DNA from: Bacteroidales bacterium
GTDB taxonomy: Bacteria; Bacteroidota; Bacteroidia; Bacteroidales; UBA7960
DNA: 42,252 nucleotides
Assembly (NCBI GenBank): GCA_007129355.1
Contig: SKVR01000061.1
Coordinates: forward strand, 1-42,252
Reading direction: 5' to 3'
Shown piece by piece: positions 1-42,252 of the stretch. The translations under genes and the position numbers were made by a program. The notes under the pieces are model-generated. The model saw nothing but the letters and a program-made list of their open reading frames with translations. It made no database searches and had not been told where the DNA came from. Position 1 is the stretch's first letter; each line of letters begins with the position of its first letter.

Positions 1-15
1 AAACAGATTATTAAA

Positions 16-90
16 ATGATACAGTTGGCTTTCTTTTTTGGATATTATTTTTTTTATTTCTACCCGCTGGGGAAGAGACCGAAACTATAG
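16..90 (+). CDS. Phe/Tyr-rich attenuator leader peptide, MIQLAFFFGYYFFYFYPLGKRPKL (24 aa)
   Basis: Translated by hand from ATG 16-18 to TAG 88-90. Codons 6-16 contain 6 Phe and 4 Tyr out of 11. It lies directly upstream of a terminator and an aromatic biosynthesis operon. Confidence 0.88.
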   Translation: MIQLAFFFGYYFFYFYPLGKRPKL

Positions 91-152
91 TATCTTTTAA
101 AAAGAAAAGATGTAAAAATAGAAGGTCTCTGCATGCAGGGGCCTTTTTTTTT
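57..152 (+). promoter_or_regulatory. Transcription attenuator with alternative antiterminator and terminator hairpins
   Basis: AGAGACC (74-80) is the exact complement of GGTCTCT (124-130), the 5' arm of the terminator. Nested pairings are CTAT 85-88/ATAG 118-121 and ATCTTTT 92-98/AAAAGAT 105-111. A weak 1:2 hairpin (TTTCT..CCC 57-65 with GGG..AGAGA 69-78) is also possible. Confidence 0.8.
122..152 (+). terminator. Intrinsic terminator of the leader
   Basis: Stem AAGGTCTCTG/CAGGGGCCTT with loop CATG, followed by a T run at 144-152, 30 nt before the first structural gene. Confidence 0.88.
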
Positions 153-182
153 ATGCTTAAATCTTAACACAATTGAACGAAA

Positions 183-1364
183 ATGCAAAATCCAGCTCAT
201 AATACAGATTCACCTATAAAAGAATACTTCTTTGTTGGAGCGCAGCGGCAAAAGGATGAACTCATCCGTCAGGGCCGGCGCATAGCCGACCTTTCTATCG
301 GAAATCCCGATATGCCACCCCCTCCCGAAGTGCTTGATGTTTTAAAACATTCTTTATCGCAATCCGCAAATCATGGATACCAGTCCAATGCCGGCAGTAT
401 TGTATTAAGAAATGCTATTGCATCCTGGTACAACCGGTTTTTTGAAGCGGAAGTGAATCCGGATGGAGAAATTGTTCCATTGCAAGGCTCAAGGCAGGGC
501 ATTTTACAGTTGTCGCAGGCTTTGCTGAAACCCGATGATAAGGTGCTTGTGCCCGATCCGGGTTATCCTTCTTACTCATTTGCTGCAAGGATGATTGGGG
601 CCACACCGGTGCCTTACAGTCTGAATGCGAAAAACGACTTTATTCCTGAATTGGAAGTATTACAGAATTCAAATCTTTCAAAAGTAAAGATCATGTGGGT
701 TAATTACCCCCACATGCCCACAGGTGCAAAGGCTTTGAATGACACCTTCGAGCAGTTGGTGTCGTTTGCCAGCAGCAACAATATCATCATTGTAAATGAC
801 AATGCATATGCATTTGTTCGTAACAATTCCCCCGAAAGTATTTTGTCGGTGGCAGGTGCAAAGGATGTGGCGCTTGAACTGAACTCACTGAGTAAGAATT
901 ATAACATGGCCGGCTGGCGTCTGGGTTTCCTGGCGGGCAGTGCTGCTGTGATTTCCCATTTATCGCAATTGAAGTCGCATCTCGATTCAGGTATCGCCCT
1001 GCCATTGCAACATGCTGCTGCCGCTGCACTTGATCTGGGCTACAAGTGGTTTGCTCCGTTGAATAATGCTTACAACGCAAGGGCGAAATCTGCTCAAAGG
1101 CTGGCACATGCCATGGGTTGCTTGTCTGCCGGTGGAGACGCAGGAATGTTCCTTTGGGTAAAAATGCCTGATATGGGCATGACTTCCTCTGAGTTTGCAC
1201 ATTTGCTTCTTCACGAAGCAGGTGTATTGTTGGCTCCGGGTTCTCTTTTCGGCAGTAATGGTGAAGGACATCTGCGTATTTCACTTTGTGCCCCCGAAGA
1301 GCAATTCGACATCGCCTTAGATAATATCAGAAAATCATCAGTTTTTAACCATAAATACAACTAA
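183..1364 (+). CDS. PLP-dependent aminotransferase class I/II (probable aromatic amino acid/prephenate aminotransferase)
   Basis: Motifs LSIGNPD, NYPHMPTG, DNAY and the PLP-lysine motif SLSKNYNMAGWRLG. First gene of the aro/tyr operon. Confidence 0.88.
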   Translation: MQNPAHNTDSPIKEYFFVGAQRQKDELIRQGRRIADLSIGNPDMPPPPEVLDVLKHSLSQSANHGYQSNAGSIVLRNAIASWYNRFFEAEVNPDGEIVPLQGSRQGILQLSQALLKPDDKVLVPDPGYPSYSFAARMIGATPVPYSLNAKNDFIPELEVLQNSNLSKVKIMWVNYPHMPTGAKALNDTFEQLVSFASSNNIIIVNDNAYAFVRNNSPESILSVAGAKDVALELNSLSKNYNMAGWRLGFLAGSAAVISHLSQLKSHLDSGIALPLQHAAAAALDLGYKWFAPLNNAYNARAKSAQRLAHAMGCLSAGGDAGMFLWVKMPDMGMTSSEFAHLLLHEAGVLLAPGSLFGSNGEGHLRISLCAPEEQFDIALDNIRKSSVFNHKYN

Positions 1365-1365
1365 A

Positions 1366-2265
1366 ATGCACGTAACTATTATAGGAACCGGATTGATGGG
1401 CTGTTCGCTTGGCCTTGCCCTGAAAAAATCAGGACATTATATCACGGGGGTTGACCAAAACGAGACCCATTTGCAGGAAGCCCTGAAACGGGGTGCACTG
1501 GATAAAACGGGAAGGCTGGAAGATGCCATCCGTGAAGCGGATCTGGTAGCGCTTTGTATCCCCGTAAACGCCATAATTTCTGTTTTACCAAAAGTACTTG
1601 ATAACGTACCCCTTCACGCTGCAGTTATGGATATGGGAAGCACCAAGCTCGACATCTGTAATCTGGCCGACAAACATCCGCGCAGAGAGAGTTTTGTAGC
1701 GGTTCATCCTATGGCCGGCGTGGAGCATTCGGGGCCTATGGCCGCACATATTGACATGTTTTTGCATGCACGTGTACTGATATGCAACCCGCAGAATTCT
1801 TCTTCCGATGCACTGAATAAGGTGCTGGGCATACTTCAGGAAATGAAAATGAAAGCTATTTTCATGGATGCACATGACCACGACCGCCAACTGGCGCTGG
1901 TTTCGCATCTTCCGCAATTTATGGCCTATGCATTGTCTTCCATGGAAGAGCTTGACCGGGATACCCATAGAAACTGGACAGAATTGGGTGGGGGCGGACT
2001 ACAGTCATCCATCCGCCTGGGCAAAAGTGATGCAAATATGTGGATGCCCGTTTTTCATCAGAACAAAGAAAATCTCCTGCAATTCCTTAATAGCTATATG
2101 CATCAATTGCTGGAAATGAAAAGAATGATTGAAAATAATCAAGATGATGATCTTAATAAACTCATTAAAAAAGCCAATGCCAACTATGAAAAACTCAATT
2201 ATCGTAATAACAAACCCCGTCCAATGGTTCCAAACCAGGGCGCCCCAAAAGTATTTTACTCATAA
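1366..2265 (+). CDS. tyrA: Prephenate (or arogenate) dehydrogenase
   Basis: Rossmann GTGLMG, DMGSTK, HPMAGVEHSG and HDRQLALVSHLP are TyrA signatures. No ACT domain. Confidence 0.92.
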   Translation: MHVTIIGTGLMGCSLGLALKKSGHYITGVDQNETHLQEALKRGALDKTGRLEDAIREADLVALCIPVNAIISVLPKVLDNVPLHAAVMDMGSTKLDICNLADKHPRRESFVAVHPMAGVEHSGPMAAHIDMFLHARVLICNPQNSSSDALNKVLGILQEMKMKAIFMDAHDHDRQLALVSHLPQFMAYALSSMEELDRDTHRNWTELGGGGLQSSIRLGKSDANMWMPVFHQNKENLLQFLNSYMHQLLEMKRMIENNQDDDLNKLIKKANANYEKLNYRNNKPRPMVPNQGAPKVFYS

Positions 2266-2284
2266 ATCACTAAACAATAATCAC

Positions 2285-2326
2285 TTAACCTTAATCTCAA
2301 CCTTAACCTTAATCTCAACCTTAACC
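2285..2326 (+). repeat. Hexamer tandem array (TYAAYC)x7, an 18-bp unit TTAACCTTAATCTCAACC repeated about 2.3 times
   Basis: Reads ttaacc ttaatc tcaacc ttaacc ttaatc tcaacc ttaacc, ending 4 nt before the ATG at 2331. Confidence 0.9.
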
Positions 2327-2330
2327 TAAT

Positions 2331-3461
2331 ATGAAAATCTCCGAAACTCAAATCCGAAAATCTTCTGCCGGAGTAAACGGCACCCAAAATCCCATCATAA
2401 TTGCCGGCCCGTGCAGTGCCGAAACTCCTGAACAATTAATGGAAACTGCACAAAGCCTTGCCCGTGACAGCCGCGTTGAATATTTCAGGGCAGGCATATG
2501 GAAGCCCCGTACTTCTCCCGATTCCTTCGAAGGAGTTGGAGTTCCCGGACTGGGATGGCTTCAGGATGTTAGAAAAGAAACAGGACTTAAGATAACCACC
2601 GAAGTAGGCTCTGAAAAACATGTGGAAGAAGCCCTGAAAGCCGGTATTGATATGCTGTGGATTGGTGCCCGCACAGTAAGCAACCCATTTATCATACAGG
2701 AAATTGCTGAAGCATTGCGCGGGGTGGATATTCCTGTGCTGGTAAAAAATCCGTTAAGTCCAGATATTGACCTTTGGGAAGGCGCCATAAAACGGCTTGT
2801 GAAGTCGGGTCTTAAGGATGTAGGTGCCATTCACCGTGGTTTCTTCTGGTGGGGAAAATCACATTTGCGTAACCAACCCTTCTGGCACATTCCCATAGAA
2901 CTCAGAGAGCGAATGCCTGGTCTGCGCATCATTTGCGACCCCAGTCATATTGCCGGCAAACGCAGTTTTATCCCTTTGCTGGCTCAACGGGCACTGGAGA
3001 ATGACTTTGCCGGACTAATGGTGGAAGTGCATCCAAGTCCTGATAACGCATGGAGCGATGCTGCACAGCAACTTACACCCGACTCTTTCTGTGATATGCT
3101 TGACGATTTACTGGGAACAGAAAAAGAGAATACATCGCAGGAGCTCCTGGATGAATTGCGTTCGGAAATCGATGTGATGGATGAAATGCTTTTGTGGGCG
3201 TTGGCAGCGCGCATGGAATTGTCGTCCAAAATTGCAAAGGTTAAAAGAGAAAAGCAAATGGAACCTTTGCAGTCGCAAAGATGGGACCAGGTGATGCTAA
3301 GGGTGAAGGACATGGCCATGAAATCGGGCCTGAAACCGCGATTCGTGGAGAAACTTTATACATCCATCCACCAGGAATCATTGAAACTCCAGAAAACTTT
3401 GATAAGCGATGGCAGTAATAATATAAAAAAAGAACATAACTTTGTGGGAGAGAGACAATGA
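2331..3461 (+). CDS. Bifunctional DAHP synthase (type I-beta) / chorismate mutase (C-terminal AroQ domain)
   Basis: IAGPCSAE, RAGIWKPRT, IGART, VLVKNP, DPSH and GLMVEVHP motifs, then a C-terminal LDELRSEID..D..LL..LA.R chorismate mutase helix. Confidence 0.92.
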   Translation: MKISETQIRKSSAGVNGTQNPIIIAGPCSAETPEQLMETAQSLARDSRVEYFRAGIWKPRTSPDSFEGVGVPGLGWLQDVRKETGLKITTEVGSEKHVEEALKAGIDMLWIGARTVSNPFIIQEIAEALRGVDIPVLVKNPLSPDIDLWEGAIKRLVKSGLKDVGAIHRGFFWWGKSHLRNQPFWHIPIELRERMPGLRIICDPSHIAGKRSFIPLLAQRALENDFAGLMVEVHPSPDNAWSDAAQQLTPDSFCDMLDDLLGTEKENTSQELLDELRSEIDVMDEMLLWALAARMELSSKIAKVKREKQMEPLQSQRWDQVMLRVKDMAMKSGLKPRFVEKLYTSIHQESLKLQKTLISDGSNNIKKEHNFVGERQ

Positions 3462-3468
3462 AGTTTGC

Positions 3469-4494
3469 ATGGATAATATAACGATTCAGGGTAAAAGCGG
3501 AATTTCCCGGATTATGGTAGGAGAATCCCTGCCTGCTCTTTCACGCCATATTCCGGCAACAGGTGTTTTTATCATTACAGATAAAAATGTTGCCGCACAC
3601 TACCATTCAGAATTTCCTGATTTTCCTGTTTATGTTGCTGAGCCCGGAGAAGAATCCAAGGATTTTGCTGTGATGACAAAGATATGGCACTGGCTTTTGG
3701 ACCAGGGTGCCGACCGCAGCAGTTTTATTGTAGGCATCGGTGGGGGAGTGGTTTGCGACCTTGCCGGTTTCGTTGCTTCTACATTTATGCGTGGCATTCC
3801 CTTTGGTTTTGTGGCAACTTCCCTGCTTGCACAGGTCGATGCCAGTGTGGGCGGAAAGAATGGGGTAAACCTGGGCGGCTATAAAAACATCATTGGAACA
3901 TTTACTCAGCCCGAATTTGTCATTTGTGACACATCCATGCTCAAAACGTTGCCCGATGGTGAGTTTCGGAACGGAATGGCAGAAGTAATCAAACATGCAC
4001 TTATCAGGGATGCAGATAAGTTTGATTTTCTGAAAAATCACCGCAATGAAATACTAAACCGTGAGCGTGAAGCCATAAATCATATTGTAAACCGATCCGT
4101 CAATATCAAAGCAGGCATAGTGCAAGCCGATGAACTGGAAAGGGGCGAACGCCGTTTACTCAATTTTGGTCACACCTGGGGCCACGCAGTGGAAAAAGAA
4201 AATAAAATTCCACATGGTCAGGCAGTCAGCATTGGAATGGCCTTTGCCGCAAGCTTGTCAGTGCACCTGGGAAATCTGAAAGAAACAGAACTCAATGACA
4301 TCCATTTGCTTCTTCAGGAATATAAGCTTCCGCTGAATATGGAACTGGACAAAAACCGCGTTTTTGATACCCTGCTGAGAGACAAGAAAAAGGAAAAGGA
4401 CAAGATGAATTTTGTATTGCTTAAAACCATCGGAAAGGCTTTTGTGAAAGAGATGGATACAGATGTAATTAAAGAATTTGCTTTAACCTTCTGA
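3469..4494 (+). CDS. aroB: 3-dehydroquinate synthase
   Basis: GGGVVCDLAGF, TSLLAQVDASVGGKNG, LNFGHTWGHAVE and HGQAV. ATG 3469 is preferred over the overlapping GTG at 3442. Confidence 0.95.
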   Translation: MDNITIQGKSGISRIMVGESLPALSRHIPATGVFIITDKNVAAHYHSEFPDFPVYVAEPGEESKDFAVMTKIWHWLLDQGADRSSFIVGIGGGVVCDLAGFVASTFMRGIPFGFVATSLLAQVDASVGGKNGVNLGGYKNIIGTFTQPEFVICDTSMLKTLPDGEFRNGMAEVIKHALIRDADKFDFLKNHRNEILNREREAINHIVNRSVNIKAGIVQADELERGERRLLNFGHTWGHAVEKENKIPHGQAVSIGMAFAASLSVHLGNLKETELNDIHLLLQEYKLPLNMELDKNRVFDTLLRDKKKEKDKMNFVLLKTIGKAFVKEMDTDVIKEFALTF

Positions 4495-4541
4495 TTTAAA
4501 AAGTAAACGGAATTTATTCATTCAATGCAATAATCATTTAA

Positions 4542-4570
4542 AATCATAATCATCCGCGTCATCCGCGTTC
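4542..4570 (+). repeat. Short intergenic tandem repeat: AATCAT x2 leading into TCATCCGCG x2
   Basis: aatcat aatcatccgcg tcatccgcg ttc between aroB and aroA. Confidence 0.7.
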
Positions 4571-4585
4571 CAATCAAAAAAAGAT

Positions 4586-5833
4586 ATGACAGTAGAAATT
4601 ACCCCATCAGCAGTTCATGGACAGGTTCAGGCACCGGCTTCCAAAAGTGTTGCACAAAGGGCTATTGCCATTGCTTCAATTGCCAGCGGCACATCTGAGA
4701 TTTTTCATGTGGGAAAATCTGATGATGTGCAATCAGCCATAAAGGTTTGCAGGGCATTGGGTGCAGAAGTTGAAGAAAAGGGAGAAAAACTTATCATAAA
4801 AGGGGGTATTCAAACTCCTTCTCTGCCATTAAATTGCGGCGAATCGGGTTTGGGTATTCGCATGTTTTCTGCCATTGCAGCCATCCTGAATGAACCGGTT
4901 ACCCTTACGGGAGAAGGTTCGTTGACAGAACGTCCCATGAAAATGATAGAAGAGTCGCTGCAGGCTGCAGGTGTGCAATGCGAAACGCAAAACGGACTTG
5001 TTCCTGTGGTTGTCAAAGGCCCGTTAAAAGGCGGCAATGTAGAGATTGACGGTTCTGTAAGTTCACAGGTGCTGACGGGTTTACTCATAGCTGCTCCGTA
5101 TGCTCTTTCTCCGGTGACTTTCCGCGTAAGCGAACTGAAAAGCCGGCCCTATGTGGATATAACTACCCGCATGATGCAGGATTTCGGGGTGGTGGCAGAA
5201 AACAAAGATTATGAAGAATTTGTTGTTCCTGCGCCGCAGAAATATATATCAAAGTCTTACAATGTTGAAGGAGACTGGAGTGGTGCTGCATTTTTACTGG
5301 TGGCGGGAGCTATAGCAGGTGAAGTTACGGTTACAAACCTTGATTTTCAATCTGCACAGGCCGATAAAGAAATCCTTACAGCTTTGAAAAACTCCGGTGC
5401 AGAGTTGCTGGTTGAACAGGACCGTGTAAGCGTAAAAAAAGCTCAATTGAAAGCTTTTCGTTTTGATGCTACCCACTGTCCGGATTTGTTTCCGCCCCTG
5501 GTAGTATTGGCAGCAGCGTGTGATGGAATTAGCCAGATTCGGGGCATTTCGCGACTGCGGGTTAAGGAAAGCGACCGCGCCACGGCATTGCAGCAGGAGT
5601 TTGGAAAGCTGGGTCTCTACGTTAGTCTTGAAGGTGACAATATGCTCATCAAAGGCAATTCGCTTAACGGTGGTAAGGTATTTTCGCATAACGACCACCG
5701 CATTGCCATGGCCTGTGCAATAGCCGGACTTACCGCCAGCGAACCCGTTATTATCGAAAAAGCTGAGGCTGTTAATAAATCTTACCCGGGTTTTTTTGAA
5801 GATTTAAGGAGTATAACTGTAAGAAGTTATTAA
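4586..5833 (+). CDS. aroA: 3-phosphoshikimate 1-carboxyvinyltransferase (EPSP synthase)
   Basis: PASKS, CGESG, SSQ, LRVKESDR, HNDHRIAMA and KSYPGF motifs. Confidence 0.96.
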   Translation: MTVEITPSAVHGQVQAPASKSVAQRAIAIASIASGTSEIFHVGKSDDVQSAIKVCRALGAEVEEKGEKLIIKGGIQTPSLPLNCGESGLGIRMFSAIAAILNEPVTLTGEGSLTERPMKMIEESLQAAGVQCETQNGLVPVVVKGPLKGGNVEIDGSVSSQVLTGLLIAAPYALSPVTFRVSELKSRPYVDITTRMMQDFGVVAENKDYEEFVVPAPQKYISKSYNVEGDWSGAAFLLVAGAIAGEVTVTNLDFQSAQADKEILTALKNSGAELLVEQDRVSVKKAQLKAFRFDATHCPDLFPPLVVLAAACDGISQIRGISRLRVKESDRATALQQEFGKLGLYVSLEGDNMLIKGNSLNGGKVFSHNDHRIAMACAIAGLTASEPVIIEKAEAVNKSYPGFFEDLRSITVRSY

Positions 5834-5870
5834 TGAGAAAATAAGGAATTAAGAAAGTAAGTAAAACTAA

Positions 5871-5892
5871 TTCGACCCCGGCCGGGGGCAAA
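5871..5892. repeat. REP-like imperfect palindrome TTCGACCCC-GGCC-GGGGGCAAA
   Basis: GC-rich 22-bp inverted repeat with 2 mismatches in an AT-rich intra-operon spacer. No U tract. Confidence 0.55.
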
Positions 5893-5949
5893 CCCGTTTC
5901 ACTTAACTAAACTCTGCGTCCACAGTGTCTCTATGTCTTAGCAGTAAAG

Positions 5950-5974
5950 AATCAAAAATCAAAAATCAAAAATC
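5950..5974 (+). repeat. Heptamer tandem repeat (AATCAAA)x3 plus AATC
   Basis: Read directly; ends 7 nt before the aroC ATG at 5982. Confidence 0.85.
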
Positions 5975-5981
5975 TCTATCC

Positions 5982-6977
5982 ATGAATTCATTTGGAACCC
6001 TTTTTCGCATCAGTATATTCGGAGAATCACACGGAGCAGCCATCGGAATAACCATCGACGGTTGTCCACCGGGCCTTCCCCTATCAGAAGAAGATTTTAC
6101 CCATGACCTTGAGCGTCGCAAGCCGGGCGCAAAGGGCACCACTCCCCGCAAGGAAGATGACAGCCCGGAAATCGTTTCAGGATTATTTCGCGGACATACC
6201 ACCGGCGCTCCCATGACCATTCTCTTCCGGAATAAAAATGTACGTTCTGCAGATTACGACAACCTGGTGAAAACTCCCCGTCCCGGGCATTCGGATTTTG
6301 TAGCATGGAAACGTTTCGGTGGCTTCAATGACCACCGCGGTGGCGGGCATTTCTCCGGTAGGCTCACCTTGGCTCTTGTGGCAGCAGGCGTTGTAGCAAA
6401 AAAACTTATTGAGCCTGTGGAAATCAATGCCAGACTTATTGCCGCCGGGGGCAATCCGGATATAGAAAAAGCAGTGGAAGAAGCCTTGGCAGTAGGTGAT
6501 TCGGTGGGTGGACTGGTAGAGTGCAAGTCGCAAAATATTCCCCTGGGCTGGGGCGAACCATTTTTTAATTCAGTTGAATCGGTTATCAGCCATCTGGCGT
6601 TTGCTGTGCCTGCCATCAAAGGAATAGAGTTTGGTTCCGGATTTACAGCTGCTACTATGAAAGGAAGCGAGCATAACGACCCCATTCTGGACGAAACCGG
6701 CAAAACTGCCACCAACAATGCCGGTGGAATTACCGGCGGACTTACCAATGGAAACGAGTTAATTTTCCGTGTGGCTGTAAAACCCACATCCAGTATCGGC
6801 ATACAGCAAAAAACCTGGAGTATTGAAACTCAAAAAGTGGAAAACCTGGAAGTAAAAGGCCGCCACGATGCCTGTATCGCTCTTCGTGTACCTGTTGTTA
6901 TTGAAGCTATTACCTCCATTGCCCTCGCCGATATGAAGCTTAATTTTAAAAAGTCCGACCCCATTAATAAAGCTTAA
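5982..6977 (+). CDS. aroC: Chorismate synthase
   Basis: N-terminal MNSFG...FGESHG, PRPGHSD, GGGHFSGR, NNAGGITGG and GRHDAC. ATG 5982 matches the family N-terminus better than GTG 5925. Confidence 0.96.
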   Translation: MNSFGTLFRISIFGESHGAAIGITIDGCPPGLPLSEEDFTHDLERRKPGAKGTTPRKEDDSPEIVSGLFRGHTTGAPMTILFRNKNVRSADYDNLVKTPRPGHSDFVAWKRFGGFNDHRGGGHFSGRLTLALVAAGVVAKKLIEPVEINARLIAAGGNPDIEKAVEEALAVGDSVGGLVECKSQNIPLGWGEPFFNSVESVISHLAFAVPAIKGIEFGSGFTAATMKGSEHNDPILDETGKTATNNAGGITGGLTNGNELIFRVAVKPTSSIGIQQKTWSIETQKVENLEVKGRHDACIALRVPVVIEAITSIALADMKLNFKKSDPINKA

Positions 6978-7018
6978 AATTATATATCTGCATAACAAAA
7001 TATGTTTTGTAATTTTCT

Positions 7019-7048
7019 TTTGAACTTAAAACAAAAGCAGTAATTTTG
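7019..7048 (+). promoter_or_regulatory. Bacteroidota sigma-A type promoter for trxB
   Basis: -7 box TAATTTTG at 7041-7048, with TTTG at 7019-7022 upstream. Confidence 0.6.
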
Positions 7049-7087
7049 CACAAAATTTATAAGAAAAACACATTTTATTAAACAGTT

Positions 7088-8026
7088 ATGAGCGAGAATA
7101 TTGAAAAAATCAAGTGTTTGATCATTGGTTCGGGTCCTGCCGGTTACACAGCAGCTATTTATGCTGCCAGGGCCGATCTGCATCCGGTAATTTACCAGGG
7201 TTTGCAGCCCGGTGGTCAGCTTACAATTACCACTGACGTAGAGAACTATCCGGGTTATCCTGATGGGGTAAAGGGTCCGGAAATGATGGTAGAATTTCAG
7301 AAGCAGGCCGAAAGATTCGGTACAGATGTGCGCTGGGGTTTGGCAACGGCGGTTGATTTGAGTAAGAGACCCTTCAAAGTAACCATTGATGAAAAGAATG
7401 AAGTTTTGGCAGAAACCCTTATCATTGCCACCGGAGCTACGGCCAAATGGCTAGGTATGGAATCTGAAAAGAAATTCAACGGGTTTGGTGTTTCGGCTTG
7501 TGCCACCTGCGACGGATTTTTTTATAAAGGACAAACGGTTGCCGTAGTGGGTGGTGGTGACACTGCCTGCGAAGAAGCTTCATACCTTTCCAAACTTTGC
7601 AAAAAAGTATACCTTATTCACCGCCGCGATGAACTGCGTGCTTCAAAAGCCATGCAGCACAGGGTAATGAAAGCCGAAAATATTGAAATCGTCTGGAATC
7701 ATGTTCCCAAAGAGATCGTGGGCGATAAAACGGTAAACGGTGTAATTCTTGAGAATACTCAAACCGGCGAAGAAAAGCGCCTTGATATAGAAGGATTTTT
7801 TGTGGCAATAGGTCACAAACCCAATTCCGATATTTTCAAAGGACAACTGAAGATGGATGAAAACAGCTACCTGATCACCAGGCCTGATTCTACTGCTACT
7901 GAAGTACCCGGCGTTTTTGCCTGTGGTGATGTACAGGATCATGTGTACCGTCAGGCAGTTACCGCAGCCGGTACAGGCTGTATGGCCGCCATAGAAGCTG
8001 AAAGGTTTTTATCAGACCAGGAGTAA
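7088..8026 (+). CDS. trxB: Thioredoxin-disulfide reductase
   Basis: GSGPAG, PGGQL, active site [18 protein letters not shown] and GVFACGDV. Confidence 0.97.
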
Positions 8027-8046
8027 TTTTATGACACTCAACTTAG

Positions 8047-8083
8047 AAGGGCTGTTTCAGAAATAGAATGCAGCCCTTTTTTT
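8047..8083 (+). terminator. Intrinsic terminator after trxB
   Basis: Stem AAGGGCTG (8047-8054)/CAGCCCTT (8071-8078) followed by a T run. Confidence 0.8.
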
Positions 8084-8336
8084 ATTTGATTTTTCTTCTG
8101 ATTTGGTTAATCAGGACAATCAAGCTTTAAATCATTTTTTCTAGATCCCTAATAATAAATGCTGTAAAACTTGAAAAAAAACAACCCGATTTGAAAAAAA
8201 AATCTGATATTTGAAATGTATGCCCAAAAATGAGTCTTTGCTGAATAAATCTTGAATATTCTCGACAAGAAGAATTTTGAATCTTAAGCCTTTTTTAAGG
8301 AAAACTACAGTTAAAAATAGAAATACTACCAACTGA

Positions 8337-10187
8337 ATGAATCTATTTTCATTACTTTCTTTCATTTCTTTCATTCTGTTTCTCCAGGCAGGTGTTTATG
8401 TGCTGTTTAAGAACAGCCGACCTTTGCTTAACCGGGTATTTGTGTTATTATCTTTCCTTTTTGCATTGTATGCACTGAGTTATAATTTATTTTTCAATGC
8501 AGAAACTCTGGAAGAAGTCTATCTTTATGACAGAATTGCATCTCCTGGTTGGGTATTCTTTCCCATTATATCAGTGTGGTTTTCTATTCTAATTACTAAC
8601 AATAAATCTTACGTTGTTCGCTTAATTTGCTATCTCTTTCTTTTGCCGATAGCCTTGTTTTCTTTTTATATAGCCCTTACCGATCTGGAGTCTGTAAAAC
8701 TATTTTACTATCAGAATGAAAACTGGTTTTATACTCCCTATGATCACACTTTGGCCTATATGCTTTTTATAGCATATCTCACTGTTAGTGTTCTGGTTAT
8801 GTATTTTGTACTTATAGGATGGTATTACTCTGCAGATAGCAATAGACAAAAGATGCAAGCCAAAATTATGCTGGCGGCATTATCCGTTTTCTTTGTGATT
8901 TCATTTTTAACCAACCTGGTCCTTCCGGTTATTCAGTTGGATATTTTACCAGCCCTTGCACCTATAAATGCTATAGTTCTTCTAGGTGGTATGTTTCTTA
9001 CTCTTACCCTTCAGCCGAAGGTTTATATAGCCAAGGAACTGATTTATAACCTGATTAACCTGCATGTTAAAGAGTTTGTTTTCATGTTGAATAAGGATCT
9101 CGAGATTTTTTCGGCTAATCAGTATTCTCTTAATCAGTTGAAATATAATCCTTACAGTCTGCAGAAAAAAGATCCTAATTTGATTTTTTCCGATTATAAT
9201 AAAATCATTCAGACGATTCAAAGAATGAATAAAAGAGATGATTTTCCACAAATAAGAATGGATCTATTAAGCATTGAGCGCAAATCAATACCTGTTTTAT
9301 TATCGATTATTAAGGTTAGAAATTCTTTCAGGAGGGTTGAAGGTTATGCGCTTGTTTGTACGAATTACAGGCAAAAACTTAAACTGAAAGAAGAAATTGC
9401 GGAGCGTGTTCGCACTGAAAAGAACTTGTATCAGATAAGAAAGGAACTTGAGTTTTTGGTAAAAAAGCGCACTCACGAATTACAGGAAGCCAACCAAAGG
9501 CTGCAACAGGAAGTAATTGAAAGAAAACGGGCTGAACAGCAAATAAAGGCGGATCTGGAGCAAAAAATTGAACTTGTGCAGGAGGTACATCACAGGGTCA
9601 AAAATAATATCCAGATGATTATTTCATTAATTAATATGCTTTGTAGCCATCCTGTCATTGACAGTCAAACATCTGATCATTTGAGAGACATAGCTGAGAA
9701 GGTAAGGTATATCTCAAGGTTACATGAAGATTTTTACGCATCACCCAATCTTTCCAGAATTGCTTTTTCTCCCTATTTGAAAAAAATCATTGGCGAGCTC
9801 TACAGTAATTATGGAAACAGTTCGGAAATAGTTTTTAAATTGAATATTGCTGATGAATTTCTTGAAATTAATCAAGCCATTCCGCTTGGAATAATTTTCA
9901 ACGAACTTCTTATCAACGCAATGAAGTATGCTTTTATGGATGAAACCGGGCCTGATGAAAAATCAGTAATCCGTGTGGAGTTTTTTAAGAAAAGTGGAAA
10001 AGTTACCCTGATTGTAAAAGATAACGGAGTTGGATTGCCACTGGGATTCAACCTTGTACACTCAGGTAATGTTGGTCTGAAGCTGGTACGTATTCTTGCC
10101 AAAGATCATTTAAGAGGTGAAATTGAAAGCTCTGTTAATCATGGTACACGTTTTAAAGTAACTTTTGATGAGAATTTGATTACCTGA
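8337..10187 (+). CDS. Membrane sensor histidine kinase: HisKA_7TM-like sensor, PAS-like region, HisKA_2/HWE-type core, HATPase
   Basis: About seven hydrophobic N-terminal segments, coiled coil VKKRTHEL, H-box EVHHRVKNN, N-box NELLINAMKYAF and G1 DNGVG. Confidence 0.9.
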   Translation: MNLFSLLSFISFILFLQAGVYVLFKNSRPLLNRVFVLLSFLFALYALSYNLFFNAETLEEVYLYDRIASPGWVFFPIISVWFSILITNNKSYVVRLICYLFLLPIALFSFYIALTDLESVKLFYYQNENWFYTPYDHTLAYMLFIAYLTVSVLVMYFVLIGWYYSADSNRQKMQAKIMLAALSVFFVISFLTNLVLPVIQLDILPALAPINAIVLLGGMFLTLTLQPKVYIAKELIYNLINLHVKEFVFMLNKDLEIFSANQYSLNQLKYNPYSLQKKDPNLIFSDYNKIIQTIQRMNKRDDFPQIRMDLLSIERKSIPVLLSIIKVRNSFRRVEGYALVCTNYRQKLKLKEEIAERVRTEKNLYQIRKELEFLVKKRTHELQEANQRLQQEVIERKRAEQQIKADLEQKIELVQEVHHRVKNNIQMIISLINMLCSHPVIDSQTSDHLRDIAEKVRYISRLHEDFYASPNLSRIAFSPYLKKIIGELYSNYGNSSEIVFKLNIADEFLEINQAIPLGIIFNELLINAMKYAFMDETGPDEKSVIRVEFFKKSGKVTLIVKDNGVGLPLGFNLVHSGNVGLKLVRILAKDHLRGEIESSVNHGTRFKVTFDENLIT

Positions 10188-10205
10188 TGATATTTTTTAA
10201 TTGAT

Positions 10206-12062
10206 ATGAATATATTATCGCTGCTATCGGTTTTTGTTTTCCTGTTGTATTTACAGCTGGGCATCTATGTGCTACATAAAAACCGCACATCACGGATCAA
10301 TCAAATCTTTTTTGGCTTAACTCTGTGTTTTGCCATATGGGCGTTTTCGTATATTTTCGTTTACTCGGCAGAAACAGCTGATGAGGCCGCTTACTGGGAT
10401 ACCATTGCATCGCTGGGTTATGCCCTATTTCCCGCCCCGATGGTTTTGTTCTATCTGAAGATCTGTAATTGCTGGCGCGACTTTTTAACCAATAAAATTA
10501 TTTTTGGAACATTGATTTCAATTGGTTTGTTGCTGGTATTTGGCAACTTTGCCGATATTTGGAAAGCTGAAGAAATTGTTAGAGGGCCTTACGCATGGCA
10601 CTTTAAACACAGCGGGGGTAATTTTTTCTATTTCCTGTTTTATTTCTACCTGGCAGTTGCGGCATTCCTGTCCTTTTATGTTCTCATACGATGGAGAATG
10701 AAAATTACCGAGCCTTATGATAAGAAACAGTTTAATTTACTTTTTTACCCACTTTTGTTATTTCTGATTCTGGGTATTAATTTTGACATTGTAATGCCTA
10801 ACTTCAATACAGGTAGTTTGCCCAACCTTGGCCATTTCTCTTCCCTGCCATGGATTGCCGGAGTTGCATTTACCATCACACGATTTCACCTGCTCGGAAA
10901 TCAGAGTCATCTGATGTCGGAACAGATCATAAGAGAGATCAGGGAAATTGTTATTTTTACCGATACAGATTACAAGATAATCAGGTCAAATAAGTTTACC
11001 ATTAACTTACTGGGTAATACAAATTATGAGCTTACAGGGAAAAACCTGTTTGAATTCACAAATAACCCGGCAATTCTGAAAGGATACCTTCTAAAATGCA
11101 AAGAGAAAAAGCAAATTGGACCCATTGGTATTACTCTCATGAATACAGCCAATGATTCTATTGAATCCAGTTTGAATTTTTTGGCAATAAAGGATCCGTT
11201 CAATGATTTGAAGGGCTTTATTATTTACGGGCATGATAACCGTGAAGCACTCAACCTGCAAAAAGAGATCTTTATAAGGCAGCACGCTGAAAAAAACCTG
11301 CGAACCATTAGTGAAGTTCTGGAAACCCGCGTGAAGGAAAGAACCGAAGAACTAGCTAAATCCTACAAGGAATTGCAGGTTAAAATGACTGAGCGTATGC
11401 GGGTTGAAGAACAAATTAAGTCTGATATTGCTGAAAAGGAAGTTTTGATCAATGAAATACATAACAGGGTTAAGAACAATATGAATATTATCATTTCACT
11501 GATCAAGGCCCAGGATAAAAAAAATACCAGTGCGGCAGCATCGCAAAAGTTCAAAGAGCTGGCGCAGAGAGTTAATAGTCTTCTGCTGGTGCATCAGAAT
11601 CTATATTTATCAATCAATTATTCAGATGTTGATTTTGGTACTTTTCTTAAAACCATTGCCAATGATTTGATGATCTTTCATAAGCGGCAGGGAAAGGTTG
11701 AATTAAGATTGGATGTATCGGATGTTTTCCTGGATGTAGATTATGCCATTCCCATGGGTATTATCGTTAATGAGTTAATCAGTAATTCATTGATGCATGG
11801 CTTCTCAAATTATTATCTGAAAAAACACAACGACAAACAGCATATCCTTCATATTGGTTATTCTTACGATAAAGGGTATTATGAAATTGATATAAGCGAC
11901 AACGGAAAAGGACTTTCGAAAGATTTTGATATTTCATCACTCATGACAAATGGGCTTCCACTGGTTGAAATTCTTGTTAATGATCAAATAAACGGGAAAA
12001 TTGATGTTTTTTCATCAAAAGAAGGTTCTATGTTTAAAATTACTTTCCTTGCAACAAAATAA
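10206..12062 (+). CDS. Paralogous 7TM-HisKA_2 kinase-like protein with an altered H-box (possible pseudokinase)
   Basis: Same architecture and near-identical length to the preceding gene. H-box EIHNRVKNN, N-box NELISNSLMHGF and G1 DNGKG. Confidence 0.88.
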   Translation: MNILSLLSVFVFLLYLQLGIYVLHKNRTSRINQIFFGLTLCFAIWAFSYIFVYSAETADEAAYWDTIASLGYALFPAPMVLFYLKICNCWRDFLTNKIIFGTLISIGLLLVFGNFADIWKAEEIVRGPYAWHFKHSGGNFFYFLFYFYLAVAAFLSFYVLIRWRMKITEPYDKKQFNLLFYPLLLFLILGINFDIVMPNFNTGSLPNLGHFSSLPWIAGVAFTITRFHLLGNQSHLMSEQIIREIREIVIFTDTDYKIIRSNKFTINLLGNTNYELTGKNLFEFTNNPAILKGYLLKCKEKKQIGPIGITLMNTANDSIESSLNFLAIKDPFNDLKGFIIYGHDNREALNLQKEIFIRQHAEKNLRTISEVLETRVKERTEELAKSYKELQVKMTERMRVEEQIKSDIAEKEVLINEIHNRVKNNMNIIISLIKAQDKKNTSAAASQKFKELAQRVNSLLLVHQNLYLSINYSDVDFGTFLKTIANDLMIFHKRQGKVELRLDVSDVFLDVDYAIPMGIIVNELISNSLMHGFSNYYLKKHNDKQHILHIGYSYDKGYYEIDISDNGKGLSKDFDISSLMTNGLPLVEILVNDQINGKIDVFSSKEGSMFKITFLATK

Positions 12063-12101
12063 AGTAATTTTAATAGCTGAAACATCTAAATAAATTTTGA
12101 T

Positions 12102-12521
12102 ATGAAAAGAGAAATCTCAGTTGATTGGATTGATGGTCTCGCCTTTGACACAGTTCTCGATGGTCACAAAATAACTATTGACGGCCCTGAAGAAAGCGGT
12201 GGTAAAAACAAAGGGGCAAGACCCAAACCCTTTATGTTATTGGCATTGGCAGGTTGTACCGGTATGGATGTTGTATCCATTCTAAAAAAAATGAAGGTAG
12301 ATATAAAAGGGTTGAACATCAAAGTTGAAGGGGATATGGAAGAGGAGATTCCCAAAACATTCCTTTCCATGCACGTTATTTATACTTTTAAGGGTGATGA
12401 TCTGCCCGTGGATAAACTCGAAAAAGCTGTGGAGCTTTCCAAAGAAAAGTACTGTGGAGTAAGTGCAATGCTGAAAAAGGTAATTCCGATTACCTATGAA
12501 ATTATAACTGAATCAGCCTGA
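12102..12521 (+). CDS. OsmC/YhfA family protein
   Basis: GARP..LLALAGCTGMDV and EKYCGVS, the two conserved Cys of the family. Confidence 0.9.
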   Translation: MKREISVDWIDGLAFDTVLDGHKITIDGPEESGGKNKGARPKPFMLLALAGCTGMDVVSILKKMKVDIKGLNIKVEGDMEEEIPKTFLSMHVIYTFKGDDLPVDKLEKAVELSKEKYCGVSAMLKKVIPITYEIITESA

Positions 12522-12553
12522 CATTTTCCGGAAGCCATTATTCTGAAAGAGTT

Positions 12554-13840
12554 TCATCCCGGACTGTTGACCTGTTTTATCAGGTTTAATCCAATGGCAC
12601 AACTCAAGCATTTTTTCGGAGTGCAGTAATATTTCTTCAATTCTATGAGTGCCTGACTCTCACCTGCATTTGCCGGTTTTATCCCAAGGCCTTCCCAGTT
12701 TTTTATAATATGGTTTTCTTCGGGGGGCAAGGTGGTTAAAAGTTGTATTGCCCTGTCTTTTATTTCGGGTTTAATGTTTTCTGTTCCGTAAACAAACATA
12801 AGGGGTGCAATGGTATTAACGATGATATTAAAAACTGCAGATTCACCCAGTTTCTTTATTCTGCTCGATGATGATTTGTCGAACTGATAATGGTTCTTCC
12901 AGTAAGGTGATGATTTGATATCAAGCATATGCTTGATATCATTAACAGAATTGCTTTGAATCAGTTTGCTGAACAACCCCGATGATTGATGAATAAGTTT
13001 TGCAAACTGAGCAATTCTTATGGTAGGAAAGTTGGATGGACGCAACTTGCCAAATTTCCACAAAGATTTATCCATGGGTTCAAGTTTGTACTTATGCCGG
13101 AGAAACTCGTATTCTTTTTTTAAAACACTTGGGTATGCATCTTTAAATTCCGCCTGAAGCATTCCGGCCTGGCCGAAAAGCAGAGCTTCCACCTGTGTAA
13201 GATCATCTTTATGGCGTGCAAGTATTAGATAAGGGGTTTTTTGTGACAGGAGAGCAAAGGGATCAGCGTTAATTTTAAAACCAAAGTTCCGGGCCAGGAA
13301 ATAGTAAAAAGTCTGTTCCCAATTATTTTCAAAATATTCATAAAATTTCCGTATCTCCGATGATTTGTTTTCAAGTCTTTCTACAAGGAGCCTGCTCAGC
13401 CAGTTCATAACGATAAGACTATCAGCACTGTCGAGAAAGCCCGCACAGGGAATCCACGTTTTTGAACCCACAATTCTTTCATATGTGCTGAGAAGTGCAC
13501 TGTCAAAAAATTTCCTGACTTCAAAAACCGGAACCAGTTTACCTCGCTTATCGGTTATTTCTTTATCATGGTGCATTACCACGTGCAAAATAATATTGGA
13601 GTATGCATCATCATGCTGATGTTTATGTTTGTACCAGTCGCTGCTGTTTACATGTATTTCAACATTGCCGGCCCATAGTGTGCCATCAATTTTTATCCTG
13701 GCAGCCGAAAAATCAGGGCCTGAGTTGATATTACTGCTGCCCGGATAGATAATATGCAAACTATGTCCATCAGTTGTTAAAAGCTCCGGTGCATTAAAGA
13801 GACGGTATTGCCAGAGAAAGTGAATAAATTCCTCTTTCAT
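12554..13840 (-). CDS. DUF2851 family protein
   Basis: MKEEFIHFLWQY, GPDF, WAGNVEIH, NIILHVV, RPSNFPTIR and C-terminal C..KKCLSCAIG, typical of this Bacteroidota family. Confidence 0.88.
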   Translation of the reverse strand: MKEEFIHFLWQYRLFNAPELLTTDGHSLHIIYPGSSNINSGPDFSAARIKIDGTLWAGNVEIHVNSSDWYKHKHQHDDAYSNIILHVVMHHDKEITDKRGKLVPVFEVRKFFDSALLSTYERIVGSKTWIPCAGFLDSADSLIVMNWLSRLLVERLENKSSEIRKFYEYFENNWEQTFYYFLARNFGFKINADPFALLSQKTPYLILARHKDDLTQVEALLFGQAGMLQAEFKDAYPSVLKKEYEFLRHKYKLEPMDKSLWKFGKLRPSNFPTIRIAQFAKLIHQSSGLFSKLIQSNSVNDIKHMLDIKSSPYWKNHYQFDKSSSSRIKKLGESAVFNIIVNTIAPLMFVYGTENIKPEIKDRAIQLLTTLPPEENHIIKNWEGLGIKPANAGESQALIELKKYYCTPKKCLSCAIGLNLIKQVNSPG

Positions 13841-14095
13841 AATAATATAAATTTTGTTTTTTCAGGAAACTTTTATCTTTCAAAGGTTGTTATTTAAGTA
13901 AAGGGTATAGTTTTCAAAGAACTAATAAAAAAATGCATAAACACAAGTGAATGATTCATGACATAAAAACATTGGTTACAACAATACTTACCTAAATATA
14001 GAAATTTATTATTAATTATAAAAATACTTCGGCAAATAGTTGTGGTATGAGGCTCTCAAAATTCAAAAATTATTATTACTTTAACCGAAAAATAT

Positions 14096-14103
14096 TACTT
14101 TTG
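14096..14103 (+). promoter_or_regulatory. -7 promoter box for the zapB-like/zapA/6S/rny unit
   Basis: TACTTTTG, 30 nt upstream of ATG 14134. Confidence 0.55.
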
Positions 14104-14133
14104 TAATAGGAACAAGACTAATATCTGAACATA

Positions 14134-14418
14134 ATGGAAATCTTGCCCCTGGTTGTAGAAGGAATAGAAAACAAGATTAAAAAGCTAATCTTTCGCAATC
14201 AGCAGTTGCAAAAAGAGAATCAGGATTTAAAAAACGAGCGTTCTCTGCAGGAAGAAAAAATCCGGCAACTAACTGCAAAAGTCCATGAGCTTGATGATCA
14301 GATGAATAAGTTGAAAGTTTCTAAAGTTTTGACGGGAAAAGATAATTTGCAGGCCCGTCATCAAATAAACGAACTACTGCGGGAAATAGAAAAGTGTTAT
14401 ACACTATTAAACAGATAG
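14134..14418 (+). CDS. Small coiled-coil protein, ZapB-like
   Basis: 94-aa heptad-rich sequence ending INELLREIEKC, directly upstream of zapA. Confidence 0.7.
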   Translation: MEILPLVVEGIENKIKKLIFRNQQLQKENQDLKNERSLQEEKIRQLTAKVHELDDQMNKLKVSKVLTGKDNLQARHQINELLREIEKCYTLLNR

Positions 14419-14434
14419 CCGCAATTGATTATTG

Positions 14435-14725
14435 ATGAAAGGACAACATATATCGGTTATAATTGCTGACAGGCCATACAGGCTAAAAGTTAGTAATGAA
14501 ACAGAAGAAATAGAATTCAGAAGGGCAGGAGAGTTTATAAATGAAAAGATTAAAGAATATGCAAACCATTTCGCCTTCAGAGACAAGCAGGATTTGCTTG
14601 CCATGGTTGTATTGCAGTTTGCTGTAGATGTTGTAAGATCTGAAGAATCATCAAAGTACCAGCAGGAATTGGGAGAAAAGCTCTCAGATTTGGAAACAAT
14701 GCTGGATGACTATCTGAAAAAGTAA
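14435..14725 (+). CDS. zapA: Cell division protein ZapA
   Basis: ISVIIADRPYRL, EEIEFRRA and DKQDLLAMVVLQF followed by a coiled coil; zapA-6S-rny context. ATG 14435 preferred over TTG 14432. Confidence 0.9.
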   Translation: MKGQHISVIIADRPYRLKVSNETEEIEFRRAGEFINEKIKEYANHFAFRDKQDLLAMVVLQFAVDVVRSEESSKYQQELGEKLSDLETMLDDYLKK

Positions 14726-14754
14726 AAATCGTTCTTTGAAAAAAATATTGCTAT

Positions 14755-14957
14755 ACCCGCATTAATTCAATACACGTTTTTGAAACTCAACATTAAAAAC
14801 ATTTGGGGAATAGCTCGGTTAATTAAGAACAGGCCTCATTTATCATGATTCGTCATGGTAAAATCGCTTCGGCGATCATTGGACGTTCGATGTTTTCCGG
14901 CCTCCTCATCCATGTATAATTGGGGTTTCATATAAACCTCCTGAATTAATTGCGGGT
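14755..14957 (+). ncRNA. ssrS: 6S RNA-like non-coding RNA
   Basis: Closing stem ACCCGCATTAATTCA (14755-14769)/TGAATTAATTGCGGGT (14942-14957). Unpaired central bubble (14770-14780/14931-14941). Inner stem TGAAACTCAA (14781-14790)/TTGGGGTTTCA (14920-14930). Lies right after zapA, the usual ssrS position. Confidence 0.8.
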
Positions 14958-14998
14958 TTTTTTTAAACAATTCATTAATAATTATAATCAGACACCAT

Positions 14999-16540
14999 AT
15001 GAATATAATCACTATTGTTGTTATTGCCCTGGTTTCTGTTAGTACCGGTATCGTGGCTTCTGCGACTTTTTTACGCAGAGCTCTGGAGAAGAAAAGCCAG
15101 CAGATACTTAAAGATGCTAAAACAGAAGCTGAGGTCATAAAAAAGGAAAAAATGCTTCAGGCTAAGGAGAAATTCCTTCAGCTAAAATCGGAGCATGAGA
15201 AATATGTTTCGGAAAAGAACGGCCAGATTGCTGCAGATGAAAATCGCCTGAAGCAAAAGGAATCAACTGTTTCACAGAAGATGGAAGAGTTAGGGCGCAA
15301 ACAAAATGAAGTGGCCCTTATCAGAGAAAACCTCAACCAGCAGCTCGAAATTGTAAATAAAAAGCAGGTTGATCTTGACAAAATATATAAAAATCAACTG
15401 GAAAAACTGGAATCTATTAGTGGAATGTCAGCAGATGAAGCCAAATCACAGCTGATTGAAACTCTTAAAGAAGAAGCACAATCCGATGCCCAGACTTACA
15501 TCAAGGACATTATGGAGGAAGCCCGTATCAGTGCCAACAAAGAAGCACGTAAAATTGTGGTTCAGTCTATTCAACGCACTGCCACAGAAGTTGCCATTGA
15601 AAACTCCGTGTCAGTATTCCCAATTGAAAATGATGAAATCAAGGGCCGGGTTATTGGCCGCGAAGGCCGTAATATTCGGGCACTCGAAGCTGCAACCGGT
15701 GTAGAAATCATCGTTGATGATACTCCGGAAGCTATCATCCTGAGTGGTTTTGACCCCGTAAGACGTGAAATCGCACGTCTATCGCTGCATAAACTCGTAA
15801 CCGACGGACGAATTCACCCTGCACGTATTGAAGAAGTAGTAGCCAAAACCAAGAAACAGATTGATCAGGAGATCATGGAAATTGGTAAACGGACTACTAT
15901 TGACCTGGGTATTCATGGCATGCACCATGAATTGATTCGCCTGGTGGGTAAAATGAAATATCGCTCATCATACGGACAAAACCTGCTGCAACACTCCAAA
16001 GAAGTAGCCAACCTTGCTGCAACCATGGCTTCTGAACTGGGTCTGAATCCCAAACTTGCCAAGAGAGCTGCTCTGCTACACGATATAGGAAAAGTTCCTG
16101 ATAATGAGCCTGATCTGCCACACGCCATTCTGGGTATGAAACTGGCAGAAAAGTATAAAGAGAAACCCGAGATATGTAATGCCATTGGTTCCCACCATGA
16201 GGAAGTTGAGATGGATAATCTTATTTCGCCCATCATTCAGGTTTGTGATGCCATTTCAGGTGCAAGACCCGGTGCAAGGAGAGAAGTTGTTGAAGCTTAC
16301 ATCAAGCGTTTGAATGATCTGGAAGAGCTTGCTCTTTCCTATCCCGGAGTTGTGAAAACTTATGCCATTCAGGCAGGACGTGAGCTCAGGGTTATAGTAG
16401 GAAGCGAGAAGATCACCGATAAGGAAGCTGAACAGATTTCATACGATCTTTCCAAAAAGATTCAAACTGAAATGACCTATCCCGGACAAATCAAAATTAC
16501 AGTTATCAGAGAAACCCGGGCTGTTGCTTTTGCTAAATAA
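14999..16540 (+). CDS. rny: Ribonuclease Y
   Basis: N-terminal TM helix, coiled coil, KH domain ([13 protein letters not shown]), HD motif (LLHDIGK) and C-terminal [11 protein letters not shown]. Confidence 0.97.
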
Positions 16541-16563
16541 TAAATTTTCAATTTTTTAATGAC

Positions 16564-16594
16564 GGCCATTCCTGCATAAGGGATGGCCTTTTTT
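16564..16594 (+). terminator. Intrinsic terminator after rny
   Basis: Stem GGCCATTCCT/AGGGATGGCC followed by TTTTTT. Confidence 0.85.
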
Positions 16595-16776
16595 GATTTG
16601 ATGTTAAAATAACTCAATTTCTGTTGGGTCTAGAACCTTAATGTAATTAAATTTGTTACTCAACTGTTTAAATTGTTTAATTGCTAAATAATTGCATTTA
16701 TGATAATTTACAACAATATACAAGTTTATTGAATCAATATTTCTTATATTTACATAGAACAAAACAGATTACGATC

Positions 16777-17271
16777 ATGAGAAATATGCGAGTTTTCCTT
16801 TCCCTGTTAATAGTTTTGTTCATTTCCCATACACTGGTTGCATCGAAATCCGATCATCTTACAGTTTTTAATTTTGAAGAATTTGAGCACTGGCTTTACA
16901 AAGAAACCGATTCTATCTATGTGATAAATTTCTGGGCCACATGGTGTGCGCCCTGTGTTAAGGAAATTCCGGATTTTGAAAAACTTTATGAAAAATATAA
17001 AACCGATAAGGTTAAAGTGTTATTTGTAAGTCTTGATTTTCCGGCGCATATAGAAAATCGTGTTATTCCCTTTATCAAAAGAATGAATATGCAGGCCCAG
17101 GTAATTCTTTTGGACGATCCACGATCGAACCGCTGGATACCCAAGGTAAGCGATGAGTGGACCGGTGCTATTCCTGCCACCCTTGTGTATACCCGCGATT
17201 TCAGGCAGTTTTATGAAAGAGAATTTAAATTTGATGAACTGGAGGAAATAATTATTCCTTTGTTGAAATAA
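16777..17271 (+). CDS. TlpA/ResA-like exported disulfide reductase
   Basis: INFWATWCAPC.KEIP and cis-Pro GAIPAT. A signal peptide follows ATG 16777; the track's TTG 16681 start is probably too long. Confidence 0.9.
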   Translation: MRNMRVFLSLLIVLFISHTLVASKSDHLTVFNFEEFEHWLYKETDSIYVINFWATWCAPCVKEIPDFEKLYEKYKTDKVKVLFVSLDFPAHIENRVIPFIKRMNMQAQVILLDDPRSNRWIPKVSDEWTGAIPATLVYTRDFRQFYEREFKFDELEEIIIPLLK

Positions 17272-17293
17272 ACTGATTATAAACCAAAATCTT

Positions 17294-17899
17294 ATGAAAA
17301 TGAAAAAGTTAGGAATTTTACTTAGTGTAATGTTTTTCGCTGTGGCAACTATGGCCCAGGGTTATGAAATTGGTGATAAAGTAAAAGATTTTCACCTAAA
17401 GAATGTTGATGGAAGCCACGTGTCTATGGCTGATTTTCCCGATGCTAATGGATTCATCATTATTTTCTCATGCAACCACTGCCCTTATGTAGTAGCTTAT
17501 GAGGACAGGATGATTGAAATTCACAATGAGTTTGCTCCACATGGGTTCCCGGTCATTGCCATTAATCCCAATGACACCATTGCCGAACCCAGAGATTCAT
17601 TCACCAATATGAAGGTGCGTGCCAAAGAGAAAGGTTTTCCTTTCCCTTACGTAATTGATGCAGACCAGAGTGTTTATCCTAAATTTGGTGCAACACGTAC
17701 CCCGCACATTTTTCTCTTAAAAAGAGACGGTGCTGATTTGAGAGTTGCTTACATTGGCGCAATTGATGACAATTTCCGCGATGCATCTGCAGTTGAAGAG
17801 CGTTTCCTTGCCAATGCAATCCATGCTGTTCAAAGGGGTGAAACTCCTGAGCCCGCGGTTACCAGGGCTATAGGTTGTACAATCAAAACAAGAAACTAA
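17294..17899 (+). CDS. Exported thioredoxin-family (AhpC/TSA-like, peroxiredoxin-like) protein
   Basis: Signal peptide, FSCNHCPYV, GATRTP, YIGAIDD and C-terminal AIGCTIK. Confidence 0.9.
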   Translation: MKMKKLGILLSVMFFAVATMAQGYEIGDKVKDFHLKNVDGSHVSMADFPDANGFIIIFSCNHCPYVVAYEDRMIEIHNEFAPHGFPVIAINPNDTIAEPRDSFTNMKVRAKEKGFPFPYVIDADQSVYPKFGATRTPHIFLLKRDGADLRVAYIGAIDDNFRDASAVEERFLANAIHAVQRGETPEPAVTRAIGCTIKTRN

Positions 17900-17953
17900 T
17901 ACCAATAAGTCGGTGTGTGACTCAGAGAATCGCCCCGACTTTCAGTTCCCAGC

Positions 17954-17992
17954 AGCCGGAGTGTGTCTTTAAGTCACACTCCGGCTTTTTTT
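17954..17992 (+). terminator. Intrinsic terminator after the thioredoxin pair
   Basis: 12-bp perfect stem AGCCGGAGTGTG (17954-17965)/CACACTCCGGCT (17975-17986) plus a T run. Confidence 0.85.
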
Positions 17993-18010
17993 AGTATAAT
18001 ACCCTGACAA

Positions 18011-18466
18011 TTAATTTTCACGCATAACATGCTCGTCATACTCAACCTCAAAGCGTAGTTTGTGTTTTGATTCTTCTACTGCCAGGTTCTGAAATACGGC
18101 TTTAATATCCGGATTTTCTGTTCTGCTTGCCAGGTTGGTGTATAGTTTAAAAGCGGCCTTTTCTTTCTTCATGGCCAATACCAGTGCATCGGCATATTTC
18201 ATATCGGGCGATGGTTTGGCACTTACCACGTAATCTGATATCTGCAAGTCCTGCACTTTTTCATCCGACAAGTCAAATAGCCTCTCATCCTTGATCTTTT
18301 GCAGCCGGGCTTTATGGCCTACTTCTTCCTTTGCAAACTGAAGGAACGTTTCACGCATTTCCTGGTTTTTCATGGTAGTAGCAAGATGATTGTAAAAGTC
18401 TACCGCTTCCTGTTCCGACTTCATAGCAAAATCGAGGACTTCATCAATGGTTTTGAATTTTTCCAT
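18011..18466 (-). CDS. Ferritin-like/rubrerythrin family di-iron protein without a rubredoxin domain
   Basis: Two repeats of A...E..A..FY...A followed by EExxH (EEVGH, EESKH). Confidence 0.9.
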   Translation of the reverse strand: MEKFKTIDEVLDFAMKSEQEAVDFYNHLATTMKNQEMRETFLQFAKEEVGHKARLQKIKDERLFDLSDEKVQDLQISDYVVSAKPSPDMKYADALVLAMKKEKAAFKLYTNLASRTENPDIKAVFQNLAVEESKHKLRFEVEYDEHVMREN

Positions 18467-18558
18467 GGTATTGTTTTTTTTAAAAGAACGTCGATCGGGA
18501 GTATTGGGTGAGGTCCATTACACTTACCCGTATCTCAATAAAATCTTATTAATTTTTT

Positions 18559-18594
18559 AATCTTAAATAATCCGGAAAATCTGCGCAATCAGCG
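18559..18594 (+). repeat. Degenerate 9-10 bp periodic AATC array
   Basis: AATCttaaat AATCcggaa AATCtgcgc AATCagcg; resembles the ATCCGCG repeat at 4550-4567. Confidence 0.5.
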
Positions 18595-18606
18595 CTCCAT
18601 AGGTTT

Positions 18607-21600
18607 TTAAATCATTTTTTCAAAATTATGCTGCAAATAGTCGCATCCAGCTTTAAAGAATGCTGATTTGTTATCATGGTCTGTATGGTTTAAATCCCGC
18701 AGGCCAGTAACAGGTAATTTCTGCAATATAGAAGCGGCCTCAAGCATTACATCTGACGGAGTTTTATAATTTGCATCTAATCCCAGAGCTTGATATAATG
18801 CTTTCAATTGCTCAAAATTGTTATGCTCAATTTTGCCCGGATGTGTTTTCCCAAATTGCTGAATAAATTTCTGTGTATTGGTAAAACTACCGCCGGTTTC
18901 AAAGGGCAGGCTGGCAGGTAATATTACATCCGCTTCCCGGGCCGTTGGGCTCATAAAATAGTCCTGAACCACCATGAATTTTTTCTTTGATAGCAATTCC
19001 TTTATTTTTTCCTTATCTAATGCCGTTCCTATGGGGTCTTCACCAAAGATCAGAATGTTTTTTATTTTACCATCTTTGAGTAATGTCATTTGCTCAGTAT
19101 TAGCCTTTTCGGGTAACTTTTCAGTTTTCCAGGCATCTTTCAGAATTTTCATAACATCCTTATCTCCAATCTTATGACCACCCACTGATAATGCAGCACA
19201 ACCGCCCATATCGAAAATTCCCTGCGCATTATTCTTTTCCTTGAGAGCAATTAGTCCTGATGCAGTTTTGCCGATTTTGCCGGTAATAAGGGCCAGATTG
19301 CGCAGTTCGATACAAGCATTGGCGCTCAGGTTCTTTTCTGCAAAAACTACAACAGCATGTTGTTCTTTGTTATACTCATCAGCCCAGACTTTGATGTCAT
19401 CTGCACTGCATCCGCTTATACTCACAAGTTCACTAAAGTTTTCGGCCAGTATCTGCTCCCTGAACTTTTTATTTCCGGGACAATGGTCGTCAAGGTAAAC
19501 GGCATTTTCAAGACCTTCACTAAAAATATAATGAATTGATGCTTTTATGAAGTGATAATATGATTTTATTTTTACCTGATGGGAAGCTTTGTGCGACATG
19601 CTACTCTCTTCTTTGTCAGTGATAATAACAAGAGGAATATTATTCATATAGCAGCTGTTGTATATATAAAACCCTGCAACTCCGTTCTCCATGTTAATTT
19701 CACTGGCTAGCAAGTAAATTTTTCCTGCTTTTGACAGTTGATTGAAAGGCACATTCTCATAACTGTTTCTTACGTAACCTCCGCCTCTTTCCATATAATG
19801 AAAGCTGCTGATGTTATGCGTTCCCACTCCGGCGCGCGCCAGTTTCTGAATCAGGTAGATCTCTTCGTTGGAAAGCCGGGCACCTGCATAGAAAGCATTT
19901 TCATCGGGTGCTGCATCTTTGATTCTTTTTGAAATGATATCGTAAGCTTCATTGAATGAAACAGACTTGAATTCACCGTTTTCTTTCACAAGCGGGGTGG
20001 TAATGCGCTCTTTGCTGTTAAGGTATTTATAACCGAAACGGGCAAACCAACAAATGTTACCTTCCTTGTTCACCAGTCCGTTGCTTCCTGTAACACGGGT
20101 TACAAAGCCAGTTTTATGATGATACTCTACCTCGCATCCCACAGAGCAGTAATTGCAGATAGATTTGAAGCTTTCCATTGCAAGCGGACCCGCCTTAAAG
20201 GGAACATTTTCTGTAATTGCTCCGGTTGGGCAGGTTGAAATACACATTCCACATGATTCACAATTGGTATCGGTAAGCTTACCACCCATACTTGGGGCAA
20301 CATAACTGACAAAACCACGGTTAATCAGGCCCAGGGCGTTGGCGCCAACCACCTCCTTGCAGATTCTTACGCATCGCCCGCAAAGGATGCACTTGTTGTT
20401 ATCAATTTCAATGTGGGGATGCGAAAAATCGACCTGGAATTTCTGAAAATCACCTGCAAAGCGTTTCTGGTCAGCCTGATATTGCGTTGAATATTTCTTC
20501 AGATCGCAGGTGTAATAATCCGAACAGCCACATTCAAGGCAACGCAGTGTTTCATTCACAGCCTGATCATCGGTGTAACCCAGTTCTACTTCTTCGAAAT
20601 TTTCACGTAAAGAAGGATCCATGGTAGGCATTTCTTCGCGTTGCTGCCTTTCATAATAATCAGCATATTCGACCGGCTTTTGTTCCTGGAAATGATCCTT
20701 TCTGCTAATGAATTCAAAATCAGGAGGTGTAACTTCAGCACCTTGTAAAAATTTACTGCAGCTCTGTGCAGCCAGCCTTCCCTGTGCAATAGCTTCGATG
20801 AGTGTTGCCGGACCGGTAACCCCATCACCGCAGGCAAATACATTGCTGATGGATGTTTGAAGTGTATTAGGATTTGCATCAATATCACCCCATTTATTGA
20901 GACGTAACTCTTTGCCGGCCCATTGATTAATGTCGTCAATGAAGTTGACGTTGGTTTTTTGTCCGATGGCAGCCAGAATGTAATCCAGTTCGATGTCGAA
21001 TTCCGAACCTTCAATTTTCACAGGTCTTCTTCGCCCTGATGCATCGGGCTCTCCCAGCTCCATGCGAAAGCAGGTAAGTGATTTCAGATTTCCATCATCA
21101 TCTTTATTTACCCTTGCGGGAGCAGTGAGGAAATTGTATTTGATTCCTTCCAGTTTCGATTCATGAATTTCGATGGGATTGGCAGGCATCTCTTTCTCTG
21201 TACGGCGATACAAGACTGTTACATCGGTTGAGCCGCAGCGCATAGCCGTGCGGCAGCAATCCATGGCAGTATTGCCACCTCCAATAACTGCAACTTTTTT
21301 CCCTGTAAAGTCATATTTCTGACCTGTCATTTCCATATTACGCAAGAAATCAATGCCTGAGAAAATATTTCCGGCATCATCATTTTCGCAACCTATGCCG
21401 GTTCCATTCTGTGAACCGATGCCCAGTATTACAGCATCAAAATCTTCTTTAAGGCTTTTGTATGAAAGGTTATCGCCCAATTTTTGATTGTAGTGAATAT
21501 CAACACCCAATGCAGTAATTCCTTCCACTTCCTTATCAATAATGTCATTGGGAAGGCGATAGGGCGGTATGCCATAGCGCAGCATACCACCGGGATGGGG

Positions 21601-22278
21601 GCTGGCTTCAAAAATCTCAACCTTATGTCCTTCACAGGCTAAAAAATAGGCGGCAGAAAGCCCACCGGGGCCGGCGCCAATCACAGCAACCTTTTTACCT
21701 GTGAGATGTTTTACATCAGGCATATAACGTTCATCGGAAACAAGGTCAATATCTGTTGTGTATCTTTTCAGGTAGTCAATTCCGACACCAATACCCTCTA
21801 CAAGGTTACGGCGACAGGCAACCTCGCAGGGGCGCACGCATACCCGGCCACATATGGCGGGCAGTGGGTTGGTTTTCTTGATGAGTCCGGTTGCTTCGCG
21901 GTGTTTGCCCTGGTTGATAAGTGCGATATACCCCTGCACATCCACTCCGGCCGGGCAGCGCTCCTTGCAGGGAGCCACGCAATCAGCGTAGTGGTTGCTT
22001 GCCATTAGCTCAAGGGCAAACTTTCTGGATTTTACAACTCTCTCATTTTCGGTTTCAATACGCATACCCTCTGCAATTTTTGTGGAACAGGCGGGCTGCA
22101 GGCCCCTCATGCCTTCCACTTCTACCACGCACAAATAGCAGGATGAGTAAGGTTCAAGTCTGGGATCGTGGCAAAGGGTAGGAATTTCAATACCCAAACG
22201 ACGCGACATTTCCAGAATGGATTCGCCTGTGAATCCCCGAACAATTTTTCCGTTGATGATTATATTGAGTTTACTCAT
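18607..22278 (-). CDS. Large Fe-S flavoprotein: [2Fe-2S] + GltD/NfnB-like FAD/NADP(H) domain + 2x[4Fe-4S] + degenerate Fdh/NuoG-like molybdopterin-fold domain (StnC-like)
   Basis: IPTLC..CYLCVVE..PAC; CVAPCKERCP; ICGRVCVRPCE; GAGPGG; GGGNTAMD..YRRT; RCLECGC; CILCGRCVRIC; CESCGMCISTCP; CNYCSVGC..C. No Mo-ligating Cys/Sec motif. ATG 22278 preferred over TTG 22305. Confidence 0.88.
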   Translation of the reverse strand: MSKLNIIINGKIVRGFTGESILEMSRRLGIEIPTLCHDPRLEPYSSCYLCVVEVEGMRGLQPACSTKIAEGMRIETENERVVKSRKFALELMASNHYADCVAPCKERCPAGVDVQGYIALINQGKHREATGLIKKTNPLPAICGRVCVRPCEVACRRNLVEGIGVGIDYLKRYTTDIDLVSDERYMPDVKHLTGKKVAVIGAGPGGLSAAYFLACEGHKVEIFEASPHPGGMLRYGIPPYRLPNDIIDKEVEGITALGVDIHYNQKLGDNLSYKSLKEDFDAVILGIGSQNGTGIGCENDDAGNIFSGIDFLRNMEMTGQKYDFTGKKVAVIGGGNTAMDCCRTAMRCGSTDVTVLYRRTEKEMPANPIEIHESKLEGIKYNFLTAPARVNKDDDGNLKSLTCFRMELGEPDASGRRRPVKIEGSEFDIELDYILAAIGQKTNVNFIDDINQWAGKELRLNKWGDIDANPNTLQTSISNVFACGDGVTGPATLIEAIAQGRLAAQSCSKFLQGAEVTPPDFEFISRKDHFQEQKPVEYADYYERQQREEMPTMDPSLRENFEEVELGYTDDQAVNETLRCLECGCSDYYTCDLKKYSTQYQADQKRFAGDFQKFQVDFSHPHIEIDNNKCILCGRCVRICKEVVGANALGLINRGFVSYVAPSMGGKLTDTNCESCGMCISTCPTGAITENVPFKAGPLAMESFKSICNYCSVGCEVEYHHKTGFVTRVTGSNGLVNKEGNICWFARFGYKYLNSKERITTPLVKENGEFKSVSFNEAYDIISKRIKDAAPDENAFYAGARLSNEEIYLIQKLARAGVGTHNISSFHYMERGGGYVRNSYENVPFNQLSKAGKIYLLASEINMENGVAGFYIYNSCYMNNIPLVIITDKEESSMSHKASHQVKIKSYYHFIKASIHYIFSEGLENAVYLDDHCPGNKKFREQILAENFSELVSISGCSADDIKVWADEYNKEQHAVVVFAEKNLSANACIELRNLALITGKIGKTASGLIALKEKNNAQGIFDMGGCAALSVGGHKIGDKDVMKILKDAWKTEKLPEKANTEQMTLLKDGKIKNILIFGEDPIGTALDKEKIKELLSKKKFMVVQDYFMSPTAREADVILPASLPFETGGSFTNTQKFIQQFGKTHPGKIEHNNFEQLKALYQALGLDANYKTPSDVMLEAASILQKLPVTGLRDLNHTDHDNKSAFFKAGCDYLQHNFEKMI

Positions 22279-22351
22279 TGATTTTTGGCTTTTTGATAAC
22301 CGCAAGCGGCAGTATTTTCAGAAAACGTTTCAATTAAATTTCATTAACTGG

Positions 22352-24130
22352 TCAGGACAATCTGATAGCTTTAAATTTACATTTTGTAAAACAAACTCCG
22401 CACTGAATGCAAACATCCTGCAGAATATGGTGTACCTGTTTCTTTTCACCTTCTATTGCATCAACCGGACATCCTTTGGCACAAGCCATGCAGCCGGTGC
22501 AATTTTTGGCAATTACCTCATAGGTAAGCAGTTTCTTACAGCTTAAGGCAGGGCACTTGTGGTCGCGGATATGGGCTTCGTATTCATCGCGGAAGTATTT
22601 GATAGTCGTAAGAACCGGGTTGGGTGCTGTTTGTCCCAGCCCGCATAGTGAGCTGTCTTTAATGGTATGTGCAATTTCTTCAAGCAATTCAATGTCGCCT
22701 TGCCTGCCTTGGCCCTCGGTTATGCGGGTAAGGATTTCCAGCATACGTTTTGTACCAATTCGGCAGAAAGTGCATTTGCCGCATGATTCTTTCTGGGTAA
22801 AGTCAAGGAAAAACTTTGCCACGTCTACCACACATGTTGTTTCATCCATCACTACCATACCTCCGGATCCCATGATGGCACCGGTGGCATTTACACTGTC
22901 GTAATCTACAATGGTGTGCGAAAGGTATTCAGGGATACAACCTCCGGAGGGTCCTCCCAATTGCACAGCCTTAAATTTCTTATCGCCGGTTATCCCTCCA
23001 CCCAGTTTATAAATAATGTCTTTAATGGTAATTCCCATGGGAACTTCCACAAGACCGCCGTGTTTGATTTTTCCAGTTAAGGCAAAAACCTTGGTACCCT
23101 TACTTTTCTCTGTTCCGTACTTGGCGAATTCCTGCGGGCCGTTGTAAATGATCCAGGGGATATTGGCAAGGGTTTCCACATTATTGATGTTGGTGGGATG
23201 TTTCCATAAGCCACTCTCGGCAGGGAAGGGGGGACGTCGGCGTGGCATGCCTCTTTCGCCTTCTATGGATGCAATTAGTGCGGTTTCTTCACCGCAAACA
23301 AATGCTCCTGCGCCCTCTTTTATCTGAATTTCGAGATTAAAATTGGGGATGCCAAAAATATTTTCACCCAGGTAGCCTTTTTTTCGTGCCTGGTCCAGGG
23401 CTATGTTCAGCCTTTTAATTGCCAGCGGATATTCAGCACGGCAATAGATATATCCTTCAGAAGCTCCAATAGCATAAGCGCAAATCATCATACCTTCAAT
23501 AACGCTGTGCGGATCACCTTCCAGTATAGAGCGGTCCATAAAAGCTCCGGGGTCACCTTCATCAGCGTTGCATATCACATATTTCTTGTCGGAGTTATTA
23601 TTTCTTGCAAATTTCCACTTCAAACCTGCAGGAAAACCACCGCCACCGCGGCCTCTTATGCCGCTGTCAAGCACACTTTGAATTACCTTTTCGTGCGACA
23701 TGTTGGTATTGGAAATTTTTCGCATGGCTTCATAACCACCCATCAATTCATATTCTTCAATACTTTCCGGATCAATGTGGCCGCAATTTCTTAGGGTAAT
23801 TTTTACTTGCCCGTCGAAGAAGGATGCGTCCTCCGATTTATACTTCTCCGATTCAATAATGTACTCGGGAATAGGTGAAAAGTTTTTGATGTGTTTCTCG
23901 ATGATCTCATCAACCCGTTTTACATCTACACTTCCGTAAAGATACTTCCCGGTGTCATCAATAATTTCAACAAGGGGTTCACGAAAGCACATGCCAATGC
24001 AACTGGTTTTCTTGATCTCAAAATCCAGTTTGTCAGCTTGCCTGATGCGGTGAAATTCATCAAAGGTTTTTCCCGCTCCTGCAGCCAGACCGCAACTTCC
24101 AAGTCCTACTATTACTGTTGCTTTTTTCAT
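22352..24130 (-). CDS. NuoF/HydB-like NADH-binding FMN Fe-S subunit (StnB-like)
   Basis: RGRGGGGFP, NADEGDPGAFMDR, GAFVCGEET, GGPSGGC, ESCGKCTFCRIG and a C-terminal 2x[4Fe-4S] domain. Confidence 0.92.
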   Translation of the reverse strand: MKKATVIVGLGSCGLAAGAGKTFDEFHRIRQADKLDFEIKKTSCIGMCFREPLVEIIDDTGKYLYGSVDVKRVDEIIEKHIKNFSPIPEYIIESEKYKSEDASFFDGQVKITLRNCGHIDPESIEEYELMGGYEAMRKISNTNMSHEKVIQSVLDSGIRGRGGGGFPAGLKWKFARNNNSDKKYVICNADEGDPGAFMDRSILEGDPHSVIEGMMICAYAIGASEGYIYCRAEYPLAIKRLNIALDQARKKGYLGENIFGIPNFNLEIQIKEGAGAFVCGEETALIASIEGERGMPRRRPPFPAESGLWKHPTNINNVETLANIPWIIYNGPQEFAKYGTEKSKGTKVFALTGKIKHGGLVEVPMGITIKDIIYKLGGGITGDKKFKAVQLGGPSGGCIPEYLSHTIVDYDSVNATGAIMGSGGMVVMDETTCVVDVAKFFLDFTQKESCGKCTFCRIGTKRMLEILTRITEGQGRQGDIELLEEIAHTIKDSSLCGLGQTAPNPVLTTIKYFRDEYEAHIRDHKCPALSCKKLLTYEVIAKNCTGCMACAKGCPVDAIEGEKKQVHHILQDVCIQCGVCFTKCKFKAIRLS

Positions 24131-24165
24131 CTGTTAATAATTTGTTTAAATAGGTCAGATGCCTG

Positions 24166-24181
24166 TCCCGCGCATGCGGGA
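24166..24181. repeat. REP-like palindrome TCCCGC-GCAT-GCGGGA
   Basis: Perfect 6-bp GC-rich stem in the spacer between the NuoE-like and NuoF-like genes. Confidence 0.5.
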
Positions 24182-24203
24182 GAGCTCGCCATAAACGTTT
24201 GCT

Positions 24204-24749
24204 CTAGTTTTCTTCATTTTCCAGAAGTTTCTCATTCCGTCTGATCTCCTTTACTATTTTTGATGCTTCTTTAGGAGTTAGTTTACCGTAGGTTTCTTCT
24301 TCTATCATCATTACCGGTGCCAGTGAACAACAACCCAGGCAGGCAACAGTCTCAAGGGTGAAAATCCTGTCTTCGGTAGTTTCCCCATCCTTTAAATTAA
24401 GTAAATCTGATAATTCATCCGTTATGGCTGTAACTCCCTGAACGTGACATGCTGTACCGTGGCACATTTTAATTATGTGTTTACCGGCAGGTTTTAGCCT
24501 GAACTGTGCGTAAAATGTTGCGACCCCATACATCTCGTTGAGTTTAAGCCCGGTTTCATGATTTAGTTTTAGAAATGCTTCGCGTGGTATATAACCGTAA
24601 ATTTCCTGTGTACCCTGTAAAAGTGGAATCAGATTACCTTTCCGGGTTTTGTATTTTTCTATAAGCGGATTCATCAATGCCAGATCGGGAGTTTCAGGCA
24701 TTGGATCTGAATCAGTTATTGGTTCAGGTATAATTCTTTTTATGCGCAT
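24204..24749 (-). CDS. NuoE/HydC-like [2Fe-2S] subunit (StnA-like)
   Basis: LIPLLQ..Q..YGYIP, VATFYAQF, CHGTACHV and ACLGCCSLAPV. Confidence 0.92.
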   Translation of the reverse strand: MRIKRIIPEPITDSDPMPETPDLALMNPLIEKYKTRKGNLIPLLQGTQEIYGYIPREAFLKLNHETGLKLNEMYGVATFYAQFRLKPAGKHIIKMCHGTACHVQGVTAITDELSDLLNLKDGETTEDRIFTLETVACLGCCSLAPVMMIEEETYGKLTPKEASKIVKEIRRNEKLLENEEN

Positions 24750-24852
24750 ATTAAAAATGTTTGGCGAAAAGTATAGAAAATAAACTCACAATAACAACTA
24801 TAAATGAAAAAAATATTTCACGAGTTAAGTTTGGAAAAATCAATTAAAATTA

Positions 24853-25695
24853 CTATTGCCGGGTTTTTTCTCTTTTGAAAATAAAAAACATATACTTCTT
24901 ATTTTTTCGGAATTCGGTAGAATCAATAAGAATCATATTTTCCTGAGCTTTTGCTATATTCTTTCTGAAAAACCACTTAAGTGTTTTGAAAATAAAAGGC
25001 CTTCTTTCCAGGAATTTTTCCTGCGCAATATCTATGGTTGGAAGAACATATTTTTCTGTAAAAATTTTTGCAGTATCCAGGGTGGGAAGAGTTGCTTCTG
25101 TAATATCTTCTTCCTTCACAATGTGGTAATTATTTTTATTTGCTTCTTCAAGGAAGGCACTCAATCTGTGTCCGCTTTTTGCCATTTTGCCTTCTGCATG
25201 ATCCAGAACAAAGTAGTCACAAACCATCAGGTATCCATGATCTTTGATGAGTTCATTGGTTTTTGCAAACAATTTTTTTAGCGGGATGTACTGTGCCGAT
25301 TCGCTCATCAAAATCATATCATACATTTTCTCTGAAGAAAAGTTCTGGTAACGGGCCAGATGAAAAGGTACAGGAATTCTTTTCTCAAATAATTCTTTCT
25401 GATAGAGGTCAGGCGATAAGCCTTCAACCAGGTAGCTTTTTCTGAAAAGGCTTTCTGACATTGCTCCCGTTCCGCAACCCACATCCAGAATATGGGTATC
25501 TGAGCTTTCGGGAAACAGTAAATTTATTTCTCCGGAAAGGAACTCTTCATAACGAAGTTGGGCTTGAATTAATCCGTCGATGTTTCTCGTATCGGAATTT
25601 TTAAATAAGCCATAGTGAAGACGGTCAAGGCCCAGAACTTCATTATAGAATCGCAGGGCTCTGTCTTTTTTGAATTTTTCTTTTGTTGGTGCCAA
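24853..25695 (-). CDS. Class I SAM-dependent methyltransferase, substrate unknown
   Basis: Motif I ILDVGCGTG and N-terminal LHYGLF, as in sterol/tocopherol/N-methyltransferase-like enzymes. TTG start. Confidence 0.82.
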   Translation of the reverse strand: MAPTKEKFKKDRALRFYNEVLGLDRLHYGLFKNSDTRNIDGLIQAQLRYEEFLSGEINLLFPESSDTHILDVGCGTGAMSESLFRKSYLVEGLSPDLYQKELFEKRIPVPFHLARYQNFSSEKMYDMILMSESAQYIPLKKLFAKTNELIKDHGYLMVCDYFVLDHAEGKMAKSGHRLSAFLEEANKNNYHIVKEEDITEATLPTLDTAKIFTEKYVLPTIDIAQEKFLERRPFIFKTLKWFFRKNIAKAQENMILIDSTEFRKNKKYMFFIFKREKTRQ

Positions 25696-25842
25696 AGTTT
25701 TCTGAATTTAAATTTCTGATAAATTGCATATACAAACGATGAATAATAAATTATCCCATGTGGATTTGCATGGGGTAAAAGTAAAAATTATAACAATCTG
25801 ATTGATTGCAGAAAAGAAAACCAGCCTTATTTAGAATTATTA

Positions 25843-26859
25843 TTAATCACTGTATCGGGTAAAGGGAGTAAGTTTCTGGCTGGCAAAATCACCTTTAATA
25901 TACTTTAAATAGCCTGTAATAGCTATCATTGCTGCATTGTCGGTACTATATTCAAACTTGGGAATATACACTTTCCAGCCTGATGCATCTCTTTCCTGAA
26001 GCATTGCATTTCTCAAGCCGGAGTTTGCTGATACTCCACCTGCAATAGCTACATGTTTAATGCCCGTTTGCTGAGCAGCTTTGCGAAGCTTTTGCATCAG
26101 GATCTCAATGATAGTATGCTGAATTGAAGCGCAAAGATCGGGTTTATGTTGTTCGATAAAATCGGGATTTTCTTTTAGACGATCGCGCAGGAAATACAGA
26201 ATGGAAGTTTTAAGCCCGCTGAAAGAGAAGTCAAGGTTAGGGATATTCGGGTGAGGAAACTTAATGGCATTAGGGTTTCCCTCTTTTGCCAGTTTATCAA
26301 TGAGTGGTCCGCCGGGATAAGGCAATCCCATGATTTTGGCAGCTTTGTCAAAGGTTTCGCCGGCAGCATCGTCGATCGTCTGACCTATAACCTGCATTTG
26401 AAAGTAATCTTTGATAAGCATGATTTGTGTATGACCGCCGGAAACAGTAAGACAAAGGAAGGGGAATTCAGGTTTTTCGGGCTGTTGTATATCTTCAATG
26501 AAATGAGCAAGGATGTGGGCGTGCATATGGTTTACCTCGATTAAAGGAATACCCAGTGCCATAGAAAAAGATTTGGCGAAAGATGCCCCCACCAGAAGCG
26601 AGCCCAGCAGCCCTGGTCCATTGGTAAAAGCAATGGCATTTAACTGTTTTTTATTTATCTTTGCCATATCTAATGCCCTGTGAATTACCGGGATAATATT
26701 TTGCTGGTGTGCACGTGATGCCAATTCAGGTACCACTCCTCCATAAAATTTATGAACATCCTGATTAGCAATAACATTGGCAAGGATTTTGTTGTTCTTT
26801 AATACAGCTGCGGAAGTATCATCGCAGGAAGATTCGATACCCAGAATATATGTGTCCAT
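25843..26859 (-). CDS. tsaD: tRNA N6-threonylcarbamoyladenosine transferase TsaD
   Basis: ILGIESSCDDT, GGVVPELASRAH, NHMHAH, VSGGHT, DDAAGETFDK, FSFSGLKT and TDNAAMIA. Confidence 0.97.
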   Translation of the reverse strand: MDTYILGIESSCDDTSAAVLKNNKILANVIANQDVHKFYGGVVPELASRAHQQNIIPVIHRALDMAKINKKQLNAIAFTNGPGLLGSLLVGASFAKSFSMALGIPLIEVNHMHAHILAHFIEDIQQPEKPEFPFLCLTVSGGHTQIMLIKDYFQMQVIGQTIDDAAGETFDKAAKIMGLPYPGGPLIDKLAKEGNPNAIKFPHPNIPNLDFSFSGLKTSILYFLRDRLKENPDFIEQHKPDLCASIQHTIIEILMQKLRKAAQQTGIKHVAIAGGVSANSGLRNAMLQERDASGWKVYIPKFEYSTDNAAMIAITGYLKYIKGDFASQKLTPFTRYSD

Positions 26860-27016
26860 CAATTAAATCCGGTTTTTTTGCATTATTTTATTGTGGTAAC
26901 TCTTCTAAAGGGCTTTCTTAAGCTTGTTTTTATTGTATATTATCAGGCTATTATTGTCCTGTATAATCAATCGGAACTCCTAAAGAATTTACACGTTTAA
27001 ATACCTAAAAGGGAGG

Positions 27017-27024
27017 CAAAGTTA
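27017..27024 (-). promoter_or_regulatory. -7 promoter box for tsaD (TAACTTTG on the minus strand)
   Basis: Plus strand CAAAGTTA is the reverse complement of TAnnTTTG and points toward tsaD. Confidence 0.55.
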
Positions 27025-30000
27025 TTAAAAAAACACGTTACATAATACTCCTTACTGTCTTTGTGATGGTCTTGCTGCCATCACTGGCATATATAACTCT
27101 GAGAAGCTTTGCTGTTCAAACCTGGCTTACTTCAAAGGCTGCTTCCTATCTTTCGGGTGAACTCGGTGCCGAAGTAAGCGTTGGCGGGGTTAAGATCTCA
27201 TGGTTCTTTAATGTTGTACTGGAAGATATAAGCCTGCTCGATAAACATGAAAATCCTTTGCTTTATGCTCGTGAAATGGTATTTGATGTTGACAAAATTT
27301 CATTCTCCAGGCGTAATTTGAAGGTAAATAAGCTTTTACTTGACAAGGCATCGCTGGGCATGACACGGTACCTTGGTGAAGAAGATTTTAATTTTCAATT
27401 TCTTATAGATTATTTTGCGTCTGATGAACCCGCAGATACTTACAGTCTCCCAAAATGGGATGTTACAGTAAGGTCATTTGAATTTCGTAACTCCGGACTT
27501 TCCTTTATTGATCATAATGCAGAACACCTGGATTATGGCTTTGATCCCGGAAACTTTGCCTTTGGGAAACTTAATATTGCCATAAACGACATCTCTTTTG
27601 AGAATGATATTTTACATGCTTCTGTCGATCATTTTTCCGTAGAAGAATCCAAAGGATTGATTCTTGAAAATTTGAATGCCCGGCTGATGGTTAGTCCTGA
27701 AGGAAGCTACGCATACGATATGACTATTACTACCAATCGTAGCCACGTGGAAATGGATGTTAGTCTCGATTATGATAGTTATAATGATTTTGACGATTTT
27801 GCCGAAAAAGTCCGGATGGATTTTGATATCAAACCTTCAGGACTTCAATTATATGAACTGGGGTATTTTATTACATCACTCTACGGACTCGACAACAGAA
27901 TTAAGCTCAAAGGAAACCTGAGTGGCACACTCAGTAACCTCAGGGGAAATGAAGTATTACTTCAGTATGGAAGGTTTTCAACCTTTCAGGGTAATTTCAT
28001 GGTGCTGGGACTACCTGATATTCAGGAAACCTTTCTGAATTTCTCTCTTGACCGCTTTATAACAAATAAAAGAGACCTGGAAACATTCCAAATACCATAT
28101 TCTACAGGTGTTGCTACCTTGAAACTTCCTTCTGAAATGCAGAACCTGGGTATTACTAATTTTTCTGGAAATCTTACCGGGTTTATTTACGATTTTGTCG
28201 CTTATGGACGACTTAATACAGCTTTGGGTGAGCTAACATCAGATATTGCCATAAGAAGTAATGATGATTTTACAAGCATTAGTTATAGCGGTAGTCTGGC
28301 AACCAAGGGTATGGATCTTGGTACTTTGCTTGACGATACTGACAATTTTGGCCAGATAGCTTTTGACATGAAGGTTATAGGTTCGGGTACCGATCTGGGA
28401 AGTATGGATTTGACAATGGAGGGCGTTGTTCAAAGACTGGATTTTAATCAATATGCTTACAGGAATTTAGAGCTTGCCGGCACACTGGTGAAAAAGCGTT
28501 TTACAGGAAACCTGCTTCTGGATGACCCGAATTTGTTTGTAGATTTTAACGGGTTACTTGACTTCAGTGAGTCTGTTCCTTATTTGAACTTTACAGCAGA
28601 GATTGATAATGCTAATCTTTCAATGCTAAATATATACCAGCGCGATACACTTTATCATAGTGTTTTATCAACTATCCTTTCAGTAGAAGGGCACGTTGAA
28701 AACTTCAATGATATTGAAGGAGAAATGGCAGCATATGGAACAACTTACCGGGAGGTTTCACCTGGGAATGGGGATATACAGAACTTTTATCATACCGAAA
28801 CTATTTCTCTGCGGAGTTATTTAAGCGGCCAGAATCAAAAATTATTGCGGTTCTCATCAGATTTTCTGGATGTAAAGATAGACGGGATGATTGATTACGA
28901 AAAAATTGGACCGGAATTTTCTGAGTTTATTAGTAATTACACCCCGTCCCGATTTTACAATAGCACCATTTCTCATTTTTTAAGTGATACAACTTCTCAA
29001 AAGGGTGAGTTTGAAATTTATTTTAAAGAAACCCAGAATCTTATATCCATTTTTTTACCACGCTTGCAACTATCTGATAATGTTTTGATAAGAGGTAGTT
29101 TTGATACCCGGAATAAAAACTTTAAACTGGAAGGTGCTGCTGAATACTTTTCATTTGCGGGTAACCGTTTTAATGATTTGAAGATAAATGCATCAACTGA
29201 TTCATCGTCAATATCTTTTAATAGCTCTGCCAGCCGTTTTTCATTGAGTGACAGTATTTGGATGGACCAATTTCGGCTGGTATCTGAGGTATTTAATGAT
29301 ACCTTAACCGTTCTTTCAAAATGGGAAAATCAAAATTCAGGAGTAAAAAATTACGGACATGTTGAGGCTGAGGCCCATATCCTATCACCACATAAGACAG
29401 AAATAAGGTTTCAACCTTCCTATGCTTATATCAACGATTCCCTTTGGATTATTAGACCAACAAACAGGATTTTGCTTGATTCAGCCTACATAAACATTGA
29501 AGACTTTTTTTTGTATAAGGGTGATGAATTCCTGAAAGTTGACGGTCGCTTGAGCGATAATCCGGATGATGAACTGCATATTCTTTTGAATGATTTTAAT
29601 GTGGAAAGTCTGATGCATTTTTTGCGGGGCAGAAAAATTGACTTCGGTGGGATAGCCAGCGGAGAAATTGTATTGTCGAATATTCAAAAGACACCGAATA
29701 TTTCAGCCAATTTGCTTGTTAAAGATTTTTCATTCAACCTTGACCATCTGGGCGATCTTTCTTTAAACAGCAATTGGGATGCAGCGGAAAAGGCTTTCAG
29801 AATAGATGCAGAAATTATTTATTATGGAAATGTGGGGTTTAATAAACCCCTGATAGCAAGAGGGTATTTCTACCCGGAAAAGGAACAGGATAATTTTGAC
29901 CTGGATATTCTAATTGAAAACCTGCAAATGTCTGTGTTTAGCAGGTATCTTGATGGTTTTACATCAAACTTCAGAGGGCTGGCCTCAGGCAGACTTCGTC

Positions 30001-31565
30001 TCGATGGGCCTCTTTCTTCTCCTGAACTAAGCGGAAGAGCCCGTCTTGTTAGAACTGGCTTTAGGGTTGACTATACCAACACTTCCTATTCATTTGCCCA
30101 CGAACTGGAAATCGGAAAAGATTTCTTCAGATTTGAAAATCTTACATTAAATGATACTATTGGGAATTCTGCTAATGTAACTGGTATGATCAGGCATACC
30201 CGCTTTATGGATTTCAGTATCGATATTTCTTTTTTACTTGACCGAATTGCTGTTTTGAATACACGGCCGCATCATAATGAACTTTTTTACGGAAGGGCAT
30301 TTGCCAGCGGTCTTTACAGGGTGCACGGTCCGGTCAATGATATTGTAATGGATATATCCGGTCAAGCCAACAGGGGTACACAGATCTTTCTGCCACTGGA
30401 TTACAGCGGCGAATTTACAGAATCCAATTTTATCAGTTTTGTATCGCCCGATAAAATTTCTAATGGTGAGATTCTTTTGCCTGAATCACAAATTTCAGGC
30501 ATTTCACTCAATTTTGACCTTGAAGTAACTCCTGATGCAGAAATTCAGATCATTTTTGATTCGCAGATAGGTGATATTATGCGTAGCCGCGGTTTTGGTG
30601 ATTTAAAATTTGAAATTGATAACCAGGGTGCATTCAATATGTATGGCGATTATACCATACAGGAGGGGGATTACTTATTTACTCTTCAAAACCTGATTAA
30701 TAAGCGTTTCAGAATGGAACAGGGCGGTACTATTCGCTGGACAGGAGACATTGATGCCGATATTGATGTAAGGGCGATATATCGCCTCAGAACATCTCTG
30801 TTCGATCTGGCAGCCAACCAGACTGATACATCAGATTTTTATCGCCGCAGGGTGCCTGTTGAAACGGTTCTTCACCTGCAGGATAAACTTTTCAATCCCA
30901 GCGTTTCTTTTGACATTCAGTTGCCTGGGGGCGATGAGTCTACCCGCGAAATGATTGAGAGAATCATTACTACCGAACAGGAAATGAACCGGCAGGTATT
31001 TTCATTGCTGATTCTTAACCGGTTTGTGCCACCTGAAGACGGCTTCAATACAGCATTGGGCTATGGAATGGGATCCACATCATCTGAGCTGCTTTCTAAC
31101 CAGCTAAGTAACTGGTTGTCGCAAATCAGTTCGGATTTTGATATTGGGGTCAATTACAGACCCGGTGATGAGATCAGTAGCCAGGAAATTGAAGTGGCTT
31201 TGTCAACCCAGTTGTTTGACGACAGGGTGGTAATTGACGGAAATGTGGGTGTTGCTGGTGACCATCCTGCCAACACCCAAAGAGCAAGTAATATTATCGG
31301 TGATGTGAATGTGGAAGTAAAAATTACTCCCGAAGGCAGGTTCAGGATCAAGGCTTTTAACCGTTCAAATACTTTCGACGTATTGAATTCCAATGCCCCC
31401 TATACTCAAGGTGTTGGTGTGTTTTACAGAAGAGAGTTTGATCATATCAGCGAAATATTCAGAAGACGCACCAGAACTGTACTGGAGATCCCTGATTTTG
31501 AAGAAACAGAATTTCCTGACATTGAAGCTTTACGATCTGGGTCCGATGCCTCTGATTTTAAATAA
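27024..31565 (+). CDS. tamB: Translocation/assembly module TamB (DUF490) family protein
   Basis: N-terminal anchor ..AVQTWL.., long beta-rich body and C-terminal QVFSLLILNRF..LLSNQLSNWLSQ..STQLFDDRV..GVGVFY. The track starts at GTG 27063; a non-canonical ATT start at 27024 is proposed (see findings). Confidence 0.9.
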   Translation: MKKTRYIILLTVFVMVLLPSLAYITLRSFAVQTWLTSKAASYLSGELGAEVSVGGVKISWFFNVVLEDISLLDKHENPLLYAREMVFDVDKISFSRRNLKVNKLLLDKASLGMTRYLGEEDFNFQFLIDYFASDEPADTYSLPKWDVTVRSFEFRNSGLSFIDHNAEHLDYGFDPGNFAFGKLNIAINDISFENDILHASVDHFSVEESKGLILENLNARLMVSPEGSYAYDMTITTNRSHVEMDVSLDYDSYNDFDDFAEKVRMDFDIKPSGLQLYELGYFITSLYGLDNRIKLKGNLSGTLSNLRGNEVLLQYGRFSTFQGNFMVLGLPDIQETFLNFSLDRFITNKRDLETFQIPYSTGVATLKLPSEMQNLGITNFSGNLTGFIYDFVAYGRLNTALGELTSDIAIRSNDDFTSISYSGSLATKGMDLGTLLDDTDNFGQIAFDMKVIGSGTDLGSMDLTMEGVVQRLDFNQYAYRNLELAGTLVKKRFTGNLLLDDPNLFVDFNGLLDFSESVPYLNFTAEIDNANLSMLNIYQRDTLYHSVLSTILSVEGHVENFNDIEGEMAAYGTTYREVSPGNGDIQNFYHTETISLRSYLSGQNQKLLRFSSDFLDVKIDGMIDYEKIGPEFSEFISNYTPSRFYNSTISHFLSDTTSQKGEFEIYFKETQNLISIFLPRLQLSDNVLIRGSFDTRNKNFKLEGAAEYFSFAGNRFNDLKINASTDSSSISFNSSASRFSLSDSIWMDQFRLVSEVFNDTLTVLSKWENQNSGVKNYGHVEAEAHILSPHKTEIRFQPSYAYINDSLWIIRPTNRILLDSAYINIEDFFLYKGDEFLKVDGRLSDNPDDELHILLNDFNVESLMHFLRGRKIDFGGIASGEIVLSNIQKTPNISANLLVKDFSFNLDHLGDLSLNSNWDAAEKAFRIDAEIIYYGNVGFNKPLIARGYFYPEKEQDNFDLDILIENLQMSVFSRYLDGFTSNFRGLASGRLRLDGPLSSPELSGRARLVRTGFRVDYTNTSYSFAHELEIGKDFFRFENLTLNDTIGNSANVTGMIRHTRFMDFSIDISFLLDRIAVLNTRPHHNELFYGRAFASGLYRVHGPVNDIVMDISGQANRGTQIFLPLDYSGEFTESNFISFVSPDKISNGEILLPESQISGISLNFDLEVTPDAEIQIIFDSQIGDIMRSRGFGDLKFEIDNQGAFNMYGDYTIQEGDYLFTLQNLINKRFRMEQGGTIRWTGDIDADIDVRAIYRLRTSLFDLAANQTDTSDFYRRRVPVETVLHLQDKLFNPSVSFDIQLPGGDESTREMIERIITTEQEMNRQVFSLLILNRFVPPEDGFNTALGYGMGSTSSELLSNQLSNWLSQISSDFDIGVNYRPGDEISSQEIEVALSTQLFDDRVVIDGNVGVAGDHPANTQRASNIIGDVNVEVKITPEGRFRIKAFNRSNTFDVLNSNAPYTQGVGVFYRREFDHISEIFRRRTRTVLEIPDFEETEFPDIEALRSGSDASDFK

Positions 31566-31588
31566 TCAGAAAATAATAACTTTATTGC

Positions 31589-32707
31589 CTATACTTTGAA
31601 CCTTCCCCTTACTTCTCTTAATTGCTCACGGATGGTTTTACTATCCGATTTTTTTTGGGCGGAGCTCGTATCTCCCAGCAGAAAACCATAAGCCTCCATA
31701 CCTTCCATCTCATCAAAAATAACCTTGAGAATGGCTATACCCGGAATGAAAAGTATCATTCCGGCAAGACCCCATATAAAGTTACCCACAAAAAGAGCAA
31801 TAATTGTCATCAAAGGATTCATAGATACTTTGCCGCCTACAATTTTGGGTGTAAAAAGGTTGCTTTCAAAAAGCTGAATAACATAAAAGGCCATGAAAAC
31901 CCCAACAGGATACCAGAGGCTGTCTTTGGTCAGAAAAGCAAATAGAATAGGTAGAGTCGCACCGATAAACGGACCCAGAAAAGGAATTACATTTAAGATG
32001 GCTGCAAAACCTGCAAACAGAAAAGCATGCTTGATTCCAAGGCTAAGCAATGCAATGCTGTTTAGCACCATGAGAATGCAAATTACGAGAAACATACCAG
32101 TAATATAATTCTGAACTACCAGTTTTACTTTGGAAATTACATTGCGTACCTTGAGTTTATGCTTTTCTTCAAATGAGAGCAGAATGAAATCAATGAGAAA
32201 TCTCCGGAAGTAAAGAAAAAGAAAAATATAAATGGGCATAATAAACACCATTGTAAGTGTGCCCACAGTGGCAATAACACCCTGAGTAAGTCCGGCAGCA
32301 TTCTCGTAAAGATACTGGAATACGGTATTCTGTATATTCTCACCTGAAATGGGTACTACACCATCAAAGTTGGCCGCAATATACTCATTGGTAAGACCAA
32401 TATAATAACCTACTCTTTCCTCAATTAGGGCCAGGTCACCGCTGAAGCGCAAGATCTGGTTATAAAAGAAATATACCAATGCACTTAATATGGCAATGAG
32501 AGAAATGACACTGATACCCACAGCGAGTGCTTTGGGAACTCTTATTTTTTCAAGCCATGCGGCAAAAGGACTGATCAGAACGGCAAGCAAGCCCGAAATA
32601 AGTAATGGTACCAGGATAACTTTTGCCTCACGCATTATGATAACAATAAGTACAAGCGTCAGGAGTATGATCGCTAGTTTGAAATAAAAGGGGAATTTGA
32701 TCTTCAT
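31589..32707 (-). CDS. AI-2E (PerM/TqsA) family transporter
   Basis: Multi-TM protein with LNVIPFLGPFIG, IQLFESNLFTPKIVG..MNP and WGLAGMILFIP. Confidence 0.92.
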   Translation of the reverse strand: MKIKFPFYFKLAIILLTLVLIVIIMREAKVILVPLLISGLLAVLISPFAAWLEKIRVPKALAVGISVISLIAILSALVYFFYNQILRFSGDLALIEERVGYYIGLTNEYIAANFDGVVPISGENIQNTVFQYLYENAAGLTQGVIATVGTLTMVFIMPIYIFLFLYFRRFLIDFILLSFEEKHKLKVRNVISKVKLVVQNYITGMFLVICILMVLNSIALLSLGIKHAFLFAGFAAILNVIPFLGPFIGATLPILFAFLTKDSLWYPVGVFMAFYVIQLFESNLFTPKIVGGKVSMNPLMTIIALFVGNFIWGLAGMILFIPGIAILKVIFDEMEGMEAYGFLLGDTSSAQKKSDSKTIREQLREVRGRFKV

Positions 32708-32719
32708 AAAAAAATATCT

Positions 32720-33604
32720 TTACGTGTTCATGCAATCTTCATTCACTGAAAGTACATAATGCTCCATGATATAAATTAAACGGGCAGTTTCCCAGCCATC
32801 AAATCCGATTATATCATCGTAAGTGATTCTCTGCGGATAATAGCTGAGATAAGTTGCAGAAACCGGCATGTACGACCAGTGCCATTTTTCTTCCTCATAT
32901 CCTGATTCACGGCCGGCACCTTTGGGTGTATATGGCTGGCAGAATCCGAATTTTAATGCATTTTCAACCAGCCATTCATATTCTTTTTTACCCCTTCCTG
33001 ATTCAAAGTATCTGTTATTCAGGCTATTCAGGTCAATGTCTGTACCCCAGTGATGACGAGATGTTCCTGGCATGGCACTGAAGCGAAGTATTTCGCGGGC
33101 CCTTTTAACCGGGTTTGCAATATCTGTAGCGTATATGTTTCCGCTTAAAACCTGCTGTCCGGTCCATTTATTTTCCCAGATGCGCTTCTGATGATCAAAA
33201 TCGCGGAAAGCGGAAACAATAATCAGTTCAATTCCATCTTCCTTTGCTGCATCATGCATTTCAAGAAATGCGTTGTATGCTTCCCTATGCATGAACATCC
33301 CATCTCTATTCGCATATTTTCTCTCAATGGGAGAAAGCAAGGAGTCTCTTTGTGGCCTAGTGAGTTTTCCAAGCAGAATATTTTTGTCAGGTTGGGATAT
33401 TCCATGCATAGGCTCTTTATTTTGAATTTTTAAAGTATCAGGATTTGTCTGATGGCTTATTTCAGATTTAATTCCTGAATTAACAGGGTTCAGGTTTCTG
33501 CGGGTTAGTTTGCATGTTCGGGAGCTAACAAGCAATACCGCAAGTATTATAACCAGAACGATAAATATCTTTGATTTTTTATTTGCAGATTTATTTTTAC
33601 GCAT
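32720..33604 (-). CDS. M15B family Zn D-Ala-D-Ala carboxypeptidase (VanY/LdcB-like), membrane anchored
   Basis: N-terminal basic stretch and TM segment, SAFR...Q, PGTSRHHWGTDID (SxH..D) and EEKWHW (ExxH). Confidence 0.9.
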   Translation of the reverse strand: MRKNKSANKKSKIFIVLVIILAVLLVSSRTCKLTRRNLNPVNSGIKSEISHQTNPDTLKIQNKEPMHGISQPDKNILLGKLTRPQRDSLLSPIERKYANRDGMFMHREAYNAFLEMHDAAKEDGIELIIVSAFRDFDHQKRIWENKWTGQQVLSGNIYATDIANPVKRAREILRFSAMPGTSRHHWGTDIDLNSLNNRYFESGRGKKEYEWLVENALKFGFCQPYTPKGAGRESGYEEEKWHWSYMPVSATYLSYYPQRITYDDIIGFDGWETARLIYIMEHYVLSVNEDCMNT

Positions 33605-33626
33605 TATAATTATATAGCATTAACTC

Positions 33627-33634
33627 CAAAATTA
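33627..33634 (-). promoter_or_regulatory. -7 promoter box for the carboxypeptidase/AI-2E unit
   Basis: CAAAATTA reads TAATTTTG on the minus strand, 22 nt upstream of ATG 33604. Confidence 0.55.
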
Positions 33635-33677
33635 GTTATTTCACGGATAAATATCTTTGGTTTGATAAACAAAAATG

Positions 33678-33685
33678 TAATTTTG
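33678..33685 (+). promoter_or_regulatory. -7 promoter box for the LOG gene
   Basis: TAATTTTG, with TTTG at 33656-33659 upstream. Confidence 0.55.
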
Positions 33686-33736
33686 TTGTAAACCTGTTTT
33701 TATATTCAAAAAATTCATTCAATATAAAATAATGCT

Positions 33737-34549
33737 ATGAAACAAATACTCAAAGCTTACGAAAACCTTGAATTCTTAAAATCACCTCAGGCACGCATAC
33801 TTCGTATTATGTCAGAATTTGTTGAGCCACAGGCCCGGTTTCAGAAAAACCAGATAAAGGATACAGTGGTATTCTTTGGTTCGGCACGTCTTTCTTCGCG
33901 TGAGAAAGCCGAGAAACAAGTGTCAGAGCTGAAATCAGAAAAGAACCCGAAACCGGCAGCAATAAAAAAAGCAGAAATAAATCTGAGGAATTCCCGCTAT
34001 TATGAAGATGCTGTTGAGCTTTCCAAAAGAATAACGCAATGGTCAATGAAAAATTACTATCATAACGGTCGTCGTTATGTGGTTTGCACGGGTGGTGGCC
34101 CCGGAATTATGGAAGCAGCCAATAAAGGTGCGCACCTGGCTGGTGGAAAATCAGTAGGTCTGAATATCAGTCTGCCCTTTGAACAGTTTGCAAACCCTTA
34201 CCTGGAAGACGATCTGAACCTCGAATTTCATTACTTTTTCATGCGCAAGTTCTGGTTTGCCTATCCCGCTAAGGCATTCGTGATTTTCCCCGGGGGCTTC
34301 GGCACATTGGATGAACTTGCCGAAATACTTACTCTTGTGCAAACCGGCAAGATCAAAAAAGAGATGAAAATCCTGATTTATGATAGTGTTTACTGGAATG
34401 AGGTCATCAATTTTAAAAAATTTGCTGAAAATGGAATGATTAGTGAAGAAGATCTGAATCTTTTCAAGATTTGCGATACAGTTGATGATATGGAGAAAGA
34501 GTTGCTCGCCCACTTCGAAAAGATGAAGGACAAGGATCAGCTCATGTAA
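33737..34549 (+). CDS. LOG family nucleotide phosphoribohydrolase (TIGR00730-like Rossmann fold)
   Basis: VFFGSAR, TGGGPGIMEAANKG, FHYFFMRK and PGGFGTLDE. Confidence 0.92.
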   Translation: MKQILKAYENLEFLKSPQARILRIMSEFVEPQARFQKNQIKDTVVFFGSARLSSREKAEKQVSELKSEKNPKPAAIKKAEINLRNSRYYEDAVELSKRITQWSMKNYYHNGRRYVVCTGGGPGIMEAANKGAHLAGGKSVGLNISLPFEQFANPYLEDDLNLEFHYFFMRKFWFAYPAKAFVIFPGGFGTLDELAEILTLVQTGKIKKEMKILIYDSVYWNEVINFKKFAENGMISEEDLNLFKICDTVDDMEKELLAHFEKMKDKDQLM

Positions 34550-34555
34550 ATAATA

Positions 34556-36880
34556 TCAGAATGGATATCCTATCGCAAGGTTAAGTAAAAGGTTATCACG
34601 TCTCCAGCTGCTGTTGAGCGGGCGTATGGATTGAAAATATCCCGGCGAATCATCGTAAGGCACTGCAATAGGGAATGCCAGGTCGAGTCGTAAAAGAAAA
34701 AATGTAAAATCGAATCGCAGTCCAAAGCCGGTTCCTAATGCCATCTGGCTGAGAAATTGAGATGATTCAAACTTGCCGCCGGGGGTTCTTTCACGTTCTT
34801 CAAGGGTCCATACATTGCCTGCATCAGCAAATACTGCACCTTTGATAATATTTGTCATACTGAAGCGGTATTCCAGATTTGCCTCCAGTTTTATATCACC
34901 TGACTGGTAAATATTAAATGCTGTTTGTAATGTGTCGGGCGATTTGTATGATCCGGGGCCGAGTGAACGAGGATGAAAAGCCCTGATGCTATTGCTGCCG
35001 CCGGTTGTAAAAAGCTTTATATAAGGCAGGGTGGTAGAATTGCCATAAGGAACTCCAATGCCTGCTGCCAGCCGGGAAGCCAGTTTCCGGTCATTACCCA
35101 TATCAAGATAATACCTCAGGTCAAAATCATTTCGGGCATATTGCGAAAAACTTTGGTTAAAAATCCCATATCCGCCATCTTCCTGCTCTTCACTTAGGTT
35201 GAGGCCATGTATTATCAGGTAGGCCAGATTTCCCGACAAGTCAATGTTGTAGTTGAAGTACCAGGAGTGTTTTCGCTGTTCGCGCAGTTGAGAATTATAA
35301 AAATAAGAAAATTCTGATCCCAGCAAAAACTGTTCAAAAAGGCCCCTTCTGAAAAGTACTTCTTCCGAAAAAATTTGTTCATACTCTTCAGACACTGAGC
35401 CCAGTGAGAAAATATTGAATACGAAGGGGTTAAAGCGATATTGTGTGGTTACAGACTGGTTCCACAGGTAACCAAAATTGCTTCTTATGGAGGAAATACT
35501 GAAAGCATCAGTTCTGCTTCGAAAATTAAAGGAAAGCCCGATGCGGGTTCTGGGGATAAACCGGGGTGACAAAAACCCGTTACCAAAAGGAACAACAAAT
35601 CTGGGAATGGTTAATTCTGCAGAAGACCCGGCTTCCCAGGAGCTGGCACTTCTTTCCCTTTGACCAATATAGGTTTCATAGGCCCCATCGAGATTCAGCG
35701 TGAAGTTTTCTGCACCGCCAAGGAAGTTTCTGTTATTGAAAGATAAGGATAAACCCGGACCAGCAAAATTTGTGGATTTGGTTACACCTCTTATCTCTGC
35801 GCTAATGCTCTTTTTATCCATAGGTGTCACCTGTACCCTGAGATCAAGATAGGGTTTGTCATCATCCATGACTTCAATGAAACGAAGATTTACAAACTTG
35901 AAAACTCCCAGTCCCATCAGGTGATTGAGAGTAAGGTCATGGTCATTACTGTTATAAAGTTTATCCTTTTCAAAAAAGATAGCCCGCTTAAGTGTCGATG
36001 GTTTAAAATCTCCATTGTTATTCAAAAGATATATTCCGTCTTCAAGGTAAATGGTGTCATTTATCTGCTGCTCTTCAACCAGTGTAAAAGCGGTGTTAAT
36101 GAATATATTTCTTATGTGAAATCTTTCTTTAGCATTGGCAGGGATATTGGTTTTAAGAGCGAGAGAAAGGCTTACTTCTCTTTCCCCACCGGTAGTATCT
36201 GCTCTGAAAAGCAAGAAATCAGGATGAAAATAAAAATAACCTCGTTCTTTAAGATGTGTTGTTATTCGCTCACGTTCATCGCGCAATACACTCAGTCGGT
36301 AATCTCTTCCCGGTCTTATCAGGCTTTCTTCGAGCGATTCATTTATATGCTTTGCAATTTCATTATCAGGCTCAATGGGCAGAAGCTCAGCAATGGTGAA
36401 AGCAGGGTTTAGGGTTACTGAAAATTCGGCACCTGATCTTTTTCTCCTTTCTTTGATTTGGTAATCAATTTTCGGGTCGAAAAATCCCATGTTAAACAAA
36501 CGGTTCTCCATTAACTGAAGCGACCGGTCTATGCTGAAATCTTCAAACAGAACGGGAGCTCTTCCAATCCTGTTTCTCATGTAACGGGTAAGGGCGTTAC
36601 CGGGGTCTTCACCTGCAACGTTATAAAGCCATAATCTGGGTCGCCAGAACAGGAACTTTTCATTGGGCTGGGGACGGATTACCCTTTCAAGCTCTGAAAC
36701 TACATTCCCTTTATTGGATATCTTTTCATCCGATTCTATCTTTACCTTACTTCCTGTATAAAGTTTCTGGCCTTCATCAAGATATCTCAGGTTGGAACAA
36801 GATGAGAATAAAAGCAGAAGGGCAATTATTAGCATATAATTTCCAGGAAAAGGTAGCGATATGTATTTTCTAAAAATCAT
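34556..36880 (-). CDS. TamA/BamA (Omp85) family outer-membrane lipoprotein, TamL-like
   Basis: Lipobox LLFSSC, POTRA-like region, lid motif GGSNSIRAF, FADAGNVW and C-terminal LAIGYPF. Directly downstream of a tamB. Confidence 0.9.
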   Translation of the reverse strand: MIFRKYISLPFPGNYMLIIALLLLFSSCSNLRYLDEGQKLYTGSKVKIESDEKISNKGNVVSELERVIRPQPNEKFLFWRPRLWLYNVAGEDPGNALTRYMRNRIGRAPVLFEDFSIDRSLQLMENRLFNMGFFDPKIDYQIKERRKRSGAEFSVTLNPAFTIAELLPIEPDNEIAKHINESLEESLIRPGRDYRLSVLRDERERITTHLKERGYFYFHPDFLLFRADTTGGEREVSLSLALKTNIPANAKERFHIRNIFINTAFTLVEEQQINDTIYLEDGIYLLNNNGDFKPSTLKRAIFFEKDKLYNSNDHDLTLNHLMGLGVFKFVNLRFIEVMDDDKPYLDLRVQVTPMDKKSISAEIRGVTKSTNFAGPGLSLSFNNRNFLGGAENFTLNLDGAYETYIGQRERSASSWEAGSSAELTIPRFVVPFGNGFLSPRFIPRTRIGLSFNFRSRTDAFSISSIRSNFGYLWNQSVTTQYRFNPFVFNIFSLGSVSEEYEQIFSEEVLFRRGLFEQFLLGSEFSYFYNSQLREQRKHSWYFNYNIDLSGNLAYLIIHGLNLSEEQEDGGYGIFNQSFSQYARNDFDLRYYLDMGNDRKLASRLAAGIGVPYGNSTTLPYIKLFTTGGSNSIRAFHPRSLGPGSYKSPDTLQTAFNIYQSGDIKLEANLEYRFSMTNIIKGAVFADAGNVWTLEERERTPGGKFESSQFLSQMALGTGFGLRFDFTFFLLRLDLAFPIAVPYDDSPGYFQSIRPLNSSWRRDNLLLNLAIGYPF

Positions 36881-36882
36881 TT

Positions 36883-39800
36883 TTATGGAATATCATCTTC
36901 ATCTTCGGGTTCTGTAACGGTAGTTTCTTCTTCTTTTTTGAAGAGCTCTTTGAACTGGTTGTAACTTCTTGAAAACATGATAGCTATGCCTGTTTCAATT
37001 ACTTGGTCGTCAAAAATATCCCCGTAGTTCTTTTTTCTGAAACCTCTCAGTATAAGATTTCCTGCAGGAGTAAGAAGGTATTCAATATTAAAGTCGCCTG
37101 CTATTTCAGTTGCTTCCCGTCGGCGTGTTTCATCTTCGAGCTCAATATTTCCGCCAACTGTAATACTGACCCTGTCATCAAAAAAGTCTCGTGAAACTTC
37201 CATCTGCAGCTCAGTGCGGCCTGCTGCTTCTCCATTGGTGAAATCAACAAAAGATTCTACTTCAAAATTAATATCTACACCACGAATATACCGGTCAGAG
37301 ATCCTGTTTAGCTGCTGCGAAAGGATTTGGCTGGCTGATGTTCTCGCAGTTGCAGAAATACCACCACCGCCCCCGCCTGTAAGTGCTGCAAACGGATTTT
37401 CCTGCACGAAACTTCCCAGAATTAATAGAGCAAATACCTGTTTGTTGAGTTCCGATTCATTTTGGTTGATCTGGTTGATTCTTGCCATGATTGAGCCGTC
37501 CATTGCATTTCTGTGTTCCGGCGGTAGATCAAGCTCAAAACTTATTTGAGGTTCCATGAGATTTCCCTTCATTTTCAGGTATACCAGAAAGGGGTATTGT
37601 TGTCTCAATGCAACAGACTGTTCCTGTCCGGCACTCATCCGGTTGGCCATAAGTTCACGTGCGCTGGTACGGTGAGTATAGATTGCTGTAATGTCAACAT
37701 TGGCAACCAGGGGATCGCCGGTCCATACCATATTGCCGCTTTGAATCCTGAAGTTTCTGCGGATTACATCATAAAAAGTTAGCAGGTATTCCCCATCAGT
37801 AATGTCGTATCGTCCGGCAAGAGTGATTCTTCCGCCCGGATCAATCCCAAAACTAAGCATGCCACCACCTTTAACTTCAAGGAAATCACCGGCATATTCA
37901 TCGATAATGATTCTGATATCTGTTTGCGGGTCAATTTCCACATTTACACTTACATCCAGAATCTCAAAAGAAGAGCTTAGCTCATCGGGTTGGGCAGTTT
38001 CTCTTGCCAGCTGATAAAATAAGGTATCCCTGAACTGGATAAATTCAACAACACCATCATCACCAATTGCTTCGGGCATAGTTTGGGGAAGGGTAAATGT
38101 AAAATTTGATCCTTCATTGAGCTTTAGCCTGCCTTCCACCACAGGATTAACCTGGCTGCCACGTAAACGCAAATCAGTATCCATCAGTATCCGGCCGTAG
38201 TATTGTGGATTCTGCCCCTGTTTTACATTCATGAGCAGAAAGTTTCTTGAACTCAAATCGAGATTGAAGGCCAGTTCATTAAAATCCGCATAGTTTATGG
38301 TTCCATTTAAATTTGCACGGCGCCCTATTGAATCTTCCAGTACCATGTTTTGAAGCCTGATATTTTGCCTGTCAAAATTGATCTTTTCACTTCTTAAAAA
38401 ATACCCGGCATTAAGGTCTGGAACCCTGAAGGATGTTTCATTGATGTTAAGCTCACCAGAAATATTGGGAGATTCAGTTGTGCCGGTTATCTTCATTTTT
38501 CCTGCAAGATATCCTTTCAGGTGGGTGAGATTACCTGCAGTAAATCCTTCAAAACTGGGAAGATCAAGTCTTTCAAGATCAACATCCATGTTTATACCCG
38601 GTGTTTCACCTACTGTATAATTTCCTGATATCAATAAACTGGTAACGTCACTTTGCAATGAAGCAAAAAGGTCGAAGCGGTCTTCAACCGGATTCTCTGC
38701 TTTAATCAATATATCTCCGATTACCTCTCCTTCAAAGGTGAAACCACTCACAGAGAGATCTGCTACAAATGCAGGATTTTCAAAGATATTCATAAGGCTG
38801 AGTTCGCCGTTAAAGATCCCACCCAGCGGGAGAACCTGATCACCGGTAAAACCGGTAAGTCGTCCAATGTCAATCTGCCGGAATTCGATGTCGATAATAG
38901 GATATTCAGCGTCATGTTCACGGTTTTGGGCAATAAGGGCACGGCCCTCGCTTTCAAGTCTGAAGTTATGGATTTGCAGGTATTTTGTACCCAGTACAAT
39001 TAAGTTATCATTAGGAATATTCCAGCTCTCTCCATTGAGCAGGAGTCCTTCCCGGTCAAATTGAAGCCTGTAAAGTGTATCAGCTAATTCCACAGTTCCG
39101 GCAAATGCATAAAAGGGATTGTTATCAGGGTCTTTGATTCCCAGGTTAAAGTCCAGAATCTCGTTTTCAAACTTACCGTTTAGTTCAAACTGGTTTAAGG
39201 TTATATCGTTAATTGTTGCCGAGCTTAATTGAACTTCAAAATCCAGTGATGTTTCATTGGATATTATGCTCAGCAGAAATTCATCAGCATCAATGCCTGT
39301 ATGTTTTATGTGGGGAAGTGATACCTCTGCCATAAGATCCCTGATACTGCTGTCGTAGCCCATTATTACCTTCAAAGTGTCGAAGGAATCAAGCCCGGGT
39401 ATAAGCACCGAACTGATAAAGTCGTTGGGTATGATGTTAAGGTACATCTCAAATTGTTGATTCAAAAGCGTGTCTTCTTCCGAAACTTCAAGAAATGGTA
39501 AATCGTAATAATGAGCAAAATGGCCTGAAATGATCTCAGGAATTTCTGCCGGCGATATGTTACCGGAATAACCTGCCAGGATCAGTGATGAAGTAATGTT
39601 TAAATTGTAATCTACGGCACCTGATTCGGAATTTACGCTGAAATCGGGTACTCTGTAAATTTCACCTTCAGATGCCACATTAGTTCCTGAAATAGTAAGC
39701 CAGCCATTGAAGAAATCGTCGACATCGAATACAATATCAGTTTCCACTTTTGTCTGAACCAGCAGATCGTTATCCACTAATCCCAGTTGCTTAAGACGGG

Positions 39801-41958
39801 CATATTCAACATTAATAGTGCTTTTTAGTGCAGGAAATTCAGAGAAAACTCCATAGGATGCATCAAGGTCGAAATTGAGAAGTTCATCATCGTAACGGGT
39901 TGATAGAGTTGCCAACGAGTCTTTTAATCCAAATTGAATGGCAATTTCTTCATAAGGATGGCCGGCATATATCAGGTCATTGATTTGAAGGTTTGCCAGA
40001 AGTTGCATGGTTTGTGGTTCAAGTCCCTGACCTTCAAAGTCCAGCTCAAGGGCAATGGGTTCGGGAATGGTTTCTGTTTGCCTGAGAAGTTTTCCAAAAT
40101 CAAAACCTTTGGTGAAAAACCTGCCATCAAACAAAGCTTCTTGTTCTTCTGAGTCATTCAGCTCTCCTCTAAAAGTAAAATCTCCCAAATCTGTTCGAAC
40201 AGAAAGTTGTGTTTTGAAGTCTTTTAGTGAGCCATGACTGCGGTTATCAGCATAAATGTATTCTGGCAGCTCAATTCCTTCTGGTGCAAGGGTATCGGGA
40301 AGATTAGCCAGGAAACGCTGGGGTGCGGCAAAAAACCTGAATAAAATATCATCTAAAAATATACTTTCAGGATCAGTGATGTTGCGAATTCTGCCATCAA
40401 GATAAGTTGTGAAGAAATCCGGACCCGTTAGCCATAAACTGTCAATTTGTAAATCTTTCAAAGTTCCGTTAACACTGCCACCTAGTTTTACCCCCTGGTT
40501 TCCTGGCCAGTTGAAGTAAAATTCATTCATGGCGGGCACCAGGTAGGCCAAATCGTTCTTCAGGTGACTGGGTTCAAATTCTAAATCAAGTGTATAATCG
40601 GGCAACTTTTCTGAAGAAATATCAAGGAAACTTCCCGGGCTGGTGAGATGAAGAGCCAGCAAACTTTCTCCGGTTTCCAGCCGGAAATTTTGTATAGATG
40701 AACTTCCTGCCAGGTCAATATTGGCCTGTAGCTTCTTTAACCGGAACTGATCTGAAAAGCCGGCACCCAGTTGCAAAAGGTCAATCTTTAATCTTTCCGG
40801 ATTTACAATAATATTGCGAGCCTGAAACTCCAGGTTGGCCAGTTTTATATTCTGTGGATCAAATTCATACTGGTTGCTTTGCCCTGAACCATCCTGCATG
40901 CTAAAAGCAGACTCTTTTATGCTGATTTCATTCAGTGTGATGTGCCATTCCATTACATCAGCAAAACGAAATAAAAAATCTTCAGTTGCCTGCTGTTCAT
41001 TTACTATCGTTGTTGTATCTGTTTGTTCAGATTGTGGAAAGATGAAGTCTGCAATCAGCTTTTCTGCAAGAATGCTTTCCAGGTTAATACTGTATTTATG
41101 CAGTTGAATATTTTCTGGCTGCACATTGAGTTGATCGGCCCTGATATCCATTAAGGTACCGTCATAACTGTGCAAAGAAAACCCTGGATCAGAAAGCTGT
41201 ATGGATGTAGCTGCAATATCAAGTTCTACCCTTGTTTCATCAGTTTTCGGTACGGGTGTAACAGAAGGTTCCGACATGTTCATATCAACCTTTAACCCGT
41301 CAATAAGGACATCTTCTGTGTGATAGCGTTCATTGAGAATATCAGCCCGGCGCAAACGGGTATCAAAACTATTTAATGATGTTTGCAGGTCAATACCTGA
41401 AAAATGATCGACCAGTCGATAATGTATATTTCGGAGAGAAACCCTGTCAATGTTTATTTGCCATTGGCTACCCTGATTATTTTCTTCAATGTTTTCAGCT
41501 TGCGAAAGCGTATCACCGTTTTCGGTTGATGCAAATGCATATATCAGAAACTGAAAATTAAAAACAGTGTCGGGCTTTTGCCGCATCATATTGGCTGTTA
41601 TGTTTTCCAGCTCAAGTTTATTCACATTTACCTTGTTTCGCAGCAGACCCATCATCCCCACATCAACAAATATACTTCCTGCATAGAGAAGAGTATCTCC
41701 TTTATTATCTTCCACATATATACCCTTTAAACCCACCTTTTTTGGAAAACGAATGGAAACCCTGTCAATTTCTATGGTAGTTTTTGTTTGCTGGCTTAAA
41801 GATGATGTGATATGACCTGTGATCCAGGTCTGTACAGCCGAAAATTGCAATAATAAGGCGATAATAAGAAATAGCAGAATGAAGGAAGCAACAGTCCATG
41901 CAATGATCCTGATGATCCTTCTTAACCAGAGTTTAATTCTGCTTTTGATTATTGCCAT
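36883..41958 (-). CDS. tamB: Second TamB (DUF490) family protein, 1691 aa
   Basis: Basic N-region and TM segment followed by AVQTW; C-terminal ELNKQVFALLILGSF, SQILSQQLN and FFDDRV. Confidence 0.9.
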   Translation of the reverse strand: MAIIKSRIKLWLRRIIRIIAWTVASFILLFLIIALLLQFSAVQTWITGHITSSLSQQTKTTIEIDRVSIRFPKKVGLKGIYVEDNKGDTLLYAGSIFVDVGMMGLLRNKVNVNKLELENITANMMRQKPDTVFNFQFLIYAFASTENGDTLSQAENIEENNQGSQWQINIDRVSLRNIHYRLVDHFSGIDLQTSLNSFDTRLRRADILNERYHTEDVLIDGLKVDMNMSEPSVTPVPKTDETRVELDIAATSIQLSDPGFSLHSYDGTLMDIRADQLNVQPENIQLHKYSINLESILAEKLIADFIFPQSEQTDTTTIVNEQQATEDFLFRFADVMEWHITLNEISIKESAFSMQDGSGQSNQYEFDPQNIKLANLEFQARNIIVNPERLKIDLLQLGAGFSDQFRLKKLQANIDLAGSSSIQNFRLETGESLLALHLTSPGSFLDISSEKLPDYTLDLEFEPSHLKNDLAYLVPAMNEFYFNWPGNQGVKLGGSVNGTLKDLQIDSLWLTGPDFFTTYLDGRIRNITDPESIFLDDILFRFFAAPQRFLANLPDTLAPEGIELPEYIYADNRSHGSLKDFKTQLSVRTDLGDFTFRGELNDSEEQEALFDGRFFTKGFDFGKLLRQTETIPEPIALELDFEGQGLEPQTMQLLANLQINDLIYAGHPYEEIAIQFGLKDSLATLSTRYDDELLNFDLDASYGVFSEFPALKSTINVEYARLKQLGLVDNDLLVQTKVETDIVFDVDDFFNGWLTISGTNVASEGEIYRVPDFSVNSESGAVDYNLNITSSLILAGYSGNISPAEIPEIISGHFAHYYDLPFLEVSEEDTLLNQQFEMYLNIIPNDFISSVLIPGLDSFDTLKVIMGYDSSIRDLMAEVSLPHIKHTGIDADEFLLSIISNETSLDFEVQLSSATINDITLNQFELNGKFENEILDFNLGIKDPDNNPFYAFAGTVELADTLYRLQFDREGLLLNGESWNIPNDNLIVLGTKYLQIHNFRLESEGRALIAQNREHDAEYPIIDIEFRQIDIGRLTGFTGDQVLPLGGIFNGELSLMNIFENPAFVADLSVSGFTFEGEVIGDILIKAENPVEDRFDLFASLQSDVTSLLISGNYTVGETPGINMDVDLERLDLPSFEGFTAGNLTHLKGYLAGKMKITGTTESPNISGELNINETSFRVPDLNAGYFLRSEKINFDRQNIRLQNMVLEDSIGRRANLNGTINYADFNELAFNLDLSSRNFLLMNVKQGQNPQYYGRILMDTDLRLRGSQVNPVVEGRLKLNEGSNFTFTLPQTMPEAIGDDGVVEFIQFRDTLFYQLARETAQPDELSSSFEILDVSVNVEIDPQTDIRIIIDEYAGDFLEVKGGGMLSFGIDPGGRITLAGRYDITDGEYLLTFYDVIRRNFRIQSGNMVWTGDPLVANVDITAIYTHRTSARELMANRMSAGQEQSVALRQQYPFLVYLKMKGNLMEPQISFELDLPPEHRNAMDGSIMARINQINQNESELNKQVFALLILGSFVQENPFAALTGGGGGGISATARTSASQILSQQLNRISDRYIRGVDINFEVESFVDFTNGEAAGRTELQMEVSRDFFDDRVSITVGGNIELEDETRRREATEIAGDFNIEYLLTPAGNLILRGFRKKNYGDIFDDQVIETGIAIMFSRSYNQFKELFKKEEETTVTEPEDEDDIP

Positions 41959-42035
41959 TATAGTAAAGTGTGTTCACTGTGCATTATAATAACATCAACG
42001 TCATGTATCTGGCTTTGTTTGATAATCAAACCTGA

Positions 42036-42043
42036 CAAATATA
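42036..42043 (-). promoter_or_regulatory. -7 promoter box for tamB-tamL
   Basis: CAAATATA reads TATATTTG on the minus strand. Confidence 0.5.
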
Positions 42044-42173
42044 CAATTTTGAAAAAATTTATTATTCATTTACAGATATTAAAGCATACAATTTTTTCTT
42101 ATTTTTTTATCGGGGTTAATTGATAGTTAATCCTTGCAGCGATTGAGTAGGTCAAAAAAGCAGGTTTATTGGC

Positions 42174-42181
42174 TATTTTTG
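42174..42181 (+). promoter_or_regulatory. -7 promoter box for a gene leaving the window
   Basis: TATTTTTG followed by CAGCC. Confidence 0.55.
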
Positions 42182-42228
42182 CAGCCATTTAAAATCACCA
42201 ACAACTACTCACCAAAAATTAATAAACT

Positions 42229-42252
42229 ATGAAGTTGAAATTTACCCTGGCT
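42229..42252 (+). CDS. 5' end of a gene cut by the window edge (MKLKFTLA...), possibly a signal peptide
   Basis: ATG 42229 follows an A-rich leader and a promoter box; only 8 codons are visible. Confidence 0.5.

Follow-up and report, generated by a model that had tools for sequence, protein, structure and literature searches.

The window analysed here is a 42,252-nt stretch of contig SKVR01000061.1 (assembly GCA_007129355.1, Bacteroidales bacterium), and position 1 of the window is also the first base of the contig. Fifteen nucleotides from this end begins a short open reading frame (ORF) rich in Phe and Tyr (F/Y) codons, which overlaps a set of alternative RNA structures and is followed by six genes, all on the forward strand:

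1–15 (+): A/T-rich spacer lacking a Shine–Dalgarno sequence, between the leader ORF and a probable upstream attenuator cut by the contig end
16–90 (+): leader ORF, with orthologous ORFs in 14 same-genus loci and two metagenome contigs
31–63 (+): regulatory block, codons 6–16, composed of 6 Phe, 4 Tyr and 1 Gly (11 codons)
30–107 (+): anti-antiterminator hairpin (regions 1:2) in minimum free energy (MFE) folds, in which the F/Y codons pair with 70–107 and AGAGA (74–78) is sequestered
74–130 (+): antiterminator (regions 2:3), outer stem 74–80/124–130, or 72–80/124–132 if base 73 is C
85–88/118–121 and 91–98/105–112 (+): nested inner helices of the antiterminator
120–152 (+): intrinsic terminator (regions 3:4), stem 120–131/136–147, loop 132–135, T-run 144–152
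183–1364 (+): class I/II aminotransferase, the first structural gene (Pfam PF00155, E = 8e-58)
1366–2265 (+): prephenate dehydrogenase, tyrA (Pfam PDH_N, PDH_C)
2331–3461 (+): DAHP synthase–chorismate mutase (DAHPS/CM) fusion (Pfam DAHP_synth_1, CM_2)
3442–4494 (+): 3-dehydroquinate synthase, aroB (Pfam DHQ_synthase, DHQS_C)
4586–5833 (+): EPSP synthase, aroA (Pfam EPSP_synthase)
5925–6977 (+): chorismate synthase, aroC (Pfam Chorismate_synt), the last gene before a promoter-like motif

The six genes are probably co-transcribed. Neither a terminator nor a Bacteroidetes-type promoter motif was found between 153 and 6977, and no TAnnTTTG motif was found in the 30 nt that separate the T-run from the aminotransferase ATG. 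The gap after aroC contains TTTG at 7019 and TAATTTTG at 7041. A sigma-70 promoter scan was set aside as inapplicable to Bacteroidota. The downstream genes produce Phe and Tyr precursors; pheA lies outside the operon in this genus, at another site and without a leader. The Pfam matches and the uninterrupted interval agree with the gene set named in a first-pass annotation of this DNA (tyrA, DAHPS/CM, aroB, aroA and aroC), which was incomplete in that it left out the first controlled gene, the aminotransferase.

The leader ORF comprises 24 codons, translates to MIQLAFFFGYYFFYFYPLGKRPKL and ends with a TAG stop codon at 88–90. This hidden frame, its 6 Phe and 4 Tyr codons within 11 and its lack of a Trp codon are all as the first-pass annotation described them. 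Among 956 candidates in the whole 3.1-Mb genome that combine a small ORF with a terminator, the best 10-codon window contains 9 F/Y codons here and 6 in the runner-up. The search of this genome for other leader peptides (W-, I/T-, V/I- and H-rich ORFs) led us to inspect two candidates (C79 and C305), both of which lie inside coding sequence and are spurious. The pattern (TWY)7, run over 61 genomes of the family, was uninformative because a control pattern was equally frequent.

The codon identities of the block are preserved. All 15 orthologues retain 4–6 F and 3–5 Y codons, and 16 of the 20 variant codon types in the F/Y columns still specify one of these two residues (7 synonymous changes and 9 F↔Y exchanges), compared with the 2/9 expected for random single-base changes (binomial p = 7e-8). 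One relative (G019) has lost the leader stop codon. Base 73, an A in the window, is a C in every covering contig of all four DNA runs, as well as in 14/14 relatives and both metagenome contigs; the outer antiterminator stem is therefore probably 9 bp long (GCAGAGACC/GGTCTCTGC) and codon 20 probably encodes Q rather than K. Among the listed sequencing runs that contain this DNA, none is recorded as RNA. From its sequence, the ORF is likely to be translated, with the ribosome stalling on the F/Y codons, and the mixed block suggests that Tyr is sensed as well as Phe.

The terminator has a G+C core (124–131/136–143) and a run of nine T residues that ends at 152, 30 nt upstream of the ATG at 183. 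It is strong, standing far ahead of any other terminator-like site in positions 1–8500 of the window, and confirms the intrinsic terminator previously placed at 122–152, with a start two bases earlier. AGAGACC (74–80) is the exact complement of GGTCTCT (124–130), so that bases 124–130 can pair either with 74–80 or with 137–143; this mutual exclusivity is found in 15/15 orthologues. Both this alternative pairing and the two nested helices reported with it are present, and the antiterminator including the nested helices has a predicted energy of −17.9 kcal/mol. The antiterminator (−17.9 to −29.0 kcal/mol) is more stable than the terminator hairpin (−12.6 to −19.4 kcal/mol) in each of the 14 sequences computed. 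The fold of positions 1–160 has a z-score of −4.4, with 0/200 shuffles as stable, and full-length MFE structures contain the terminator in 14/15 orthologues and the 1:2 hairpin in 13/15. In three species the terminator adopts another register with GGTCTCT unchanged, and the inner antiterminator helices vary in sequence between subgroups while being constantly present.

The effect of ribosome position was modelled by folding nascent transcripts of 15 orthologues, cut before the 3′ arm of the terminator, with the ribosome footprint masked; the antiterminator was counted as formed when at least 6 of 7 outer pairs were present. The antiterminator forms at 138/143 codon positions when the ribosome sits on an F/Y codon; when the stop codon is occupied, it is missing in 13/14 informative sequences. 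In 5/15 orthologues it is already the MFE structure of the truncated transcript without a ribosome. Equilibrium folding of the full leader always retained the terminator, also when a ribosome was masked, and the model thus depends on kinetic, co-transcriptional folding. For the masked and unmasked folding proposed by the first-pass annotation, a switch with ribosome position is seen in transcripts cut before the 3′ arm and is not seen in the full leader at equilibrium. Together, the folds and the mask model bear out the three-structure switch of the trp/phe/his architecture to which the locus had been assigned: it combines a codon-rich ORF, a terminator, an exclusive antiterminator, a 1:2 hairpin, a suitably placed stop codon and biosynthetic genes downstream.

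The unit is conserved in 17 same-genus sequences, and conservation is higher in the leader than in the coding DNA downstream. Relative to metagenome contig L114, positions 1–152 are 96.1% identical and coding positions 159–1504 are 82.2% identical; the corresponding values for G019 are 93% and 74%. In the outer antiterminator stem (8 pairs in 15 sequences), we observed one compensatory A-U to G-C change, seven cells changed to wobble pairs and 3/120 cells broken. RNAalifold predicted 0 pairs on a MAFFT alignment of the whole leader because the subgroups were aligned out of register. In an alignment of 17 sequences fitted to a covariance model, 81.3% of cells pair versus 45–67% in slid controls, and covariation in this same alignment does not exceed that of shuffles (four pairs change on both sides, a number matched by 263/500 shuffles). 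A stretch of at least 7 nt complementary to the 5′ arm of the terminator lies between codon block and terminator in 52 of 62 distinct F/Y leader units (48 distinct terminator arms), versus 12/62 for a reversed-arm control. The search of relatives suggested earlier thus recovered F/Y-rich upstream ORFs in orthologous operons, and the covarying stems sought along with them are not significant within the genus.

In every relative for which upstream DNA is available, the unit comes second in a tandem pair of F/Y attenuators. The tandem is present in 14/14 same-genus loci (one of them cut inside unit 1), in G021, in metagenome contigs L113 and L114, and in two genomes from another genus of this family (G083 and G085). 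In L113, L114 and L003, the bases that match window positions 1–15 directly follow the T-run of terminator 1, and in the relatives the stretch from the promoter through units 1 and 2 to the operon is free of genes. The promoter and unit-1 region of a relative gave no blastn match in any of the 326 contigs of this assembly, and contigs assembled from the DNA runs extend past base 1, one loose end corresponding to the T-run of a preceding terminator. Since the assembly ends at base 1, a promoter and first unit are expected here by comparison with relatives, in which a single promoter appears to serve both units. The control by ‘one leader’ described in the first-pass annotation consequently needs revision: the window starts at a contig end and its leader is the second of a pair in relatives.

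The two units are distinct subtypes. The second follows the pattern FFFGYYF.YFYP..GR and the upstream unit the pattern MSNFFxYTYFFYFYF..., and folding predicts the same stall/stop behaviour for the upstream unit. Applied to the window, a covariance model of the second unit (R1) gives 154.4 bits; it reaches 100–155 bits on 17/17 same-genus sequences and only 29–37 bits for upstream-type units. In genus g4, the peptide tail of the second unit is IPRWGR rather than YPLWGRDR, and this unit had no match to model R1 at E ≤ 0.01.

We conclude, with a probability of about 0.8, that 16–152 is a classical ribosome-mediated leader-peptide transcription attenuator in front of the aminotransferase–tyrA–DAHPS/CM–aroB–aroA–aroC genes. 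The ORF, the three exclusive structures, the conservation, the F/Y-preserving substitutions, the tandem layout of relatives and the gene content are computational findings. RNA polymerase would start at a promoter beyond the contig end and pass an earlier F/Y attenuator first. An ample supply of charged tRNA-Phe, and probably of charged tRNA-Tyr, would let the ribosome cross codons 6–16 and reach the stop codon at 88–90, where it would cover about 73–102, leaving 74–80 unable to pair with 124–130. Hairpin 120–147 with its nine-T tail could then form and end transcription before the aminotransferase gene. Without any ribosome, the F/Y codons would pair with 70–107 and termination would likewise be expected. 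Under a shortage of Phe or Tyr, the ribosome would stall within 31–63 and free 74–112, which could pair with 105–130 once that segment is made, blocking the terminator and allowing read-through into the six genes.

With two units in series, read-through probabilities should multiply, lowering basal expression and steepening the response. We suggest tentatively, at somewhat less than even odds, that the doubling is functional: a two-stage gate on the same signal, in which multiplied read-through would bring the basal level far down and make induction of the whole shikimate/Tyr operon steeper and switch-like, and which would have been kept since before the two genera split and have arisen independently in a Flavobacteriales lineage. 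A response sharpened by doubling is also seen with tandem T-boxes and tandem riboswitches. The conserved doubling is an uncommon twist on a known kind of attenuator, and no characterised case of a same-signal tandem of leader-peptide attenuators was found in the literature searched.

The mixed codon block could also be read as a Phe-only sensor, in which tRNA-Phe charging alone sets read-through and the Tyr codons are either tolerated or useful for RNA pairing, through their A residues with U residues in region 2. The block does form the 5′ strand of hairpin 30–107, so its bases are also structurally constrained, and the Corynebacterium glutamicum aroR peptide, the one tested mixed leader that turned up in the literature searched, holds F-Y-F, with Tyr availability reportedly without effect (PMC11802643). 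We nevertheless regard this reading as unlikely, given that 3–5 Tyr codons are kept in 15/15 orthologues, that F↔Y is the commonest non-synonymous change (9/13), that the mixture persists across Bacteroidales leaders with differing pairing-partner sequences, and that tyrA is in the operon with pheA located elsewhere without a leader. Two mutually exclusive structures would, by themselves, be compatible with a translation-independent switch in which a protein or small ligand picks the 74–130 structure or the terminator and the ORF is incidental. Such a switch is improbable: the frame, the start codon and F/Y codon identity are conserved with synonymous changes, the modelled ribosome at the stop codon prevents the antiterminator in 13/14 informative sequences, the ORF-plus-structure design recurs with unrelated arm sequences, and none of the Rfam riboswitches and protein-binding leaders matched this leader at threshold.

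A role in trans is very improbable, whether as a functional aromatic micropeptide or as a terminated leader RNA of ~150 nt that replaces or adds to attenuation in cis. Termination would yield a stable RNA rich in hairpins, and in Sinorhizobium trans functions have been described for attenuator-derived RNAs and for leader peptides; here, however, F and Y are freely exchanged, the peptide tail follows the RNA arm sequence rather than any peptide motif, and no pointer to any target was found. Hardly credible at all is a chance T-rich ORF beside the ordinary terminator of an upstream transcript, with the operon using its own promoter. That explanation draws on the absence of upstream DNA from this assembly and on the abundance of F/Y-like runs in A/T-rich DNA, where (TWY)7 is as frequent as its control. 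It is opposed by the mere 30 nt, devoid of a TAnnTTTG motif, from T-run to aminotransferase ATG, by the gene-free interval from promoter through units 1 and 2 to the operon in relatives, by the genome-unique F/Y density of the ORF beside a terminator, and by conservation of the leader above that of the genes.

As a leader-peptide attenuator, the locus resembles the pheL-pheA system of E. coli and other gammaproteobacteria (Rfam RF01859, Phe_leader) in its short aromatic-codon ORF, its 1:2, 2:3 and 3:4 hairpins and its terminator before an aromatic gene. It differs in phylum (relatives here are labelled Bacteroidales), in mixed Phe and Tyr codons where pheL has Phe only, in the lack of a Shine–Dalgarno sequence, and in the aminotransferase–tyrA–DAHPS/CM–aroBAC genes in place of pheA. 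The Phe_leader model aligns to positions 15–151 with E = 2e-5 (1.7e-6 in a smaller search). The alignment reaches 44.2 bits where the gathering score is 55, and the locus departs from the Phe-only, pheA-upstream pattern of the Gammaproteobacteria; the likeness is most likely analogy, not homology. According to PMC3082878, descriptions of pheL genes are confined to the gamma subdivision. The C. glutamicum aroR leader peptide, which attenuates aroF (DAHP synthase) according to an excerpt of PMC11802643 citing Neshat et al. 2014, shares the mixed Phe/Tyr composition, the DAHP synthase operon and the use of attenuation. Unlike the window, with its 10 F/Y codons, tandem arrangement and different phylum, aroR holds just F-Y-F, and the response reported for it is to Phe and not to Tyr. 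The mgtCBR leader of Salmonella likewise places two attenuators with short ORFs in series (PMC3641672, in part); there mgtM and mgtP sense ATP and proline, whereas here the same F/Y signal would be read twice, each unit with its own intrinsic terminator.

Closer to the window are the single leaders that precede pheA–aminotransferase–DAHPS/CM operons in Bacteroidales, which have the same logic and F/Y mixture; the upstream unit resembles that of B. pyogenes (MKSFTYAYYFFFYFYFY...). The window unit is unlike them in being a second unit of distinct subtype, and pheA is gone from the operon here. The curated Bacteroidetes motif Bacteroid-trp (RF01692), named for trp, presumably also works by leader-peptide attenuation; it concerns another amino acid, differs in sequence and gave no match to the window. 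It appears as a cis-regulatory leader motif in Weinberg et al. 2010 (PMC2864571, Table 1).

F/Y leaders precede the pheA operon across Bacteroidales. A single unit of the upstream type lies before pheA in 42/80 Bacteroidota loci examined, in every case below the Rfam threshold; Phe_leader scores are 39.8 bits for unit 2 and 29.0 bits for unit 1 of L113, and 27.0 bits for B. pyogenes. A BTnc231 (RF04180) candidate was dismissed at 21.8–25.7 bits against a gathering score of 80.4. The expectation that standard annotation would miss the window leader holds, at 44.2 bits against 55. Comparative studies by Vitreschak et al. 2004 and Lopatovskaya et al. 2010 reportedly predicted attenuators in Bacteroidetes, so an earlier prediction of Bacteroidota F/Y attenuators may exist. 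Our full-text literature searches returned no description of a Phe/Tyr leader in Bacteroidales; the supplementary tables of PMC9723704 and PMC7366714 may list such elements. For amino-acid operons, Guerin et al. 2021 (PMC9723704) see ‘strong clues’ of control by leader-peptide attenuation; upstream of pheA in Flavobacteriaceae they describe a conserved 5′ element without an Rfam match. With that leader-peptide element proposed and F/Y leaders before pheA across Bacteroidales, the sensor is not peculiar to this lineage.

Leader-peptide attenuation is a textbook mechanism in Proteobacteria, and its aromatic cases in Bacteroidota are hardly documented and uncurated. Bacteroidota, which initiate translation without a Shine–Dalgarno lead, are dominant in gut and sediment communities. 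The locus is a well-supported added example, belonging to a whole group missed by Rfam-based annotation. It offers a natural test of whether two amino acids are sensed by one leader and of what identical-signal attenuators achieve in series. With a covariance model built from these sequences, control of Phe/Tyr biosynthesis could be annotated across many Bacteroidota genomes.

The element at the start of the window is a conserved, classical leader-peptide attenuator whose mechanism is that of the textbook trp/phe/his model. Ribosome-mediated attenuation with a response to at least Phe has, in our estimate, a probability of about 0.8; a response to Tyr as well is plausible. Its parts, and the operon whose first gene starts thirty bases past the T-run, are as follows.

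16–90, + strand: leader ORF MIQLAFFFGYYFFYFYPLGKRPKL, 24 codons with an ATG start; stop TAG at 88–90
31–63, + strand: regulatory codon block, codons 6–16, with six Phe, four Tyr and one Gly
120–147, + strand: terminator hairpin of 12 bp, G+C core 124–131/136–143, loop 132–135
ending at 152: run of nine T directly 3′ of the terminator hairpin
183–1364: class I/II aminotransferase
1366–2265: prephenate dehydrogenase
2331–3461: DAHP synthase–chorismate mutase fusion (DAHPS-CM)
3442–4494: aroB
4586–5833: aroA
5925–6977: aroC

The sequence and folds bear out every coordinate that the first-pass annotation assigned to the ORF, terminator and complementary arms, and it read the attenuator anatomy correctly. 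GGTCTCT (124–130) is exactly complementary to AGAGACC (74–80); this stem, together with nested helices 85–88/118–121 and 91–98/105–112, forms an alternative antiterminator structure of −17.9 kcal/mol. The minimum free energy (MFE) fold of 1–160 has the terminator next to a long hairpin (30–107), which sequesters 74–78 and whose 5′ strand is formed by the F/Y codons. This fold totals −45.9 kcal/mol (z = −4.4), and none of 200 shuffles folded as well. The 120–147 hairpin and its T-run are the sole strong terminator-like site within 1–8500. Base 73 is A in the assembly and C in contigs from all four DNA runs, in all 14 relatives and in both metagenome contigs. The A probably reflects a variant of the assembly or the strain; a C at this position extends the antiterminator stem by a pair, to 9 bp, and makes codon 20 a Gln codon.

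Such a leader is exceptional within its own genome. A scan of the whole 3.1-Mb assembly for ATG-initiated ORFs of 8–45 codons lying at most 170 nt upstream of a hairpin and T-run returned 956 candidates, among which the best 10-codon window holds 9 F/Y codons in the 16–90 ORF and 6 in the runner-up. The Rfam Phe_leader model (RF01859) aligns end to end with 15–151 at 44.2 bits (E = 2e-5 when 3 kb were searched, 1.7e-6 for 260 nt). Routine annotation would miss the leader, since the curated threshold is 55 bits. None of the leaders tested reaches the threshold: 39.8 and 29.0 bits for the second and first units of metagenome contig L113, and 27.0 bits for Bacteroides pyogenes.

Classical attenuators work kinetically; as expected from this, the full leader folded at equilibrium retains the terminator under every mask applied. 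We modeled nascent transcripts of 15 orthologues, cut just 5′ of the terminator 3′ arm, with 28 nt masked around the ribosomal A site; the 74–80/124–130 stem was counted as formed when at least 6 of its 7 pairs were present. Of 143 F/Y codon positions occupied by the ribosome, 138 give the stem. When the ribosome sits at the stop codon instead, 13 of the 14 informative sequences lack it, the exception being genome G005; G019 is uninformative because its stop codon is lost. Without a ribosome, 10 of the 15 transcripts lack the stem and 5 have it. In all 14 sequences computed, the terminator hairpin is less stable than the antiterminator segment, and full-length MFE folds contain the terminator in 14 and the 30–107 hairpin in 13 of the 15 orthologues. 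The same stall/stop logic is followed by a related upstream unit (unit 1, described below) in 13 sequences, and by leaders of a second genus, a Flavobacteriales MAG, B. pyogenes, a Parabacteroides and a Muribaculaceae MAG.

Sequence conservation is higher in the leader than in the genes it precedes: 96.1% (1–152) against 82.2% (159–1504) in comparison with metagenome contig L114, and 93% against 74% with G019. The 8 pairs of the outer antiterminator stem, compared across 15 sequences, include a single compensatory change (A-U to G-C) and seven substitutions to wobble pairs; 3 of the 120 cells are broken. The inner helices differ in sequence between subgroups, and three species have the terminator in another register with GGTCTCT retained. 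A MAFFT alignment of the whole leader places the subgroups out of register, and RNAalifold consequently found no pairs in it. In a model-fitted alignment of 17 sequences (100–155 bits against the covariance model), 81.3% of cells pair, versus 45–67% in slid controls; covariation in these sequences is not above shuffles, as the 4 pairs that change on both sides are a count reached by 263 of 500. The F/Y uORFs anticipated in relatives are present; covariation of their stems within the genus is not significant, and within-genus structure rests on conservation and pairing.

Structural support is stronger across the phylum. Of 62 distinct F/Y leader units, whose terminator 5′ arms comprise 48 distinct sequences, 52 carry between codon block and terminator a complement to their own arm that runs for 7 or more bases without a break, compared with 12 of 62 for reversed arms; per-unit shuffles give p < 0.05 in 33 of 62.

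In the 11-codon block, the 15 orthologues carry 4 to 6 Phe and 3 to 5 Tyr. Variant codon types in the F/Y columns still encode Phe or Tyr in 16 of 20 cases (7 synonymous, 9 F↔Y), where random single-base changes would be expected to do so in 2 of 9 (binomial p = 7e-8, computed on variants that are not all independent of one another and in some cases differ at more than one base). This pattern indicates selection on the reading frame and F/Y class, and says nothing of the effect of Tyr limitation. The F/Y codon bases also pair in hairpin 30–107.

The contig starts 15 bases 5′ of the leader ATG, and the upstream part of the leader region is on no other contig of the assembly. A single leader had been described; this reading missed a probable first of two units, which would lie beyond the contig end and is seen as a tandem partner upstream in relatives. 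Among 61 relatives searched at the DNA level, 14 of the 21 same-genus genomes carry the leader (93%, 92% and 89% identity in the three closest, 70–83% in the remaining matches); the seven lacking a match are 82–96% complete. All 14 loci have another F/Y-rich ORF (e.g. MSNFFAYTYFFYFYFTGKSGA) about 150 nt upstream with its own G+C hairpin and T-run, unit 1 being cut by the contig end in one. A fifteenth same-genus genome (G021) has a diverged pair that the DNA search missed. Upstream of the first ORF, the alignment contains a conserved block, TTTG ... TAATATTGCA, resembling the Bacteroidetes promoter consensus (TTTG/TAnnTTTG); the stretch between the two units has no conserved counterpart.

Two JGI metagenome contigs, L113 and L114, matched in an exact-word search; each has the promoter block, then unit 1 with its terminator, then the window's first bases, unit 2 and finally the aminotransferase. 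L113 is 85.8% identical to the window over 3.37 kb, and we assign both contigs to related species, not the window's own. Contigs of four DNA runs on window 1–600 include records that extend past base 1, and one loose contig end beyond it reads as a T-run followed by the window's first bases. In G019 (locus L003), the unit 2 stop TAG (window 88–90) is AAG and the ORF continues through the terminator region, with unit 1 intact; attenuation by unit 2 may be altered there.

Gaps between the operon genes contain no terminator-like site and no TAnnTTTG motif. Two carry other features: a perfect 18-nt tandem repeat (CTTAACCTTAATCTCAAC, 2.4 copies) fills the tyrA/DAHPS-CM gap (2284–2327), and a G+C-rich palindrome without a T-run (CCCCGGCCGGGG) lies between aroA and aroC (5876–5891). 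The gap 3′ of aroC holds a Bacteroidetes-type promoter motif (7019–7048: TTTG at 7019, 18 nt, then TAATTTTG at 7041), which makes it probable that the trxB-like gene at 7088 is transcribed from a separate promoter. After that gene comes a hairpin, GGGCTG/CAGCCC, that ends in a T-run (about 8046–8083), and the two signals suggest a separate transcription unit downstream of aroC. Farther on, 8337–10187 encodes a sensor histidine kinase with an N-terminal 7TM region (HisKA_7TM, PAS, HisKA_2, HATPase_c). Elsewhere in the genome, a monocistronic pheA (contig C281; 1459–2343 of fetched locus L112) lacks a leader ORF, as does a second DAHPS-CM paralogue (47% identical; contig C229, 2937–4025), so just one of the two DAHPS isozymes is under F/Y attenuation.

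The DAHPS-CM protein retrieved 80 Bacteroidota loci; in 42 of them, the operon is immediately preceded by a uORF rich in F/Y (7 or more of 10 codons). The ten closest (65–94% identity) share the window's gene order and tandem pair, one cut and one with an open stop codon; an eleventh (95%) is cut at the contig end. In 31 loci, labeled Bacteroides, Parabacteroides, Tannerella, Tannerellaceae, Muribaculaceae, Paludibacteraceae, Prevotellaceae, Alistipes, Dysgonamonadaceae and others, a single leader lies about 60–120 nt before pheA–aminotransferase–DAHPS/CM (the aminotransferase gene is missing in one). A Flavobacteriales MAG (L055, 4642–4930) has two near-duplicate F/Y units (…FYFFYFFSK…) with near-identical terminators before pheA, a doubling that looks independent and recent. 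Five Flavobacteriales/Crocinitomicaceae loci (L072, L081, L089, L091, L096) have a short F.FFY[FY] uORF at the corresponding place; conserved, of 14 codons (M..(P/R)GF.FFY(F/Y)(D/E)..) and located some 2.1 kb 5′ of DAHPS-CM, this uORF is a possible minimal F/Y leader. The rest of the 80 loci yield no F/Y uORF at these thresholds, several having a short upstream stretch.

Among 20 loci from other genera of the window's family, two genomes of genus g4 have tandem pairs whose second ORF ends ...IPRWGR, like the window's ...YPLWGRDR, and G026 has two F/Y uORFs about 570 nt apart before tyrA. Eight loci have single leaders and nine have none, the upstream stretch being short in three.

The suggestion that such a sensor may be undescribed in this lineage went too far: Phe/Tyr operons of Bacteroidales are as a rule preceded by F/Y leaders. 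A Bacteroidota trp leader motif is present in Rfam (PMC2864571). A Flavobacterium psychrophilum transcriptome study reports indications of attenuation by leader peptides upstream of amino-acid operons, together with a conserved element 5′ of pheA that has no Rfam match (PMC9723704), and a B. thetaiotaomicron transcriptome study mentions sORFs 'reminiscent of leader peptides' (PMC7366714). Among papers searchable in full text, none describes or tests a Phe/Tyr leader in Bacteroidales; older comparative-genomics work also covers Bacteroidetes. In C. glutamicum, the mixed F-Y-F leader aroR controls aroF, with a reported response to Phe, not Tyr (PMC11802643). Salmonella mgtCBR has tandem attenuators with two short ORFs, which sense different signals (PMC3641672), whereas the doubling in the window's family is same-signal. 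This kind of attenuator is already known, and what is new is an uncurated, putative member recognized by sequence; its most unusual feature is the same-signal doubling conserved at family level.
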